Part shown: positions 1-52,274 of the stretch, piece after piece
Position numbering within the stretch: the stretch's first letter is position 1
How the letters are laid out: each line of letters begins with the position of its first letter
Virus record (IMG/VR): IMGVR_UViG_3300021964_000099
Location: 1-52,274 of that record
DNA length: 52,274 bases
Strand: one strand, 5' to 3'
Source: a virus
Lineage: Duplodnaviria; Caudoviricetes
The notes under the pieces: model-generated
Databases searched by the model: none
Told to the model about the DNA's origin: nothing
What the model saw: only the letters and a program-made list of their open reading frames with translations
Made by a program: the position numbers and the translations under genes

Positions 1-700
1 CCATTTTTCTATTTGTACCACCCGCACCATCATCAACAACAAATAAGTCTGCATCTGCCAATGCTGCCCCGATATCGGTAGCACCATCTATTTCTAAAGC
101 TCCAATATCAACTTTTCCTGCTGTAGAAATTGTTGCTAGTTTTGAATCTGCTATTGCAGCGCTTGCATTAATATCATCATTAACAATAACTCCACTTGCA
201 ATACTAAATACACCTGCGTTTGTTAGTCCTACATCACCGCTAGGCACCACAGGATTAAAGTTTGTACCATCAGCCACCATGATTGCAGTGTCTGTATTAG
301 TATTCATGGTGAGATCATCACCAGTAATTGTTAAATCACCTGTAACGGTTAAGTTACGACCTATTGTTACATCATTGCTTGCATCTTCAAAGATTAATTT
401 GCTAGCAGGTATTGTACAAAATACATCTTTTGTACCAGAACTAAAATTAACATCACTATCACTATTAGAACTAGATATAACAGTGGTCCTAGTTAATGTA
501 GAACTATCACCGTTAAGTGTACCAAGACCAACTTCAAACTCGTCTTGATCTTGATGGGCAATACAATAATACGTTGTATTACTATTACCTACACCAGCAG
601 CAAAAGTTTCAAAACCAGTTACTGCACCAGCTAAAGCGACAGGTCCTGTGCTTGTCGTAGTAGTTGTTTCTTTTACGCGATCATTAATGACTAAAGCCAT
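1..700 (-). CDS. Tail fibre/virion structural protein, N-terminal part (runs off window start; not in ORF track)
   Basis: ATG at 700 preceded by GGAG; reads MALVINDRVKETTTTTSTGPVALAGAVTGFETF..., a Thr/Gly-rich start typical of marine phage tail fibres; open to position 1. Confidence 0.75.
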   Translation of the reverse strand, partial: MALVINDRVKETTTTTSTGPVALAGAVTGFETFAAGVGNSNTTYYCIAHQDQDEFEVGLGTLNGDSSTLTRTTVISSSNSDSDVNFSSGTKDVFCTIPASKLIFEDASNDVTIGRNLTVTGDLTITGDDLTMNTNTDTAIMVADGTNFNPVVPSGDVGLTNAGVFSIASGVIVNDDINASAAIADSKLATISTAGKVDIGALEIDGATDIGAALADADLFVVDDGAGGTNRKM

Positions 701-708
701 TTATTCTC

Positions 709-1140
709 CTATGCCAATCGTAATATAGCGTTACTTGCATCAGCCGTTGGAAACTGAATTGTAAAGGTTCCACTTGTAGATGTCTTATCACCACCAAAAT
801 CTAAAACAGCAACTGCTTTATTAGAGTCAGAACTGTTGTAAATTAAAGCACCTCTTGCTGTGATTGTAGCTGATGTAAAAGATATGTCAGCAAAATCACA
901 AATAGCCGTAGTTCCAGAAGTTGTTGGAGTTACGCTAGTTAAAGTTCCTCCACCAGAACTATATGTTCCAGAATCAGAAACTTCGTTACTTGTGCTAAAA
1001 GCAGTTGTAGTTGCATCCAAAGAAGCAGAACTTGTGTACAATGCTATTTTAAAAGTATCACCGGTTGACGCTGTAAAATCATGCGTACCTTGCAATAGCT
1101 CTTGTTTGAAGCTTGTACATACAGCTTGAGTTATAGCCAT
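709..1140 (-). CDS. Virion structural (tail-associated) protein
   Basis: 143 aa, Thr/Ser-rich, MAITQAVCTSFKQELL...FKIALYT; GGAGG RBS; in structural operon. Confidence 0.65.
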   Translation of the reverse strand: MAITQAVCTSFKQELLQGTHDFTASTGDTFKIALYTSSASLDATTTAFSTSNEVSDSGTYSSGGGTLTSVTPTTSGTTAICDFADISFTSATITARGALIYNSSDSNKAVAVLDFGGDKTSTSGTFTIQFPTADASNAILRLA

Positions 1141-1151
1141 GTTTTATCCTC

Positions 1152-1835
1152 CTATGGGTTCTGTGATTGCAGAGGAGTACGTAACGCCCCATGCATGTAT
1201 TCATCTCTTCGGTGCCTTCCTTGTTGTTCTATGACAAGTTCTTGAAGTGCCCGTTGATATGATTGTTCGTATAATTGCAGCATTTCTGCTGGTCCCTTCA
1301 AAAATTTGAAGGCTTCTGCAAGACATCCATAAAGTAATAGTGCAGGAGCATTATTACCCAACCAAGAGGTTGCATTACTACTAGACAGTCTTGTTGGTAA
1401 TCTAGTAATTCCTAACTCCACGTTATACGCTACATCGGGCGTTGGTGCAACATAAATTGTATTATGATCCCACCATGCCCAATATCTAGGGGTTCCTGTA
1501 GAAGTTCGATCTGGCCAATATTCGTTCATATAACTAATATCGCGTTGTTCTAAAAAAGTCCTTGATGTTCCAGATGGTGAAAATATTTGCATGTGCCTTA
1601 CGGTGCCAAGCGATGTTGGATCTGGAGACGCGCCACCCGGTAAAGATAAAAAAGCATTACTTGCTGTTAAATTTGCAGATTGATGTGATTTAAAAACATC
1701 TAAATCTACATCTCTAAATATTCTATTTTCAGCGTGCTGAATAAAATCGTTAACAATAGAGTCTGATAAAACACTACTACTAACCTCTGTGTAATCTCTT
1801 ATTTGTGTTACTAGTTCTGAATATGTTGTTGTCAT
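1152..1835 (-). CDS. Putative head-tail adaptor/tail tubular protein
   Basis: 227 aa, TYSELVTQIRDY...FIQHAENRI...GTPRYW...PTPD pattern of adaptor proteins; position in head-neck operon. Confidence 0.6.
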   Translation of the reverse strand: MTTTYSELVTQIRDYTEVSSSVLSDSIVNDFIQHAENRIFRDVDLDVFKSHQSANLTASNAFLSLPGGASPDPTSLGTVRHMQIFSPSGTSRTFLEQRDISYMNEYWPDRTSTGTPRYWAWWDHNTIYVAPTPDVAYNVELGITRLPTRLSSSNATSWLGNNAPALLLYGCLAEAFKFLKGPAEMLQLYEQSYQRALQELVIEQQGRHRRDEYMHGALRTPLQSQNP

Positions 1836-2161
1836 TATGATACGCTCACTGATACTATACCAATAGATGACACAACTAAAGGTTGTTTTTTACTTGTTGA
1901 AGGTTGCATAGAGTCTTCGTATTCAAAAAATCCTGCACCACCGACAAAAACAGTTATAGGTTCTAATCTATCTGGTCTACCATCTTTAACACTTTGTGCA
2001 TCCGATGCGTGTCTTTGTCTTTCAAGCTGTGGATGTTTAGCTTCAAACTCAGATTTATGAACCATGGAACCATTCCATTCTTTAACCATTTCTTTGTAAG
2101 GAAACTCCATACCACTACGATCAGATATTGCTTTTGAATATTTACCAGAAGCATGTGCCAT
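1835..2161 (-). CDS. Conserved hypothetical phage protein (neck region)
   Basis: 108 aa, stop/start overlaps with both neighbours; SDRSG..FPY..MVKEWNG...KHPQL motif. Confidence 0.65.
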   Translation of the reverse strand: MAHASGKYSKAISDRSGMEFPYKEMVKEWNGSMVHKSEFEAKHPQLERQRHASDAQSVKDGRPDRLEPITVFVGGAGFFEYEDSMQPSTSKKQPLVVSSIGIVSVSVS

Positions 2162-2829
2162 TAAATGTACCCTCTCTCTGGTGTAGCAAAGAAACTAGAA
2201 CGTGGTCTATCTTCTTCCGAAGCACGTTGCCACTCTTCTTCGTATAATTGTTTTAATAAAGGTGTTCTCTCTGGTGCTTTTTTTACAGAAGTATAATAAG
2301 CTAAACCAGAAGTTAAGCATGGTAAAAATCTAGTTGGAACTTCTAACTGATCATTATAATCACCCGCGTCCTGTATTTTAGTTAAACCATAATATTTGAA
2401 AGTGTGTGCACCATCTGGTGTTGGATATAGATACAATGTAGGAGTAGATGCTCCTCTTTCCAAAAAGTATTGTACCGGTGTACCTTCACTAGATTTAGTA
2501 GAAATATTTAAATATTCAGCACGGCTTATTCTATCAACTTCAATGTCTGTTGTAGTATCTGATGTTTTAAATAAAACTGCTTCAAGTATATCAACTAAAT
2601 CACTATCAAGTGTGTAACTTGTTGTGCTACCTGTTAGTGTTAATGTTCTAAGCTCAACAGTCCAAAGATTAATACCTCTGTTAGCCCATTCAGCTAACAT
2701 AATATTAAGTGAACGTCTTGCGCTTTTTAAATCATAACCAGATCTAGAATTAATTCCACATCTTTCAAATGCTTCTTCAATGACTTGATCCACATCTAAA
2801 TTAAAAGTGTTAGTTCCGGACGTTGCCAT
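2161..2829 (-). CDS. Putative head-tail connector/adaptor protein
   Basis: 222 aa, MATSGT..F.LD...IEEAFERCG...RRSLN...WANRG; shares GTP..Y and PTPD motifs with 1152-1835. Confidence 0.6.
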   Translation of the reverse strand: MATSGTNTFNLDVDQVIEEAFERCGINSRSGYDLKSARRSLNIMLAEWANRGINLWTVELRTLTLTGSTTSYTLDSDLVDILEAVLFKTSDTTTDIEVDRISRAEYLNISTKSSEGTPVQYFLERGASTPTLYLYPTPDGAHTFKYYGLTKIQDAGDYNDQLEVPTRFLPCLTSGLAYYTSVKKAPERTPLLKQLYEEEWQRASEEDRPRSSFFATPERGYI

Positions 2830-3002
2830 TACTTACCTACTTTTCTCATTGCCTTGTTATGAGCCTGCTTAAAAGTTTTACCTTTTTTCATGGTTTTCTT
2901 CATAGAAGACATGTGTTTTTTTGTATGATGTTTAGAATGCTTTTTTAAAGCTTTCTTTCCAGCTTTTGATATTTGTTGTGGCATCGAAGACCTCGATATC
3001 AT
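2829..3002 (-). CDS. Small Lys/His-rich basic protein (57 aa; not in ORF track)
   Basis: MISRSSMPQQISKAGKKALKKHSKHHTKKHMSSMKKTMKKGKTFKQAHNKAMRKVGK; fills the gap exactly and its stop overlaps the next ATG. Confidence 0.65.
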   Translation of the reverse strand: MISRSSMPQQISKAGKKALKKHSKHHTKKHMSSMKKTMKKGKTFKQAHNKAMRKVGK

Positions 3003-3004
3003 TT

Positions 3005-3313
3005 TTAATTATAGTATGCTACTACAAAGTCACAATTTGTCACATCGACAAAAGCAGCCGTTTCAAATCTTACGCCATCTCCCTCAAAACTCATTACTAG
3101 AGGTTCATTCGCTGCAGTACCCCATTTTAAATGAATTTTAATATCACCAGCCGCGGAAGTATTATCATAAATTTTTACTTCACCGTCTGCCGCACTTGAT
3201 TGACATTGAATAGATTTTATTCTTATTGAACCAAGATTTGTAGCGCTTTCACCCACAAAGCCTTGCAGTCTACCATCTGATGTTAGTGCAACACTTGCTT
3301 TTACATTAGTCAT
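3005..3313 (-). CDS. Hypothetical virion protein
   Basis: 102 aa, beta-strand-like composition, GGAG RBS, structural operon. Confidence 0.6.
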   Translation of the reverse strand: MTNVKASVALTSDGRLQGFVGESATNLGSIRIKSIQCQSSAADGEVKIYDNTSAAGDIKIHLKWGTAANEPLVMSFEGDGVRFETAAFVDVTNCDFVVAYYN

Positions 3314-3331
3314 ATTATCTCCTAATTAATA

Positions 3332-3353
3332 ATGTGGAGCGTTAGCTCCACAT
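3332..3353 (-). terminator. Intergenic hairpin, possible terminator/attenuator
   Basis: ATGTGGAGC-GTTA-GCTCCACAT inverted repeat with AT-rich flanks. Confidence 0.45.
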
Positions 3354-3361
3354 TTAATTTA

Positions 3362-3751
3362 TTATGCTTCTTTAGCAAATGTACCTCTAACTTGAGTAAC
3401 TTGCCATGCTACTACTCCATCAAGCGATGAAATAACAACATAGTCCCCTTGTTTAGAAGTTGCTTTTGTGTTGATTAAGTCTTTATCATCAGTAGAAGAA
3501 CCCGCATAAGTGATTCCGTCTGAAGCGTTTGGACTAATTGTTAAAGTGTTTTGACCGTCTGGTGCTGTATTTACAAATTTAAAAGAATATCCTACAGCAA
3601 TAGCTGGTAGTGTAAATACTACTCCATCAGTTCCACTTAAAAGAGTTTTTCCAGAATCTGCTGTTGTTACAGTGTAATTTGAAGATTTAGTTTCAATATT
3701 TACACCGTCTTTTCCTTCTAGTATTGGACCAGAAAAAGTTGTTGTACCCAT
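3362..3751 (-). CDS. Putative minor capsid/decoration protein
   Basis: 129 aa directly downstream of the major capsid gene; MGTTTFSGP N-terminus; YTVT.ADSG...FTLPA fibre-like segment. Confidence 0.55.
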   Translation of the reverse strand: MGTTTFSGPILEGKDGVNIETKSSNYTVTTADSGKTLLSGTDGVVFTLPAIAVGYSFKFVNTAPDGQNTLTISPNASDGITYAGSSTDDKDLINTKATSKQGDYVVISSLDGVVAWQVTQVRGTFAKEA

Positions 3752-3769
3752 TTTTACCTCGTAAGTAAA

Positions 3770-3826
3770 GTTATACCATCTCTACGAGCGTCTGCTAGGG
3801 CAGTCGGTATAACCAGTTATCCTAGT
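3770..3826 (-). ncRNA. Candidate pseudoknotted cis-regulatory RNA downstream of the major capsid gene
   Basis: On the - strand GTTATACC/GGTATAAC encloses the hairpin CTG-CCCTAG-CAG, whose loop is complementary to upstream CTAGG. Confidence 0.45.
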
Positions 3827-3832
3827 TTATAA

Positions 3833-3854
3833 TGTGGGGGACTAAGCCCCCACA
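3833..3854 (-). terminator. Hairpin after major capsid gene
   Basis: TGTGGGGG-N6-CCCCCACA; U-tract is weak. Confidence 0.5.
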
Positions 3855-3866
3855 AGTTAAGAGTAA

Positions 3867-4772
3867 TTATGCTCCCGGTGAACCAAAGATACCTCTAAAG
3901 TCAGAGAACCCGAATGAGTATCTTTCTCTAGATTTGTATCTAACGTTTCCAGTTTCAAAATCGCCTTCCATCTTAGTGGAAATTGGCGCTCTTTGGAAGT
4001 GTTTTAATCCGTTTGGTGCATCAGTTTTAATGAAAAATGCATCTGTATCAGTTAAGTAGTTATTTACTACATAACCTTGAGGAATCATCCCCATGCTACC
4101 GATAGCATTGATATCATTATCAGCAGTACCAACTCTTTGACCAGATTTCATCAATCTTTCAGCAGTGAACTGAAGATTTACTGGAATGATTAACTTTTGA
4201 CCATTTAGAGCGATTTTTAATCCTCTATCGTCAGTTAATCCAGCAATGTCAATCAGTGCTTGCTCTAAAGATGTTTCATTTAGGTCAGCAGATGTTGCTA
4301 GTTCGTTTGAAATGCTACCGCCAGTTGATGGGTGAGCAGTAGAACATAATTCTACGCCGTCTCCACCAGTGAAAGATGAATCAAACGCATTGTTTAATAC
4401 GTTCGCACCTTTTACTTGTTTAGCGTTAGCCATTGAACGAGCTAGTGCTTTTGTGTAACGAGAACTGATTGTGTCGTAAAGGTTATCCTCTACTGCTTCT
4501 TCAGTAATCGCAAAAGCAAGTGCTATAGTTTCGTGAGTGTATCTCGCAGTGAAAGACTCAGTAGCATCGTCGTAATTTACGCCTGTGCCTTCTGGTTTTA
4601 CTTGCGCTGTACCGAAACCGGATAGCATTACTTCTTCTTCGAATGCACGATCAGAAGTTTCTGTATCGAAAATCTGTTCATGCTGGTTTTCGTATCTGGC
4701 ATATTCCAAACCGAACAAAGCGTTTAGGCCCGGTTCAAGCTCTTTTACCAGTTGTGATCTAGAAATTGGCAT
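3867..4772 (-). CDS. Major capsid protein
   Basis: 301 aa, MPISRSQLVKELEPGLNALFGLEY...SDRAFEEEV...RERYSFG; typical size; follows scaffold-region genes and precedes a hairpin. Confidence 0.85.
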   Translation of the reverse strand: MPISRSQLVKELEPGLNALFGLEYARYENQHEQIFDTETSDRAFEEEVMLSGFGTAQVKPEGTGVNYDDATESFTARYTHETIALAFAITEEAVEDNLYDTISSRYTKALARSMANAKQVKGANVLNNAFDSSFTGGDGVELCSTAHPSTGGSISNELATSADLNETSLEQALIDIAGLTDDRGLKIALNGQKLIIPVNLQFTAERLMKSGQRVGTADNDINAIGSMGMIPQGYVVNNYLTDTDAFFIKTDAPNGLKHFQRAPISTKMEGDFETGNVRYKSRERYSFGFSDFRGIFGSPGA

Positions 4773-4784
4773 TAAACCCTCCTA

Positions 4785-5348
4785 TTATATTGCAGTGGTC
4801 AGTAACCAAGTATGCTCACCAACGTTAGGTACTACATATGCGTTAGCATTTGCAGAACTTGTATCGCTGTTGTTTGGATCCTTGGAGATACCAACTTGTT
4901 TAAATTGTCCAGAAGTTGTGCTGGTAGAAGTATCTAACTCTTGTGAAGATCTTCCAGAAAGAGTGCTTCCACCCGTTCCTACTAAATCAAAACCACTAAA
5001 GTTCATAGCTGCTGTGCCAGTACCATCATGTTGGACTTCAAAGACGATTCTTGGATCGTCGTATATGTAAGCCACTATATCAGAAGCATTTGTGCTTGCT
5101 GGATAATAGTTACTAAAAGTTGGCTTACTTGTAGTTGGGTCTGTATAGAAACATCCGCCGAAAATGCCTAAAACTACATCGCCCGCGTCAGCAGATTCAA
5201 TTCCTCCTGCTGCAACAGCTTTCACTGCTTGACCATGATAGATCGCAGTGCCATAGTTCGCCGCAATTGCGTATTCGTTTGTTCTAATAAGACCGCCTGT
5301 AAGATGCCTTACGGGTCTAAACCCGAATGCTGCGTCTTTATTTGCCAT
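4785..5348 (-). CDS. Putative capsid decoration/cement protein
   Basis: 187 aa, MANKDAAFGFRP...YDDP; immediately upstream of the capsid gene. Confidence 0.55.
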   Translation of the reverse strand: MANKDAAFGFRPVRHLTGGLIRTNEYAIAANYGTAIYHGQAVKAVAAGGIESADAGDVVLGIFGGCFYTDPTTSKPTFSNYYPASTNASDIVAYIYDDPRIVFEVQHDGTGTAAMNFSGFDLVGTGGSTLSGRSSQELDTSTSTTSGQFKQVGISKDPNNSDTSSANANAYVVPNVGEHTWLLTTAI

Positions 5349-5410
5349 CGTTATATCCTTTTTTTAAAGGGTTAAGTTTTTTTAGTTCGATGGACAAAAG
5401 AGCTAGAAAA

Positions 5411-5875
5411 TTAGTTCTTTTTGTTGCCACCGAAGGTTACACGAGATTGCCTATCTGGTTTAGAGACCGGCATACTGGGGTGTTGTTCCTTTAGTAAATC
5501 ATTTGCGACTGCTTCTTCTTTATCCAGAACTTGCTGTTTAAAGTAAGCCATTCGCTCTTCCACGATTTCTACCGGAATTTTAGCCAGTAATAAACCACCA
5601 ACGCCTATAACACCTTGGTATTTCCCTTCCTGTATTGTCGGATACTGACCGTCGTCGGAATCGGCTCTTACGAGTTCAAAACCTTCTCTTAATCGAGCAT
5701 TCAAATTTTTATTATCTGATTGCCCTAAAGTTTCAGCGCGTATCCACCTATATTTGTACCCATCGGGTGCAGGAGGTGCGTCTAGGGATGACGGGGGTGC
5801 CCATGGTTTCCTACGAGTCGTTTTCTCGCGGGATAAGGCAGCGCGTGGAGTCTTATTTTCATCAATTTTATTCAT
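5411..5875 (-). CDS. Conserved hypothetical head-module protein
   Basis: 154 aa, WAPPSSLDAP.APDG..YRWIR...LREG...GGLLLAKIP; GGAG RBS. Confidence 0.65.
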   Translation of the reverse strand: MNKIDENKTPRAALSREKTTRRKPWAPPSSLDAPPAPDGYKYRWIRAETLGQSDNKNLNARLREGFELVRADSDDGQYPTIQEGKYQGVIGVGGLLLAKIPVEIVEERMAYFKQQVLDKEEAVANDLLKEQHPSMPVSKPDRQSRVTFGGNKKN

Positions 5876-5879
5876 ATGC

Positions 5880-6809
5880 CTACTCCTTCACGTATTTCGC
5901 ATATTCTTCAAGTGGCACACCTAATTTTTTAGCAATCGCTACTTGTGATGGTGTGAGCCTCACTGTTTTGCGTCCAGTTCGTGTGGTCCTGTTAGCAGAA
6001 GCAACTGTTTGGACGGGTTGTTTGCTTCCTTGGACTTCTCCCCCATCGTTAAACTTCTGGGGAAACTCTTGTCTGAGCCTTCTGTCAATCTCTTCGTAGT
6101 ATTCATCAGAAGATGGATTAAATCCTTCTTCCTCCACAAGCTTTTTGTGGATACCAAACGAAGCATATGTCATGGCTTCATCTTTTCCAAACCACTCGTT
6201 CTTCTCGGCCCAAGCTTCTGCTTTAGGGTCCGGTTGAGCCGGTGGCTGTTGTTGTACATTACTTTGTACAGGTTGTTGTATAGTCTGTCCAGCGTTTTCT
6301 TGAGATTTTTCGTATAATTTTCTTTGCTCTTCCGTAGCATTTATACGCTCTTGCTCAATAGCTAGCTTCGCTAACGCTTGATTTGCTGCTACTTGTGCAT
6401 CAACATCACCTTTTGCAACTGCTGCTTTTAAAGCTATTTTAGCTGTTTCTAGTTCTGATTTTACACGACCAGCAAACTCATTAACATAACCATCATCTAG
6501 TTTTGTAAACTTTGTTTGTAAATCATCACGTTCTTTTTTTATTTGTTCAGCAAAACTAAGAGCTTCTTTTTCTCTTCTCTCTGCCTCACGAATTTTGTAT
6601 GTTAGTCTGTCAATACGTTTTTTGACACCGTCACTATACTCTTCGCGTTCATCTTTTTCTTTAACCGGTTCTGCTTTTACTTCAACTTCCGGTTCTGCTT
6701 TTACTTCTTCTTGTTTTGCATCTTTGAGTTCAACATCAACAGAATTTCCAGACGTATCTAGATCAACCATTATGTTGTCCTCTTTCAATGCTTCTTGTGC
6801 TTCGGGCAT
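5880..6809 (-). CDS. Putative capsid scaffolding protein
   Basis: 309 aa, acidic coiled coil, C-terminal LTPSQVAIAKKLGVPLEEYAKY helix; upstream of capsid genes. Confidence 0.65.
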   Translation of the reverse strand: MPEAQEALKEDNIMVDLDTSGNSVDVELKDAKQEEVKAEPEVEVKAEPVKEKDEREEYSDGVKKRIDRLTYKIREAERREKEALSFAEQIKKERDDLQTKFTKLDDGYVNEFAGRVKSELETAKIALKAAVAKGDVDAQVAANQALAKLAIEQERINATEEQRKLYEKSQENAGQTIQQPVQSNVQQQPPAQPDPKAEAWAEKNEWFGKDEAMTYASFGIHKKLVEEEGFNPSSDEYYEEIDRRLRQEFPQKFNDGGEVQGSKQPVQTVASANRTTRTGRKTVRLTPSQVAIAKKLGVPLEEYAKYVKE

Positions 6810-6824
6810 GGGTTCCTCTCCATG

Positions 6825-7244
6825 TTAATGTGTTACTGGCGATAAGATACTTTCGGGGTCTTCTACAACTCCAAGAATTTCATCATCATTTAGTAAGCGT
6901 AGTTCGCCGCCTTCAATGTTAAGACGTGAACCTGCGTATTTGGCAAATATTACCCAATCGTTTTTCTTGCACCATGCACCATTTGGAAAACGACTTTCAT
7001 CGTTATATGCATCTGGTCCTACCTTTAGTACAAGTCCAACATTAGCTGCAATTTGTGTTTCTTGTACTGTTTTATCAGACAAGATAATACCACCTTTGGT
7101 TTTGCCTTTACCTCTATGAGGTAAAATTAAAATCCTCCAACCTGTTGGTTCTGGTAGTTTAGATTCTTCTTTTTTCTTTTTTTCTTTTTTTACTTGTTTA
7201 GCACGCGCTTCTGCAACGTGTGTTGGTAAAATTAAGTTAGTCAT
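6825..7244 (-). CDS. groES: Co-chaperonin GroES (Cpn10) family protein
   Basis: PTGWRILI...KTKGGIIL...VLKVGP...KYAG...LLNDDEILG matches the Cpn10 signature. Confidence 0.85.
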   Translation of the reverse strand: MTNLILPTHVAEARAKQVKKEKKKKEESKLPEPTGWRILILPHRGKGKTKGGIILSDKTVQETQIAANVGLVLKVGPDAYNDESRFPNGAWCKKNDWVIFAKYAGSRLNIEGGELRLLNDDEILGVVEDPESILSPVTH

Positions 7245-7431
7245 TTTGCTCCTGTTTCTTTAGCAGGTCCGAGAGTTCCTGTTCGATATAGTTTAAAGTA
7301 TCAAGTTGACCTAAATGATTTTGATAATCATTCCAATCTTTTACTTGATTGTTGATAATTATCTCAGTTAGTTGGGTTTGTCTAGTCCTAATTACTCTAT
7401 ATAGCTTTTCAGCTAAATAAATTGCATCCAT
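7237..7431 (-). CDS. Hypothetical protein
   Basis: 64 aa, helical, overlaps groES start. Confidence 0.6.
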   Translation of the reverse strand: MDAIYLAEKLYRVIRTRQTQLTEIIINNQVKDWNDYQNHLGQLDTLNYIEQELSDLLKKQEQND

Positions 7432-7434
7432 AAG

Positions 7435-7830
7435 TTATTTTTTCTTAAATAAACCTACAGCTCCTTTCGCGCCCTTAATGCCGAAACTTGCTGAGCAGGC
7501 AATATATAATAGATGTTTATAATAATCTGGGAGAGATTGCAAGGCAATAAAACCTTTCTCAATATGCTCTGTCATTCCGGGAAAGAAGACTAGTGTCGCT
7601 GGAGCGAGAAGACAAATTAAAATTAGTTCGTCTTTCCAACTTCCCTTCATTTGATCTACTGCTGATTGTTCCCATGCTACTTTGCCGGCAATTTGATCTT
7701 GTTTCAATTTAGTAGCTGCGCGAACTTCCGTAACTTTTAATTCTGCTTTTGCCTTTTTAGTTTCAACGAAACCTTTGACGCCGTCAGCGACGACGCCAAG
7801 TAAAGGTTTAGCTAAGAGTTGCCAGACCAT
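7435..7830 (-). CDS. Putative holin (3TM/GTA-holin-like)
   Basis: 131 aa; amphipathic N-terminus, SWKDE motif, two hydrophobic segments, basic C-terminus. Confidence 0.55.
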   Translation of the reverse strand: MVWQLLAKPLLGVVADGVKGFVETKKAKAELKVTEVRAATKLKQDQIAGKVAWEQSAVDQMKGSWKDELILICLLAPATLVFFPGMTEHIEKGFIALQSLPDYYKHLLYIACSASFGIKGAKGAVGLFKKK

Positions 7831-7833
7831 GGT

Positions 7834-7965
7834 CTAGGCTCCTCCTCCTAATTGACTTAGAATGATGAGTACAATAACTGCTACGATACCCGCCTTTATC
7901 CAGTCCTTCATTTTCCAATCGGACCATTCTTTTAAATGTGCCCATAAGTCTTTCAGTAAATTCAT
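7834..7965 (-). CDS. Small membrane protein (43 aa; not in ORF track)
   Basis: MNLLKDLWAHLKEWSDWKMKDWIKAGIVAVIVLIILSQLGGGA; GGAGG RBS. Confidence 0.65.
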   Translation of the reverse strand: MNLLKDLWAHLKEWSDWKMKDWIKAGIVAVIVLIILSQLGGGA

Positions 7966-7973
7966 TTTACCTC

Positions 7974-8150
7974 CTAATGTTCGGTCAAGTCAAAGTCCGG
8001 ATCGAACTCGACAACCTTTATTGGATCTAAAACTTCCTCAAGTTTTTGTAATGCATCTTTTACATCATGTTCACAATTTAAGCAACCACAATGACATTTA
8101 CCGCCATTACCATGGTGACATTCATGTTCACAATGTCTACAAAGAGCCAT
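7974..8150 (-). CDS. Small Cys/His-rich, metallothionein-like protein (58 aa; not in ORF track)
   Basis: MALCRHCEHECHHGNGGKCHCGCLNCEHDVKDALQKLEEVLDPIKVVEFDPDFDLTEH; TAATG coupling to upstream gene. Confidence 0.65.
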   Translation of the reverse strand: MALCRHCEHECHHGNGGKCHCGCLNCEHDVKDALQKLEEVLDPIKVVEFDPDFDLTEH

Positions 8151-8431
8151 TAATGGATTGTCGCCTTTTCATATTCGTGATTCTCTAAATCTTGTGCAAA
8201 TGCATAAAACATTTCTGAGGTTTGTTCTGGCCCCAATATATCTAGATAAATTGTCTTAGCTACAACTAACAATGATGCACTTAGTGCCATTGGGTCTTGT
8301 GGATGTTGATCCGCAAAAGCAAACACTTCATCTAAAATCTTTTTACTTTTTTCTTTTTTTAACAGTTTTTTTCCTTTTTTTAGCAATGTAGCCCCCATCC
8401 TTTGCATATGTAGATATTTTAGCACTTCCAA
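8150..8431 (-). CDS. Hypothetical protein (true start probably downstream of 8431)
   Basis: ORF track; ends ...KATIH and is coupled to the next gene. Confidence 0.55.
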   Translation of the reverse strand: MEVLKYLHMQRMGATLLKKGKKLLKKEKSKKILDEVFAFADQHPQDPMALSASLLVVAKTIYLDILGPEQTSEMFYAFAQDLENHEYEKATIH

Positions 8432-8528
8432 GAGCTTTTCTCATTTGAGAAGTATCACCTACTTTAGTACCAAACTTTTTCTTATATTTTTTAGCTAATA
8501 ATTTAGCTATTCTAGGATCTAGCGCCAT
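8343..8528 (-). CDS. Small basic protein with YAKDGG motif
   Basis: 61 aa, Lys-rich, overlaps portal stop. Confidence 0.6.
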   Translation of the reverse strand: MALDPRIAKLLAKKYKKKFGTKVGDTSQMRKALGSAKISTYAKDGGYIAKKRKKTVKKRKK

Positions 8529-10926
8529 CTTTTTGCCTCCTTTGACCTGCTAAAGTTACTTCTGCTCTAAGATCTGCTTGATCTTCTTGACTTTGTAGCT
8601 TTTCTTTGTCCATTTCATCCTTTTGTGCAAGTTTTTGACCTTCAAAGTTAAGTTTTTCTACGTCTAACTCAAGTTTTTTATCAGCATTTTCTTTATTTTG
8701 CTGTATTTCTTGTGCACGAAGCATTAATTCTTGTTGTTTTAGGTCAATAAGTGGATCAGAATCTTTTTTACCAAGGTATTCTTGCTCTTCCGCCACTAAT
8801 TCTTCTGTCATTTGTACAATTCTCTCTGCAATCTCGTTCTCATTTTGTTGTTGAAACTGTTGCATAAGTTGTGGTGGTACTTGTCCACCAAATTGTGCTG
8901 CTTGTTCTTGCATCGCTTCAGCATTTTTCGCTGTTATTTCTTCTCTAGCCATCATTGAAATGTGTTCAGAGATGTGAGCTTGTAAAACACCCATTGCAGG
9001 TGGATTATTTGCTACTAAAAACGAACTCATAAAAGCTTGGTGTGCATTTATATGCGCTGCATGGTTCTGGCCTTGAAATGCTTGTAGCTTCATCATCTGT
9101 AATGACTTAGCATTTTCCATTCCGGGATCTTCTGGTTGTGGTTGTTGAGGAGGAGGAAGTAACATGTCAATATCTCTAACACCAAGTGCTTCATACATAC
9201 GTCTGTATGCTTCATGCATGTTATGCATTTGCGGATTTGATGTAGCCATTTGCATTTGTGTTTGCGCTAAAGTAACGCGCTGAGCCATAGAGAAAATATT
9301 CGGATCAGAAACAGGTAGTATGTCAACCCGTTCATCAAAATCTTGTTGTTTAACAACACGATTGCCACCACGAACAGCATAAGGGTACTCAGCCGGTAAA
9401 CTTTCTGCAAAGACTCTTGATAGTAATTTAAATTCAACTTTTTGTGCGTAATGTAATCGTTTATGAATAGCGTTCATCACTTTCGTGCCGCGTTCCATAA
9501 TTGCCATTGTTGTACCTACAGGATTTGCTTGTGAGCCTTCGCCCATCTTGTTATCGGCAATAGACGCAAAACGTCTACCTGCATCAACAACAAACCCTAG
9601 TAAAGCAAAAAGAGTTTGACTTGGTTCTTTATAAGGAATCAACATCAAGGATTCGCGGATCGCGCCTCCCGGTGCATCTACATCCCGGAACTCTCCGGGT
9701 TGGAGCGGTTGATCATCGTCTCGAACTCGCAACCCTCTTGCCTTAAAACCGGCAGGGAGATTGGACAACGTACCTGCATCAATGAGTTGACGGAGTGCTG
9801 ATGTAGCAGTTCTGGAGAGACCCCCGAGCATGTGGATAAGGCCAAAGCCATAAAAACCAAGACCGGGTAGAAACTTATAGTGAACAAAGTATTGTATCTT
9901 TTTTCGGAGAGGATCATCTTCTCTGTAGTTTCGGTATATGGCCAAAACTTGTCCCGATCCTTCGTCAACAGTAACAACATAAGGCAATTTAATACCAGTA
10001 GGTTCTCCTGTTTGCGAGTCTTTATCTTCGAAACCGGGTATGTCCAAATCGCAATGAAACTCTAAGAGTACTATGTCCTCTGCGTTTTGCGGCGCAGAAA
10101 TCCCATCTAATTCATCGTACTTATCTTGTGCGTCGTTGTTATCAACTTGTGACATCATCACATCAACATCACGGTACATACCGCTTACTTGTTTCTTACG
10201 TAACTCATTGCCCATTGTTTTAATAACATGTGTAATGCGCTCACAAGATTCCATGTCTGTTGATACATAAGGCATCACCACATCTTCTGCTGGTACAAAT
10301 TTTGATACGGCTCTACCTCTTACACTTTCGTAGTAAACTTTTTTAAAGGCACTACCCGCTAGTGGTAAATGAAAAAGCATTTGATCAAGTTCTTGATCGT
10401 ACTCTTCCATCTCATAACTAATTTGATAGTTCATGAACTCTTTCACACGTTGTGATTGCTGTTCAATCTCTGGTGTTATCTCGCCCACTATTTGTGTGCG
10501 GATAGGACCTTCGGGGGGAAGTAACTCTTTATAAGCTTGCGCTTGAAACTGTGTAACTGTCTCTGCTAGTAATGGGTGTGTAACACCGGTTGCACCAGCA
10601 AAGGGTTTTGATCTATCTTCGTATTTAAATCCTAGTAAGTCTAATCCGTCCGTATATGTTTTTAGCCAGTCTGCTCTTGCATCTTTATCATATTCATAAT
10701 CAGCAATTAAACCACCAGCCAATGATTCTAATTCATCATCCGGTATAAGTTCTGCTAGGTTCGCGTTAAATGCTCCTTCTAGTGATGTATCTTCAACAGG
10801 GTTTACGATTGCTGAACCGTCCTCCAACATCATTGCATCACCTTCCATCATTGGTGCGGTGATTTCTTGAGCGGAATCTGGAGCTATCTCTAGATTAATC
10901 TCTTCGTTTACTTTTTCTATAGCCAT
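8512..10926 (-). CDS. Portal protein
   Basis: 804 aa downstream of TerL; FNANLAE, HPLLAE..TQFQA, LPLAGSAFKKVY, GFYGFGLIH motifs; coiled-coil C-terminus. Confidence 0.85.
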   Translation of the reverse strand: MAIEKVNEEINLEIAPDSAQEITAPMMEGDAMMLEDGSAIVNPVEDTSLEGAFNANLAELIPDDELESLAGGLIADYEYDKDARADWLKTYTDGLDLLGFKYEDRSKPFAGATGVTHPLLAETVTQFQAQAYKELLPPEGPIRTQIVGEITPEIEQQSQRVKEFMNYQISYEMEEYDQELDQMLFHLPLAGSAFKKVYYESVRGRAVSKFVPAEDVVMPYVSTDMESCERITHVIKTMGNELRKKQVSGMYRDVDVMMSQVDNNDAQDKYDELDGISAPQNAEDIVLLEFHCDLDIPGFEDKDSQTGEPTGIKLPYVVTVDEGSGQVLAIYRNYREDDPLRKKIQYFVHYKFLPGLGFYGFGLIHMLGGLSRTATSALRQLIDAGTLSNLPAGFKARGLRVRDDDQPLQPGEFRDVDAPGGAIRESLMLIPYKEPSQTLFALLGFVVDAGRRFASIADNKMGEGSQANPVGTTMAIMERGTKVMNAIHKRLHYAQKVEFKLLSRVFAESLPAEYPYAVRGGNRVVKQQDFDERVDILPVSDPNIFSMAQRVTLAQTQMQMATSNPQMHNMHEAYRRMYEALGVRDIDMLLPPPQQPQPEDPGMENAKSLQMMKLQAFQGQNHAAHINAHQAFMSSFLVANNPPAMGVLQAHISEHISMMAREEITAKNAEAMQEQAAQFGGQVPPQLMQQFQQQNENEIAERIVQMTEELVAEEQEYLGKKDSDPLIDLKQQELMLRAQEIQQNKENADKKLELDVEKLNFEGQKLAQKDEMDKEKLQSQEDQADLRAEVTLAGQRRQKDGARS

Positions 10927-11718
10927 TTATTTTCCCTTGCCAAAAGTTTGTTTATGCAATTGATCTATTGCTGTTGGACTCATCTTTCGTAAGTTTTCAC
11001 TATCCTTTAAAGAAAGCGCTCCTTCTAATTCCATTATTTTTACTAAAGTATCCATCTTCATAACTGAATCACCAAGACTACCACCATTTGCCATGCCTAC
11101 AGGTCTTGTTATATCATTAATGTTGATTATGCCACCTTTTGCTGCTTTTATTTCTTTTGACCCATCCATTGTACCTAGTGTTTGTTCTAACAAACTCATT
11201 GGTATAAAATCAACAGCGGTAGGGATACCATTTAATATCATCAAAGCACCTCTAGCAATTTTTTTAATTGTAGGGTTATCAGCAAAATCGCCAAATGCTT
11301 TTCTCATGTTATCAAGAAAGGTTTGTTCTTTTATTTCTTTTGGTGCATCCATTTTAACTGCGTCATTAAGAATTTCGTTGGCTGTTTTTAAATCAGTAAT
11401 TCTTTCTGTTTTATTGAATGCTGTTGCAGGTAATTTGTTTCTTGATCTTAACAATTCTATTTGTAATGGTGATTGTCCTTTGTACGCGAGCCGTGGTTCA
11501 TCAGCTTTTGTCACTATCTCATTAAACTCTGCTAGTGCTGTTCTATCTTTACCTACTCTATTTTTAAAATCTGCTTTTTGTTCTTTGGTAATAATATTTT
11601 TAGATTTTGCTAGATCAAATAACATTTGAGGCGTTAGCCCTTTAGCAAATGAAGGGACGTCAAGTAACTCCTTCATTTTAGCTCCCACTGCTCCTTGTGC
11701 CATTTTTGTATCTGCCAT
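10927..11718 (-). CDS. Hypothetical protein with AKGG/MANGG motifs (candidate internal virion protein)
   Basis: ATG start at 11718 (MADTK) preferred over TTG; between TerL and portal. Confidence 0.65.
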   Translation of the reverse strand: MADTKMAQGAVGAKMKELLDVPSFAKGLTPQMLFDLAKSKNIITKEQKADFKNRVGKDRTALAEFNEIVTKADEPRLAYKGQSPLQIELLRSRNKLPATAFNKTERITDLKTANEILNDAVKMDAPKEIKEQTFLDNMRKAFGDFADNPTIKKIARGALMILNGIPTAVDFIPMSLLEQTLGTMDGSKEIKAAKGGIININDITRPVGMANGGSLGDSVMKMDTLVKIMELEGALSLKDSENLRKMSPTAIDQLHKQTFGKGK

Positions 11719-11719
11719 T

Positions 11720-11806
11720 TTATTTTTCCATCGCAATGGCGGCTTTCACCGCCATGCGACTAACCCAGTCAGAGGTGTGTGCGTTTTCGGCCGACTGGTA
11801 ACTCAT
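11720..11806 (-). CDS. Candidate 28-aa peptide overlapping two hairpins
   Basis: MSYQSAENAHTSDWVSRMAVKAAIAMEK; starts by TAATG overlap and ends 1 nt before the next ATG. Confidence 0.4.
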   Translation of the reverse strand: MSYQSAENAHTSDWVSRMAVKAAIAMEK

Positions 11807-12096
11807 TATGTTTTTCTTGATGCTCCCCAACCTTTGGTTGTTAGCATTTTATTTTTATTCTTGTGGACAGATCCACCGCCCATATATCCTTTTACTTCTC
11901 CGCCTTTAGCATAGTTTCCTTTACCACCTTTACCGGGAATAACTACATCTCTTTTAGGTTTAATTTTAAGTTTAGGTTTAATAGGATTTTCTTGACTATA
12001 TTCCTTTTCAGCAATTCTATAATCACTTTCCATTCTTTGTTTATCAGTTGTACTTTCATACCACTTTTTATATTCTTCCGGCGTCATCATATTCAT
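11806..12096 (-). CDS. Small basic protein with YAKGG/YMGGG motifs
   Basis: 96 aa, coupled to TerL stop. Confidence 0.65.
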   Translation of the reverse strand: MNMMTPEEYKKWYESTTDKQRMESDYRIAEKEYSQENPIKPKLKIKPKRDVVIPGKGGKGNYAKGGEVKGYMGGGSVHKNKNKMLTTKGWGASRKT

Positions 12097-13538
12097 TAGT
12101 AGTACTCCCTTGGTTCCGTGATCCGTGGTTCATCGTAGTAGTCATCGGGGAGTTTGACAAAGTTGCCTTGACGGTATCGCATGAGCGCTTGTGTTGTTGA
12201 GTCAACATAATCGTCATGGTCGCCAAAAGGAAAAGCTGCACACTCCTCTATAACGTCCTGTGCCCATCGTTCATCCGGACACCATACTTGGCCCGATTCA
12301 AACATAGGGGCTACTGAGTTTACCCGAACATGTTTATCGTTCCCTCGACTTGGTGTAAAGTTTACAACAGGTATACCTGCTGATCTTAACTCATCTGTCA
12401 ACGGAAGTCCAGAAGCTTTTGCTTCTACAATAACTGTTTCCGGTTCCCAGTATTTATATTTATCCATAGCAATTTTTTTGAGCTCTGTAAACTCCCATCT
12501 TCCTTTTTCTGCATCTAAAAGTATTATTTGAGGGTTTCCCTTACTTGGGTGACTGAACACGCCCCATGTAGTAATCGCGCTATAGTCCGCTGTTTCTTTT
12601 TTACTGAACGCTGTATCATAACTTTGGATGACATGAATCAAGTCCGGTACTTCATCTTCTTCCCATATTTGCCACCACTCACGTTTCAATATAGAGCCCT
12701 CTTCGGCGGTAGGATTTTGCTGCCACTGGGCTTGCCACTTTTGTTCTGTTAAGGAAGCACGGGTCGCGGTCAATGAATCAATGTCCCAGTACTCTGGCCA
12801 AATAGGTTTATTACTTGGTAATATCGCCGGGAACTCAATAAGCTCCCACTGGTCTGCCTTGGGTTCTTTTGCTTGAGCGTCAATCAATCTGCCTGTCAAA
12901 TCTTTCACGGACCACCGGGTCATAACAATAACGATAGCACCGCCCGGCTGTAGACGTTGTCTAGGTCCAGAGGTATACCATTCATACGCACTGTCAAAAG
13001 CTGTTTCGGATAGGGCGTCTTGCTCGGAGTGCGGGTCATCAATGATCAATAAGTCTGCACCACGGCCCGTGATACTTGAACCAACGCCCGCTGCAAAATA
13101 CTCGCCGCCTTTGTTTGTTTCCCAACGGCCTGCCGCTTTACTGTCCGCGGATATCGAAACTTGGTCAAAGACTTGCTGGTAGACTTGACTGTCAATAAGG
13201 TTCTTCATCTTACGTCCAAACCTTACGGCAAGTTCTGTATTGTGTGTGGTTTGAATTATCTTGAGTGTAGGTTTATTGCCAACTAACCAAGATGGAAATA
13301 AGAAAGAAGCAAACTCTGACTTTGTATGTCTAGGTGGCATATTGACAATCAAACGCTTGATTTTACCATCCCGTATGTCCTCAAATTTTTTTGCAATTTT
13401 TTTGTGATGATAACCGGAGACAAAGTCTGGCCAAACATGTCTGACAAAAGGTATGAAGCCTTTTTCAGCAGCATCTAGCTTTTTTAAATGTTCTTGAATT
13501 AGTTGTTCTTGAAGTTGAACTTCAGTTTGAGAAACCAT
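12096..13538 (-). CDS. terL: Terminase large subunit
   Basis: Walker A-like NMPPRHTKS, Walker B LLIIDDP, VMTRW coupling motif, RNase H nuclease YDTA...FPFGDHDDYVD. Confidence 0.95.
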   Translation of the reverse strand: MVSQTEVQLQEQLIQEHLKKLDAAEKGFIPFVRHVWPDFVSGYHHKKIAKKFEDIRDGKIKRLIVNMPPRHTKSEFASFLFPSWLVGNKPTLKIIQTTHNTELAVRFGRKMKNLIDSQVYQQVFDQVSISADSKAAGRWETNKGGEYFAAGVGSSITGRGADLLIIDDPHSEQDALSETAFDSAYEWYTSGPRQRLQPGGAIVIVMTRWSVKDLTGRLIDAQAKEPKADQWELIEFPAILPSNKPIWPEYWDIDSLTATRASLTEQKWQAQWQQNPTAEEGSILKREWWQIWEEDEVPDLIHVIQSYDTAFSKKETADYSAITTWGVFSHPSKGNPQIILLDAEKGRWEFTELKKIAMDKYKYWEPETVIVEAKASGLPLTDELRSAGIPVVNFTPSRGNDKHVRVNSVAPMFESGQVWCPDERWAQDVIEECAAFPFGDHDDYVDSTTQALMRYRQGNFVKLPDDYYDEPRITEPREYY

Positions 13539-13761
13539 TATGAAAAATTTTATATAATATTTTTATGGGATAATCAATATTTTCATTCGTACAGATTTAG
13601 GGGTGTGGGTATGTCTGGATTAGTGTTACGCGCAACTATGTAGGAGTCCCATTATACTATTTAGGGGGGCCCCCGAAGGGGGTGCGACCTTTTGCCATAC
13701 CATATGTAGTATGCACCAAGATCCTATCTACTAGATATAGTACCCCCCGAAGGGGGGCGAG

Positions 13762-13770
13762 TTATCCACA
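13762..13770 (+). promoter_or_regulatory. DnaA box
   Basis: Perfect TTATCCACA. Confidence 0.55.
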
Positions 13771-13875
13771 GCCACTAGATATGGTACACGGACCGCGAAG
13801 CGGGCCACAAGATGTAGTATGTCCAGACCAAAAAAAACACCCCCCGAAGGGGGTGCGACACTATGTCACATTGAC

Positions 13876-14052
13876 TTAGTTTATATAGAGATCCTTATCT
13901 TGCCAATAAAATTTAGAAGAATCATAGTCATACTTATTTAAGACAAGAAGCAAATTAGATTTAGTAACTTGAATATATGCGCCATCTTCTTCGCTAATCA
14001 TTACCCAAGCAAAAACCATGTCAGCTTTTTTAATCATTTGTTTCACGGTCAT
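13876..14052 (-). CDS. Small early hypothetical protein embedded in the repeat array
   Basis: AGAAAGGA RBS before ATG at 14052 (MTVKQ...). Confidence 0.6.
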   Translation of the reverse strand: MTVKQMIKKADMVFAWVMISEEDGAYIQVTKSNLLLVLNKYDYDSSKFYWQDKDLYIN

Positions 14053-14137
14053 ATTATCCTTTCTGTTTTTCATATCCTATCTTTATAGGATAATATAAGA
14101 TGCGTAAACTATATAATTATCGTAACTTATAATTAAC

Positions 14138-14146
14138 TGTGGATAA
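14138..14146 (-). promoter_or_regulatory. DnaA box
   Basis: TGTGGATAA, the reverse complement of TTATCCACA. Confidence 0.55.
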
Positions 14147-14438
14147 CTTTATTTATACCAGACCTAGTACCCCCCGAAGGGGGGCTGCGACAATTGGTCA
14201 CATTGACACAATATGTGGTACGTGGAACGCGGAGCGTGGCACAAGATGTAGTATGCCCCCGAAGGGGGCTGCGACGTTATGTCACATTGACACAAGATAT
14301 AGATCCCCCGAAGGGGGTGCGACATATTGTCACATACTAGATGTAGTAGGTCAACGGATCATGGACATACCACCAGTAGTACCCCGAAGGGGTGCGACAA
14401 TTTGTCACATTGACATTTTGATTGATCTATGATCGCGG

Positions 14439-14831
14439 TTATTTCTTCGCGGTTAAAAAATCTAATAATAGATGATATGATCGCGGTTCAAATTCTAAGG
14501 AACATGGATAATCAAAACCATTTTTTAAGAGTTCCCGCCCTTTGTCACCGTCGTATAGTTTTATGATCTTGCGTCGCGGTGCTTGGACAATATAAAAGTT
14601 ATTAGGATTATTTGAAAAGTTCTTATAATTCCAAGATATTTGTAAGGGGCTAATATTAATTCTATTTTGTTTTATTATTGTTTTACACTCTAACCAGAAA
14701 GAAAAACCATTATAAACGCCGTATAAATCGGGTATTCCCCCGCCGTGTCTGTTTTCAATTCTTGACCAGAATACCTGTTTTAATTCTCTAAATATCTGTT
14801 TATAGAAAAGCGTTTCGGGTTTTGTAGACAT
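14439..14831 (-). CDS. VRR-NUC/Holliday junction resolvase-like PD-(D/E)XK nuclease
   Basis: E..F...RIEN..G.GIPD...FWLECK...SPLQ..W. Confidence 0.75.
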   Translation of the reverse strand: MSTKPETLFYKQIFRELKQVFWSRIENRHGGGIPDLYGVYNGFSFWLECKTIIKQNRINISPLQISWNYKNFSNNPNNFYIVQAPRRKIIKLYDGDKGRELLKNGFDYPCSLEFEPRSYHLLLDFLTAKK

Positions 14832-14861
14832 AAAAAAACCCGCTAATTATAGCGGGCTTTT
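14832..14861. terminator. Bidirectional intrinsic terminator
   Basis: A7-CCCGCTA-N-TAGCGGG-CTTTT. Confidence 0.6.
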
Positions 14862-14881
14862 GTAGATTGTAAAAAGATTAA

Positions 14882-15181
14882 TTAGAAGTTTTGTATTATT
14901 AATCTTTCAGTTCCAACGACGGGAATTATAGAAGTGTTGTTTTCTAAATCTTGAATAGTTTCAATAGAGTTATAATTTTCTATTATTTCTTGAAGGTTTT
15001 CATATTCTGAATATTCGCAAGCAAAAGCGACGGGATCAAAATTAAATTCTGTGCCTTGATCTTCTTCTAAGTCTACCAAATAATCATATAGACTTGAAAG
15101 CCCTTCAATAGAAAAATTATTCTTATATTGAGAATTTAGAAACCAATTTCTAAAATAATAAGTATCAATAGTATTTTTCAT
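14882..15181 (-). CDS. Acidic early hypothetical protein
   Basis: 99 aa, NFS.EGL..LYDYL..LEE..G...FDPVA..CEYSEY; own promoter and AGAAAGGA RBS. Confidence 0.7.
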   Translation of the reverse strand: MKNTIDTYYFRNWFLNSQYKNNFSIEGLSSLYDYLVDLEEDQGTEFNFDPVAFACEYSEYENLQEIIENYNSIETIQDLENNTSIIPVVGTERLIIQNF

Positions 15182-15238
15182 ATTATTATTATCCTTTCTT
15201 AATATGTTTATATCAAAATATAGGATTTTCTCAAGCGT

Positions 15239-15279
15239 AAAAAAACCCCTGTTATAAGGTCACATTATAACAAGGGTTA
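15239..15279 (-). terminator. Intrinsic terminator after the DUF932-like gene
   Basis: Imperfect stem CCC(T)TGTTATAA...TTATAACAGGGG followed by T7 on the - strand. Confidence 0.55.
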
Positions 15280-15304
15280 TTAATTAAACCGTGATAAACT
15301 TATT

Positions 15305-16354
15305 TTATACGGCTAGTTCTAAGGCTGTATTCATAGCATTAGTTTTAATATTACCTTTTCCATTAGTGAAAAAGTTATTTTTTAAACGGCTTGACACTTG
15401 ATCAACACCGCCCCTTAAATGATCTTCATTATAAGTTACACAATTAAACGCTTTCCAATAAGTGTCTTTTCTTGCGTGATTGCCTGTATTTTGTAACTTA
15501 AAAGTTTTACCATTAGTTTCTATAGTATCGTGAAAAACCCCATAACATCTTTTAATATTGGTAATGTTTGAGCCTTCTAGATCATTCAATGAATTATATT
15601 CCATTGATGATTTTTGAAAGTCACCCAATAGTTTTGGATTATAAACAAGAATAAAATATTTCAATAAATCGCTTTCTTTTATCTGTTTATTGTCAAGGGT
15701 TTTTGCTTGTTCTGAATATTCTTGATTGCTTTTAAGAGCCGTATCAATTTTGGATTTTACCAAGTTTTCAAATTCAGTTGAAAATTCTATTCTATGGCTA
15801 ATTCCTATTTTAAATTGGCTGTTATCTTTTAAAGCATTCATAAAAGTATTAGAACACCACACAGAAATATTAGTTGTCAAAATAGATGACTTGTCACGCC
15901 CTGTATGAAAGTTATTAAACATTATATAAGACTTTACAACATCATCGCCAATATTAAACTGACCGTTTGTTTTTGCTAAGAAAGTGACATATTTATCTCT
16001 ATCGTAGCTAAAAGCATGTTCAAATTTGATACCTGTATTTCTAGCAACATGATCGCCAATTCTAGCGATCTGATCATTTTGCATAGGGTGATAGCTATCT
16101 GTTAAACCAGACACTAAAACTTCTTGATCATCTTTTACTAAAGAAAAAAACTTATCACTTTTTACTAATTCATTAGCAATAGTATTTCCACCTTTAGCAA
16201 ATAATACGGGTTTCATTTCAACATTCCAATCTAAATTGGCATTGTTCATAAGTTGAGAACAATTTAAATTTTGATCAACAGCGTTAAATTGGTTAAGCCC
16301 TTTTCCTGTTAAATCTAAAAGGCTTGACCACTCATAATTTTTTACTTCTTTCAT
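15305..16354 (-). CDS. DUF932 family phage/plasmid protein
   Basis: A.LDW.V...Y.PMQN...N.H.G......T.ISVWC.NT...I.H...T.WKAFN.VT...DH pattern; start at 16354 after RBS. Confidence 0.7.
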   Translation of the reverse strand: MKEVKNYEWSSLLDLTGKGLNQFNAVDQNLNCSQLMNNANLDWNVEMKPVLFAKGGNTIANELVKSDKFFSLVKDDQEVLVSGLTDSYHPMQNDQIARIGDHVARNTGIKFEHAFSYDRDKYVTFLAKTNGQFNIGDDVVKSYIMFNNFHTGRDKSSILTTNISVWCSNTFMNALKDNSQFKIGISHRIEFSTEFENLVKSKIDTALKSNQEYSEQAKTLDNKQIKESDLLKYFILVYNPKLLGDFQKSSMEYNSLNDLEGSNITNIKRCYGVFHDTIETNGKTFKLQNTGNHARKDTYWKAFNCVTYNEDHLRGGVDQVSSRLKNNFFTNGKGNIKTNAMNTALELAV

Positions 16355-16427
16355 AAAATTACTTCTTTCTGTGACCATGAAAATATCTTTATAGGATTTT
16401 ATAGGATAATGCAAGCGTTAAATTAAT

Positions 16428-16457
16428 ATAGCCCCGACGAATTCGGGGCTATTTTTA
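16428..16457. terminator. Intrinsic terminator hairpin
   Basis: ATAGCCCCGA-N-TCGGGGCTAT-TTTT. Confidence 0.55.
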
Positions 16458-16552
16458 CGATTGATATTAAAGGAAATAATTATTTTTAGCTTTCAACCGT
16501 AAAACCTTTTTTTGGTAAGTCGCCGTTATTTATAGCCGTTTGTATAACTAGT

Positions 16553-17257
16553 TCAGACATCAAGCACAAACCCCGAATAATCATTTTTAGCTTTACCTTT
16601 AGCAACCAAACCCGCTATAATATTGTGACCGTCTAAAAATCTAAGATCATTTTGATCTGCATTAATAACTTTGTAACCGTTAAATTTTCTAGGCAAATCT
16701 TTTCTAAATACTGCTGATATATTGCCACCTTTTTTTAGAATATCAAAAGCTTGTTTTTTATTATCTTCATTTAAACTATATGTAAGATGATAATTTCTAG
16801 GAAGTTGACCATTAACAAATTTTAACGCCCTTTTATAAATCTTTGTGTAGTCATACCATTGAATACTTTTATATTCCTCAATTAAACCTGTATTTTCCCA
16901 TGATATATCGGAAGTTCCATTTAATCTGATACACGGTGTTAAATTTTTTGCTTTAGCTTTTACAATAAATGCGTCTATTTCTTTTCTTAATTGATCTAAA
17001 AAGGTTTTTCTTTCTTGTATATACCACCTAGTTTTATTGATACGACCTTGTTTAACACTATTAAAAGCACCATGACCCGCCGTATACAAACACGCCTTTT
17101 TGCAACCTTCACTAGCCATAGAACAAACATTAAAACCAGATTGAGTTGAAGGGGCTAAGTATAATATAGCCGTGATAAAACCGTATTTTTGACCTTTTAC
17201 AGTTTTTGCGTTGTTATCGATATTAAGTAATTTTTTTGATTTTACGAATTCTAACAT
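16553..17257 (-). CDS. Gp88-like Cys-cluster (radical-SAM-like) phage protein
   Basis: NVC..AS.GC...CL..AG.G, RLNGTSDI.W, YDYTK, NYHLTYS, DLRFLD, GL.AKG.A motifs. Confidence 0.7.
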   Translation of the reverse strand: MLEFVKSKKLLNIDNNAKTVKGQKYGFITAILYLAPSTQSGFNVCSMASEGCKKACLYTAGHGAFNSVKQGRINKTRWYIQERKTFLDQLRKEIDAFIVKAKAKNLTPCIRLNGTSDISWENTGLIEEYKSIQWYDYTKIYKRALKFVNGQLPRNYHLTYSLNEDNKKQAFDILKKGGNISAVFRKDLPRKFNGYKVINADQNDLRFLDGHNIIAGLVAKGKAKNDYSGFVLDV

Positions 17258-17378
17258 TTTTATTCTTTCTCTTTTTCATTTTACCTGTAATACCTTTGCC
17301 ACGATCACTATAAACATTTTGCGTATAATAGTAATCGGGGCTTTTAGTATCTTTGCCAAATGGATAATTACTAATCAT
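17223..17378 (-). CDS. Small basic hypothetical protein
   Basis: ORF track; probable start MISNY at 17378. Confidence 0.4.
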   Translation of the reverse strand: MISNYPFGKDTKSPDYYYTQNVYSDRGKGITGKMKKRKNKNVRIRKIKKIT

Positions 17379-17454
17379 AAATATCCTATTAACATGGGAG
17401 TAAATAAAAAACAAATATTAATTACTAAAACTATTAAACAAAATTTCTTAACGG

Positions 17455-17643
17455 TCATAATTCCTCTAATATTTTTTCAATGCCATTAAAAAGGTCTTGA
17501 CCTTTTTCTGTATTCATAGTTCCTTTGTTTTTGTCGTCGTCAATAAAAAATTTATCTCTTTCGAAACCGTTTAAATATTCCATAAAAAGAAAAAATATTT
17601 CGTCTGCTGTTTGAAATACAGCGTCGGGAGATAATTTACTCAT
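17455..17643 (-). CDS. Hypothetical early protein
   Basis: 62 aa, ATGA overlap with upstream gene. Confidence 0.6.
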   Translation of the reverse strand: MSKLSPDAVFQTADEIFFLFMEYLNGFERDKFFIDDDKNKGTMNTEKGQDLFNGIEKILEEL

Positions 17644-17915
17644 TTGTTTACAACCTCGCTTATATCTTCAACTCTATCCCTAATACCTCTTAGACTATCA
17701 TTGATATCTTGACGGTCTGAATATTTTCTTGAATATTGATCATCATCTAAATAATTATTTAATATTCTGATTGCGTGGGTTAAATGTAAATCTAAAATTT
17801 TAACATTATAACCTTTTGATTTTGAAAAATGAACGGTGTCAAATTCTAAAACGTCGTAAGGGATAGCCCTATCCTCAACTATTTTTTGTATCTCTAATAA
17901 ATCTTTTAGTTTCAT
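17640..17915 (-). CDS. Hypothetical early protein
   Basis: 91 aa, AGAAAGGA RBS. Confidence 0.65.
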   Translation of the reverse strand: MKLKDLLEIQKIVEDRAIPYDVLEFDTVHFSKSKGYNVKILDLHLTHAIRILNNYLDDDQYSRKYSDRQDINDSLRGIRDRVEDISEVVNK

Positions 17916-18136
17916 TGTTATCCTTTCTAATTTTGGTAAGTATCAGTTTTGCTGTGGAAACGGCTTAGTAGCCCAGTATTATTCAGCTTTCTTCCTGTAT
18001 TTTTCTTCCTTCAACTGATACTTATTTATCCTATTATCATGGGAGAAGAATTTAGTCAAGTCTTTTTTTACTTCATCAAAACTAAACTTTTCTACTTTGA
18101 TATTATTATCACGGTCACGGTATACTCTAGTTATAG

Positions 18137-18418
18137 TCATTTTATTAAACACCCATTTTCAAAAAAGTATTTTGCATTTTTATCAATGCTCTCTTTTATT
18201 GTTTTGTATTTATTCACGGTGTCTTTATCACAAGACCAACAAAGAGATATTTTATATAAATCATCAACAGGATAATCTAACAATTTTTTTAAAAAATTAA
18301 TTAATGTTTTTTCATTTCGTAGACTTTCTTTTGGAAGGGAACAATCAAACCAATCTTGATCATGATTGTTAAAAGAGGCTATAACATTTAATTTTAAATC
18401 TTTTATTGTATTATTCAT
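18137..18418 (-). CDS. Hypothetical early protein
   Basis: 93 aa, ATGA overlap with the GcrA-like gene. Confidence 0.6.
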   Translation of the reverse strand: MNNTIKDLKLNVIASFNNHDQDWFDCSLPKESLRNEKTLINFLKKLLDYPVDDLYKISLCWSCDKDTVNKYKTIKESIDKNAKYFFENGCLIK

Positions 18419-18618
18419 AATATTGCTCTTTCTTTTTTTCTCGTATACTTTGAGAATGGGTCGGGTGTATATCCGTTCATAACTTTCTCACGGTAAAATT
18501 GTCCTATCACAGAATTTTTTGATCTATGCAACATTTTCCCAACGGTTGCGTAAGAATGTTTTTTTAATAATTGTCTTGCTAATTCTGTTTCATTTTCTGT
18601 CCATTTTTTTCTTTTCAT
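18415..18618 (-). CDS. GcrA-like N-terminal HTH protein
   Basis: WTE.E......L....SY..VG..L..SKNSVIG..YR resembles the GcrA N-terminus WTDERV...S...IA..LG.SRNAVIGK.HR. Confidence 0.6.
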   Translation of the reverse strand: MKRKKWTENETELARQLLKKHSYATVGKMLHRSKNSVIGQFYREKVMNGYTPDPFSKYTRKKERAIL

Positions 18619-18852
18619 TCTATCCCTTTCTCTTGCGACATTATGTCACGTTGACAGTTATTTAGTACAGGACTTATCCGAATAACTCCGTCGCCTGTAC
18701 AATTTGTCGACTTGCCGTTTTTATAGTAGTTGCAATACGACTACTCTTGTTGATAGACAAGATAAAGCTAGTCAAACGGATAAAACAGTCTATCTTTGTT
18801 TTTTCGAAAATCCCTGCTTTCTTTATCTACTTATCCCATTAAATAATATAAA

Positions 18853-18864
18853 TTGACATGTCAA
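18853..18864. promoter_or_regulatory. Back-to-back -35 boxes at the divergence point of early genes
   Basis: Palindrome TTGACA-TGTCAA; genes run leftward below 18620 and rightward above 18900. Confidence 0.5.
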
Positions 18865-18901
18865 TAACAAAATGATAAAAAATAAAAAAGAAAGGAAAAC
18901 T

Positions 18902-19099
18902 ATGAATAGATCAGAAGTAATTAATTCATATGTAGAAGAATTAGACTTATACAAAGAATATCGTCACGCTTACGATAAAGCAACAGAACTAGAATTTTTT
19001 GATAAGCAACAAGAAGCAGATTATTATTATGAATATGCACAACAATTAAAAAAGAAAATTGACAATGGAGAAACCATTCTTTACAAAGTTAATTTTTAG
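18902..19099 (+). CDS. Hypothetical early protein
   Basis: AGAAAGGA RBS then ATG at 18902. Confidence 0.65.
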   Translation: MNRSEVINSYVEELDLYKEYRHAYDKATELEFFDKQQEADYYYEYAQQLKKKIDNGETILYKVNF

Positions 19100-19110
19100 A
19101 AAGGAAGAAA

Positions 19111-19443
19111 ATGAAAATTGAAGAGATAGATAAAAAGTTAAAAGATATTGAAAGTAAATATCACAATGGTCAAAATGCTACATCTGTTGATATAGCTGAT
19201 TGGTGGTCTAAAGAAGATCAAAAAGAATATAAAAGATTATTAAAATTAAAAGAAAGGAAACCTATGAAGAAATTTAGAGTTACTGTTTGGGAAGAATGCA
19301 CATGGGAAAAAATAATTGAAGCAGAAGATGAGGGGCAAGCAGAGGCAAAAGCCTATGAAGAAATATCAGAAACAGGTTATGATAATTGGGAAATAGGTAA
19401 TCACGGTACAAATGATATTACAGATATAGAGGAGATAAAATGA
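19111..19443 (+). CDS. Hypothetical protein with internal in-frame RBS+ATG at 19264
   Basis: 110 aa; AGAAAGGA precedes both 19111 and 19264. Confidence 0.6.
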   Translation: MKIEEIDKKLKDIESKYHNGQNATSVDIADWWSKEDQKEYKRLLKLKERKPMKKFRVTVWEECTWEKIIEAEDEGQAEAKAYEEISETGYDNWEIGNHGTNDITDIEEIK

Positions 19444-19580
19444 CACTAGAAGAATTATATTGGTGGAGAGTTGAGAGACTATGGACTATGTATAACAGCA
19501 TTACAAACGATGAAGTTTATAAGTCTATGTGGGAAAGAAAATTAAAAGAATTATTACTGAGGGGGTTTCGTGGACAATGA
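19440..19580 (+). CDS. Small hypothetical protein (46 aa; not in ORF track)
   Basis: MTLEELYWWRVERLW...; GGAG RBS, ATGA overlap. Confidence 0.55.
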   Translation: MTLEELYWWRVERLWTMYNSITNDEVYKSMWERKLKELLLRGFRGQ

Positions 19581-19764
19581 TTTTGAATTACCAGATTACT
19601 ATAATACAAGTAAACCAAAAGAAGAAAAGCAAGATTTAGTTAAGAGAAAATGCTTTGCTTGTAATAAAGAAAAAGCTATGGGCAAGTTTGAGAGATATTG
19701 TAGTGATAGTTGCAGATCAAGAGCTACAAAGAATTATCAAGCACCAAACAGTATACGGTGGTAA
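19570..19764 (+). CDS. Small Zn-finger protein
   Basis: RKCFAC...RYCSDSC. Confidence 0.6.
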   Translation: MDNDFELPDYYNTSKPKEEKQDLVKRKCFACNKEKAMGKFERYCSDSCRSRATKNYQAPNSIRW

Positions 19765-19814
19765 AATGTTTGTTTTTATTTTTTTTAAAGTTTTTTTATG
19801 GTTAGCTATTTTAG

Positions 19815-20315
19815 TTATTCTGCTTCTTCTATCTCTTTGATCTCTTTGATCTCTACACCGATAGCTTCACCGTTGATAACATTATGATCTCTAATCTCTT
19901 TGAGTTTAGCTTCAAGTTCTGGTCTAGTCATGTTATCAAGTGAGGCTGTCACAACTTCTTTACGATCAATATAAAAACCCGCAAGTTGACCGCGACGATA
20001 TTCGGCATTTATTGCAGGCCCCATTTGTCCATTAGTTACAGCGATATCACGCAACCGTGACAATTCTCTAGAGTGTTTTACAAAATCTAACTTACTAGCT
20101 TCTGCATATTCACGCTGTAGATTTTCTATAGCTTCTACAACTTTAGGGAAATACTTGGGATTTCTTAGATTACAAGCCTGTGTGACAGCAGATTTCTCTG
20201 AATAACCCGCCTGTCTTGCACATTCTGTCTGTGTAAGTCTTCCGTTTTCTTTGACAAATATTTCTACAAAGGCTCTTTGTTTAGGTGTTAGCTCACCATT
20301 TCTAGTCTTAGGCAT
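19815..20315 (-). CDS. terS: Terminase small subunit
   Basis: LTPKQRAFV......N...TQ..CAR.AGYS..SA...A..L HTH pattern of TerS, followed by helical oligomerisation region. Confidence 0.75.
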   Translation of the reverse strand: MPKTRNGELTPKQRAFVEIFVKENGRLTQTECARQAGYSEKSAVTQACNLRNPKYFPKVVEAIENLQREYAEASKLDFVKHSRELSRLRDIAVTNGQMGPAINAEYRRGQLAGFYIDRKEVVTASLDNMTRPELEAKLKEIRDHNVINGEAIGVEIKEIKEIEEAE

Positions 20316-20416
20316 TTTTTCATTTTAATACACTTTATCATTTCTGTATAGTATTATTTCATTCAATATTATAATATTAAATATTAAATTGCATTCAAAA
20401 AAGACATATGGTGAGA

Positions 20417-20581
20417 GTTACGTTTGGTTACGTATAGGTTACGTGGTCAAAGTAACGATATTATTGTTATATTTCAATGAATTATTGCTATGGTTACGTG
20501 GTTACGTCATATTTGTAAAAATAAAAATTATTTTTTTTTATTTTAAAATAAAATTACTATACAGAGTGAAAGTTATCCACA
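20417..20581. repeat. GTTACGT iteron cluster + AT-rich tract + DnaA box (candidate origin or pac region)
   Basis: GTTACGT at 20417, 20427, 20438, 20493, 20501; inverted GTAAC at 20452; AT-rich 20509-20560; TTATCCACA at 20573. Confidence 0.6.
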
Positions 20582-20648
20582 ACTTTTAACATTTAATCTT
20601 ATTTAGTTCTTTATTATCCCATGTATTAGTTTATTAATATAATTAAAT

Positions 20649-20829
20649 GAGGATGTTGCAACATTCTCGGAGTATGGCTGAACAACTGTAACAAGGTAGT
20701 AAGGCACAGTTCTCACAAAGTATGGTCGAATGACTGAGAGTGTGGGGGTTGGTACTGAAGTACTGGTTAATCCATATCAGATTGACTTGTCGGGAAAAGG
20801 TTGGGGGTAGTCAAAGAATCCCCCTACTC
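20649..20829 (+). ncRNA. Candidate multi-stem structured RNA (~180 nt)
   Basis: Follows TATAAT at 20638; at least six stems with G-U pairs on the + strand; ends before the RBS of 20851. Confidence 0.55.
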
Positions 20830-20850
20830 ACTAAGAAAGAAAGGACTACT

Positions 20851-21048
20851 ATGAAACAATACACCAAAGATGATTTCTTAGACTATGCTACAGCATTTAA
20901 TTATGATCTTGAGGGTTTTACAGATAAAAATGGAAACAATCTATCTGATGATGATATTAAGAAGCTGATGAAATCTTGGACCTTACAAGAGTTTCAAGAT
21001 TGGTTTGGCTTTACTCATCTTGATAGCTACACAGGAGATTCAAAATGA
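20851..21048 (+). CDS. Hypothetical protein
   Basis: AGAAAGGA RBS before MKQYTK; upstream GTG extension rejected. Confidence 0.6.
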   Translation: MKQYTKDDFLDYATAFNYDLEGFTDKNGNNLSDDDIKKLMKSWTLQEFQDWFGFTHLDSYTGDSK

Positions 21049-21194
21049 CACTAGAGACCAAGATCATCAAACTAAAGATGAAATACGACAAACTTGCTAG
21101 GCGCGAACCAAGTTCCGGGCAACAAGTTCTAGACCGCATGATTTGGGAACGGTTAAGAAATATACTCATAAGAAGATACGGGAGGTTTGAATAA
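21045..21194 (+). CDS. Small hypothetical protein (49 aa; not in ORF track)
   Basis: MTLETKIIKLKMKYDKLARREP...; GGAG RBS, ATGA overlap. Confidence 0.55.
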   Translation: MTLETKIIKLKMKYDKLARREPSSGQQVLDRMIWERLRNILIRRYGRFE

Positions 21195-21340
21195 TGGAAA
21201 GAACAGAAATAGGTATTGGTAGAATGCGAATCGACGTGGTCGATGATAACGCTTTGTATATCAATCTCAACGGTTACACCTATTATATTGATGACTCCAC
21301 TGATGAGCAGATAATAGAGAAATGGAAGGAAAAAGAGTGA
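21194..21340 (+). CDS. Small hypothetical protein (48 aa; not in ORF track)
   Basis: MERTEIGIGRMRIDVVDDNALYINLNGYTYYIDDSTDEQIIEKWKEKE; GGAGG RBS, TAATG coupling. Confidence 0.55.
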   Translation: MERTEIGIGRMRIDVVDDNALYINLNGYTYYIDDSTDEQIIEKWKEKE

Positions 21341-21388
21341 GACATTTTGTCCATTGTCCGAGGTCCAAAAACATGATATCAAAGGACT

Positions 21389-21643
21389 ATGAACAGAGCA
21401 GACATACAAGATCTCTACGGGGAAGACGAGCCGAATATCTTATTTGCCGATGGTTTCGACGAAGCCATAGCGGGAGTAGTATGGGACGGAGAAAGAACGC
21501 GCGTCGTTTACGACACGGAACTAATTTTAGAATTACTCATGGGGCGTAGTGAGATGTCTTATGAGGAAGCAGTCGAATACTTTGACTTTAATATTGCCGG
21601 TTCTTATATGGGGGAATATACTCCGCTGTATTTAGAAACCTAG
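21389..21643 (+). CDS. Conserved acidic phage protein
   Basis: FADGFDEAIAG...VVYD....MS.EEA.EYF.FNI.G.Y.G..TP. Confidence 0.7.
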   Translation: MNRADIQDLYGEDEPNILFADGFDEAIAGVVWDGERTRVVYDTELILELLMGRSEMSYEEAVEYFDFNIAGSYMGEYTPLYLET

Positions 21644-21654
21644 AAAGGAATAAC

Positions 21655-21822
21655 ATGGAAGATAACTTACCAGATAACAGAGTAGATATATTTTACATAG
21701 CAAATAGGCTAGTAGATATATTAGAGGTAGATGATAAAGATCTACGAAGAGAGGTAGAAGAGTTTCGTTCAGAAATTTTTCACAACATCGGTGCTAATGC
21801 CGTACACGAACAGAATAACTAG
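21655..21822 (+). CDS. Small hypothetical protein (55 aa; not in ORF track)
   Basis: AGAAAGGA RBS, MEDNLPDNRVDIFY... Confidence 0.55.
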   Translation: MEDNLPDNRVDIFYIANRLVDILEVDDKDLRREVEEFRSEIFHNIGANAVHEQNN

Positions 21823-21830
21823 GAGAAAGA

Positions 21831-22049
21831 ATGAGTGCATTTAAAGATTGGGTCATGGAAGAACAAGAAAACAGAGAAGATAGTTTTTTAGATAACTGCT
21901 ATGAGAAAGCATTTGTTATCTATAGCTACGATAAGAACCTACACCTAGCACACTTAGAGAACTCTGATATGCCCTTAAAAGACTTTTTAAAGGCCTATAA
22001 AGTGAAGATGAGAGAACTCGGAGACGATGAGGTGGTGTATCACATATGA
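21831..22049 (+). CDS. Hypothetical protein
   Basis: 72 aa, GGAG RBS. Confidence 0.6.
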   Translation: MSAFKDWVMEEQENREDSFLDNCYEKAFVIYSYDKNLHLAHLENSDMPLKDFLKAYKVKMRELGDDEVVYHI

Positions 22050-22213
22050 AAAAAGAAAAACTGTGTGACACCTGTAAAAAGGAGAAAGCTGTAATTGTAG
22101 AACATGATATGTTTTACTCTTGTGCTAAGTGTATGTGGAAACATGTTATGAAACAACAAAAGAAACTAGCAAAGCCTTTTGACCAAGCACGAAAGTGGAT
22201 TGAATCACAATGA
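22046..22213 (+). CDS. Small Zn-ribbon protein (55 aa; not in ORF track)
   Basis: CDTC...CAKC; ATGA overlaps at both ends. Confidence 0.55.
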   Translation: MKKEKLCDTCKKEKAVIVEHDMFYSCAKCMWKHVMKQQKKLAKPFDQARKWIESQ

Positions 22214-22482
22214 ATAAACCCTTGGTCCTTGTTACGTGGCTCGATGCCAAAGACGGGCAAACCGGGTGGCATTCAATCGAGGATATACAAAAAGAACAAC
22301 TAGCTATGTGCCATTCTACCGGGTGGTTGATGTATAAAGACGAGACAAAAATAATTATCATGGCAGACTATTCAGAATTTGACGACGACAAAGAGGGCGG
22401 ACGTCACATCACCATACCAACAGGGTGGGTGCAAACAATAACGTATCTCAAAGGAGATTACCAAGAAAAGGAGAATGTATGA
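22210..22482 (+). CDS. Conserved hypothetical phage protein
   Basis: V.W.DA....GW........C.S.GWL...IP.G.V pattern. Confidence 0.7.
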   Translation: MNKPLVLVTWLDAKDGQTGWHSIEDIQKEQLAMCHSTGWLMYKDETKIIIMADYSEFDDDKEGGRHITIPTGWVQTITYLKGDYQEKENV

Positions 22483-22649
22483 AAACAGGAGGTAATATAG
22501 TTAAAGTTACCATGAAAAAAAATGGTTTACATTTTAATAAAAGCAATGATTACGATGAAACACCTGCGGGTCAAGGTAAAAGATTTTATGCTAATATTTT
22601 AAAAAAGATGCAGAGAAAATTTAACCCAAAAAGAAAAAGGAAAAAATAA
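22479..22649 (+). CDS. Small basic protein
   Basis: MKTGGNIV... after AAGGAG; Lys-rich tail. Confidence 0.5.
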   Translation: MKTGGNIVKVTMKKNGLHFNKSNDYDETPAGQGKRFYANILKKMQRKFNPKRKRKK

Positions 22650-22650
22650 C

Positions 22651-23088
22651 ATGAACATGGATAGATTACTAGCTTCCGTAAAAAAACACGAAGGCTACAG
22701 AAACAAAGTATATCTCGATACCCTAGGTAAGAGAACCGTGGGCGTCGGGCATTTATGCGTCGAGGAGTTTTGGGAAGATGATAAGGAGTATGAAGAGAAG
22801 TTTCTTATGGATATCCTTGAAGCTGATCTACAAAACGCCATAAATGGCGCTGAGAGGCTTTGTAGCAACTGTCCCGATATAGATGACCTAGCAAAAGAAA
22901 TCATCGTAGAAATGGTATTTCAGCTAGGAGAAACAGGGGTCAGTAAATTTAAGAACATGTGGAAAGCCTTAGAACAAGATCCACCCGAATATGCTACCGC
23001 GGCGATGGAAATGTTGGACTCACGTTGGGCAAAACAAACACCCAACAGAGCCGAAGCAATGAGTGCGGAGATGGCAGGCATTGGCTAA
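22651..23088 (+). CDS. Lysozyme/endolysin (T4-lysozyme-like, GH24)
   Basis: HEG.R..VY.DT.G..TVG.GH catalytic E/D/T pattern; C-terminal DSRWAKQTPNRA. Confidence 0.85.
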   Translation: MNMDRLLASVKKHEGYRNKVYLDTLGKRTVGVGHLCVEEFWEDDKEYEEKFLMDILEADLQNAINGAERLCSNCPDIDDLAKEIIVEMVFQLGETGVSKFKNMWKALEQDPPEYATAAMEMLDSRWAKQTPNRAEAMSAEMAGIG

Positions 23089-23209
23089 ATACGTCTGGCA
23101 GTGGTATTGGGGGTACGACTACCTTGGTAACAAAGTAAAAAATATATACTTTGGCCCGAGACTTGATTGGATGAAGCTATTTACAAAACGAAAGAAGAAA
23201 AAGAAATGA
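23081..23209 (+). CDS. Small aromatic/basic peptide (42 aa, TTG start; not in ORF track)
   Basis: MAKYVWQWYWGYDYLGNK...KRKKKKK; overlaps both neighbours. Confidence 0.4.
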   Translation: MAKYVWQWYWGYDYLGNKVKNIYFGPRLDWMKLFTKRKKKKK

Positions 23210-23307
23210 AAATTCTCATACTTACAGGACTAGTTGCGATAATTATTATATTGTTGCTTATTGCAGTGATGGTTTATGCAATTGGTGAAAAAATATCTGA
23301 AAAATAA
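23206..23307 (+). CDS. Single-TM micropeptide (33 aa; not in ORF track)
   Basis: MKILILTGLVAIIIILLLIAVMVYAIGEKISEK. Confidence 0.45.
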   Translation: MKILILTGLVAIIIILLLIAVMVYAIGEKISEK

Positions 23308-23370
23308 CTTGATCCCATATTGTATTTAGGTGTATAGCTAGAAGCTTACCCCCAAAACAAAGGAGATTAT

Positions 23371-23535
23371 ATGACGGTAGAAGAATTAAAGGATGTTATT
23401 GTGTACTTACAAGGCAGAATAGAAGAATTAGAATCAAAAAAATTATGTGAATGCGCGGAAGAACCTGTAAAGCCTACCGTTCAGTATGTGACGAACTACG
23501 ATGAGGACGAGGATTGTATTGCGTGTTCAGCGTAG
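23371..23535 (+). CDS. 54-aa coiled-coil protein with RNR-alpha-like C-terminal CxxC tail (not in ORF track)
   Basis: AAGGAG RBS; MTVEELKDVIVYLQGRIEELESKKLCECAEEPVKPTVQYVTNYDEDEDCIACSA. Confidence 0.6.
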   Translation: MTVEELKDVIVYLQGRIEELESKKLCECAEEPVKPTVQYVTNYDEDEDCIACSA

Positions 23536-23686
23536 ATCTATCTTGGTTCCATTGTTGTACACGACCCCTCCAGTAATCTTTTTCTTTACGGTCAATTTTT
23601 TCCCAACCCATTTTTTTTACACTTTCTCTATCAAATCGGTAGCGTAAGTGTTTTGCTTGTTTATCGTATTTTGTTTCTTCAGCCAT
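23474..23686 (-). CDS. Hypothetical protein
   Basis: Probable start MAEETK at 23686; 3' end overlaps the convergent 23371 ORF. Confidence 0.5.
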   Translation of the reverse strand: MAEETKYDKQAKHLRYRFDRESVKKMGWEKIDRKEKDYWRGRVQQWNQDRSTLNTQYNPRPHRSSSHTER

Positions 23687-23885
23687 CAAAGTTTTCCGGG
23701 TTTTTAAATTCTCTTTCGTGTTGCTCCCACAAACGGCGACCTTCGCCGTAAGAATATAACCATTCATTCACAGTAAATTCTTTCGTGGTCCCGTCTGTGT
23801 AGGACACAATCACTTTATCTTGTACTCGTCTTACTGCACTAACTATTCGTTGTTTTTTCATTAGCTTTCGCGATCTGCTCTGCAA
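23679..23885 (-). CDS. Hypothetical protein
   Basis: ORF track; part of an overlapping minus-strand chain. Confidence 0.55.
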   Translation of the reverse strand: MQSRSRKLMKKQRIVSAVRRVQDKVIVSYTDGTTKEFTVNEWLYSYGEGRRLWEQHEREFKNPENFDG

Positions 23886-24126
23886 AGTAAACTGATTTTA
23901 TATCTTTGACAGCATCTTTAATGTGTACTTTCTCCAATATAATGTTCTTTAACTCTTCAATATGATCTGCATGATCATGATCTTTACTCGTAATGTATGC
24001 CGGTGCATTTGTCAAAAGCACTTCTTTAGCTTCAAGTTCGGATAACTCTCCACTTAATTTATTCAAAACGGCTGTATACAGCGCTGCCTTGATTCTTCTA
24101 TCATTAGTGTCTGACATCTTTATCAT
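23839..24126 (-). CDS. Hypothetical helical protein
   Basis: ORF track; DH.DHIEEL motif. Confidence 0.6.
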   Translation of the reverse strand: MIKMSDTNDRRIKAALYTAVLNKLSGELSELEAKEVLLTNAPAYITSKDHDHADHIEELKNIILEKVHIKDAVKDIKSVYFAEQIAKANEKTTNS

Positions 24127-24280
24127 CTCCGTTTTTTAGTGTTGGTCTATCTTGTTCTTTATCAACTAAATAACGTATAAAAGAAGCCATGGACATATAG
24201 TTTTGTTCCGCTATAGGCTTGGCTCGTTTATAAGTGTCAATGCTGATCGCGACAGATTTATACTTCTTAATGTCGGTCAT
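24104..24280 (-). CDS. Ribbon-helix-helix-like transcriptional regulator (58 aa; not in ORF track)
   Basis: MTDIKKYKSVAISIDTYKRAKPIAEQNYMSMASFIRYLVDKE: strand-helix-helix pattern of Arc/CopG; GGAG RBS; palindrome upstream. Confidence 0.6.
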   Translation of the reverse strand: MTDIKKYKSVAISIDTYKRAKPIAEQNYMSMASFIRYLVDKEQDRPTLKNGDDKDVRH

Positions 24281-24318
24281 TTCTTTCTCCTATAAATGTG
24301 GTATGTTTATTCATACAA

Positions 24319-24353
24319 GCCCATACATATGGGATTTTGGCAGATTGTCAAGG
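24319..24353 (-). promoter_or_regulatory. Promoter with CCCAT-N5-ATGGG palindrome upstream of the RHH gene
   Basis: TTGACA on the - strand at about 24351-24346; CCCATACATATGGG palindrome at 24320-24333. Confidence 0.5.
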
Positions 24354-24356
24354 AAA

Positions 24357-24938
24357 TTAGGTAGCTTTGTTATTATTATAGTATTCCCAAATTTGTTTTG
24401 ATTTAAATATTTCTGGGTATTTTTGAAACAAACCAAGAGTAACAGTAAGTAGTTTTTTTGTATACTCCGGGTCAATCGCGTAGTTTTCTAAGGTTTCAAT
24501 AATAAGAAAAACATCTACATTATCAGTTATATATTGTTGTAAACGTAAATCTCTGTACTCAACAAAGGCACTAGATGCATTGAGTAAGGCAATGTAATCA
24601 GCAACACTCTCACATCTGTTTGGGTACTTTTTTAGTAGTACATTACTGTTTTTTGACTTCATATGAGGCTGTGTGCTGTCTGTTTCGATGATTCCATAGT
24701 AGTTATTACCCTCTATTGCAAAACGAGAGCGTCCCCAATCGGATTCTAGTATGGCTTGTGCTACACTAATCGCTACTACAACCCTGTACCGTGGTTCAAT
24801 AACCGCGTTATTGAGTACAGTACACTCGGCTATACCTTGCACAAACTGATCTTGCGGGTTACCATCATAGTTAAATGTAAAACCATTCAGTAATGGATTA
24901 CATAATAAAAATAATGTCGCGCATAACTCTTTAAACAT
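24357..24938 (-). CDS. Glucosaminidase (GH73/Bax-like) peptidoglycan hydrolase with N-terminal signal
   Basis: AQAILES.WG.SRFA..GNN.YGI...YA.DP.Y. Confidence 0.8.
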   Translation of the reverse strand: MFKELCATLFLLCNPLLNGFTFNYDGNPQDQFVQGIAECTVLNNAVIEPRYRVVVAISVAQAILESDWGRSRFAIEGNNYYGIIETDSTQPHMKSKNSNVLLKKYPNRCESVADYIALLNASSAFVEYRDLRLQQYITDNVDVFLIIETLENYAIDPEYTKKLLTVTLGLFQKYPEIFKSKQIWEYYNNNKAT

Positions 24939-25212
24939 CGTCGTCCTTCTCCATAAATACGTATTCGACCTTTAATTTTATCTGCTCCGGGGTCCGTTGT
25001 CGATGTATTTTTGTCCCCGGTTTCCAAGATTGACGGTAATTGGTCGTTTTTACATCGATTAATCTTACCTCTCCTGTCTTTTCATTGACTATTACCATGT
25101 CAATTGGACCTTTAGGTGACACATTACGGAACACCCAGTAACCTTCTTTTAAAAATTTAATCGTCGCTTTTAGTTCGTTTACGTCGCCTACTTTTTGTTT
25201 ATCTCTCCCCAT
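24931..25212 (-). CDS. Small PD-(D/E)XK nuclease
   Basis: GD..E......L..GY.VF.N....GP.D.......IDVKT. Confidence 0.65.
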   Translation of the reverse strand: MGRDKQKVGDVNELKATIKFLKEGYWVFRNVSPKGPIDMVIVNEKTGEVRLIDVKTTNYRQSWKPGTKIHRQRTPEQIKLKVEYVFMEKDDDV

Positions 25213-27068
25213 GAGGGTCCTATCTCTGCATCAACTTTCAAAGGTACTTTAAGTTCTACGGTATTCTCCATAACTTCTTTGATCCGTGTTGCTTGTTCCG
25301 GGTTCTCAATAGAACAGTTTAATTCATCGTGTACCTGTATGTGAGAAACAATGCCCTCTTCATATAGATCAACCATCGCCTTCTTTGTCATATCAGCCGA
25401 TGATCCTTGTATCAATCTGTTCAATGCTTTGTATGTCCATGCTCTCTTTAGATCACGTCCATATTCTTTTTCTGCTTCCCACAGTGGCAATGCTTTATGT
25501 ATACCAAATGCTCTTGGCTCCCATAAATCAAAACGACACTTACGGCCTAGCAGTGTGCGTAAGAAACCAACATTATCAGCTTTGCGTGTTGCTTGTTCCA
25601 TGAGCTGTTTTACAAAGGGAACGTTCGCATGAAACTTAGCGAATAAATCTTCGGTCTCGTCTCTATCTAAACCTAACTCGCTAGATAGTTTACCTTTACC
25701 CATACCGTACATCATACCAAGATTGATTGTCTTGGCTGTACGCCGGTCAATGCCGGCCATATCGGCGACAGCTTGATGAAAGTCGGGATCTTCTGTCTTA
25801 TAAGACTCGATGACCTCGTCGGCGCCTTTCAAGCCACCGCCGGTAAGCGCGGCGAAGTGGACAAGAACTCTCGGTTCCTGTTGGCTATAGTCAAATGACC
25901 CCCACTTGCAACCCTCGTCTGGGACGAAGATTGATCGTATCAACGGCCCGATATCTTTATTACGTGCAGGAATTTGTTGTAGGTTTGGATTACTATAACT
26001 GAACCGTCCTGTGACTGTTCCTCCTGTTTCACCACGCATTTGATTGATATCGGCGTGAATTCTACTGTGCGAAGAGTGTGTTAATATTGTGTCAATAAAT
26101 GTCGTGCGTGCTTTATTGAACTCTCTTGCTTGTACAACCATTTTTGCTAATGGATGTTTATGTGTTGTTAAAAAGTTTTTATCAAACTTTGGTTGCCCGG
26201 ACTTCTCAGTGCGCTCATATTTAATATTTAATTTATCAAATGCTTTTGCTACACTTACTGCGGCCCAGATATCGACATCAACACCCGTATCTTTTTTAAT
26301 TTGTGTCAGTAATGTTGTTTCTTTTTTCTGTAAATCTTTTTTTATTCTATCTGCTTTATCTAAATCAACACGTACCCCTTTTGATTTCATATCTAATAGA
26401 CATGGAAAGAGTCGTGTCTCTAAATCAAATATACTTGATAACTCTTGCTTAATTATTTCTACTTTAAAATACTGCCATAATCTTAATGTTAAGTCTGCAT
26501 CTTGTTCTGCATAAGGACCAACATACATTGCCGGAAGTTTATACATCTGTGCTTTTGCATCAACGCCCCACTCCTTCGCGGCTTCGTATAATAAAGCTTC
26601 TGACTTTGTTTCTTTGAGATAATCTTTACCAAGTTCATTTAATGAATATCTAAATCTGTTTTCATCTATAAGTGGCGCGGCAATCAAGGTATCTATAATT
26701 TTACCTTTTACTTCTACACCCCACCAACGTAACCACCCTACATCGTAAGCGGCGTTATGAAATACTTTATCACATGGTAAATCCATGATCTTTTGTACTT
26801 GACGCTTGAGTATATTCTCGTCAAAGTTACCACCACCCTCATGTCGTATAGGGAAGTAACCTTTCCAACCTTCTACAGCAATAGCAACACCGGCTATGTA
26901 GCCATTGTTGATAGCCCAACCCGGACCTTTTGTTTTAATGTCTGGATCGTATGTCTCTAAGTCAACAGCTATTTCTTTTGCTTCGGATAGATTAGGAACG
27001 GTCTCTGGTGGTGTCCACTCACTCGGTGTTTGAAATAGAGGTATCTGTGTCATCTTCTTTCCTATCAT
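25188..27068 (-). CDS. polA: DNA polymerase family A with 3'-5' exonuclease domain (Leu762 type)
   Basis: Exo DLET/HNAAYD/YA..D; TGRFS...PNLQQIP; DYSQQEPR; RRTAKTINLGMMYG; IQGSSAD; VHDEL. Confidence 0.95.
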   Translation of the reverse strand: MIGKKMTQIPLFQTPSEWTPPETVPNLSEAKEIAVDLETYDPDIKTKGPGWAINNGYIAGVAIAVEGWKGYFPIRHEGGGNFDENILKRQVQKIMDLPCDKVFHNAAYDVGWLRWWGVEVKGKIIDTLIAAPLIDENRFRYSLNELGKDYLKETKSEALLYEAAKEWGVDAKAQMYKLPAMYVGPYAEQDADLTLRLWQYFKVEIIKQELSSIFDLETRLFPCLLDMKSKGVRVDLDKADRIKKDLQKKETTLLTQIKKDTGVDVDIWAAVSVAKAFDKLNIKYERTEKSGQPKFDKNFLTTHKHPLAKMVVQAREFNKARTTFIDTILTHSSHSRIHADINQMRGETGGTVTGRFSYSNPNLQQIPARNKDIGPLIRSIFVPDEGCKWGSFDYSQQEPRVLVHFAALTGGGLKGADEVIESYKTEDPDFHQAVADMAGIDRRTAKTINLGMMYGMGKGKLSSELGLDRDETEDLFAKFHANVPFVKQLMEQATRKADNVGFLRTLLGRKCRFDLWEPRAFGIHKALPLWEAEKEYGRDLKRAWTYKALNRLIQGSSADMTKKAMVDLYEEGIVSHIQVHDELNCSIENPEQATRIKEVMENTVELKVPLKVDAEIGPSWGEINKK

Positions 27069-27318
27069 TTATCTCACCCGCAATCGCCGCATATCCCGCC
27101 ATGTCTATGTAACAATCTTTTGTAGGTCTGTGTTTTAATCGTGCTACTTTTACAAGTAGCATACATATAGCTACATCGTGTGCAGATATTTCATAATCTA
27201 AATAACCACTCCATAACCTTGCGATGTTTTCGTGGTTTTGATATTTATCACCGTAGTCGTGTTGACGTTGACCAGTAACAATCTTTGCCGCCGTATCTAA
27301 ATATTCTCTAGTCTTCAT
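27019..27318 (-). CDS. DUF6378-like protein (nucleotide-hydrolase-like helical domain)
   Basis: L..A..IV.G.R..DYG...N...IA..WS.YL....DVA.CM.L.K.AR.....D.Y.D.AGYAA. Confidence 0.65.
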   Translation of the reverse strand: MKTREYLDTAAKIVTGQRQHDYGDKYQNHENIARLWSGYLDYEISAHDVAICMLLVKVARLKHRPTKDCYIDMAGYAAIAGEINDRKEDDTDTSISNTE

Positions 27319-27496
27319 CTTTCTCCTTTTTGTTAATAGATCTTAAATCATTTGTAAGTAGTTGTAAATCAAGTAATAATATTTTTAATTCTTGATCAAC
27401 TTTCTCACGGTTTAGTTTTGGTAATTGTGCGCGTATCTTGCGTATTTGTTTCTCTGTTACACTGACTTGTTTCAATGCAGTATCTATTGTAAACAT
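27308..27496 (-). CDS. Hypothetical coiled-coil protein
   Basis: 62 aa in replication operon. Confidence 0.55.
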   Translation of the reverse strand: MFTIDTALKQVSVTEKQIRKIRAQLPKLNREKVDQELKILLLDLQLLTNDLRSINKKEKDED

Positions 27497-27966
27497 ATTT
27501 CTTCTAACTCCTTTATTTGTAGATTATAACAATTTGCCTTCACGGTAAAATTATTGCTAGGATCAATATCCCCTTTCTTCATATGTCTTGCTTTTTCAAA
27601 ATACTTTTTATGTTTCATTCTCCCAACAATCCACGCTTTTGACATATCATTTAAAATAGTAACAAAAATATATTCATCACATTCTTGATGCAAACTTGTT
27701 TCAGCTATTGCTACGTCGTAAAATTCAAGAGGTTTATATTTACTTCTTTTAGTTTTTACATCTATTCTTTTTCCATCTTCTATAAGATCATAATCATATG
27801 TATTTTTCCAAATTGAATTAGGTAGATGTTGATGAACTATGTATTCTCCTAAAATGCCGGATAAATTTCCTTCACCTTTTGTAATAGAATTTTTTAGTTT
27901 GCCTATTTCACTGGCTTTTTCTCTACAACTTTCTATCATTTCTTCTGTAACATTTATTTCTATCAT
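27484..27966 (-). CDS. PD-(D/E)XK-fold phage protein
   Basis: G.LGE...YD.....RIDVKTK. Confidence 0.6.
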   Translation of the reverse strand: MIEINVTEEMIESCREKASEIGKLKNSITKGEGNLSGILGEYIVHQHLPNSIWKNTYDYDLIEDGKRIDVKTKRSKYKPLEFYDVAIAETSLHQECDEYIFVTILNDMSKAWIVGRMKHKKYFEKARHMKKGDIDPSNNFTVKANCYNLQIKELEEICLQ

Positions 27967-29492
27967 TAAAATGCCTCCGTAAATTCTCTGTCCGTTTGTG
28001 ATCTCACAATGTTCAAAGTGTTTCTTGCACGCGTCATTCCCACATAGAATACACGTCGCTCTTCATCTCGTTGTGACCAATACGAAGCATCAGCCTTACG
28101 AGTTAAATCTGTTAATAGCATTACATTATCTGCCTCACCACCTTTTGATCCGTGTATCGTGGACAGTTTGATCCGTGGTGCGCGTCTAATGTTTTCTTGA
28201 CGACGTAAACACATCCGTACATACGTCTTCTTGGTAGGTTCAATATTTTCTAATGCTTCAAACCAAGGTAAGTCTTTATCTAATTTTAATCCGTAGCTTT
28301 CTTTCAGCATATCAAAGGTAAACATTTTATCTTTATCTACATTCTTCATTCCTTTAAATTTTTTATCAACACCTGTATTTATTTTTACGTAACTATAAAA
28401 TGATTTAACTCTTTTAAGATCTAATTCTTTTCCTCTGCGAATATCTTCCCATGCCAATATAGCTTGATGTACAAGTTTACTGATAGATGTCTTATCTCCT
28501 CGTTCATAAAAATAACCATATGTTTTTAATTGATCTTCTAGTTTATCTAATCGGTATCCATCTCTTGCTAATACTAACCACTCTCCCTCTTTCATTTTTT
28601 GTAACTGCTCAACCGGATGTATATTTACTTGACCTTTTTCATCACGCGCTGTCCATTCTTTATCCACTCTATCTTTCACACGCTTAATTAACTTATTTGC
28701 TTTTGCATGAATAGACTCTGCTAATCTATATGACTTGTTTAGTATGGTCCGTGTTCCGTCCATATTCATCAAAAACTCTGGTCTTGCACCCGCCCAACGA
28801 TAGATTGCTTGATCATCATCCCCGGCTATGTACACACGCTTTGCTTTTGTAAGGACACGCTCTACCATTTTCCATTGTAACCAACTAAGGTCTTGTGCTT
28901 CATCTACAATCACCACATCAAAGTTTGGCATAAGGTCATAATGTTTTTTATTGAAGTCTACAATCATGTCAGTCATGTCGTATTTGTTTCTTTCTATTTT
29001 GTAATCATGCAAGGACTTATCAATATATTTTAGCTTGCGTAAACCACCCTCAACGTTTCCAACTTCGGGATAATTAAAATAAGCTTCAGATGTTAGTCCT
29101 CGTATCTTTGCACCGTCAATGATTTGCATGAACACATCATCGGGAAAACCGGCACCATATTTTTTTATGTTGTTATTTGGATTACTTAATTTTATCTGTG
29201 TTTTATTAGATACTCTTTTGTAATCTTCATCACTCATGATGTTTTCTTCTTTTAAATGTAACTCTCTGTACGCTAAACTGTGTAGTGTGCGGAAGTTTGA
29301 GAAATCTTTTGAGTCATAACTTAATTGTGCAATAGCACGAGACAATGCTTCATCTGCCGCTTGATTGGTAAATGCAAGATAGGCGATCCTGTGTGGGGGT
29401 ACATTGTTTTCACGCAACTCTTTTTCTACAATGCGTAGTAAGTGTGTTGTCTTACCTGTTCCCGGCGGTCCAAATATTATATTTCTATCCAT
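27966..29492 (-). CDS. UvrD/REP-family SF1 helicase
   Basis: GPPGTGKT, TLHS, VDEAQD, GDDDQAIY, SYR, STIHGSKGGE, YVGMTRA. Confidence 0.92.
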   Translation of the reverse strand: MDRNIIFGPPGTGKTTHLLRIVEKELRENNVPPHRIAYLAFTNQAADEALSRAIAQLSYDSKDFSNFRTLHSLAYRELHLKEENIMSDEDYKRVSNKTQIKLSNPNNNIKKYGAGFPDDVFMQIIDGAKIRGLTSEAYFNYPEVGNVEGGLRKLKYIDKSLHDYKIERNKYDMTDMIVDFNKKHYDLMPNFDVVIVDEAQDLSWLQWKMVERVLTKAKRVYIAGDDDQAIYRWAGARPEFLMNMDGTRTILNKSYRLAESIHAKANKLIKRVKDRVDKEWTARDEKGQVNIHPVEQLQKMKEGEWLVLARDGYRLDKLEDQLKTYGYFYERGDKTSISKLVHQAILAWEDIRRGKELDLKRVKSFYSYVKINTGVDKKFKGMKNVDKDKMFTFDMLKESYGLKLDKDLPWFEALENIEPTKKTYVRMCLRRQENIRRAPRIKLSTIHGSKGGEADNVMLLTDLTRKADASYWSQRDEERRVFYVGMTRARNTLNIVRSQTDREFTEAF

Positions 29493-30136
29493 TTTAAATC
29501 TTTCCCATCATAATTAGTATACATGATAAATTTATTTTTATCTCTGTTGAACCAACCAATTTTAACATTATTTTTTTTAGCTTTTTGTAATACAGTAAAA
29601 GAACTTGCACTTGCTTCGCTACTTTTAACATCAACTAAATACACTTCTTCAGAAAATTTATTCCATATAACCATATCTGCTGGCCCTACCGCCGACGCGT
29701 TGTTAAACACTTCCCAATGGTTTTGTAAAAAATATGAAGTTACAAAAATTTCTTCAATGTCCCCTATTCTTGAAGATGGTATTTTTCTTTGATATTCCTC
29801 TACTCTTATTTTCTTTTGTTCCTTTCTTTTTTTTAATTCTTTTGCTTTTTCATAAAATTTTTTTTGCCAATCTTGATCTACCGTAGGTTGAATTGTAACT
29901 AATTTTAAATCTGCACGAGATGTAGAAAAATAAGTGTTAGAATTACAAGATGGTGTACAGTATTTATGATTATCATTTATTTTTTGAAAAGGTTCACCAC
30001 AAGTTAAACAATTTACAATTCTAGGTCCCGGATAAACATATCCGGCACTTCTACATTTTGATCCACAAAATTTTTGTGTTTTTTGAACAGGCATATATTC
30101 TTTACCACAATGTTGACATTTTCTATTTCTATTCAT
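29477..30136 (-). CDS. Zn-finger-repeat + PD-(D/E)XK endonuclease (homing-endonuclease-like)
   Basis: Two C..CG..F/Y.......KF/YC...C repeats then GD..E...VF.N....GP.D...VDVKS. Confidence 0.65.
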   Translation of the reverse strand: MNRNRKCQHCGKEYMPVQKTQKFCGSKCRSAGYVYPGPRIVNCLTCGEPFQKINDNHKYCTPSCNSNTYFSTSRADLKLVTIQPTVDQDWQKKFYEKAKELKKRKEQKKIRVEEYQRKIPSSRIGDIEEIFVTSYFLQNHWEVFNNASAVGPADMVIWNKFSEEVYLVDVKSSEASASSFTVLQKAKKNNVKIGWFNRDKNKFIMYTNYDGKDLKWIEI

Positions 30137-30348
30137 TTTATATTTAGCTCAGCTTCTGTTTCAATCCATACTTTAGCACCACAGCTCAATGGTTTTTCTG
30201 GCCTATAAACAACTTTTGATTCACCTAAAATAGAAACCTCGTGACAATAGGTATTTTTCTTACCTTCTTTAATCGTTATCACAGGTTCATTTGTTCCATG
30301 TTTTTTATTTGCTCTTACCTTATGCATATTAACATGTATTCTTTTCAT
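30133..30348 (-). CDS. Conserved hypothetical phage protein
   Basis: IHVN.H.IR.N.K.....PV.T.K....PLSCGA.VWIET. Confidence 0.65.
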   Translation of the reverse strand: MKRIHVNMHKVRANKKHGTNEPVITIKEGKKNTYCHEVSILGESKVVYRPEKPLSCGAKVWIETEAELNIK

Positions 30349-31901
30349 TAAAAAGGTGTCTCCTCACTCATGTCTGGAGTATCAAACTCATCAGTGCTTT
30401 TTCTAATCCAAGGTACATACCAAAGATAAGCTGTCTTACCTTTTATTTTTCTTCTTACATCTCCGCCGTTCAATTTACTTCTAATATGTGCCAACATCTC
30501 TGTAGCAGTAAAATCTTTAAAATCATTTCTTTTCAAGAACTTATGTAACCATTCTGATTTAAAATATGCAGTGTCCCTATTTACTTTACCTTCTTTTTCT
30601 TCGTATTCTCTTTCTTGAAACAATGCTTTACCCATATCTACTTCATCTATGTGTTCTGCTGAACCTTGATCTTCTAAGAAACGTTCAAGTAAAGTTTCAA
30701 ATCTACCTGTCTTTGTAATCTCATGCGGCATCTGTATAACAACAACAGTTTCCATTAACATTTGCATTCTACTGTCCCAATCAGCCGGTCTCATCATGTT
30801 AGGGTAGAAATTTATTGCATTCATACACGCTTGTCTAAATTTGTGTTGATTATACAATTGATCGGTCGATAATTTTAATCTTCTACCATCTATATTTAAA
30901 AACCAAGTTGACTCATCACTTTCATATTTTGTTAAATCACTAATATCATGTTGTATTTCTGTAGCACCAACTCCATACTGTTTACCTTTACATTCTGTTT
31001 TTTGACAAACTGCACACATAGGTTGATCTTTACATTTGTATTGATAATCTTTTTTTTCATGCTGTCTTATTGTTTTAACAACTTGCTGTGCCGGTAATGG
31101 TGTTTCCATATACTTATGATTAAACTCTTCTATTTTTGCTTGCCATTCCTCCGGCCATTTTCTTTTTGCATATACTGCGTATTGGTACAATGTGTTATCT
31201 CTTCCACCCGGTGGTATGCCTTGCGACATTAATATAGATAGACAAGGTGGTCCATCTTTTAATTCAAGATCATTCTTTCTTTTTACTTTAAATTCTTTTA
31301 AACTTTTTTCGGTCGTACAATAACGATCATATAAAGCGAAGAAATCATCAAGGCTACTAGCATTACCATCGTCGCTATAGCCATGACGCATAGAATCATC
31401 ACCACCGTGATAGGGAAGATTAAGAAAGTTTCCAGTGTCTCCACGATCTGCTTGTATCTCAATTTGTTTTGGAAATATTTCACAATTTGCATAACCTAAT
31501 TCTCCTGCCCACTCCTGTAATTTATCACGCATAAGTTTAGCTTGTACAGGTTCTTTTGTAAATAAAAATACATGTGCACCACCACTCTTTGATCTACACA
31601 TAACAACTGGTAATTCTAATTCTCTTATCTTTCTTACAATTTTTTTATGATCTAATGGATATGTATCTATATCTATACAACCCCATATGCATTTTGAATC
31701 ATCACGTATTGGTATGATACCAAGACTAGGATCTTTACCCTCTATGTGGTCTATCCATAATTGATCTGTAACAGGTGCTTTTTTTATGAAAGCTTGTCCG
31801 CCTGCTTTACCATTTACTAGTTGCCCATCACTTTTATATTGACCATAGGCACGGTCCAATCCATAGAATATAGTTTTAAATTTCTTTATTCTTTCTTCCA
31901 T
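30348..31901 (-). CDS. DNA primase (AEP-like domain + primase C-terminal domain)
   Basis: WGCIDID, RSKSGG.H.F, EIFPKQ, GNFLNLPY, PPC...GGR.N.L, C...C Zn site. Confidence 0.75.
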   Translation of the reverse strand: MEERIKKFKTIFYGLDRAYGQYKSDGQLVNGKAGGQAFIKKAPVTDQLWIDHIEGKDPSLGIIPIRDDSKCIWGCIDIDTYPLDHKKIVRKIRELELPVVMCRSKSGGAHVFLFTKEPVQAKLMRDKLQEWAGELGYANCEIFPKQIEIQADRGDTGNFLNLPYHGGDDSMRHGYSDDGNASSLDDFFALYDRYCTTEKSLKEFKVKRKNDLELKDGPPCLSILMSQGIPPGGRDNTLYQYAVYAKRKWPEEWQAKIEEFNHKYMETPLPAQQVVKTIRQHEKKDYQYKCKDQPMCAVCQKTECKGKQYGVGATEIQHDISDLTKYESDESTWFLNIDGRRLKLSTDQLYNQHKFRQACMNAINFYPNMMRPADWDSRMQMLMETVVVIQMPHEITKTGRFETLLERFLEDQGSAEHIDEVDMGKALFQEREYEEKEGKVNRDTAYFKSEWLHKFLKRNDFKDFTATEMLAHIRSKLNGGDVRRKIKGKTAYLWYVPWIRKSTDEFDTPDMSEETPF

Positions 31902-31921
31902 AATGTATTCCTTTCAATTAA

Positions 31922-31940
31922 GGGGCGGTTGCCCGCCCCA
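31922..31940 (-). terminator. Hairpin after the SSB-like gene
   Basis: GGGGCGG-N5-CCGCCCC. Confidence 0.5.
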
Positions 31941-31946
31941 TGTTAT

Positions 31947-32714
31947 TTAAAATGGCGTCTTCTCCTCAGTAGAAGATTCTTCTTCATACTTGACTTTTAC
32001 TTCACCTTTGTTCACGCTTTCAGCAAATGCTTTAGCGATACTGTAAAGGTTAGCATCTTCAAGTTGAGACTCCCTACTAATCTCCCAACCATACCAGTTA
32101 CCCTTATCATTACCTTCTTTGGTAGTTTTAAGGCGGTAGTAATGGCTATAAGATGGTGGAGTAAACAATCCGTTCTTACCATTTAGTTTTAAGTTTAGTA
32201 ACATAGAGTTCCACTTTCTACTCTTTTTAAGCTGTGTAGCTTTCATTGTAATCAAAGCCGGAGTAGAATCCCCGTCCTCAGTTACAAGTAGTACATAGTG
32301 GTTGCCACACGTCTCAACATAGTTTCCGTTTTCTAAACGATCTTTGTTGTTATCATCTCGTGTAGTTTTTGTAAGTATGTCACTTGAAGCATCGTAGACA
32401 TTTATCGGAGCACCCGATCCCTGTCCTCTGTCAGCCCACTCAACGTATTGACGTTGATACGCACAAGGTAGAACACGAATACCATTTGATCCATCATACA
32501 GATCATTAGTCACTGTATTAAAAATCATTCCGGCTTTTGCACCTTCTAGTTCTTCGAGTTCTGGTGATAACTGCATCAAGACTTTTAATCTTGGTGTCGC
32601 TAAGTCATCTTGCGATATGTTTTCAAGGCCGCTATGTGCGTCCCCTTCCATCAAATCCAGACTTAGTGCAGGTAGTTGACTTTCTTCTTTTTTTACAACA
32701 TTAGCTTTTGCCAT
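31947..32714 (-). CDS. Putative ssDNA-binding protein
   Basis: 255 aa with acidic tail ending TPF; between primase and upstream replication genes. Confidence 0.55.
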   Translation of the reverse strand: MAKANVVKKEESQLPALSLDLMEGDAHSGLENISQDDLATPRLKVLMQLSPELEELEGAKAGMIFNTVTNDLYDGSNGIRVLPCAYQRQYVEWADRGQGSGAPINVYDASSDILTKTTRDDNNKDRLENGNYVETCGNHYVLLVTEDGDSTPALITMKATQLKKSRKWNSMLLNLKLNGKNGLFTPPSYSHYYRLKTTKEGNDKGNWYGWEISRESQLEDANLYSIAKAFAESVNKGEVKVKYEEESSTEEKTPF

Positions 32715-32727
32715 ATGTTTCTCCTTT

Positions 32728-33285
32728 TTACTTTTTACTTATTTTAGTTTCGGCGCCAACAAAGACTCCGAAAGTGTCCATCGGCAACTCAGTACCCTCA
32801 ATGATTTGTTCTCTAACAAACGCTTTGAGAGTCATGGGTTCCACCCAGACCTTCTGTGTGTGCTCATATCCTAGTGAATTTATGTTGTCAATAAATTCAT
32901 TTGCAGATTGATCCTCACCTTTACCGAACGTAGCAGATACTTGATTTTTTATCAAGTCGCCGTGTCCGTTATCACGAAGCCACTGAAACGCTTCTTCGCG
33001 ATGTCTTACTGGAATAGAAGCCTGTACTAATTGTTTCACCTTTACAGATGAACCATCTTTTAGTGTCAAACTTTCTAATCCTAATTCTGACATTTTTGCC
33101 GGAATTATTTCTTGTGACAATTTACGAGCCGCTTTTGCTTTTGCTTTTAACTGCTCTTCTAATTGTTTCATTTCTTCTTCTAGTGACGCTTGTTCCGCGC
33201 ACAAATCAGCCATTTCTTTTAAAGAATTATCGCCGATCGTTGGCATGGTTACATCACTTTCCATTTCGTCTAATAAGTTACTCAT
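32728..33285 (-). CDS. Conserved replication-module protein
   Basis: GAGGAG RBS before MSNLLDEM; coiled coil then A.QWLR.NGHGD.IK...V.PMTLKAFV.E. Confidence 0.7.
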   Translation of the reverse strand: MSNLLDEMESDVTMPTIGDNSLKEMADLCAEQASLEEEMKQLEEQLKAKAKAARKLSQEIIPAKMSELGLESLTLKDGSSVKVKQLVQASIPVRHREEAFQWLRDNGHGDLIKNQVSATFGKGEDQSANEFIDNINSLGYEHTQKVWVEPMTLKAFVREQIIEGTELPMDTFGVFVGAETKISKK

Positions 33286-33664
33286 CAATTTCTCCTCTCT
33301 CATATAAGTTAACTTCAATCGGATAGTATTTATATTCTCTCCTATCCCACTTCAAGCATTTAAATTTACCACGATTTTGTGTGGCGGCTATAGCACATGC
33401 AATACCAATAGCAGACGGATCACCCATTAATAAAAGATAGTCATCATCACTAAAATTTCTTAGCTTATAATTTAATCTTTTCACAGTAGGACCCGTACTC
33501 AAAACCAACTGAGAACCTTCTGGTAATAGTAATTCTAATTTACCAAACTTTTCTGCACTAAGTATATTTCTACCCGGTACCTCTTGAACTACAAAAACTG
33601 TACCTTCACCAAGAGGTTGAGTTAAGTGATTGATACCAACCATACCACCAAATTTATCTACCAT
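33278..33664 (-). CDS. Conserved small Rossmann-like protein with N-terminal GG-motif extension
   Basis: VFVVQE...A..FG...DDYLL..GDP...WD.....Y; N-terminus MVDKFGGMVGINHLTQPL. Confidence 0.65.
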   Translation of the reverse strand: MVDKFGGMVGINHLTQPLGEGTVFVVQEVPGRNILSAEKFGKLELLLPEGSQLVLSTGPTVKRLNYKLRNFSDDDYLLLMGDPSAIGIACAIAATQNRGKFKCLKWDRREYKYYPIEVNLYERGEIDE

Positions 33665-33679
33665 TCTTTCTCCTTCTGT

Positions 33680-33722
33680 TTTCCATATATCATTGACAAA
33701 ACATTTTGCAAGTGTTATTTAC
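33680..33722. promoter_or_regulatory. Overlapping divergent sigma70-like promoters
   Basis: TTGACA at 33693 on +, TTGCAA on -; between the divergent replication operon and SNF2 helicase. Confidence 0.5.
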
Positions 33723-33750
33723 AAAATAAGAATTAAAGAAGGACGACATT

Positions 33751-35187
33751 ATGGATTATAAGTTTAAGACAGAGCCATACGCTCATCAATTACACGCGTT
33801 AGGTGCAAGTTATAACAAACAAAACTTTGCTTTGTTCATGGAGATGGGCACAGGTAAATCTAAAGTATTGGTTGATAATATTGCTATGCTTTATGATAAA
33901 GGTAAAATAAATGCGGCGCTAATCATTGCACCAAAAGGTGTGTATAGAAACTGGGAGCGTCAAGAAATACCTACGCATATGCCAGAGCATGTGTTGTACA
34001 ATGTGGTGACATGGTCGCCTGCTACAACAAAGAAACAAGATAAAGAAAACAGGAAACTATTTCGACACGGTGAAGAACTCACTATATTCTTGATGAATAT
34101 AGAAGCGTTCAGTACAAAAAAAGGTTTAGATATAGCTCAACGATTTTTATTAGCACATCAAACACTGATGGCAATTGATGAATCAACGACGATAAAATCT
34201 CCCACAGCATCACGAACCAAAAATGTATTGAAATTACGCGATCACGCAAAGTATAGGCGGATATTGACAGGGTCGCCAGTAACGAAAAGTCCATTAGATT
34301 TGTATACACAGTGCTATTTCCTCGATCCATTATATTTAGATTTCTCGTCTTATTATACTTTTAAGAACCGTTACGCAATGATGGTGGACCGCAACGTCGG
34401 TAGTCATAGCTTTAAATTAGTGACAGGATATATACGACTAGATGAGTTGAATTCTAAGCTAGATAGCTTCTCATACCGGGTACTCAAAGAAGATTGTTTG
34501 GATTTACCAGATAAGGTGTACATGAAAAGAAGTGTTCCGTTGTCCCCGGAGCAAGTAAAAGCATACACGGAAATGAAAAAGCATGCGTTGACAGAGCTAG
34601 AAGGCTCACAAACTACAGCGGCTAGTGCCTTGGCACAGATGATTAGACTACATCAAATTACATGTGGACATTTAGCTACCGATGATGGTGAGGTCAGAAC
34701 ATTAAAGAATAATAGAATAAGCGAACTACTCAACATATTGGAGGAAGTAGATGGAAAGGTTATTATTTGGGCGGTATACCGTCATGATATTAAAGAAATT
34801 ACAAACATACTTTCAGAGAAATATGGAAAGGACAGTGTGGCGGCTTTTTTTGGTGATACTGCTGATAGCGATCGTCAAGATATTGTTACTCGCTTCCAAG
34901 ACAGAGAAAGCCCTTTACGATTTTTCATCGGTAATCCTAGAACCGGAGGGTATGGTCTCACTCTTACTGCTAGTAACACTGTTGTGTATTACAGTAACAG
35001 CTACGATTTAGAAATTAGATTGCAGTCAGAGGACAGAGCACACCGTATTAGTCAAACAAAAAAGGTAACGTATATTGATTTGATATCGGATGGCACCATA
35101 GATGAGTTCATTGTGAAGAATTTGCGTGGTAAAATCAACTTAGCAACAAAAGTACTAGGTGAAGAACTCAAAAAATGGCTAATTTAA
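33751..35187 (+). CDS. SNF2-family SF2 helicase
   Basis: MEMGTGKS, IDES, LTGSP, GGYGLTL, QSEDRAHR. Confidence 0.9.
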   Translation: MDYKFKTEPYAHQLHALGASYNKQNFALFMEMGTGKSKVLVDNIAMLYDKGKINAALIIAPKGVYRNWERQEIPTHMPEHVLYNVVTWSPATTKKQDKENRKLFRHGEELTIFLMNIEAFSTKKGLDIAQRFLLAHQTLMAIDESTTIKSPTASRTKNVLKLRDHAKYRRILTGSPVTKSPLDLYTQCYFLDPLYLDFSSYYTFKNRYAMMVDRNVGSHSFKLVTGYIRLDELNSKLDSFSYRVLKEDCLDLPDKVYMKRSVPLSPEQVKAYTEMKKHALTELEGSQTTAASALAQMIRLHQITCGHLATDDGEVRTLKNNRISELLNILEEVDGKVIIWAVYRHDIKEITNILSEKYGKDSVAAFFGDTADSDRQDIVTRFQDRESPLRFFIGNPRTGGYGLTLTASNTVVYYSNSYDLEIRLQSEDRAHRISQTKKVTYIDLISDGTIDEFIVKNLRGKINLATKVLGEELKKWLI

Positions 35188-35295
35188 TATAAACCCTGTT
35201 TTTTTACACGTTGGTAAAGAAAAGTAATTCTTAGGTACTATCACCCTAGGAGGTGCTAATTCGTGCAGTGTCGCTTAAATTTGAGATGAAAATTT

Positions 35296-36165
35296 TTATA
35301 GAGGTCGTATTAAATGGCTGATTCCTACGATTCCTCCATCTTTTTTACCCATGGGTTTAGTTATAGCGTCTAGTGTTCTTTTATTTTGTTTTGATACAGG
35401 AATTACATTTAATTTATATGATTTAGGTATATCATTAATTAATTGAACTAAATTTTTTTCTTTACCAAAACTTTCTATTTTTCCTTTTGGGCTAACTGAC
35501 ACAACCACTAAACCTAGTTTTCTTAAATCTCTTGAAACTAAATTTATTTGATTATCAATTGCATTTTTTTGTTCTAAAAATTTACCTTTAGACATTTCTT
35601 TATTTTTAAATTTAGCAACTAAAGAATTTTTTGATGCTATGGCATTATCTATAATAGTTTGATAATTTCTTTTCATAGCGTTTCTACCACCTGTGGTAAT
35701 GTATTGAGCATCTTTATAATAACTTGGAATAGGAAGTTTAGCATCCATAGATACTTTACTCAAACCATGTTCTCTTTCTAAACTTGTTGAATATCTATCT
35801 TTTCCTGTTACATCTTTTTTAGTGGTTGTTGGTTTTCCTAAAGCTGCAAGAAATTTTGTTCTAATTGTAGATCCTGCTTGTCCTATTGGAGTATCTAAAA
35901 ATCTACTAAATAAAGTAGGCGTATTATAAATTGTTTGAACTTTACCTTCTTTAGTCTGACCTTTATATTCTCTTTCTTTTGGTTTATTTACTTTCGTCTT
36001 TCCTCCACCCGGCAGGTTTATTTCTATAGGTAGTTTTTCTGCTAATCTTTCATTAGGGTCTAAAGTTAATCCCATATTAAATATGCTTTCTCTATCGGCA
36101 GGAGAAAGTTTTAATAAAAAAGAACCGGGATCGGTAGCTAGTATTCCTCTAACTTCTTTTGACAT
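35296..36165 (-). CDS. Basic hypothetical protein with C-terminal KDGG motif
   Basis: 289 aa; ends GKKDGGIVGISHLIRPL; last gene of the virion operon. Confidence 0.7.
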   Translation of the reverse strand: MSKEVRGILATDPGSFLLKLSPADRESIFNMGLTLDPNERLAEKLPIEINLPGGGKTKVNKPKEREYKGQTKEGKVQTIYNTPTLFSRFLDTPIGQAGSTIRTKFLAALGKPTTTKKDVTGKDRYSTSLEREHGLSKVSMDAKLPIPSYYKDAQYITTGGRNAMKRNYQTIIDNAIASKNSLVAKFKNKEMSKGKFLEQKNAIDNQINLVSRDLRKLGLVVVSVSPKGKIESFGKEKNLVQLINDIPKSYKLNVIPVSKQNKRTLDAITKPMGKKDGGIVGISHLIRPL

Positions 36166-36239
36166 AATCTATAAATACGTTATCGCGCCTGCTACCCAAA
36201 GGGCACCAAATATCATGTACGCTATTGTTACTGGTTCCA

Positions 36240-36785
36240 CTACATCGCTCCTAAAGGATTTTCTAATGCTAGTTTAATTCTTTTATCCATCTTTTCTTCT
36301 AGTTCTTTTTGTGCTTGCTTGAGTCTATCTTCTAATTTTTTCATGTCATCTTCTAAAGAATTAATTGTTTCTTTTAGATCTCTTGCATTATCTCTAGAGT
36401 CTTCTTTTGTTTGTTGTTCTACATCATTGACAATTGTTTCTATACGTCTTACGTCTTGACGAAGATCATTCTTCAACTCGTTTGCCACATCAGACACCAA
36501 AGAAATTTCCTGTAACATCATGGTCATTTCTTGTGTAATCATCTCAACTTCATTTTGAATTAACTCTGTTTTACTTGTTAGCTCTTCTTTAGTAAGATCT
36601 AATCTCTTATCAAATCCAGATAAGTCCGGCGCGACGTATTCCTGTATTTGATCTTTCATGTTGAGATAGTCTTTGTAAAATTCAAAGCCACCCCATAAAG
36701 CACCACCTGCTGTAGTTAGCGCTGTTAAAATTACAAATATTTTACCACCGCGAAATTTTATTCCGCCTACTTCTACTTCTGCCAT
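36240..36785 (-). CDS. Membrane-anchored coiled-coil protein
   Basis: N-terminal TM segment followed by a long coiled coil; ends LENPLG. Confidence 0.7.
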   Translation of the reverse strand: MAEVEVGGIKFRGGKIFVILTALTTAGGALWGGFEFYKDYLNMKDQIQEYVAPDLSGFDKRLDLTKEELTSKTELIQNEVEMITQEMTMMLQEISLVSDVANELKNDLRQDVRRIETIVNDVEQQTKEDSRDNARDLKETINSLEDDMKKLEDRLKQAQKELEEKMDKRIKLALENPLGAM

Positions 36786-38506
36786 TGTTGCATCACCATT
36801 TCGTTCATTAGCCCGTCACTTCCTGCGAACAAGAAATATCCAGCTATATTGTTATCAGATATAACTGTGTCTGGCAAACTCTCATCTGTAAAGAAGCCCG
36901 CCCTATCATTCAGTTGTTGTTGTGAGTCAAAAAAGGTCTTGGTATTACCCAACACTTGCATCACAATAAGTGTTTTTAATTGATTTTGAGAGTCATATCT
37001 ACCTTTATCTCCCATCTTTTTCACTATTTTTTTAGCTGCTTTTTCTTTTTTAGACTCTGGTTTCTTTACAGGTTTCTCTTCGGCTTCACCCTTATCCTCT
37101 GTTTCTTCCATATCTTCTGGTTGATCCTCATCTGCATCAGCCTCTGGTGAGCCTTTCTCCGGTTCTGGCTCTTTGTCCATATCTTCTTTAGGTTCGTCAG
37201 CAGGCTCATCAGCAGGTTCTGGCTCAGCTTCGGTTTCTGTTTCATTTACTGGTTCCTCCATTTCTGGTTCGGGTTCCGTGGTTGATTCTGGTTCTACCTC
37301 TATCTCTGGTTCCATTTCTGGTTCAGACATGTCCATTTCTGGTTCTGGCATCTCTGTATCCATATCCATTTCTATCTCTGGCATTTCCATATCGGGTTCT
37401 GGTAACTCCATATCGAAGTCCATTTCCATCTCCATCTCCATTTCAACACTTGCCATCTCCATTTCTGGCATATCAATCTCCATTTCTGGCATATCCATTT
37501 CAAAGTCCATCTCGAAGTCCATTTCAAAATCCATCTCTATCTCAACAGTTTCGTATGATACATCCATATCTGATTCTTCAAACTCTGGTTCAAAATACAT
37601 ATCACCGTCTGGTGCTTCTATAATATCATTGTGTTCAAATATATTCTCAACAATATCTATAACCTCTGTCTCCGTACTACCACCGTAGGCTACCCACATC
37701 TCTACACTGGTGATAGATTGCTGTACGATTGTATTGATTGTGTTGTATAATACGTTTACCGTCACATCATCAAAGAGTGGTCCGATAGCCAAGTTTATAT
37801 CACGGCCACCAATTTCAATAATAAGTGTTGTAATTTTACCACTAAAATCAAAACCACCAGCATACTCTTGAAAACCACTAGCTACACCAGATTCTGATAG
37901 TATGTCTGTACCGCTAAAGACAGATGTATTACCATTCTTACCGGTAATGTGCATGTAGATACGATCCTCCGCATCTTGTTTGTCTACCTTAATTGTATAG
38001 TTAGTTTTACCGCCGTACTCTATATCAAGATCCGATATGTCCACGGTGTTAATAAAGGTTGTACCCATACCGTCAACACCCATGGTGGAGGTAATACTAC
38101 CACTACCTGTTATAGAAGCACATTTGTCCGTGCCTAACTGTCCACATCCTGTGCCAGATGGCATACTAGCAGGGCCTTGACCGCCCCAATCCGAATCCAT
38201 GTCACCTTCTTGACTTGAGCCAACATAGCCATTGTCGCCGTCAAGAATATCACCACTGTCTTCATTAGTGACAGTCGTTGTCGTTGTTGTCGTTTCAGTC
38301 GTTGTTATTACCGTATAGCCATCAGCTTCATACTCAATGGTTTCTGTAATGGTTTCGTCTATGATATCTTCAATAGTAGGAGTACATAGTCCAACTGTAT
38401 CTGTAGAACAGTCTACCGCTTGACTAGAAAATGAAAGGAATACCGAGAACAGTAACGCCGGTATACATAGCCATAGCCGCAATAACAAACTTTGTAAATT
38501 GATCAT
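36773..38506 (-). CDS. Secreted, highly acidic protein with Met/Glu/Pro low-complexity stalk
   Basis: Signal peptide ending SQA; Cys pairs; EMDF/EMEI/PEPE repeats. Confidence 0.7.
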   Translation of the reverse strand: MINLQSLLLRLWLCIPALLFSVFLSFSSQAVDCSTDTVGLCTPTIEDIIDETITETIEYEADGYTVITTTETTTTTTTVTNEDSGDILDGDNGYVGSSQEGDMDSDWGGQGPASMPSGTGCGQLGTDKCASITGSGSITSTMGVDGMGTTFINTVDISDLDIEYGGKTNYTIKVDKQDAEDRIYMHITGKNGNTSVFSGTDILSESGVASGFQEYAGGFDFSGKITTLIIEIGGRDINLAIGPLFDDVTVNVLYNTINTIVQQSITSVEMWVAYGGSTETEVIDIVENIFEHNDIIEAPDGDMYFEPEFEESDMDVSYETVEIEMDFEMDFEMDFEMDMPEMEIDMPEMEMASVEMEMEMEMDFDMELPEPDMEMPEIEMDMDTEMPEPEMDMSEPEMEPEIEVEPESTTEPEPEMEEPVNETETEAEPEPADEPADEPKEDMDKEPEPEKGSPEADADEDQPEDMEETEDKGEAEEKPVKKPESKKEKAAKKIVKKMGDKGRYDSQNQLKTLIVMQVLGNTKTFFDSQQQLNDRAGFFTDESLPDTVISDNNIAGYFLFAGSDGLMNEMVMQQWQK

Positions 38507-38978
38507 TATTTATTTCCTTTACATCTTCTTGTGTTAACTCTATCTTACCAAATACTCTGCTTCCTTTTGGCACGAGGTCCGGGTTTTGTTCCCAACCTTC
38601 CCTTGCTTCTTCACCGATAGCTCCCATATATGGACAGTACGTCCCTGCCATCCACATACTATCAAAAATACGGTAATCAGCACATAATGTTGATACCGCG
38701 GCAACTTTCATGCCCATCGAATATAATGACCGTGACAATTTTATCCTTTCACAGTTTTCATCCGTGATGGTTACACCGGTCGCCAAACCTAATATTTGTG
38801 TCTGCACGGCAGTTGACGCCGCTGTTTTACAGATGTCTGAATTGTTGACCACGACACTTGGTGCATTGGCTGTAGGTGGTGTATTATTGGTCACTACCGT
38901 ACTAGATACCGTGTTAGTATCTGCGCCGTAAGCCGCTGTAGTAACAAACAGTAAACATATTATTAATAATATTCGCAC
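38424..38978 (-). CDS. Secreted/membrane-anchored Cys-containing protein
   Basis: Signal peptide, DENCERIKL.R.L...GMKVAAV..LC.D...AGT.CP, C-terminal TM. Confidence 0.7.
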   Translation of the reverse strand: MRILLIICLLFVTTAAYGADTNTVSSTVVTNNTPPTANAPSVVVNNSDICKTAASTAVQTQILGLATGVTITDENCERIKLSRSLYSMGMKVAAVSTLCADYRIFDSMWMAGTYCPYMGAIGEEAREGWEQNPDLVPKGSRVFGKIELTQEDVKEINNDQFTKFVIAAMAMYTGVTVLGIPFIF

Positions 38979-39181
38979 TATTTAAGACCACTCATAATCT
39001 TCATAATTGTCCATATAGAGCCAATAACGGCGCCTACCAATAATAAAACTTTTATTCCTCCAAGTCCCATGTTCGTGTGTTTGTTTAAATCGCGCACTTG
39101 CTTTTGCATAATACCTATATCTTCACGAATGTATTTTATATCCGTCTTTAATTCAGCTATTTCTTTTTCCCACTCAGCCAT
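38978..39181 (-). CDS. Small coiled-coil + TM protein (XhlA/holin-like architecture)
   Basis: 67 aa. Confidence 0.55.
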   Translation of the reverse strand: MAEWEKEIAELKTDIKYIREDIGIMQKQVRDLNKHTNMGLGGIKVLLLVGAVIGSIWTIMKIMSGLK

Positions 39182-40464
39182 TATGCTCTCGGAAACAATC
39201 CTAAGTTTCTGTAATACTGCATAAGACTAGGACTCATAACACCTTGTTGTGTATATTGAGGTAAACTTGCATAGAATTGTGCAAGATTAAAAGGATCTCT
39301 TTGTGACATAACTGGATTTAAAATAGGGTTTTCTGGTGGTATTGGTCCGGGTCTAGGAGTAACGACACCTCCAGAATCTGGTATACCAGCAACAGGTGGA
39401 GCTGATGATGCTGTCATGATACCCGATGCACGGTCCTGTGATTCTTTGCTTCTAGCCGCCAATTCTCTAGCTTCCATTATTTGTGCCGCAAAACGTCTAT
39501 CCTCTGGTGAATTTCCTGTTGGCATAGCAACGTTAGCAAGGTCTCTCATTTGTTCACTTGTTTGTGCTGGTCTAAGTTTGTAAAAAGTTTTTGGATCTGT
39601 AAGTTTTAAATAAGCTAATCCCTCTGATCCTAAATTATCGGTTATGTTTTCTAGTGTAGTTATACCCTCTGGTATATCTCTTTGCCCTGTTAAATCACCA
39701 TACATCGTTCCTACAGTTTCACCGAAACTCATATTGTTCATTCTGTCAATGTAATCACTAATATTATCCTCTTCGTCGTCTACTCTTTCATCTATTTTTC
39801 CATACTCTTCATTATAGTTCTTAAATATGTTAGATAATTCATCATTTGATAGTTCGTTCTTTTTTGCATATTCAATAATTACATCAGCCGGATAAGTATT
39901 CTTTGTTAACGTAACAAGTGCAACTTTGTCGCTAGAATCTAATTCTGAACCTTCCAGTAATTTTTTAAATAAAACGCTGTTTGCATTCATTCCTTCCAAC
40001 GCTGATGCTCCAAAAGTAGCAATTCCGGGTAAAGAAGGAAATTGTAAATTATTAAAATCAATACCAAATATTCCTGTTTTTTTAGATGGTTTACCTTTTA
40101 ATATATTTGAAACAATTTTTTGTCTTATTGGATCTCCTGCTGTTTCCTTGACTACCCCCGAGAGGTTGTCTAGGTCCAAACCAAAATCAAATAAAGTATC
40201 TTCATAAGGAGTACGAACAACCGGATCTCTTTCTTCTAAATAATTTTTTTGAATTTCTCTAGCTTTCTCCCCTACATTAAATCCACGTTCATCATCATCT
40301 GTAACTAATGTTCTTCCGCTTACACCTCTAATACCAGCTTTCTTCATACTGTCAGCCATTTCTTTGTATTGATTTTGTTGACTTGGTGAAGGTCTAGACG
40401 TATCACTAGGATTACTAGGATTATATGTGTATGCGTTACTTCCGCTTCCAATTACAACAACCAT
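39181..40464 (-). CDS. Putative internal virion protein
   Basis: 427 aa, coupled to ejection-type genes. Confidence 0.55.
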   Translation of the reverse strand: MVVVIGSGSNAYTYNPSNPSDTSRPSPSQQNQYKEMADSMKKAGIRGVSGRTLVTDDDERGFNVGEKAREIQKNYLEERDPVVRTPYEDTLFDFGLDLDNLSGVVKETAGDPIRQKIVSNILKGKPSKKTGIFGIDFNNLQFPSLPGIATFGASALEGMNANSVLFKKLLEGSELDSSDKVALVTLTKNTYPADVIIEYAKKNELSNDELSNIFKNYNEEYGKIDERVDDEEDNISDYIDRMNNMSFGETVGTMYGDLTGQRDIPEGITTLENITDNLGSEGLAYLKLTDPKTFYKLRPAQTSEQMRDLANVAMPTGNSPEDRRFAAQIMEARELAARSKESQDRASGIMTASSAPPVAGIPDSGGVVTPRPGPIPPENPILNPVMSQRDPFNLAQFYASLPQYTQQGVMSPSLMQYYRNLGLFPRA

Positions 40465-43463
40465 TATGCTACCCTCTGTATTGGTTTACGTGCGTTCATG
40501 ATACCACCCTCTGCGGCAAATGTTATTTCACCCGGTCCACCAAATAGTTGTTGGCCTCTTGCCATGGTGTTCGGGTTCATTGGTCCGGGGTCCGTGATCG
40601 GTGTTGCTATATTAGCCGCTGATAAACGTGAAGCAGAGTTAACCGGAGACGGATTAAAATTAGCCATTGGTATTTCTTTCACTGCATCATCAACATTTGT
40701 TATTGGTGCTCTTGTAACACTAGTTCCTCCTGTCACTGGTCCTGCTAAATCATCTGCATTTAATTCAAATAATATACCTTGATCATTAACAGCATTACCA
40801 TCTGTTACTTGACCTAATACATCTTTTTCTAATTCAGCAAGTGCTCCGTTTATAATTCTTAAATTGTTTGGACTAACAACATTGTTAGCATCTAAGTCAG
40901 ATAGTAAAGAGCTTGTTGCTTTTTTCGATAATAATCTTGATACGAGATCATATTTTAATAAGCTAAATGCTAATTTTGTTACATTAAATTTATCAACAAA
41001 CTCAGCAACTTCAGCTCCTGCCGCTATCATACCACCAACATCGTTACCACCTGCTACAGCCGTAGTATACAAATTAAAGTTTTGTAAATCTTCTATTTGT
41101 TTTTCATCAAAAAACTTCATCAAGTATGGGTTTTGTTGTAGCTGTCTAATTTCGTTTCGTAAAATTTTAGGGTCAATTGTATCACTAAAAGCATTCTTAC
41201 CGGCTTTATCAACAATTGTTTGCGCTTTTTGCAACATGCCATTTATAACATGATAACGAACAACATCCGCACCGTTTGAATCAACACCACCTAAATCAGA
41301 TATGATTTCATCAAACTCTTTTTCTAATCCTATTTTACCTTTACCTTGTGATTTATTAATTAGGTTATCAGCAAATTCTTTTGAGTTACCTCTTTGTGCT
41401 TGTGTAACAATACCATCGGCTAATTTGTTTTGTTTGTAAATAATTTCTCTCATCTGTTTAGTAACAGCTTCAAAGTTATCACCTAATAATACTTTTAGTG
41501 ATTCTTTATCATTAACTAAAAAGTCATCTAATATTTCTACACCATTTTTATTTTTTAATGTGTTGGTAATCCATGCATTTTTAAATACATTAAATGCTTG
41601 CTCTGCACCTTCTTTTTGTGCACCCTCTGTTCCTTCTGTTAACATATTTTTAAGAGCAGATACTTTTATTGTATTACCTGCTTTCATAAATTGAGAAACA
41701 AACTTATCTGGATCTCCGCCCTTTGTAAGAGCATCTTTAATAAAAGCAAGAGATCTAACAGACTCTTCGCCTGCTGAATGATTATCTAATATATTTAACC
41801 AATGTCTAAATTCATTTGGTCCAGATACTAAAGAATTACTATCACCTTTTAATATTTTAACTAGCTGCTCATGTAAATCTGTTGCAACAGCATTAACTCC
41901 TTCATCTGGATGCATAGTTAATTTATGCAAATCAGCTCTCATCTTAATTAAAGTTTTTAAACTATCTAAATTACCATCTTTAATACTTGATATGGTATTA
42001 TCTAAATCTTTTATCGTATTAAATATACCGTTTAGTTCTTCTGGAACTTCTCCATATGTTTTTTTTGGAACTTTAAGAGGCATAGCATCACCATACTCTC
42101 CACCAATCATCTTGTCTTTGGGCTGGTATTTTTCAGTAAAATCTTGCATCTTACTAGAAAAATTATTTTTAAATCCAGTTAAATTTATACTAACATCTTC
42201 TCCACTATCTTTAAATGCTTGCACAGCTTTATTAGTGTATGTTTTAGTAGTATCTAAGGTTACTTTATTCCAATTTTTAATGGCTGTTTGAAGAGATGTG
42301 TTGGCTTCATCTAAACTAGAAAATACACCGCCGCTTACTAATTTACTATCATTAGCTATATTTAAAGCTAACTGATCATTTAATAATTTAAGCTTACCAA
42401 GATCTAATTGATTATCTCCTTTACCTATACCAAACTTTTGTAAAGCGTCTTGCAAAGATTTTACTTGAGCTTCTTGTATTAAATCTGGTCTTTGTACAAA
42501 TAATCCTGCTTGAAAATATATTCTTCTTACAATTGGATTGGCCGCAAGTTGAGCAAATACCAAAGGTTCTAAATCAAGAGATTCCGCCGCTCTAATAATA
42601 TCTTCTCCCATATCGGCCATACCGGGACGTTTGCCTTTTAATAAAAAGTTTGCAAATTCTGAGGTGCCTTTATATATACCACCGGCCAATAATGCATTAG
42701 CATAATCATCTAAACTTGTAAAAGTTTTAAATAAATCAACTTCTGCAAAATTATTAACATCATATTCATCTTCTCCGTATCCTAATAAAAACTCGTTAAG
42801 TTCTTTGCCTTTTAATCCAAGAAAGTTTGCAATAGCCACTCTTGCGGTAGGTGGTATGTAATCTAAAGCATATCCAGTTCCTTTTATTATAGGATGCTTT
42901 GATCGTTTTAATGCATTAGGAATATTTAAAGCTGCTATGTCTGTTGCAAAAGCTTCATCTAAAATAGTTCCTGCAACTCTACCTATTTCACCAAAATCAC
43001 GTCCATAGGGATTAGCTACTCTCCAACCTTCATCATCTTTATCATATTTAAATAACTCTAATTTATCTGTAGATCCTTGACCATAGTCCACATTTATTCT
43101 TTGATACTCACCTTTTGGATAATAATTTAAAAACTTTTTTTGTCTGTTTTTAAAATAATTAGAACGCGATAATTGAAAAGTTAATGCGACGTCTTTGTAA
43201 TTATTAAATCCAACGTTTTCAACTGGCTCTCCTATCATATCAGAAACAAAATCCATTTTGTTTGAAACAACTTCTTTTTTTGCTTTTTCTAATTTTTCAC
43301 CATACACAGAAGGTCCAAAAGGATTAAAAGCAGGTAGTTTACTTTCTTTGTCTTCTTTTAAAGATTCTTCTAATACTTCACTTGTGTCAACATTAAATTT
43401 TTTTTCAGATACTTTTGGAAAAATTCCTACAATATCTTCTTGACCTAAATCTAATTCTGCCAT
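40464..43463 (-). CDS. Large putative ejection (internal core) protein
   Basis: 999 aa, mostly helical; third of three ORFs of increasing size; ends FAAEGGIMNARKPIQRVA. Confidence 0.6.
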   Translation of the reverse strand: MAELDLGQEDIVGIFPKVSEKKFNVDTSEVLEESLKEDKESKLPAFNPFGPSVYGEKLEKAKKEVVSNKMDFVSDMIGEPVENVGFNNYKDVALTFQLSRSNYFKNRQKKFLNYYPKGEYQRINVDYGQGSTDKLELFKYDKDDEGWRVANPYGRDFGEIGRVAGTILDEAFATDIAALNIPNALKRSKHPIIKGTGYALDYIPPTARVAIANFLGLKGKELNEFLLGYGEDEYDVNNFAEVDLFKTFTSLDDYANALLAGGIYKGTSEFANFLLKGKRPGMADMGEDIIRAAESLDLEPLVFAQLAANPIVRRIYFQAGLFVQRPDLIQEAQVKSLQDALQKFGIGKGDNQLDLGKLKLLNDQLALNIANDSKLVSGGVFSSLDEANTSLQTAIKNWNKVTLDTTKTYTNKAVQAFKDSGEDVSINLTGFKNNFSSKMQDFTEKYQPKDKMIGGEYGDAMPLKVPKKTYGEVPEELNGIFNTIKDLDNTISSIKDGNLDSLKTLIKMRADLHKLTMHPDEGVNAVATDLHEQLVKILKGDSNSLVSGPNEFRHWLNILDNHSAGEESVRSLAFIKDALTKGGDPDKFVSQFMKAGNTIKVSALKNMLTEGTEGAQKEGAEQAFNVFKNAWITNTLKNKNGVEILDDFLVNDKESLKVLLGDNFEAVTKQMREIIYKQNKLADGIVTQAQRGNSKEFADNLINKSQGKGKIGLEKEFDEIISDLGGVDSNGADVVRYHVINGMLQKAQTIVDKAGKNAFSDTIDPKILRNEIRQLQQNPYLMKFFDEKQIEDLQNFNLYTTAVAGGNDVGGMIAAGAEVAEFVDKFNVTKLAFSLLKYDLVSRLLSKKATSSLLSDLDANNVVSPNNLRIINGALAELEKDVLGQVTDGNAVNDQGILFELNADDLAGPVTGGTSVTRAPITNVDDAVKEIPMANFNPSPVNSASRLSAANIATPITDPGPMNPNTMARGQQLFGGPGEITFAAEGGIMNARKPIQRVA

Positions 43464-45478
43464 TATTGTTGTCCTGCTTTATTTACTCCACCTTCTAGAG
43501 CATGAATAGTACCATCAGTATGATAGTAAAAATATACGGGTAAATCTTTTCTTAAAATTCTTTGCTCTATGACTTCACCATTTTTCTTTGTTACTCTAAA
43601 GATGCCATCTGAATCTGCATAACCAGCAAAAACTAATTTTCCTTCATCATAAGCTTTAGATAAATCAACACCTTCTCCTTTAACTACTATATCTTTTTGT
43701 TGTTCAAAAAAACTTATATCACGAACACTTTTGTAATTTAAAACTTCTTGTATTCTATCACTTGTTTGTTCTTCATATTCTCGGTATTTTTGATTTTTAA
43801 AATCATTAACTTCTTTAACTGCTTGTACTTGTGTTTTCTTTTGATTTAATATTAAATCATTATACAAATTTAACGCATCCCTATTAACCTCTGCATTAAA
43901 TAAATTTGTTTCAAATAGTAATCGTTGACCTTCTTTTGTTAAACTTACTTGTGGACCAGAATCAATTAACAAACCAACCTCTGTGTTATTTAATTGTTGA
44001 TCCCATTCTAATGCTCGACCAATCGTTGCTTGTTTTGCTAGTGCAATAGAAACTTGTGTAGCAGGTAAATTACCACCTTGTAAAACAAAATCTTCCATTG
44101 TTTTAAATTCTTCTGGAAAAGATTTATCAACATTAAATAATTTTAATAACGATACAAAACTAGCACGCCCTTCTATTAAACTTCCAGAACCAGATTTGTC
44201 TAATAAGGCTAATGAATTTTGTGTAGATTGAATAACACTATTAGCTTTGTTCCCAGAAGTTGTTATTTGATCTGCTATGTTTTTTGCAACATCACTTTGT
44301 GCTTGAATATTTTTTTCACCTGCCATTAACTCTAATTGTTCATCAACAGATAATATTTCTTTTCTAGGCGTTATATTAAATCCAGTAAGACCTTCAATTT
44401 TATTAATATTAATAGGTTGACCAAAAGTAGGACTATCTGGTCTAAAGTCTATAATTTTTATACCAGCTTCAGTTTCTTGAAAATCAGCTTTTTGTTCCTT
44501 ACCCTTATATGTAATCGTTCCATCAAGTGTGTCTTTTATTTTTGTTTCTGTTAAATCATCTTTTAAAATATCAAAATTTTTCATATCATAAGCTGTATTG
44601 GTAGCAGGATTAATAAATTTAAATCCATCACCATCTAAAACACGAACAGCATCAACAGTTGCACCCGACTCATCACCTTTTTTAATTAACTCAACGTTTG
44701 TCGCTCCAGTCCATTTACTATCCTCAGACCCATCATCTACTTGTTTAAAATTACCCGGTGTTAATTTTATTTTACTGCCCGGTATAGTCCATGAAAAAAC
44801 ATTGTCCTCTGGATTAAATGTTCTAATAGCATTAGTTTCAACACCATTATTTAATAATACTTTTACATCTGTAGGATTATTCCAATTTGTTTTTTCTGTA
44901 TCCCTAATAACTTTAAAAGGTGTTTGTTCTTGATCTATAGGATCTCCTGTTGCTGTTTGATAAACAAACGCATTATTACTTTTATCAAATGTGCGAAGAG
45001 CAGGAATATTTTCTTCTGTACCATCATATCTTATTGTTACTTCCGTTGGATCAGAAAATTCTGTTTTATCATCTTGTTTTAAAGCAAGTGACAACGCTGT
45101 TTCTCTCAACGCTGCATTTGGATCTTTTGCTTTATCTTCTATTATTGTTTGTGTAGCTTGTTGTATTTCCGGAGCAGCACCTTCTACTGATTGACCAAGA
45201 ATGTCCAAACCACCACCAGAACCACCTTGAAAAGATCTACCCGACATAAGACCTGCGCCTAATTTAATTAAAGCAGGACTAAAAGCTTGTAACTTGCTTA
45301 CTGGTTTTGTTTCTGGAAAAATATTTAATTCTTTTAACATTTGTAAATTTTCTTTATATTTTTCTGCAAGTCCACCATTTTCAAATTTTTGTACAGGAAC
45401 TAAACCAGATGTAATACCTACACCTCGTGATGAGACTTGTCCGCCTCTGTTAAATAATTTTCTACCTAGTACTGACAT
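43463..45478 (-). CDS. Putative ejection protein
   Basis: 671 aa; N-terminal LFNRGG and KFENGG motifs; internal approximate ~60-aa repeats. Confidence 0.6.
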   Translation of the reverse strand: MSVLGRKLFNRGGQVSSRGVGITSGLVPVQKFENGGLAEKYKENLQMLKELNIFPETKPVSKLQAFSPALIKLGAGLMSGRSFQGGSGGGLDILGQSVEGAAPEIQQATQTIIEDKAKDPNAALRETALSLALKQDDKTEFSDPTEVTIRYDGTEENIPALRTFDKSNNAFVYQTATGDPIDQEQTPFKVIRDTEKTNWNNPTDVKVLLNNGVETNAIRTFNPEDNVFSWTIPGSKIKLTPGNFKQVDDGSEDSKWTGATNVELIKKGDESGATVDAVRVLDGDGFKFINPATNTAYDMKNFDILKDDLTETKIKDTLDGTITYKGKEQKADFQETEAGIKIIDFRPDSPTFGQPININKIEGLTGFNITPRKEILSVDEQLELMAGEKNIQAQSDVAKNIADQITTSGNKANSVIQSTQNSLALLDKSGSGSLIEGRASFVSLLKLFNVDKSFPEEFKTMEDFVLQGGNLPATQVSIALAKQATIGRALEWDQQLNNTEVGLLIDSGPQVSLTKEGQRLLFETNLFNAEVNRDALNLYNDLILNQKKTQVQAVKEVNDFKNQKYREYEEQTSDRIQEVLNYKSVRDISFFEQQKDIVVKGEGVDLSKAYDEGKLVFAGYADSDGIFRVTKKNGEVIEQRILRKDLPVYFYYHTDGTIHALEGGVNKAGQQ

Positions 45479-46392
45479 TAACCTATCAATGCTCCAAGAC
45501 CACCGGCACCCGTAGCAAGAAGTCCTGCCGCTTGTGCATATGGATTAGTTTGTGCAAATGGTGCTACTACTTGTGTGCCTGCTCCACCCGGTAGTAGTTG
45601 TCCTAAGATGCCTGCACCTGCTGATAGTCTTTGGAACGGTGCATTTTCCATTGCCGCTACATTTGCAGTGTCTACATCAAACATTCTTTGTGCAAGTTGT
45701 TGTTGCATGCCACCAATACCCATCAGTTGATTAATATCTGATTGACCAAGTTGTTGTGTCTGTGCACCAAGTCCAGCCATCATGCCACCAATACCACTTG
45801 TTTGTTTACCTAAATTACCAAACTGCTGTGCTTGTTGCATACGTTGTGTGTTTGCTGCTTGCGCCGCTGCTTGTGCTTGTTGATAGTTACGAGACAAGTC
45901 CTCAAAGATACGTCTTGATTTTAAGTCTTGTGCATTACGTGCTGTTTCTGATTGTTGTAAACCAAATCTACTACCACCAAAAGCACCCGCTTGTACAGCC
46001 TTACCAGCTAACTGGTTTTGTGCCATTGCTGCTTGTCTATCAATTTCTTTTAATGCTTCATTTGTAACTGATTGTTGATACGGATCCATAAAAGCTTGCG
46101 CTCTACTTGGATCAAAATTCATTTGTCCTAGTGCTTGTACACCAGCACCTGTTGTTCCAAGAGCCGCGGCTTGTGAAGCTTGCGCTGCATCTAAGAAAGG
46201 TTGATACGCGCCAATACCTTGCATAGCCATATTCATCGCACCTAATTGCGTAGGGGAGAATCCTGCTACTTGTTGTTCTGGAACGTTTACTTGTTTTTTT
46301 AATAATTCTTGTAGTGTTGCCGCCATGTCAGCAGTTGGCTGCTTCGCATAGTCTGGCAATACTGGGTATGTAGTCGTTGTTGATGTAGCCAT
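45478..46392 (-). CDS. Putative DNA-transfer/pilot ejection protein
   Basis: Gln/Ala/Gly-rich; FMDPYQQ.V, AGAFGGSR; hydrophobic Gly-rich C-terminus. Confidence 0.65.
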   Translation of the reverse strand: MATSTTTTYPVLPDYAKQPTADMAATLQELLKKQVNVPEQQVAGFSPTQLGAMNMAMQGIGAYQPFLDAAQASQAAALGTTGAGVQALGQMNFDPSRAQAFMDPYQQSVTNEALKEIDRQAAMAQNQLAGKAVQAGAFGGSRFGLQQSETARNAQDLKSRRIFEDLSRNYQQAQAAAQAANTQRMQQAQQFGNLGKQTSGIGGMMAGLGAQTQQLGQSDINQLMGIGGMQQQLAQRMFDVDTANVAAMENAPFQRLSAGAGILGQLLPGGAGTQVVAPFAQTNPYAQAAGLLATGAGGLGALIG

Positions 46393-47531
46393 TATGCCTG
46401 TGCCTCCAATTTATCCATTGCTTCGTACATTTTTCTTGCGCCCTCGCGACGGTCGCCTCCGCCCGCACCTCTGACTGCTTTAGCCGTCATGACAAATTCT
46501 CCGTCGCTTAGCATTGCAGGAATTGAGTCACTGGTCCCTGTTCCGGGTCCCACGGACTCTCCTCCGTCTTGTAAATCCATCACGCCACCTTCGGCTTTTT
46601 TAAACACTGGATTTACTATTCCTTCTAACACATTACCTTCTGGCATTGTGTCTGCCGGTAATCCTACGTCTTGATCATCTGATGTTAATTGTATCAATAA
46701 TCCCAAACCTGCTGTTCCTAATCCATATAATTTAGCAGCGTCCATAATACTCATACCACCAAGAACACTATTTTTTGCTTTAGCAGCTTTTTCAAGTTGA
46801 TCTTCTAATAAAATATTTATTGTAGAAGTATCTGCATTTGGATTATTTTTTACTATTTCTTCTAATATTTGACTGCTGGATTTTTGAACATCATCAGTTT
46901 TATTAAAAAAAGTTTTTGCTGGTCCATCTTTAAAAAAATCTAAACCCTTTGAATCTCCCTCTAAACCTTGTCCTAACATTCTTTTACCAATTTTTATTGG
47001 ATCAAAAGTATCCATACCATAAGCACCTCTAGCACCTTTTCCTAAAAAAGCACCTTGACCACTAAGTAAGTTCGATGCAACACCAGAACCACCGCCTAGT
47101 AGTGCCATGTTTAGACCTTGTCTTGGATCACCGGGATTTTCTCTTTTAAAAGAACCAAGTATACCCCCTGTTAAAGCACCGGCCGCTGGACCATACATCG
47201 CACCAATAATAGGTGCCGCATAGCCAGATACATCTGCTGCTGCTTTTTTTACTCTATCTACAATTTTCTTGAGAAAGAACTCTGGTTGTCCTGTGACAGG
47301 ATTCTTTGAGTTTAGTTCGTTACCTACAATGTATCTGCCGGGTTCGATACCCATGTCTACCATTGTTTTGAATAACCGTTTTTTCAATAAAGGGTTTTTA
47401 TCTAAAACCTCCATTGGAACAACGGTTTCGCCTTCAGCCGCATGCACAATATATGTATCTTCATAGCGGCCTAAACCACCAATAGATGATACAAAATCTT
47501 TAAATTGATCTAGTGACTGTAATCCCTGCAT
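46392..47531 (-). CDS. Virion protein with two tape-measure-C-terminus-like H/LxxGExV modules
   Basis: IVHAAEGETVVP and GPGTGTSDSIPAMLSDGEFVMTAKAVR. Confidence 0.65.
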   Translation of the reverse strand: MQGLQSLDQFKDFVSSIGGLGRYEDTYIVHAAEGETVVPMEVLDKNPLLKKRLFKTMVDMGIEPGRYIVGNELNSKNPVTGQPEFFLKKIVDRVKKAAADVSGYAAPIIGAMYGPAAGALTGGILGSFKRENPGDPRQGLNMALLGGGSGVASNLLSGQGAFLGKGARGAYGMDTFDPIKIGKRMLGQGLEGDSKGLDFFKDGPAKTFFNKTDDVQKSSSQILEEIVKNNPNADTSTINILLEDQLEKAAKAKNSVLGGMSIMDAAKLYGLGTAGLGLLIQLTSDDQDVGLPADTMPEGNVLEGIVNPVFKKAEGGVMDLQDGGESVGPGTGTSDSIPAMLSDGEFVMTAKAVRGAGGGDRREGARKMYEAMDKLEAQA

Positions 47532-47532
47532 G

Positions 47533-47784
47533 TTACTTCATGACCTCTCCGAATATGTCTAGGCTATTCACCTTTATAGCGACATCGCGTTTGATATCTT
47601 TTTCTTCTGTTGAAGTTGCAGGATTTTTCACGTCAGCTTGTGCTTCATCTTCACTAGCATATTCTATACCTGTTTGCGCATTAGTGACTGTAACTGCTGT
47701 TTCAATCGGTAAGACATTTGGAGCTATCTTACTAGCTAATACGGTTTCGTCCTTTTTTATACTCATTTTCCCATCCTTTTGCAA
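47533..47784 (-). CDS. Hypothetical protein
   Basis: TG.EY.S..EA..DV..P.T.T...DI motif. Confidence 0.6.
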   Translation of the reverse strand: MQKDGKMSIKKDETVLASKIAPNVLPIETAVTVTNAQTGIEYASEDEAQADVKNPATSTEEKDIKRDVAIKVNSLDIFGEVMK

Positions 47785-47791
47785 TACTTAA

Positions 47792-48073
47792 TTAACAATT
47801 CCACTTTCTAAGAGACTTATTTATCCTAGAATTCGGGTCTCTAGCTGTTTTTGCACTTGTTAAACGTTTTTTCATACCTGTCATTCGTGCACAAAATGAC
47901 TTACGTCTTTTAGCAGCTTTTGAGCCTTTCTTCAACTTAGAAGGCTTTGTTGTAACAGCGGTCTTTAACTTTGATCCGGGGTTCGCGGCACGATAAGAAG
48001 CAACACCTTTTCGGTTTAATCCACCCGATTTGCTTTTACCTGCTTTACGTTGCCATGCTGGAGTCTTAGCCAT
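47792..48073 (-). CDS. Small highly basic protein (DUF6321-like)
   Basis: MAKTPAWQRK.GK...GGL..KG...RRKSFCARM...SRINKSLRKWNC. Confidence 0.7.
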   Translation of the reverse strand: MAKTPAWQRKAGKSKSGGLNRKGVASYRAANPGSKLKTAVTTKPSKLKKGSKAAKRRKSFCARMTGMKKRLTSAKTARDPNSRINKSLRKWNC

Positions 48074-48339
48074 TATGCCCTCTTCTTCTTTTTCTTCGCA
48101 AAGGTTGCGACGTTCTTTGGTTTAGGTCCAGTGTTCCCTGCTGCACGCTTACGTGCTACAGCAGAACGTTTTTGGCCCTTGGACATGGATCTAGCTTTAG
48201 CTAACGGTACACATTTAGGATAGCCTTTACGCTTTTCTCCTTTGCTTCGACCACAAGGTTTATAACCACCTTTGCCGTCGGGTGCACCAATGTCTACCCA
48301 TTTTTCTTTGACCCAAGCTCTTAGACCTTTTTTAGCCAT
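48073..48339 (-). CDS. Small highly basic protein (DUF5872-like)
   Basis: L..W.KEKWVD......CGR......YPKC.P. Confidence 0.65.
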   Translation of the reverse strand: MAKKGLRAWVKEKWVDIGAPDGKGGYKPCGRSKGEKRKGYPKCVPLAKARSMSKGQKRSAVARKRAAGNTGPKPKNVATFAKKKKKRA

Positions 48340-48617
48340 TAGTATTTTTTTGTCTTCTTACGTTTCTTTTGCATAATAGCACCACAGCCTTTTGCAATGC
48401 CACCTTGAGCGTAACTAGAAATTCTTTTTCTGTCTTGTGATATTTTATTGAAGTCTAAAACTTCTCCACCACCAGCCATTTTCTTCTTTTTCTTTTTACC
48501 GCCCGGTGTTACCTTACCAGAACAAACAGCAGAAGCGTACATGTTTGCGTAAGCTGACGGATAAACATCAAACTTACGTTTTGCTGCTGCTTTCCCTCTT
48601 GCACAAAGCTTAGCCAC
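48339..48617 (-). CDS. Small highly basic protein with MAGGG/YAQGG motifs
   Basis: KLC.RGKAAAKRKF.VYPSAYAN...GCGA. Confidence 0.7.
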   Translation of the reverse strand: MAKLCARGKAAAKRKFDVYPSAYANMYASAVCSGKVTPGGKKKKKKMAGGGEVLDFNKISQDRKRISSYAQGGIAKGCGAIMQKKRKKTKKY

Positions 48618-48835
48618 TACTTCTTACCTTTTTTCTTTTTCATTTTAGCAGCAGTAATAATATCGCCTCTAGTTATTTTTTTAGGATCGCCATACATAGC
48701 GGCTAGTTTTTTCTTTTTCATTTTCTTCTTTGGTGTTCCACCATCTTTGTACATCATGCCACCACCCATCATTTTTTTAACAGGTTTATCATCACCTCTT
48801 CTTACGAGTTTTTTTGATTTCTTTTTCATTTTCAT
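48617..48835 (-). CDS. Small Lys/Met-rich protein with MMGGG/YKDGG motifs
   Basis: 72 aa, GGAG RBS. Confidence 0.65.
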   Translation of the reverse strand: MKMKKKSKKLVRRGDDKPVKKMMGGGMMYKDGGTPKKKMKKKKLAAMYGDPKKITRGDIITAAKMKKKKGKK

Positions 48836-48844
48836 AGTTGTCTC

Positions 48845-49210
48845 CTACGTGTTTGTTATTTCTAGTACACTGACTAGTATTTCAATAGCGTCTGCGGTAT
48901 CCGCTTGGACCTTTATTTGATCCGCTTCTTCTAACACAATAGGATGTGTTAAAACTTCTTTTACCTCTGGATGACTTAAATTATCATCATGTAATAAAAT
49001 CTCTAAATTAGAATTACTAGAGTCTAGCATTCTTACTTTTACATTAACAGTACCACCACTAATGTTTGAAATAACAATACTTTTAACAATTCCCACTGTC
49101 GGCAGAATAGGGGGGCTTGCTCCAACATTTGCTGTAGGCACTGTATAGGCTGTTACATTACTAGTGCTGTCTGGTTGTAAAGAAAAACTTTTAAATGAAT
49201 CAGCCATCAA
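48845..49210 (-). CDS. Small beta-rich tail structural protein
   Basis: YTVP.....IVKS....N...VLEE.D..KV......SVLEI. Confidence 0.6.
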   Translation of the reverse strand: MMADSFKSFSLQPDSTSNVTAYTVPTANVGASPPILPTVGIVKSIVISNISGGTVNVKVRMLDSSNSNLEILLHDDNLSHPEVKEVLTHPIVLEEADQIKVQADTADAIEILVSVLEITNT

Positions 49211-49370
49211 TAAACCACGCTCTTGCCATTGTTACATTCTTTAAATCGTTCTCATAACCAAAGTTCAACTGTTGTATAATTTGTTCTAGTATACGAATTA
49301 GTGTATCCATTTGCTCAGCAGAATATTCTGGTTTTGCATCTGGTAGTCGTGCTGTTGCTATTTTTGCCAT
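49200..49370 (-). CDS. Small tail-associated protein (56 aa; not in ORF track)
   Basis: MAKIATARLPDAKPEYSAEQMDTLIRILEQIIQQLNFGY...; AAGGAG RBS, TAATG coupling. Confidence 0.65.
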   Translation of the reverse strand: MAKIATARLPDAKPEYSAEQMDTLIRILEQIIQQLNFGYENDLKNVTMARAWFIDG

Positions 49371-49990
49371 TAGTATCTCCTTCCAAATAATGAGCCTAAT
49401 CCACCAAAGCCACCAAAGCCAAAAGGACTAAACGCAGGTCTTTGTGGTTGCATAACTTCTTGTGGCTGTGCTTTTTGCATATTTTCAAAACTAGCAATTT
49501 GATTACCAAGGCTACCTAAACCTTTATCAACACTGTCCAGTCTATTATTTATTGTTTCAAACTGTTTACCCATACCACCCATTTGCTCATTGAAACTTCC
49601 AAGTGCATCTTGGTACCCGGTCATTTGATCACCAAAACCTGTTAACTGTTCTCCAAACTTTTCAAACTGACCAGAGTAGTCTGGCATAGCTGGTTGTGCT
49701 ATACCTAGCACCGGTGGTTGTAAACCAATATAATTTGGTGGGCTTATTGGAAAAGGTCCACGTCGCGGAGGGAAAGGTAATTGATCTATAATACCCGGTC
49801 TAATCCTATTATCATCAATTGGCATAGGTAATTGTTCTCCATATCCCGGTCCACTAATAAGATCACGTAACCTATTTCTAAGACCTCCTAAACCACCAAT
49901 ATCTGTTCCCGGTCCGGGTTGCTGTAATAGTCCACCATGAAATATAGGTCCATTTTGCGTGGTACTACCAACTAATTGATCTAGTGCCAT
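49370..49990 (-). CDS. Gly/Pro/Gln-rich protein with coiled coil
   Basis: 206 aa low-complexity; coupled to both neighbours. Confidence 0.6.
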   Translation of the reverse strand: MALDQLVGSTTQNGPIFHGGLLQQPGPGTDIGGLGGLRNRLRDLISGPGYGEQLPMPIDDNRIRPGIIDQLPFPPRRGPFPISPPNYIGLQPPVLGIAQPAMPDYSGQFEKFGEQLTGFGDQMTGYQDALGSFNEQMGGMGKQFETINNRLDSVDKGLGSLGNQIASFENMQKAQPQEVMQPQRPAFSPFGFGGFGGLGSLFGRRY

Positions 49991-51858
49991 TATCCGCCTC
50001 TCATTCCATCTGGTTTAATATCTAGTCTCATTGTACCATATCGCCAGTTATCATCAACAGCGTCACTTGAAACACGTACAGCCACTTGTCTGCCTCGTAT
50101 TCTTGTATCAACTTTTGTTGTAGAAGTGTCAACATCAAACGAACCATGACTTGTTTGTGTACCACTAGGATAAGGTCTTGTTTTTAAGGTAACGTCAACA
50201 GTGCCTGTTTGATTTTTAAAGTCTGGTATAAATCTAGATACGGACATAAAGTTATCACCATCAGCAATATCAATATCGCCCGATTCAATGTGATTTGCCA
50301 TAGCGGCACCATCATCATTAACACCCGACTCGTGTATATATACAAAAGTACGACCTGCTTTAAGTCCAGTAATGGTAGAGATTGTTGCTGTTGTATCATC
50401 CGCATCAAATTCTGCTGCATATGGATTATCATACACACCACTATCAGCCCATGAACTTCTTGCTAATGTGCCAACATACCATAAATTTTCTGCATAGTTA
50501 TAGGCAACCATTTTATCAATTTGTGTTGAGTTAGCAGAAGGATAAAACCACATGACTTCATTAAAGTCAGAGTTTGCTGCACAGAATACATCTTGTTTTG
50601 CGTTTGGATTGATATTATCAAATACGTGATCTTGCACAGAACACGGTATCTTTTTTACCGAACCATCAAACATAAAGAAAGAATCATCACTCATCCAGAA
50701 CGATGTACCCGATACATCAACAGCCGCGTTAATACCTACTGCGCCACAATTTGAACCTATTTGTTTAAAACCAAAAGTAAGAGGAGCACCAATAAACTGC
50801 ATTTGATATAGTGCTGTATCTGTCCAAACCATCACCGCACCTCTTGATCTAACGGCTGTATTGATTTGGTTTCCATCTGTTAATCGAAAAGAACCCGCTG
50901 TATTTGTCGCTGTTGGTGCCCATGTATTTGTTGTCTCTTGAGAGGACCAACGAAGAAACATATTATCTTGTGTAGAAGATGTACCTATAGTGGTCTCTGT
51001 ACCAAAACAAATAACGTGTCTATCATCACCCGATACCAACATAAATCTAGATTTAGTAGGAGCATTTGATACATTTGTTGTACTAGCTAAGTTACTAGAC
51101 AGTCCTGCCGATGTGTCCCAATAAAATAAGCCTCCATCAAATTGTAGTGATAATACATCTTCACCCCAGTTATCAAGTGCCCATTTTGATGATTGTAGTA
51201 AAACGCCTTCCGCACCTGTTAGACCTTCTCTTGATGTGTCCCATGCTGATGTGCTCCATGTACCTGCACCCCAACCATAACCAAATAAGGAGACCGCCGC
51301 GCCCGTATTTACTTGATACGTTGCATTTGCTGTTGATCCATTTGCTGTTGATGTTGCTGCTGCTTTAGCTTCGATGGTGTATGTATCGGCATCCGGCACT
51401 GTAAGTATTTCAAACTCACCTTGTAAATCTGCTGCTGCAATTCCACCTACAGCGCCACTTACACTAGCAATTGTGACAAAGTCACCGATCAATGCACCGT
51501 GACTAGTATCTGTTACCGTAACGGTAGAAGAACCACTTGTTACTGAAAAGTCTGTAATGTTTCCGGTTCCTGTAGACCGTGTTGGTGTTATGTCTGCATA
51601 ACTTTCTTCCGAGTATGCATAGAGTTTTTTATTCGTACCATAAATGGCGTATTTAACACCATTTAAGGCAGAATAGGTAAGTATAGCTCGAGTTGCGCCG
51701 ACGAGAGCATCACTTGTTACTTTTGTCCAACCACCAATCTTTTCTGGTAAACCATATCGAAAGCGAACGTTATCGCAATCAATCCATTTACCCTCTGCAC
51801 CATATTCGGTATTTTGTTTATCTATACCCGGTGCTATTTGTAGTTTGGTTAGTGGCAT
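49990..51858 (-). CDS. Putative tail nozzle/head-stabilisation protein
   Basis: 622 aa, beta-propeller-like; PG.DKQ.T...AEG.W.D..NVRFR.G.PEKIGGW; ends G..RLD..PDG.R. Confidence 0.65.
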   Translation of the reverse strand: MPLTKLQIAPGIDKQNTEYGAEGKWIDCDNVRFRYGLPEKIGGWTKVTSDALVGATRAILTYSALNGVKYAIYGTNKKLYAYSEESYADITPTRSTGTGNITDFSVTSGSSTVTVTDTSHGALIGDFVTIASVSGAVGGIAAADLQGEFEILTVPDADTYTIEAKAAATSTANGSTANATYQVNTGAAVSLFGYGWGAGTWSTSAWDTSREGLTGAEGVLLQSSKWALDNWGEDVLSLQFDGGLFYWDTSAGLSSNLASTTNVSNAPTKSRFMLVSGDDRHVICFGTETTIGTSSTQDNMFLRWSSQETTNTWAPTATNTAGSFRLTDGNQINTAVRSRGAVMVWTDTALYQMQFIGAPLTFGFKQIGSNCGAVGINAAVDVSGTSFWMSDDSFFMFDGSVKKIPCSVQDHVFDNINPNAKQDVFCAANSDFNEVMWFYPSANSTQIDKMVAYNYAENLWYVGTLARSSWADSGVYDNPYAAEFDADDTTATISTITGLKAGRTFVYIHESGVNDDGAAMANHIESGDIDIADGDNFMSVSRFIPDFKNQTGTVDVTLKTRPYPSGTQTSHGSFDVDTSTTKVDTRIRGRQVAVRVSSDAVDDNWRYGTMRLDIKPDGMRGG

Positions 51859-51860
51859 AC

Positions 51861-52274
51861 TTACACAGCAGTTTCATATAGTCTAATCCAACGATCAGTA
51901 CCGTTAATGTTAACACGTATTGCTCCTACTTTTGAACTATCGGTGTCTGTAGAAGAAGATACACTTGCTGTACTGTCTGCCGCACTTGTACCATCAAATC
52001 GTATAAACTCTTCATCAGCGTCACCTTGATCTAATGTTAAAACTGCAATTGCTCCAGTCGCACTTGCTTGATCTATATTTACAAAACCACTTGTAGGTCC
52101 GGATGTTCCAAATCCTATTTTGTTTGCAGAACCATCAATAAAGAAAGCGTGAGTTAATTCATCTGTTTCTGCTCTAAAATCTAGTGATCCACCAGATTCG
52201 TTGAAGGTAAATCCACCACCGTCAAGGTCAACATTACCCGATACTTTAATCGCACCGGTAACATCTAATTCAAC
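51861..52274 (-). CDS. Tail fibre, C-terminal part (start lies beyond window end)
   Basis: Open frame ...DFRAETDELTHAFFIDGSANKIGFGT...GAIRVNINGTDRWIRLYETAV*. Confidence 0.65.
   Translation of the reverse strand, partial: VELDVTGAIKVSGNVDLDGGGFTFNESGGSLDFRAETDELTHAFFIDGSANKIGFGTSGPTSGFVNIDQASATGAIAVLTLDQGDADEEFIRFDGTSAADSTASVSSSTDTDSSKVGAIRVNINGTDRWIRLYETAV

Follow-up and report, generated by a model that had tools for sequence, protein, structure and literature searches.

A conserved array of mini-hairpins, palindromes and NrdR-type boxes upstream of terL in a pelagiphage relative: candidate punctuation and regulator-binding units

Directly upstream of terL in a phage contig, mini-hairpins, palindromes, 16-mers resembling NrdR operators and DnaA boxes follow one another in composite units. 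The array occupies positions 13670-14415 of the window (the whole stretch of 52,274 bases that was analysed) and holds 7 large and 2 small hairpins, 6 palindromes, 8-10 of the 16-mers and 2 perfect DnaA boxes. One unit consists of a C:G-closed G-N-A mini-hairpin with a 17-bp palindrome and TTGAC on its 3′ side, and one or two 16-bp NrdR-type boxes on its 5′ side. The best explanation, held tentatively and at rather less than even confidence from comparison of sequences, is that this is an array of PeSL-like units for punctuation and regulator binding at the border between early and late genes. The non-coding DNA of this phage group has not been described before: PMC9599517 makes no mention of hairpins, intergenic DNA, promoters or palindromes (and the preprint none of repeats or promoters). 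A search of the literature for the palindrome sequence and the PrrA consensus found nothing usable.

Genome setting and layout

Judged by its sequence, the contig is a relative of the HTVC023P-type pelagiphages, and in tblastn its terL product has 61-66% amino acid identity to those of HTVC027P, HTVC023P, 023Pt_psg01 and DSL-LC04. The array is placed between the variable cassette region (terS to terL) and terL, with its first hairpin 132 nt upstream of terL and an AT-rich stretch at 13540-13600. The 130-aa ORF at its other flank adjoins terS in relatives. The features, in order of position, are:

12096-13538 (−): terL, first gene of the leftward late/structural block
13670-13682 (+): hairpin H1, CCCCC-GAA-GGGGG
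13683-13699 (+): palindrome P1, degenerate, with 2 mismatches
13697-13743 (+): box pair a/b, 16-mers at 13697 and 13728, 15-nt spacer; 15.8 and 13.2 bits with the SAR11 matrix
13743-13757 (+): hairpin H2, C6-GAA-G6
13760-13771 (+): extended DnaA-box motif AGTTATCCACAG, present in 8 related sequences
13772-13820 (+): box pair c/d, 16-mers at 13772 and 13805, 17-nt spacer
13793-13803: small hairpin CCGC-GAA-GCGG, within the c/d spacer
13829-13856 (−): hairpin H4 (13840-13853) with a T8 run, intrinsic-terminator-like, 3′ of the 65-aa ORF
13854-13876 (+): palindrome P2 (starting at 13854) and TTGACT
13876-14073 (−): 65-aa ORF cassette that splits the array, no family match
14137-14148 (−): extended DnaA-box motif, overlapping the −35 of a promoter-like site for the 65-aa ORF
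14155-14170 (+): single box e, degenerate
14170-14208 (+): hairpin H5 (C6-GAA-G6), palindrome P3 (14186-14202) and TTGACA
14206-14254 (+): box pair f/g, 16-mers at 14206 and 14239, 17-nt spacer
14227-14237: small hairpin ACGC-GGA-GCGT, within the f/g spacer
14255-14292 (+): hairpin H7, palindrome P4 (14270-14286) and TTGACA
14290-14305 (+): single box h
14305-14334 (+): hairpin H8 and palindrome P5 (14318-14334)
14334-14382 (+): box i (14334), 17-nt spacer and degenerate box j (14367); box i has the top matrix score, 16.8 bits
14381-14415 (+): hairpin H9 (ACCCC-GAA-GGGGT), palindrome P6 (14393-14409) and TTGACA
14439-14831 (−): array-flanking 130-aa ORF with a PD-(D/E)xK nuclease motif
18634-18656 (+): outlying palindrome, with 1 mismatch, and TTGACA, in a divergent intergenic region
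30348-31901: AEP primase gene, with about 16 kb between the array and the replication genes

The large subunit of ribonucleotide reductase was not found in the contig, which is itself 83% complete, and with about 17% of the genome missing there is no RNA polymerase gene among the ORFs scanned. The largest ORFs have no polymerase match, the 999-aa one being closest to ejection proteins. Neither Pfam nor PHROGs recognised, among some 60 ORFs, a lineage-specific regulator gene whose product might bind the palindrome, and there are no genes common to an array-bearing SAG contig yet missing from HTVC027P. The contig has no terminal repeat and both of its ends fall inside genes. No tRNA was found, and no RNA family reached its gathering score in 13000-15000 (in the array PyrR, with 24 bits, and CRISPR-DR36, with 15 bits, came closest). 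Contigs from RNA libraries span the array, joining it to terL up to 13780, though carry-over of DNA is possible.

Hairpins

The seven C-GAA-G hairpins and the two of CGC-GRA-GCG type that had been read from the letters in an earlier note are all present. The exact sequence CCCCGAAGGGG has 7 copies, all on the + strand between 13671 and 14392, with 0 elsewhere in the 52,274 bases and 0 in 100 shuffles. Across 260,776 oriented bases, distinct hairpins with a GC stem and a 3-nt loop number 123; the loop is GAA in 79, GCA in 5, GGA in 4, GTA in 1 and TTC in 0. Without exception the strand with the G-N-A loops is the one antisense to terL (89 vs 0 TTC), and all except one of the 89 have a C:G closing pair. 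That loops of this C-GNA-G kind are unusually stable, as the earlier note also held, is in print (PMC13037366).

At one homologous position five different stems occur (CCGC, CCCC, CCGCG, CCCCC and GC), every one with a GNA loop, and in 8/8 sequences the spacer around this variable hairpin is exactly 17 nt. The hairpin has been kept through compensatory changes in its stem. One of the nine window hairpins, at 13856-13837 on the − strand, has the form of an intrinsic terminator (a GC hairpin plus U-tract). Copies with a T-run scan as terminators, there are further U-tract examples in relatives, and this lineage has the hairpin, accompanied by a U-tract, as its terminator. As the other 8 of the 9 window hairpins lack a U-tract, a terminator role is not supported for those 8.

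Palindrome

Five perfect copies of TGCGAC-N5-GTCACA begin at 13854, 14186, 14270, 14318 and 14393, and a degenerate sixth at 13683, in agreement with the five or six palindromes abutting hairpins that had been noticed earlier. Between each of the six and the hairpin before it there are 0-1 nt. With up to 2 mismatches allowed, 14 matches were found where 1.82 are expected. Among 62 distinct copies, TTGAC follows the palindrome in 46 and a hairpin abuts it in 45. The left half is invariant and the right half varies without compensation, and for this reason the palindrome was rejected as an RNA or DNA hairpin; on its pattern of variation it is instead a candidate protein site.

The consensus for RegA/PrrA (RegR) is a pair of inverted GC-rich pentamers five bases apart, with which the palindrome presumably agrees. 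Assignment as a RegA/PrrA site, made in the earlier note, does not find support for a SAR11 host, because the palindrome is missing from 101 SAR11 genomes: a search of these Pelagibacteraceae genomes gave only one phage contig and 1 stray match, and at 2 mismatches 12 matches vs 11 in the control. Some Beta- and Gammaproteobacteria, however, do have it as a genuine motif linked to promoters. A Nitrosomonas genome (an organism not presumed to be the host) has about 10 sites vs 0 in the control.

In the phages the promoter linkage is largely lacking. A −10 at 16-18 nt is present in just 5 of 56 distinct palindrome+TTGAC copies, vs 25 of 78 AT-centred bacterial palindrome copies, and on this comparison the notion that most copies are working sigma-70 promoters was rejected; the statement that most boxes do not stand in front of genes is borne out by the same count. 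The direction from hairpin to TTGAC runs opposite to nearly all neighbouring genes. Two candidate palindrome binders were discarded. The 67-aa Myb-like ORF (18415-18618) is missing from L046 and L033, both of which bear the array. TerS showed no co-variation, the terS DNA-binding regions of two palindrome-bearing clades being no more alike than either is to that of HTVC027P, which lacks the palindrome.

NrdR-type boxes and DnaA boxes

Eight 16-mers with C4/G13 (at 13697, 13728, 13772, 13805, 14206, 14239, 14290 and 14334) match 11-12 of 16 positions of a generic NrdR consensus, and two further degenerate ones are at 14155 and 14367. About 100 16-mers of equal score by that consensus occur in the whole window. 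Of 31 Pelagibacteraceae genomes, 29 proved to have NrdR, and a box at −48 to −51 is conserved in 30/30 of their nrdA upstream regions. The array boxes closely resemble in sequence the boxes preceding SAR11 nrdA, and in a matrix built solely from these Pelagibacteraceae boxes (which may not be those of the contig's host) array boxes rank 1st, 2nd and 3rd and take 7 of the top 19 window positions. The NrdR resemblance proposed earlier holds in silico: the array boxes have the top window scores with the SAR11 nrdA matrix (ranks 1-3), and they are paired at 15-17 bp. In the whole window 5 pairs have a spacer of 14-18 nt, 3 of them in the array, where 0.99 would be expected; none of 100 shuffles had more than 3. 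The array spacers are 15, 17, 17 and 17 nt, and in relatives a 15-17-nt spacer is found in 20 of 34 distinct contexts. Spacing from box to box has been kept while the sequence of the spacer was replaced. No RNR operon is beside the box pairs and no promoter overlaps them; to our knowledge every known NrdR site, unlike these, is at a promoter or nrd gene. NrdR itself prefers a spacing of 15-16 bp and tolerates 14-18 (PMC12051234).

Perfect TTATCCACA is present at 13762 (+) and 14138 (−), and these two DnaA boxes, whose opposite orientation had been pointed out before, are conserved in relatives. At up to 1 mismatch the DnaA 9-mer shows no enrichment across the window (18 matches vs 18.3 expected). 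The extended 11-mer AGTTATCCACA has 3 copies vs 0.03 expected. A cluster like those of oriC or iss, with several boxes set in a fixed order next to an unwinding element, was not seen in the array, which has 2 boxes, one of them in the promoter of a cassette.

Recurrence in relatives and cassette exchange

A scan of viral contigs gave 44 loci with array elements, 28 of which share genes with the window. Among 23 terL-carrying sources, 21 have a GNA hairpin less than 1 kb upstream of terL; its orientation does not differ between them, with 0 in the opposite one. A distant clade with terL merely 64-66% identical keeps hairpin, palindrome and box pair upstream of terL. Relatives very close to one another, at 98-99% terL identity, vary in how many units they have and in what order. 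None of the elements was found in the cultured relatives HTVC027P, HTVC023P, psg01 and DSL-LC04, which makes the array dispensable for this type of phage.

The array is contiguous in L046 and L036, where the 65-aa ORF is missing; different ORFs stand at one array point in the window, L044, L024 and L023. In L044 and L024 other ORFs replace the 65-aa one, and L018 and L039 carry it on the opposite strand. Cassettes divide the array of L018 into three pieces, and units are also dispersed between cassettes several kb further along the region. The ends of many viral contigs fall inside the array. Four runs gave contig joints between units, which is weak evidence, with likeness set at 90 and the sides short. 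Open frames of 60-130 codons cross arrays on the + strand. A protein-coding repeat on that strand was rejected: palindrome-to-palindrome spacings are divided 15, 5 and 10 among the three classes modulo 3, and there is no codon pattern in the variation.

Proposed function and alternatives

The preferred account would be as follows. The array may be a set of lineage-specific, non-coding composite cis-elements which border a hyperplastic cassette region (terS-terL) and the late operon that begins with terL. Its units would act like the promoter/terminator cassettes (PeSLs) of T4-type phages, punctuating leftward transcription and keeping early cassettes apart from late genes, and could also be the recombination substrates by which cassettes are shuffled. 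The boxes would recruit host NrdR, the AGTTATCCACA motif DnaA, and the palindrome a dimeric binder, tying expression of cassettes and late genes to the state of dNTPs and replication. A replicating genome could in addition soak up NrdR, and it is proposed that this would help a phage without its own ribonucleotide reductase.

The earlier note had instead proposed a decoy by which the array titrates or senses host NrdR, DnaA and a third regulator at entry or replication. Host dNTP synthesis would be derepressed and host replication control disturbed, with the hairpins accessory. NrdR-type pairs at canonical spacing that are the best matrix matches in the genome, DnaA boxes that are perfect and conserved, sites without promoters, a copy number that differs among relatives and the failure to find an RNR in the contig are all as a decoy would have them. 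In infection by a relative without nrd genes, host nrdAB rises 3-9 fold (PMC12753301), and in T5-like phages an untranslated region of repeats has 8 DnaA boxes (10.1101/866236). However, HTVC027P raises host nrdAB though it has no array, and with the palindrome lacking a counterpart in the 101 Pelagibacteraceae genomes there would be nothing for it to derepress in a SAR11 host. The strand bias of the hairpins, their use in terminators and the insertion of cassettes are left unexplained, and placement at the leading end of the genome is unsupported; the decoy is considered unlikely. Equally doubtful is its statement as a DNA sponge, in which, with multiplication of the phage genome, at least four NrdR-type pairs and the DnaA motifs would strip NrdR and DnaA from the chromosome and host RNR would stay on, to the benefit of a phage with none. 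The sponge is combined with the idea that extrudable G-N-A hairpins are supercoil-dependent switches timing the availability of sites, and the combination too is improbable. An origin of phage replication, at which DnaA boxes, iterons and strand-specific mini-hairpins would prime or load the AEP-type primase, has a lower standing and is distinctly unlikely. Two inverted DnaA motifs do flank the repeats, the genome has an AEP primase gene (30348-31901) and an AT-rich stretch (13540-13600) adjoins the array; both the ssiA primase site of RSF1010 and origins of G4 type have mini-hairpins of CCGAAGG type (PMC13037366). The replication genes are nevertheless about 16 kb away, the DnaA boxes are merely 2 with one part of a cassette promoter, units are scattered between cassettes too, and the array is missing from relatives that share the replication genes.

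A packaging region of pac or cos kind is less probable again. The small terminase would recognise the repeats, beside terL and a junction-resolving nuclease, with the hairpins marking or aiding the cut. Position suits this, with the array directly upstream of terL in 21/23 sources and, next to it, the 130-aa ORF whose PD-(D/E)xK nuclease motif is beside terS in relatives. The many contigs that end inside the array might seem to suit it too, but assemblers normally produce contig ends at repeats; units occur several kb away also, and the terS DNA-binding region does not track presence of the palindrome (two clades vs HTVC027P). Next in order, and decidedly improbable, is that the units are functionless scars left by repeated gain and loss of cassettes. 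That unit number and order differ at 98-99% terL identity and that half-units without a −10 are common would fit, and degraded half-PeSLs are described for T4-type phages in PMC4122927. Against it, a clade with only 64-66% terL identity retains hairpin, palindrome and box pair upstream of that gene, stem changes are compensated, the 17-nt spacing is kept despite replaced sequence, and orientation never flips. The lowest standing, very improbable, is that of single-strand hairpin promoters of the N4 kind, in which hairpins of the template strand are read by an injected or phage-made polymerase. Extrusion of N4 promoter hairpins requires a template-strand stem of 5-7 bp, a 3-nt G-N-A loop and C:G closure (PMC4496689 and PMC13037366), and here the hairpins are on the template (+) strand of the leftward genes, with 4-7 bp stems, GAA, GGA or GCA loops and a C:G closing pair. 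Yet several act as predicted terminators, no A-tract or conserved start region is beside them, and no RNA polymerase gene was found in the 83% complete contig.

Comparison with known systems

The carriers of the array are of a phage type among the ocean's most abundant virus groups, and the array may reveal the way in which a phage lacking nucleotide-making enzymes connects to host control. Should the boxes bind NrdR, they would be a cis-acting coupling to, or override of, host dNTP control by a phage that has no genes for nucleotide synthesis. If the units drive exchange of cassettes, genome plasticity of PeSL type reaches beyond T4-type phages. We know of no phage DNA sponge for NrdR. If the sponge is real, decoy DNA that titrates regulators would be described here for the first time in a phage. 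In E. coli the non-coding locus datA titrates DnaA and is proposed to hold the regulator from other targets; unlike the array, it is chromosomal, binds one protein and is without hairpins.

With NrdR operators the array shares pairs of 16-bp palindromic boxes, C and G nine positions apart and with a 15-17 bp spacer (PMC12051234, PMC9110341 and PMC2892513). It differs in that its candidate boxes are not at an RNR gene and overlap no promoter, there are four pairs in 700 bp rather than one, and two of the spacers hold a GC-rich hairpin. The injection-stop region of T5, iss, is likewise untranslated, with repeats, inverted repeats, palindromes and DnaA boxes, and binding of host DnaA has been proposed for it; this description, given in the earlier note, is in print (10.1101/866236). 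T5 has 8 DnaA boxes and a terminal repeat at a known genome end, whereas here there are 2 boxes and both repeats and phage type differ, and the T5 model is itself a proposal. N4 early promoters and RSF1010 ssiA, as mini-hairpin DNA, have the same C:G-closed GC stem, G-N-A triloop and strand specificity (PMC13037366 and PMC4496689), but no matching polymerase was found here, the conserved flanks differ, and nine copies are in tandem, some as predicted RNA terminators.

The closest resemblance is to PeSL and PmSL of T4-type phages, also short composite repeats with a stem-loop directly beside a promoter or regulator box (PMC2839356 and PMC4122927). They too are in a hyperplastic region, near indels and ORF swaps, with closely spaced and half copies (PMC4122927). 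In contrast to these, most units of the array have no −10, ribosome-binding site or downstream gene; they point away from neighbouring genes and carry extra paired 16-mers, and they form an array of 6-9 units whose place is fixed, the phage being a podovirus of another lineage.

Composition of the array

All the elements that the earlier note had listed upstream of terL are present in the window, together with two features absent from that note: a 65-aa ORF interrupting the array, and a hairpin whose T8 run scans as the terminator of this ORF. The sequence CCCCGAAGGGG has seven exact copies, all on the + strand, with none elsewhere in the window and none in 100 shuffles. The palindrome, TGCGAC-N5-GTCACA, is present in five perfect copies and one degenerate copy, each 0–1 nt past a hairpin. 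Eight 16-mers have the C and G of NrdR-type boxes at a distance of nine positions and score 11–12 of 16 against what we take to be the generic NrdR consensus; two additional copies are degenerate. Both DnaA 9-mers match perfectly and in opposite orientations, as had been stated, and lie inside a longer motif, AGTTATCCACA, with three occurrences where 0.03 are expected. On the + strand the order within a unit is one or two 16-mers, a hairpin, the palindrome and then TTGAC(A/T). Paired 16-mers are 15 or 17 nt apart, and in two cases the spacer holds a small hairpin.

Features of the window (coordinates, strand, description)
12096–13538, −, terL
13671–14392, +, the seven copies of CCCCGAAGGGG
13793 (start), small hairpin CCGC-GAA-GCGG
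13840, hairpin with T8 run on the − strand
13876–14073, −, 65-aa ORF
14227 (start), small hairpin ACGC-GGA-GCGT
14428–14440 and 14476–14488, 13-nt exact direct repeat TATGATCGCGGTT, just beyond the array
14439–14831, −, 130-aa ORF flanking the array
18634, outlying palindrome copy
19570–19764, +, 64-aa ORF
19815–20315, terS

Both ends of the window are intragenic, no terminal repeat is present in its 52,274 bases, and its completeness by CheckV is 83%. Nearly all genes are directed leftward, and the structural block begins with terL, which is 61–66% identical to terL of the Pelagibacter phages HTVC027P and HTVC023P and of phages 023Pt_psg01 and DSL-LC04. The portal, small terminase, capsid and ejection protein genes are consistent with the HTVC027P/HTVC023P group, as are those for a family-A DNA polymerase, UvrD-type helicase, AEP primase and SNF2 helicase. 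No tRNA was found in the window, nor, in this 83% complete contig, an RNA polymerase gene or one for the ribonucleotide reductase large subunit. From terL to terS there are small, poorly conserved ORFs, with GC at 28–31% over 15–20 kb. The GC dip at 15000–19000 (28–30%, against 35–44% elsewhere) coincides with the cassette region, and DUF932 and GP88-family ORFs are within it. At 16 nt from the outlying palindrome begins a 67-aa ORF (18415–18656 region) whose Myb-like DNA-binding match is weak and sub-threshold; this ORF is absent in some relatives that have arrays. The 64-aa ORF, with a zinc-ribbon-like CxxC...CxxxC pattern, adjoins terS in 10 close relatives and is a possible small nucleic-acid binder. 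The TATGATCGCGGTT repeat and related TCGCGGTT copies lie across the 3′ end of the 130-aa ORF, including its stop codon.

Relatives and host

The array recurs in relatives. Scanning viral contigs for the pattern turned up 44 loci, 28 having genes in common with the window, and a G-N-A-loop hairpin is present within 1 kb upstream of terL in 21 of 23 terL-carrying sources, in every case oriented as in the window. Members of the close clade (terL 91–99% identical) have 3–9 hairpins, the first of them 131–143 nt from terL; those of the distant clade (64–66%) have one large and one small hairpin, 2–4 palindromes and, in some, a box pair with a 15-nt spacer. In the 57,595 bases of HTVC027P there is neither a palindrome, with up to 2 mismatches allowed, nor a hairpin of this kind, and perfect DnaA boxes are absent as well; array elements were not found in the stretches around terL of HTVC023P, 023Pt_psg01 and DSL-LC04. 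Two short contigs, L134 and L140, carry terL and the array of this phage type and belong to assemblies titled Nitrospinales and Planctomycetaceae, probably through mis-binning of phage DNA. On L140 the palindrome and two DnaA boxes are oriented towards terL. A 7-nt tandem repeat, GCTTGNN, of up to about nine copies, adjoins palindrome sites in the distant clade.

GCTTGNN repeat runs
Contig C20 of assembly G001 (L192 and L193), ~23850–23910 and 25645–25670
Loci L019 and L027

Contig C20 (27 kb, all phage, with polymerase, helicase, primase, SNF2, terS and the 130-aa ORF) belongs to an assembly titled as a Pelagibacteraceae single-cell genome, and links an array-bearing relative to SAR11. The GC content of the window (36.7%), C20 (35.6%) and HTVC027P (34.8%) fits the SAR11-type host that we infer.

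The 16-mers and NrdR

NrdR is present in 29 of 31 Pelagibacteraceae genomes searched. Upstream of nrdA in this group, a near-invariant box, A(C/T)ACAACAT(A/G/C)TAGTTG, is at −48 to −51 in 30 of 30 regions, with a second box mostly 15 nt farther upstream; these boxes (L183–L186, L196–L221) are, by pattern and position, a clean candidate NrdR operator set for a streamlined group. When a symmetrised matrix from 24 distinct host boxes, chosen by position and pattern, was used to score all window positions, array boxes at 14334, 13697 and 13805 ranked 1, 2 and 3. The array also supplied 6 of the ten best positions and 7 of the best 19. With a cutoff of 8 bits the window has 36 matches, 8 of them in the array, where random sequences average 22. 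Box pairs with a 14–18 nt spacer number five, three of these in the array (mean 0.99 and maximum 3 in 100 shuffles), and HTVC027P has one weak pair; in relatives, 20 of 34 distinct contexts have 15–17 nt between successive boxes. Counting against the NrdR reading, single array boxes are moderate matches, equalled against the generic consensus by ~100 window 16-mers, and to our knowledge no NrdR site is known away from an nrd promoter. The earlier note's designation of the 16-mers as NrdR-like is supported in silico by rank and pair spacing; NrdR binding is predicted. NrdR binds two 16-bp boxes 15–16 bp apart, tolerating 14–18 (PMC12051234), and its key contacts are the conserved C and G (PMC9110341).

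The hairpins

In 27 related sources (260,776 bases, window orientation) there are 123 distinct 3-nt-loop hairpins with four loop-proximal G/C pairs. Their + strand loops include GAA 79 times, GCA 5, GGA 4 and GTA once, with a C:G closing pair in 88 of these 89 GNA loops; the complementary TTC loop is not found on the + strand among the 123. The spacer between boxes 13772 and 13805 has five different stems in relatives (CCGC, CCCC, CCGCG, CCCCC, GC), and its loop is GAA, GGA or GCA; in all 8 sequences its length is 17 nt without deviation. Since the stems differ while the GNA-type loop and spacer length are kept, hairpin and box spacing are both under selection. In leftward RNA the C-run hairpins are read as C-UNCG-G tetraloops; the GC-GAA-GC versions are not. 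C-GNA-G mini-hairpins, the form of the array hairpins on the + DNA strand, are very stable (PMC13037366). Either the DNA or the RNA may be the folding molecule. Hairpin copies with a U-tract are putative terminators of whichever gene precedes.

The palindrome

Across 62 distinct copies the left half is always TGCGACA and the right half varies (GTCACA, GTCGCA, GTCCTA, GCCACA, GACGCA) with no compensating change, so the palindrome behaves as a putative protein site and not as a hairpin. TTGAC follows 46 of the copies and a hairpin precedes 45. Only 5 of 56 distinct phage copies with TTGAC have a −10.

A scan for palindrome plus TTGAC in one genome per bacterial species gave at least 120 matches. 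With ~200,000 species in the scan, it is unremarkable that a 6-base half-site finds a match in some of them. Many of the matches listed fall between genes, in Nitrosomonas, Pandoraea, Porticoccus and other Beta- and Gammaproteobacteria. Bacterial sites are AT-rich in the centre (AATTT in 29 of 117 distinct sites among the matches listed) and, among those same matches, a −10 lies 16–18 nt past TTGAC in 25 of 78 AT-centred versus 2 of 39 GC-centred sites. The genes downstream of or beside them encode TonB-dependent receptors, cytochrome oxidase subunit II, a redoxin, PEP-CTERM proteins and SCO1/SenC. A single Nitrosomonas genome contains about 10 sites, and none when the reversed control is scanned. 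Because these bacterial sites are promoter-linked, some bacterial regulator would appear to use the palindrome beside a −35. The form TGCGACAATTTGTCGCA, which immediately precedes a TTGAC −35 in Nitrosomonas, Pandoraea, Porticoccus and other Proteobacteria (L049–L168; e.g. L050, L052, L062, L064, L065, L082), has the look of a regulon motif not yet described or not recognised here, and its gene neighbours point to possible copper or respiration control.

The earlier note had attributed the palindrome to RegA/PrrA. In 101 Pelagibacteraceae genomes the site is found only on C20 and once elsewhere; when 2 mismatches are allowed, the count in five complete genomes is 12, against 11 for the control. 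As the palindrome is missing in the presumed host group, the label is unsupported for a SAR11 host.

DnaA motif and cassette exchange

AGTTATCCACA recurs within or beside good sigma-70-like cassette promoters, e.g. TTGAC-N-TGTGGATAACT...TATAGT, and also precedes the rightward operon at 20571. Eight related sequences keep the copy at 13760, which has no promoter. A family of cassette and early promoters has a perfect DnaA box in or beside the −35/−10 spacer and a recurring TATCC(C/T)AT before the −10, which suggests that early transcription may be DnaA-sensitive.

DnaA-box promoters
Window 14116–14148, −
Window 20571–20660, +
L018 7081–7160
Loci L044, L023, L010 and L016

The array is uninterrupted in L046 and L036. 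At one identical array point, the window, L023, L044 and L024 carry different small ORFs, each with a T-run hairpin on one flank and a promoter-like stretch with the DnaA motif on the other. L018 has its array split by cassettes into three pieces, and there a homologue of the 65-aa ORF is on the opposite strand with hairpin orientation unchanged. Lone hairpin-plus-palindrome units are also found between cassettes farther along the variable region. Unit-to-unit joints bypassing a cassette (likeness set at 90, short sides) occur in contigs of four public runs and agree with the assembled array variants, evidence that is weak on its own. The array is, as compared sequences indicate, a place of gene gain and loss. 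The 65-aa ORF, without family match, is present, absent or replaced at its array position in close relatives.

Homologues of the 65-aa ORF (opposite strand, flanking hairpins unflipped)
L018 7171–7350, +
L039 373–558, +

The 130-aa ORF has an invariant GxPD...ExK (P34, D35, E48, K50), typical of PD-(D/E)xK nucleases. Its profile matches are weak (a 92-aa nuclease, 4qbo, E 0.04; the Holliday-junction resolvase 1ob8, E 0.5), and in more distant relatives it is a neighbour of terS. The placing of a putative junction- or cruciform-cutting enzyme beside nine extrudable palindromes may not be coincidence.

Interpretation

Tentatively, and at somewhat less than even confidence, the array is read as a punctuation or control region between the early cassettes and the late operon, built of recombining units with predicted sites for NrdR, DnaA and a further factor; host NrdR, host DnaA and that one further factor would most likely bind the units' protein sites. 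The reading comes from behaviour like that of the PeSLs of T4-type phages, the rarity of complete promoters and the NrdR pairs at the border. The boldest alternative, that the array is purely a decoy titrating host regulators, is unlikely. In its favour, no ribonucleotide reductase was found in the contig, and host nrdAB rises 3–9 fold in HTVC027P infection (PMC12753301), but that rise occurs without an array.

On present evidence the other explanations are less likely than either of these. That the array is an origin of replication is improbable and that it is a packaging site more so; neutral scars are less probable again, and N4-like hairpin promoters very improbable.

The closest described counterpart of the array units is the PeSL, a stem-loop directly beside a promoter or regulator box, repeated in hyperplastic regions, adjoining indels, and occurring as half and closely spaced copies (PMC4122927). 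The array units share the stem-loop beside a box, the repetition, the indel neighbourhood and the half or closely spaced copies. They differ in mostly lacking the promoter that defines a PeSL, and in their extra NrdR-type pairs and accumulation at one border.

Follow-up and report, generated by a model that had tools for sequence, protein, structure and literature searches.

A conserved GANTC-free segment between the terminase genes of an HTVC023P-type pelagiphage relative

A 6.9-kb segment of a marine podovirus genome contains no GANTC site at all. The absence recurs in related contigs, where the gain of new sites is suppressed, the borders of the segment are sharp, and its left border has a T5-like anatomy. 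The window comprises all 52,274 bases of the record, and by sequence comparison the phage is a marine podovirus of the HTVC023P type, kin to the phages of SAR11, with a genome of at least 52 kb. This group is described in the literature as the most abundant known phage group of the ocean. The contig has no terminal repeat, and a tail-fibre-like gene is truncated at either end, in a different frame each time; these are the ends of the record and may not be physical ones. Terminal repeats are likewise missing from the records of the cultured phages HTVC023P, HTVC027P and 023Pt_psg01, each of which begins at a start codon, which says nothing on their physical ends. A search for near-identical phage records found none, and genome collections yielded five matches, all of them short and probably mis-binned contigs (from archaeal, Verrucomicrobia-type and Vibrio assemblies), from which no host can be read.

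Extent and conservation of the GANTC gap

GANTC occurs 92 times in the window, and a computed scan places no site between the neighbours at 13919 and 20816, exactly the gap that the first-pass annotation had reported from reading by eye. The expectation given there, roughly 15-20 sites, also holds: local composition predicts 19.5 (mononucleotide), 18.7 (Markov-1) or 16.7 (Markov-2) sites in the island, so that k-mer and Markov counts put the gap far beyond chance, and no missed sites came to light. Both forms of the word are affected, with GAATC/GATTC absent versus 13.0-13.7 expected and GACTC/GAGTC absent versus about 3.7-5.0 (by subtraction). Of 136 xxNxx word families scored on the composition of the island itself, none deviates as strongly as GANTC (P 5.5e-8; runner-up 6.6e-4), and each of the 15 control families, with G, A, T and C placed about a free centre, is found 9-31 times. 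Synonymous-codon shuffling of the 14 island genes (5058 coding bp) gave 8.9 +/- 2.1 sites with a minimum of 2, and none of 1000 shuffles reached the observed zero. GANTC is under-represented in the island against composition and codon expectation alike, as in restriction-site avoidance, and the non-coding and lineage-specific parts are just as free of it. At the right border the sites return abruptly, with four in the first 500 bp and eight in the 3.3 kb right of 20.8 kb. Outside the island, genes carry 79 sites versus 103 +/- 7 by codon shuffle, at an overall density of 2.0 per kb versus 2.4 in cultured relatives, and terL alone has four, three of them at positions retained in most relatives. 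The genome as a whole is not depleted; depletion is confined to the 6.9-kb segment, which has none of a restriction-type site found 92 times elsewhere, as in the T5 type.

The accompanying CCGG gap is equally real and far less telling. Of the 111 CCGG in the window none lies between 13414 and 21115, and 35 lie in the first 13.4 kb, both as first annotated. As evidence of depletion, however, the gap adds little because it is mostly compositional: the island has none versus 3.9-8.7 from local composition, and its genes none versus 2.6 by codon shuffle (P 0.06). It is mainly a low-G+C effect, since a scan that ignores local composition finds the longest gap of many other G+C-rich words here as well (CGNAC, GCNGC, CCATC and GGAC among them), and it appears larger because CCGG is enriched outside (103 versus 58 in genes by codon shuffle).

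Two further words are absent from the whole window: CCWGG (34 expected in genes outside the island by codon shuffle) and TCAGG/CCTGA (57 expected on the same basis). Judged from these counts, restriction-like pressure clearly removes words in this lineage. Within the island, TCAGG/CCTGA is absent versus 4.8 expected (codon shuffle, P 0.002).

The GANTC gap is shared by relatives. The island parts of five syntenic IMG/VR contigs from other samples (L090-L094), with 87-95% nucleotide identity in most aligned blocks, contain 1, 1, 1, 1 and 3 GANTC, compared with 4-41 occurrences of control words; the border site at 20816 is also present in L090. Across 34.9 kb of columns aligned with nine relatives, five GANTC were found only in a relative and none only in the window, compared with 18-63 and 13-60 for the 15 control families. 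New GANTC sites are gained several times less often than control words, and by these alignments the absence is maintained by selection in relatives. The sites that relatives do have lie mainly within inserted non-homologous cassettes. That the terS-terL interval is depleted throughout the HTVC023P type was rejected: cultured HTVC023P, HTVC027P and 023Pt_psg01 show none, with 2.1-2.3 GANTC per kb in the interval versus 2.4 elsewhere. The gap is therefore a feature of one sub-lineage and not of the position as such.

Genes and border of the island

The gap coincides with the block of small genes between terL and the terS-like gene, in line with the first annotation (Table 1). The orientation of the reading frames fits inversely oriented units of small genes, whose putative promoters are consensus matches only. 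The 130-aa protein has weak relatives in the same interval of HTVC027P, HTVC023P and 023Pt_psg01 and no Pfam match, and the acidic 99-aa protein matched nothing in Pfam or NCBIfam and only viral hypothetical clusters in a protein atlas. Relatives of the DUF932 protein begin at the ATG at 16378, which gives 357 aa; its score with NCBIfam TIGR03299 (87.6) is below the cut-off of 110.7. Copies of this gene in eight relatives contain one GANTC versus 23.3 expected. Its predicted structure (pLDDT 69.7) gave mixed VIA-align matches (best Z 5.9), from which no function is derivable. The small genes that open the leftward unit have no homologue in most of the relative loci compared. Searches with PHROGs and Pfam, and also NCBIfam, found nothing homologous to known anti-restriction proteins or to T5 A1, A2 and dmp among the island proteins. 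As for timing, gp30, gp33 and gp34 from the terS-terL interval of HTVC027P are reported to be expressed early or early-to-middle (PMC12753301).

Table 1. Features of the GANTC-free island and its surroundings (positions in the window)
Feature	Position	Strand	Basis or detail
Large terminase terL, left flank of the island	12096..13538	-	
Border region of about 900 bp, with at most one doubtful 65-aa ORF (13876-14073, -)	13540..14438	.	sequence scans
Exact DnaA box TTATCCACA	13762..13770	+	
Intrinsic-terminator-like hairpin and T run, downstream of leftward unit	13837..13856	-	consensus scan only
GANTC-free, CCGG-free, low-G+C island	13924..20815	.	6892 bp, G+C 30.9% versus about 37-43% around
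Exact DnaA box	14138..14146	-	
130-aa protein, PD...ExK-like motif (read by eye), possible small nuclease	14439..14831	-	phrog_2165
Very acidic 99-aa protein	14882..15181	-	pI 4.05, 18 D+E versus 4 K+R
DUF932 protein	15305..16414	-	PF06067, 63.1 bits versus cut-off 23
GP88-family protein, three invariant Cys, centre of the GANTC cold spot	16553..17257	-	PF17338, 161.4 bits versus cut-off 24.4
Small genes opening the leftward unit: 67-aa HTH/Myb-like (18415-18618), 93 aa, 91 aa, acidic 62 aa	17455..18618	-	
Sixth TGCGAC-N5-GTCACA palindrome, just upstream of leftward unit	18634..18650	+	1 mismatch
Rightward unit of four small genes (75, 110, 46, 64 aa), divergent from leftward unit	18872..19764	+	
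terS-like protein	19815..20315	-	Terminase_2 (PF03592), 34.6 bits versus cut-off 26.1, residues 9-88 only
Exact DnaA box by the island's right border	20573..20581	+	

The left border is an array in which a G+C-rich hairpin of the CCCCCGAAGGGGG type occurs six times, alongside five exact TGCGAC-N5-GTCACA palindromes (13854, 14186, 14270, 14318, 14393), two exact DnaA boxes and the final two GANTC before the gap (13644, 13919). The window has four exact DnaA boxes versus 0.6-0.7 expected, three of them at the island borders. As a counterpart of the box by the right border (20573..20581), an exact box is also found in L090 and L093, at the homologous place by alignment coordinates, and in L095 and L096, where presence alone was scored; border arrays with DnaA boxes recur in the relatives L007, L008, L009, L016, L021, L022, L091 and L092. 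The left edge of the island thus has the kind of extended non-coding border seen in the T5 type, complete with direct and inverted repeats and DnaA boxes, and relatives conserve it.

GANTC is scarcest at the GP88 gene. Across 74 GP88 homologues (71-97% amino acid identity), 71 lack the word altogether, and their 51.5 kb contain three sites versus 79.8 by within-gene codon shuffle and 127 from control words. Relative to control words the frequency is 0.18 in the gene itself, rises to 0.35-0.57 on most sides within 4 kb and reaches 0.7-1.0 past 6 kb. HTVC023P's own homologue carries seven GANTC. In the T7-like pelagiphages checked, GP88 homologues lie between the terminase and RNA polymerase genes, which is the early end. 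The family comprises several thousand clusters, and DNA methylases are often its partners elsewhere. In the model of the protein (pLDDT 95), the predicted fold is nearest to radical-SAM enzymes, which fill all of the top 22 VIA-align rows, with Z of only 4.7-6.7 and an rmsd of 4.0-5.8 over 149-173 residues. Its cysteines are spaced Cx6Cx3C (C45, C52, C56) and do not form the radical-SAM CX3CX2C motif; the Radical_SAM profile did not match, PF17338 being the sole Pfam match at E up to 10. Foldseek returned nothing for the model at E <= 0.001, and a sequence search against solved structures gave no match. In the literature searched, supplements excluded, we found no description of region-limited GANTC depletion or of GP88 function.

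What keeps the island free of GANTC

CcrM methylation and HinfI-type restriction both recognise GANTC. Pelagibacter methylates GANTC, about half of 33 pelagiphage genomes are depleted of it genome-wide, and the authors report that they found no restriction-modification system in the SAR11 genomes of their study (PMC9516812). The first-pass annotation had linked the gap to CcrM, which is reasonable given methylation in Pelagibacter (PMC9516812). With a confidence that falls just short of even, we favour selection by a GANTC-specific host nuclease against sites in the DNA that enters or is expressed first. The island would be an early host-takeover module of an HTVC023P-type podovirus, kept free of GANTC in one sub-lineage. 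Selection would be limited to DNA that lies exposed, or has to be expressed, while phage-made protection is still lacking; sites would therefore be removed from the island alone, and the other 45 kb retains its 92. Three things are supposed here: entry or action of the island ahead of the rest, such a nuclease in the host, and protection of the remaining genome by an island gene, for which the GP88-family protein is the best candidate and the acidic 99-aa protein the second. The reading is favoured by the depletion beyond composition and codon usage, its retention in relatives with a suppressed gain of sites, the cold spot centred on GP88, the early-end position of GP88 homologues in T7-like pelagiphages, the reported timing of the three HTVC027P genes, the T5-like border, the loss of other words in this lineage, and GANTC methylation in Pelagibacter together with the depletion of many pelagiphages. 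Against it, the terS-like gene, not expected to be early, sits in the island, and headful packaging from a pac site near terS would bring in early the DNA right of 20.8 kb, with its eight GANTC in 3.3 kb. The undepleted interval of the cultured relatives, the seven GANTC in the GP88 homologue of HTVC023P, the SAR11 genomes reported to lack a restriction-modification system (PMC9516812) and the failure to find anti-restriction or T5 homologues among the island proteins also weigh against it. A general early-region depletion was not seen in T7-like pelagiphages, whose early regions have about 1.3, 0.9 and 1.9 GANTC per kb versus 1.6, 1.4 and 1.7 genome-wide, and which have gaps of equal length elsewhere (for example Bylgja 14115-20967).

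Could the absence simply have been brought along? Mobile cassettes (GP88, DUF932 and others) from GANTC-avoiding marine phages would be site-free regardless of position or time of entry, and the island is indeed a mosaic: its DUF932 and GP88 blocks share just 65-90% identity with relatives that are far closer in terL, and most loci lack any homologue of 17.25-18.45 kb. The GP88 protein of the window is 63-72% identical to T7-like pelagiphage copies and only 39% to that of HTVC023P, GP88 and DUF932 occur together on another backbone (L098), and the 71 of 74 contigs with a GANTC-free GP88 gene have mixed backbones. The location of the relatives' sites, mainly in inserted cassettes, and the genome-wide depletion of about half of the pelagiphages (PMC9516812) fit as well. 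Genome-wide depletion is only about two-fold, however, in the three cultured phages with the closest GP88 copies (58, 64 and 68 sites), and no donor free of GANTC throughout was found among the three cultured or fosmid GP88 carriers checked. Nor would cassettes account for sharp borders and for non-coding and lineage-specific parts that are site-free too. The island also shares the window-wide avoidance of TCAGG/CCTGA and has therefore evolved under the pressures of the window's lineage, and avoidance in donors would still need its own cause. We regard this history as unlikely to be the explanation.

Methylation-dependent control acts via a few promoter sites and is not known to work by total synonymous removal from coding sequence. 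This weighs against a regulatory or replication constraint, in which the island and its array would be an origin or early control region from which GANTC is excluded against CcrM/GcrA interference with early transcription or initiation: here synonymous choice has cleared every site from 5 kb of genes, and GANTC 13644 and 13919 sit inside the array itself. The excess of DnaA boxes, three of the four at the borders and recurring in relatives' arrays, the six operator-like palindromes at both ends of the leftward unit, and the tie of GANTC methylation to the cell cycle in Pelagibacter (PMC9516812) would suit such a constraint, which we nonetheless hold to be very unlikely. Composition and chance alone, adequate for CCGG with its P of 0.06 and its gap shared by G+C-rich words, have practically no prospect of explaining GANTC, being refuted by its outlier P, the shuffles, the control words and the repeated absence in relatives.

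Returning to selection by a host nuclease on early DNA, the closest parallel is T5. In the first-step-transfer region of T5 and BF23, small genes lie in units of opposite orientation, and an extended non-coding border abounds in direct and inverted repeats and carries DnaA boxes (PMC10644984, bioRxiv 10.1101/866236). The island shares with the pre-early region of T5-like phages (Tequintavirus) its size of about a tenth of the genome, its small genes with no known function, whose reading frames are oriented as in inverse units, and its border anatomy, and may be likened to it in that restriction of T5 is consequential only for sites within the segment (PMC10644984, bioRxiv 10.1101/866236). Unlike T5, this is an HTVC023P-type podovirus with no relative of A1, A2 or dmp and with a terS-like gene in the segment. 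By analogy, the island may be a first-step-transfer region, a reading supported in kind only. In T7, the leading host-transcribed genes of the class I region include the anti-restriction gene 0.3 (ocr), whose product is made while most of the DNA is still unexposed, and GP88 homologues lie at that end in T7-like pelagiphages; unlike T7, the window's annotated genes include no RNA polymerase gene of its own, and nothing resembling Ocr was recognised, the acidic 99-aa protein being no more than a candidate. The depletion described by Seong et al. 2022 (PMC9516812) concerns the same word, the same ecological phage group and the same question of which host activity selects, and differs in that here it affects one bounded 6.9-kb segment, with 92 sites kept elsewhere. 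A bolder reading, quite unlikely in our judgement, is two-stage delivery or deployment of the genome as in T5: a site-free 6.9-kb leading module would halt at the DnaA-box/hairpin array, and the radical-SAM-like GP88 protein would protect the rest from a nuclease partnered with CcrM.

Finally, we would like to consider what the island means for pelagiphages. Their whole-genome GANTC depletion was published without a mechanism or a known SAR11 restriction system (PMC9516812). A sharply bounded, conserved segment that selection keeps GANTC-free narrows this question to a time or place in infection and singles out GP88, DUF932 and the acidic 99-aa protein as candidate genes. If the T5-like reading is true, staged delivery and site-free leading DNA would reach an abundant group of marine podoviruses. 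In its bolder form, SAR11-type hosts would indeed restrict phage at GANTC, and GP88 would be a widespread anti-restriction enzyme. The GP88 cold spot over 74 contigs offers a simple signature for early anti-defence modules in uncultured phages.

GANTC and other words in the window

The 6892-bp interval at 13924-20815, here called the island, contains no GANTC, although its own composition predicts 16.7-19.5 sites. The first-pass annotation had described gaps in both GANTC and CCGG; a computed scan shows its site coordinates to be exact. GANTC is the top outlier of the 136 xxNxx word families in the island (P = 5.5e-8; runner-up, 6.6e-4), where 15 families with the same base content (control words) occur 9-31 times each. 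Synonymous codon shuffling of 14 island genes gave 8.9 +/- 2.1 GANTC, with a minimum of 2 in 1000 trials, and genes outside the island are mildly low by the same measure (79 vs 103 +/- 7). The borders are sharp: normal GANTC density resumes immediately on either side, with left-hand sites at 13644 and 13919 and, on the right, four sites within 500 bp past 20815.

The positions of the CCGG gap also stand, but the gap is mostly an effect of low G+C: the island's proteins and codon usage predict only 2.6 sites (P 0.06). The island has 30.9% G+C against about 37-43% on either side, and in a scan ignoring local composition a dozen G+C-rich words likewise have their longest gap there. In genes outside the island, CCGG is enriched (103 vs 58 +/- 6 in the codon shuffle), and this excess partly explains the contrast first noticed. 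Half of these sites and of the excess is CCCGG/CCGGG (53 vs about 21), probably the counterpart of the complete lack of CCWGG. The asymmetric word YCAGG/CCTGR is missing from the whole window in both orientations: CCAGG, TCAGG, CCTGG and CCTGA all count 0, against about 16, 28, 20 and 35 expected, while ACAGG (30), GCAGG (25), CCTGC (44) and CCTGT (66) reach or exceed their expected counts. The codon shuffle of genes outside the island gives 0 vs 34 for CCWGG and 0 vs 57 for TCAGG/CCTGA. YCAGG/CCTGR is absent or nearly so in 11 close relatives (L009, L010, L014, L017, L019, L021 and L090-L094), with one copy each in L010 and L014; HTVC023P, HTVC027P and 023Pt_psg01 do not avoid it. Its absence suggests that the genome as a whole has escaped one or two restriction enzymes.

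Persistence of the GANTC deficit in relatives

The distant relatives HTVC023P, HTVC027P and 023Pt_psg01, which are cultured or published genomes, share the window's terS-to-terL layout; they show no GANTC depletion within that interval (2.1-2.3 per kb vs about 2.4 elsewhere), no CCWGG avoidance and no hairpin array. 023Pt_psg01 (L002 and L004) has an avoided word of its own, since one of 23 xxNxx control words made of G, A, T and C is found just two times outside the terS-terL interval, compared with a median of 152.

IMG/VR holds many relatives closer than the cultured or published genomes. In 13 loci anchored on terL (at least 85% identical, with 2.5 kb or more upstream, and including the near-duplicate pairs L017/L019 and L032/L034), the summed GANTC count upstream of terL is 120 vs 266.6 expected; from terL onward it is 139 vs 186.6. 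Five contigs syntenic with the island (87-95% identity in most blocks) carry 1, 1, 1, 1 and 3 GANTC in 5-6.6 kb, and in two of them (L090 and L091) the lone site lies outside the part that can be aligned with the window. Their island parts contain a single CCGG (L094) and neither CCWGG nor TCAGG/CCTGA. By gene, DUF932 copies in eight relatives have 1 GANTC vs 23.3 expected and GP88 copies in five have 0 vs 9.2; the terS block retains more (8 vs 14.1). We also followed site turnover by aligning the window's island with nine relatives at 6-26% divergence (34.9 kb of columns), in pairs that are not independent: for control words, 18-63 sites occurred solely in the relative and 13-60 solely in the window, compared with 5 and 0 for GANTC. 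Because new GANTC sites are too few relative to control words, the aligned sequences argue that selection is still at work and that inheritance is not the whole cause.

GP88 at the centre of the cold spot

Homologues of GP88, the island's PF17338 protein, occur at 71-97% identity in 80 IMG/VR loci, 74 of which gave usable full matches. In these 74 genes we found 3 GANTC in 51.5 kb, with zero in 71; control words average 127, and shuffling codons within genes gives 79.8, an underestimate where a gene's codon pool already avoids GANTC. The cold spot is centred on GP88: relative to control words, GANTC stands at 0.18 across the kilobase containing the gene, rising to 0.35-0.45 over the adjoining two kilobases to either side and to 0.7-1.0 at distances above about 6 kb. 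Freedom from GANTC is not universal in the family. The Bylgja copy has one site, a Xanthomonas phage copy has three, which equals expectation, and gp26 of HTVC023P (L005 15305-16003), a distant GP88 at 39% identity, is the opposite of a cold spot with 7 vs 2.4 in the codon shuffle. The leading 5.5 kb of Mesorhizobium phage Lo5R7ANS (L171 1-5546; about 60% G+C), the part examined, is GANTC-free and includes a GP88 homologue. The T7-like pelagiphages Bylgja (L089, 14115-20967, 6.9 kb) and HTVC309P (L088, 33692-38723, 5.0 kb) have GANTC gaps covering the tail-fibre to terminase region, a variable region distinct from the window's island.

Hints to what the protein may do come from its predicted fold and its neighbours. 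The family comprises 4817 clusters at E <= 0.001, with invariant C45, C52 and C56 and conserved blocks RLNGTSD, DYTK and NYHLTFS. An AlphaFold model from 107 sequences (pLDDT 95, pTM 0.90) had no Foldseek match at E <= 0.001. In a wide VIA-align search, radical-SAM enzymes filled all 22 top rows, among them a radical-SAM methyltransferase, PFL activase, NifB, lipoyl synthase, spore photoproduct lyase, QueE and viperin; the Z scores are low, at 4.7-6.7 (rmsd 4.0-5.8 over 149-173 residues), a range that can reflect a common arrangement, and the cysteine spacing differs from the canonical one. DNA methylase genes adjoin GP88 in HTVC309P and S42-C7, and two lie beside it in Caulobacter phage Sansa. 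Among seven IMG/VR loci scanned, methylases were found in L141 (two) and L165 (one), and none near GP88 in the other five or in the window. GP88 domains are also fused within proteins of 399-2105 residues (P0020, P0027, P0135 and P0028), of which P0027 carries a Methyltransf_23 domain, and in T7-like pelagiphages the gene sits among early genes, between those for terminase and RNA polymerase. Fold matches, methylase neighbours and early-gene position together suggest that GP88 may act in early modification of DNA or nucleotides, which we offer as a lead and not as a result.

Anatomy of the island and possible causes

The window, a single contig of 52274 bp, is a near-complete but unclosed phage genome. 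Its ends (1-700 and 51861-52274) cut a single tail-fibre-like gene whose halves are out of frame when joined, so a small amount of sequence is lacking. PHROGs and Pfam scans reveal a podovirus-type gene set (including family-A DNA polymerase, primase, helicases, portal, major head protein, ejection proteins, GroES), and neither an RNA polymerase nor a DNA methylase gene is among the matches. TerL shares 61-66% identity with its counterparts in phages 023Pt_psg01 and DSL-LC04 and in the Pelagibacter phages HTVC027P and HTVC023P. No near-identical phage record was found, and the sequencing runs in which the sequence occurs either bear the label of an estuary, marine or soil metagenome or have no label.

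Features of the island and its borders
Feature	Position	Strand	Content
Large terminase (terL)	12096-13538	-	PHROGs/Pfam match
Left border	13540-14438		900-bp stretch, at most one doubtful small ORF
TGCGAC-N5-GTCACA, five exact copies	13854-14409
Leftward unit	18618 to 14439	-	HTH/Myb-like protein (67 aa), several small proteins, GP88 (PF17338), DUF932 (PF06067); very acidic 99-aa protein (pI 4.05); 130-aa protein with PD...ExK-like motif
TGCGAC-N5-GTCACA, sixth copy	18634-18650		one mismatch; just upstream of the leftward unit's first gene
Rightward unit	18872-19764	+	four small proteins
terS-like gene	19815-20315	-	after the rightward unit; PHROGs/Pfam match
Third exact DnaA box	20573		near the right border

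Between its borders the island consists of two divergent units and the terS-like gene. The left border holds six hairpin repeats, the five exact palindromes, two exact DnaA boxes and a terminator-like hairpin oriented for leftward transcripts; the window has four exact DnaA boxes vs 0.6-0.7 expected. The palindromes, of which shuffles predict 1.8 with up to two mismatches, mark both ends of the leftward unit and might be bound by a phage regulator, conceivably the HTH protein encoded beside the sixth copy.

No terminal repeat was found in the window; a long terminal repeat such as the first-pass annotation proposed for the island would, if collapsed, still assemble as a single copy. Contig ends of relatives cluster near the island borders (window 13540-14700 and 20200-20700): 16 of 31 terL-anchored contigs (at least 84% identity) stop within 1.1 kb upstream of terL, and four of the five island contigs, L091-L094, stop at 20230, 20572, 20707 and 20409. 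Repeats and strain variation would account for this clustering just as well as physical ends would.

In T5-like phages, the cited passages describe type I and II restriction as working only with sites in the first-step-transfer region, which has inversely oriented pre-early units and a long non-coding border with repeats and DnaA boxes (PMC10644984; bioRxiv 10.1101/866236). The island resembles this anatomy point for point, its divergent units being putative counterparts of the pre-early ones; the exceptions are its terminal position, which is hypothetical, and the absence of T5 gene homologues among its PHROGs and Pfam matches. For Pelagibacter, the relevant passages of one study report genome-wide GANTC methylation, clear depletion in about half of 33 pelagiphage genomes and a GANTC-poor prophage region in one host genome; no restriction system turned up in the SAR11 genomes of that study, whose authors did not settle on a cause (PMC9516812). 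On the T5-like anatomy and this literature, we tentatively favour selection by a putative GANTC-directed nuclease, a reading to which we give somewhat short of an even chance.

The main rival, that the cassettes arrive already free of GANTC from a larger pool of phages avoiding the word, gains from the mosaic structure of the island and the spread of GP88 across backbones; we nevertheless consider it unlikely, as the borders are sharp, the non-coding parts are also site-free and known carriers are merely two-fold depleted. A regulatory or origin-linked constraint, to which the DnaA boxes and palindromes would point, seems improbable, as it gives no account of synonymous site removal over 5 kb of coding sequence. 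The remaining probability belongs to explanations beyond those considered here. Under the nuclease reading, selection would fall on the DNA that is exposed, or required for expression, before protection is set up.

Follow-up and report, generated by a model that had tools for sequence, protein, structure and literature searches.

The locus at positions 23,371 to 23,535 of the window, by which we mean the whole 52,274-bp stretch of DNA that was analysed (an IMG/VR virus record with a CheckV completeness of 83%), raises the question of what a phage might do with a stand-alone protein of 54 residues whose C-terminus reads like that of an RNR alpha subunit. The answer that we favour, tentatively and in the knowledge that it may well be wrong, is that the protein is a detached RNR-type dithiol tail acting on the host RNR or on its reductant, a function that we infer from the sequence.

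Whether the locus holds a gene at all can be answered firmly. The reading frame opens with an ATG at 23371 and closes with a TAG at 23533-23535, and both the frame and its AAGGAG ribosome-binding site, which an earlier reading of the sequence alone had picked out, are borne out at the same coordinates:

23371..23535, plus strand: coding sequence of the 54-aa protein, stop included, supported by the ORF list, by relatives and by codon statistics
23360..23365, plus strand: Shine-Dalgarno sequence AAGGAG, 5 nt before the ATG and conserved in the loci of relatives

A word-indexed search gave 94 candidate protein clusters, 93 of which are related to the 54-aa protein and none of which carries a name beyond "hypothetical protein", and in three separate scans, viral contigs yielded 35, 64 and 6 loci, respectively. 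These relatives make up about 90 viral loci of one uncultured clade of marine and estuarine phages. The ORF is under purifying selection at the protein level: among 28 distinct coding sequences, the columns that vary number 15, 14 and 38 at codon positions 1, 2 and 3 (of 66 codons), and a mean pN of 0.057 compares with a pS of 0.40 over 378 pairs, for a mean pN/pS of 0.14. Length differences among relatives are all in frame, with every indel a multiple of three; all three stop codons are used within the family, and each invariant residue of the tail is written with at least two synonymous codons in the 42 distinct nucleotide versions. The start codon, the Shine-Dalgarno sequence and an element further upstream are also conserved across loci. 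The 54-aa ORF is a real gene, far beyond what chance would produce. Contigs of relatives assembled from RNA libraries span it in three of four runs (X15, X16 and X18, from two studies), although these data are strand-blind and may include DNA carry-over.

The protein falls into four stretches, as judged from an alignment of 33 rows that reaches down to 40% identity (A3) and from an AlphaFold2 model:

23377..23448, plus strand: amphipathic helix, residues 3-26, with pLDDT above 90 (blocks of 91 and 93) and support from A3
23446..23454, plus strand: CxC (C26-E-C28) that closes the helix, invariant in 33/33 rows of A3
23455..23487, plus strand: variable linker rich in Pro, Glu and Thr (a Pro/Val/Thr linker), with pLDDT of 53-66 and in-frame indels
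23488..23532, plus strand: invariant C-terminal peptide VTNYDEDEDCIACSA, with an RNR-alpha-like end, from A3 and with pLDDT below 50

The residues that are invariant in A3 are M1, Y12, L13, L20, E21, C26, C28, N42, Y43, D44, E45, C49, C52 and S53. Thus, the CEC at residues 26-28, the Pro/Val linker and the C-terminal CxxC end (YDEDEDCIACSA-stop) described earlier are all present, and the homologues do conserve the terminal CxxC, C49 and C52 being unchanged in all 33 rows. The coiled coil had a more mixed outcome: a helix is indeed predicted at residues 3-26, with hydrophobic residues at positions 6, 10, 13, 17 and 20 that fit a short zipper, and its pairing into a coiled coil is putative. The helix is probably a handle for self-association (dimerisation); a homodimer prediction with two A3 copies and two Zn scored 0.32, short of the mark of 0.42, and carries no weight on dimerisation or zinc. 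The CxC is encoded in 12 codon versions among 90 loci. The linker spans 11 residues in the window protein and up to 31 in relatives, and the spacing from CxC to CxxC varies from 20 to about 40 residues. The family always ends in TNYDE-[DE]3-C-x-x-C-S-[A/S/G]-stop, with two residues between the CxxC and the stop in all 42 distinct nucleotide versions; at the first x of the CxxC, 28 of these have Ile, 12 have Leu and 2 have Pro, and the second x is most often Ser (17), Thr (13) or Ala (9). AlphaFold2 places no structure after the helix, with pLDDT below 50 for residues 40-46 and 48-54, so that the tail is predicted to be disordered, and the model shows one helix only, with neither strands nor a compact cluster of Cys. 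With 14 acidic and 5 basic residues, and with no signal peptide, lipobox or membrane span on reading the sequence, the product appears to be a small, very acidic cytoplasmic protein.

Homology searches connected the family mostly to itself. Neither Pfam nor NCBIfam offered a family for the 54-aa protein at E values up to 1 (DUF6472, HSP33, PF02867, thioredoxin and zinc fingers included), tblastn against phages at E values up to 10 matched no RNR, sequence searches of the PDB with the profile and with the tail returned chance-level rows and no RNR, and the ESM Atlas contained only the family's own clusters. An HMM search of 1.84 billion representatives gave 24 matches and no RNR; 23 of these were short proteins, the 13 examined all being members of the 54-aa family or fragments of them, and the remaining match was a repetitive protein of 574 aa (E = 2.3e-5) that does not have such a tail. 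A search for fused forms among longer proteins found only two, of 100-104 aa, and none with an RNR barrel, while a pattern scan of genome contigs gave 19 stretches with no relative among them. There is also no sign of a thioredoxin, glutaredoxin or NrdH fold, given that there is no family match and that the model consists of one helix without strands. A genome scan for YDE-acidic-CxxC yielded at least 120 stretches, and the 80 examined included 57 distinct ORFs with the layout of DUF6472; the three of these ORFs that were scanned all match PF20076. At least five of the matches, from Bacteroidota, are out-of-frame readings inside another conserved gene segment. Lachnospiraceae DUF6472 proteins of about 59 aa carry the motif as NY-x-YDE-acidic-CxxC (L094-L173, among the matches listed).

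Since the homology searches found no RNR, RNR alpha ends were sampled from genomes instead. The best 30 class I alpha matches from 151 Bacteroidota genomes, a phylum that may not be that of the host, all end in CxxC, and 24 of the 30 end in acidic-CxxC-[G/S][S/G/A]-stop, for example ...PEDCEMCGS, ...DACEACSS and ...DPDCMACSA. A 701-aa NrdE-like alpha from a Sphingobacterium genome, whose closest phage relatives are NrdE genes adjoining nrdI, ends in ...IEDCVSCSA. Among phage enzymes, ...DGCISCSA closes the NrdE-like alpha of Sphingomonas phage PAU, and ...CLSCVV closes two NrdE proteins from Bacillus phages; all seven NrdE-like tails examined share C[IVL]SC with a further two residues before the stop. 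The 54-aa family ends in ...EECISCSA, ...EECVSCSA or ...EECLSCSA, and therefore the last six residues can be identical in the two groups, as they are for CISCSA and CVSCSA. Such an end is far from common: acidic-CxxC-two small residues-stop closes none of the 1,924 six-frame ORFs of at least 50 aa in 594 kb of unrelated bacterial loci, whereas in RNR loci it closes 26 of 751 ORFs, every one of them an RNR alpha. In Pseudomonadota, most of the alphas sampled end differently, in ...CEACQ (long type), in ...CxxxxCK[I/L] (the type of about 765 aa) or without Cys (a class II-like type), and therefore the acidic-CxxC-two small end is specific to an RNR subclass and lineage. A scan of 401 Pseudomonadota genomes for [DE][DE]CxxC-x-A-stop gave eight matches, compared with three in a reversed control, and no real protein; a true stop follows the pattern in three matches, each of them a stop-to-stop frame of 16-18 aa.

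The likeness is short. An hhalign comparison with the NrdE tails aligned the 11 terminal columns only, with a probability of 4% and E = 0.01 (one of its seven rows, L247, is a wrong-frame ORF, which makes the comparison weaker), and neither the TNYDE block nor the helix has a counterpart in the RNR tails examined. Thus, the resemblance that the sequence-only reading had noticed holds at the level of a motif, where, judged on sequence, it is real, specific over the last six to eight residues and unlikely to be due to chance, but it does not extend further: by sequence comparison, homology to RNR tails is not demonstrable beyond about 11 residues. The accompanying suggestion of a link to NrdR boxes finds no support, as two matches with up to three mismatches occur in the window (48934 and 50958) where 1.97 are expected for the NrdR-box consensus, and none lies near the gene.

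How could such a protein work as a detached tail? Its end, predicted to be disordered and made up of acidic residues, a CxxC, two small residues and a free carboxylate, copies the end of a class I alpha subunit, most closely one of the NrdE type. The host thioredoxin, glutaredoxin or NrdH system would reduce this tail peptide, and the reduced tail would serve as an additional shuttle through disulfide exchange at the RNR active site. It might instead be a decoy, occupying either the reductant or the active site. In this layout, the helix ending in CxC would be the probable handle for self-association; a flexible linker that differs in length among relatives follows, and then the unchanging C-terminal peptide, which is predicted to be disordered. 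That the protein dimerises, that it is redox-active, what it pairs with and which way it acts are all inferred. A more specific version, which we consider unlikely, is that of a self-associating scaffold of RNR tails that is charged by the host NrdH or thioredoxin and feeds class I RNR in trans, raising the supply of dNTPs. Such a scaffold, which would amount to an auxiliary metabolic gene without an enzyme, would bypass the rate-limiting excursion of the tethered tail in a phage that encodes no reductase, and its CxC could act either as another dithiol in the relay or as a latch of the zinc or redox type.

Several observations agree with a detached tail. The end motif is specific to RNR in the samples described above (24/30 Bacteroidota alphas, 0/1,924 control ORFs, and RNR alpha in 26/26 cases at RNR loci), the tail is predicted to be disordered behind a linker of variable length, and the distance of two residues from CxxC to stop never changes, even though synonymous changes are seen at every invariant residue. 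Known tails behave in a compatible manner. According to the available text of two papers, CXXC is found in 1,737/2,022 class I RNR sequences (PMC9531940) and class I tails are disordered with a CXXC consensus (PMC9669993), which confirms the background assumed in the sequence-only reading, that class I tails are flexible and carry CxxC. CXC is itself an RNR tail motif, present in 14/24 complete class O RNRs, a phage-rich clade, according to what is accessible of PMC9531940. Re-reduction of the tail has been argued to limit RNR turnover, and a second reductant route raises RNR activity up to 3-fold, as stated in the part of PMC4078304 available to us.

Other observations weigh against it. The likeness to RNR does not reach beyond about 11 terminal columns, no RNR appeared in the HMM, PDB or phage tblastn searches, the invariant TNYDE lacks a counterpart in the RNR tails examined, and a Zn(Cys)4 site would account for the invariant CxC no less well. 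The window, at 83% completeness, contains no match to PF02867 (the RNR large-subunit domain), nor do five related viral contigs, and none of the thioredoxin, glutaredoxin or NrdH families is found in it (61 ORFs by Pfam, 86 by PHROGs); NrdR-like boxes are not enriched either. The identity of the host adds a further difficulty. SD-like motifs precede 35 of 60 window genes, compared with 7.6% of random 17-mers, and Bacteroidota seldom use SD sequences. Therefore, the window is a poor fit to a host from Bacteroidota, the phylum in which this class Ia form of the motif is common, to the extent that SD use is as rare there as supposed. Pseudomonadota alphas, in turn, mostly end otherwise, and the 401 genomes hold no real [DE][DE]CxxC-x-A protein.

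With respect to known systems, the family has in common with class I RNR alpha tails (NrdA and especially class Ib NrdE) the disordered acidic end, the CxxC, the two small residues and the free C-terminus, but it lacks the catalytic ten-stranded barrel (PF02867), with no fused form found, and it adds a helix, a CxC and the family-specific TNYDE block. The CXC dithiol, often with an acidic middle residue, and the occurrence in marine phages are shared with class O RNRs, in which, unlike in the 54-aa protein, the motifs lie within a full alpha subunit (a comparison by description only, from the available portion of PMC9531940). As for the proposed role, phages are already known to carry whole RNR genes and redoxins, so that a tail-only copy of 54 residues would be, if true, a much cheaper manipulation. 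The thioredoxin of T4 is a phage-encoded redoxin and a precedent for tuning RNR through electron supply. Small RNR regulators such as yeast Sml1 are a precedent for tuning RNR through small binding proteins, to judge from the accessible text of PMC3483043. Redoxins are folded, however, and Sml1-type proteins are unrelated disordered inhibitors, and none of these copies the RNR tail itself as the 54-aa protein is proposed to do; we found no description of a free-standing RNR tail protein in the open-access literature.

The most serious competitor, which we regard as nearly as likely as the detached tail, is that the four invariant Cys of the CxC and CxxC bind one Zn and that the product is a zinc-clasped acidic mini-protein unrelated to RNR. 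The site would form either within one chain, with the linker as a loop, or between chains, the likeness to RNR would be coincidental, and the protein might, for example, bind or inhibit another host protein or mimic DNA. The invariance of all four Cys in 33/33 rows down to 40% identity speaks for it. The same set, CXC plus CXXC, jointly binds Zn in the Zn(Cys)4 centre of Hsp33, where it also works as a redox switch (PMC6021785), and in the Lck-CD4/CD8 clasp (PMC7355011), as far as the available text of these papers goes; the family shares this pattern of Cys but has no sequence relation to either (Pfam, E up to 1), has a variable Cys spacing, and its metal binding is putative. DUF6472 (PF20076, Lachnospiraceae) points in the same direction, as it shares with the family an 11-residue motif, YDE-acidic-CxxC (hhalign aligned 11 columns with a probability of 59%), that is the second half of a CxxC...CxxC pair; in DUF6472, however, the motif is internal, in the arrangement CxxC...CxxC...C, and the helix-linker-tail layout is missing. 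The strong net negative charge also fits, being typical of small phage inhibitor proteins. On the other hand, the AlphaFold2 model shows no compact Cys cluster and has pLDDT below 50 for residues 40-54, the spacing between the Cys pairs ranges from 20 to about 40 residues, and no zinc-finger or Hsp33 family matches at E values up to 1. A zinc site leaves unexplained why a constant CxxC with two small residues, identical to RNR ends and seen in 0/1,924 background ORFs, closes the protein. If it is instead a zinc-clasped inhibitor, we are dealing with an ordinary small phage protein that has a misleading end.

The detached tail, if true, would have broader implications: the phage would manipulate either nucleotide supply or the thiol redox balance of the host, and RNR tails would be shown to be portable modules. 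Marine and estuarine viromes contain the family in abundance (93 clusters), and as it has no annotation, a function would put a label on many "hypothetical" genes. The 54-aa protein would also be a simple reagent for the recognition of RNR tails by NrdH, thioredoxin and the active site.

Upstream of the gene, the sequence-only reading had noted a promoter-like sequence, and the following elements were found there:

23309..23314, plus strand: TTGATC, a -35-like box, kept as TTGATC, TTGAAA or TTGCTT
23333..23338, plus strand: TATAGC (TATAAC in divergent relatives), a -10-like box, 18 nt after the first box
23336..23346, plus strand: palindrome AGCT-AGA-AGCT overlapping the -10-like box, a possible operator or weak hairpin

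The layout consists of TTGATC, a variable spacer, TTTAGGTGTATAGC..., and then the small palindrome and the strong ribosome site. The bipartite element is kept in 89/89 loci with enough upstream sequence (48 distinct upstream sequences), with a spacer that varies, it occurs once in the window, and the intergenic stretch 23308-23370 is better conserved than the flanking coding sequence. The claim therefore stands as far as the conserved TTGATC-18 nt-TATAGC is concerned, but the element matches the sigma-70 consensus at only 8/12 positions and is not listed by a generic sigma-70 scan of the region, which found five sites where 7.0 are expected. It has the appearance of a promoter dedicated to this gene, perhaps with an operator. 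The palindrome is replaced in divergent loci by AAC-GGAAA-GTT, with both sides changed, and its symmetry is broken in other loci. RNA folding was not significant for 23300-23385 (z = -1.47) or for the 3' region, a scan found no intrinsic terminator, and Rfam gave nothing relevant within 22000-25000. A 58-aa ORF at 24104-24280 on the minus strand has, on reading its sequence, the look of a ribbon-helix-helix DNA-binding protein (Pfam has no match at E<=0.001), and its product could be a candidate binder of the palindrome.

The neighbours of the gene suggest another explanation, an improbable one in our view, namely that the 54-aa protein is an accessory of a lysis cassette, such as a protein that controls the small membrane peptide or the lysozyme from the cytoplasm:

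22651..23088, plus strand: phage lysozyme of 145 aa, the upstream neighbour (PF00959, E = 8.8e-9)
23063..23209, plus strand: ORF of 48 aa in which Trp and Tyr are frequent and which ends in poly-Lys, conserved in most loci
23206..23307, plus strand: 33-aa peptide with one membrane span, joined to the 48-aa ORF by an ATGA overlap
23474..23686, minus strand: convergent basic ORF of 70 aa that runs antisense, at its 3' end, to the final 62 nt of the 54-aa gene

The order of lysozyme, Trp-rich ORF, one-span peptide and 54-aa gene, which is the main argument for a lysis accessory, is kept in every one of the 35 close loci and in the majority of divergent loci. The lysozyme lies upstream in most loci that reach that far, a GH108 enzyme taking its place in L040, and the 48-aa and 33-aa ORFs are candidates for unannotated lysis components, with no family found for either (for the former, in PHROGs and NCBIfam). 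Nevertheless, relatives carry inserted, unrelated genes that separate the one-span peptide from the 54-aa gene, including ones with a LexA DNA-binding domain (PF01726), zf-CHCC (PF10276) and FeS_assembly_P/DUF59 (PF01883); inserted or swapped genes lie at L041:7712-7909, L054:1078-1284, L040:5524-5814 and L040:4628-5134. Moreover, the Trp-rich ORF is missing in the L074 group, and the 54-aa gene has its own conserved promoter-like element. These insertions, together with the lysozyme swap, the loss of the Trp-rich ORF and the promoter-like element, suggest that the gene is its own unit and not an integral lysis gene. The lysis families of PHROGs give no match, and the lack of a signal peptide, lipobox or membrane span in the sequence speaks against this role as well. 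A fusion of the one-span peptide with the 54-aa ORF by read-through, the two being in the same frame, was rejected because two in-frame stops (TAA and TAG) separate them. The surroundings contain two cell-wall hydrolases on opposite strands, the PF00959 lysozyme at 22651-23088 and a PF01832 glucosaminidase at 24357-24938; the lysozyme contains a CSNC motif, a CxxC that is not kept in every relative (it is absent in L074).

The 54-aa gene is always the last of its plus-strand block and faces a convergent gene. Antisense overlap does not explain the conservation of the tail, because the tail is equally invariant where the match to the 70-aa ORF lies more than 100 nt downstream (L024, L025, L028 and others), and the C-terminal extension of the 70-aa ORF in the window is probably incidental, since the ORF stops earlier in other loci. 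Two weaker explanations can be treated briefly. The 54-aa protein, helical in its N-terminal half and ending in a conserved stretch that contains Cys, is laid out like a precursor peptide, so that it might be the helical leader and Cys-containing core of a modified peptide; we think this very improbable, as no maturase-like gene (radical SAM, cyclodehydratase or similar) is found in the window by Pfam and PHROGs or beside the gene in the relatives examined. Hardly credible is a non-functional 3' remnant of a lost nrdE or nrdA, or an ORF conserved only through its antisense gene, which the six residues identical to NrdE ends and the 62-nt overlap might suggest, given a pN/pS of 0.14 over the whole ORF with third positions varying most, indels that are all in frame, a conserved start codon, SD and upstream element, and a tail that is invariant where the antisense ORF does not overlap.

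Returning to the source of the gene, the DNA polymerase A of the window shares at most 59% identity with its counterpart in phage 023Pt_psg01 and 53% with the one in Pelagibacter phage HTVC023P, and the window therefore represents an uncultured relative of that podovirus group. Near-identical DNA is present in estuary and marine metagenomes, and DNA of the 54-aa family was found in 12 further studies, not counting one run that may be the source and two that repeat a single sample. As in HTVC023P-type phages, the window also encodes a GroES-like co-chaperonin (phrog_3188) and a DUF6378 protein (6825-7244 and 27022-27318, both on the minus strand), genes that are ordinary for this group.
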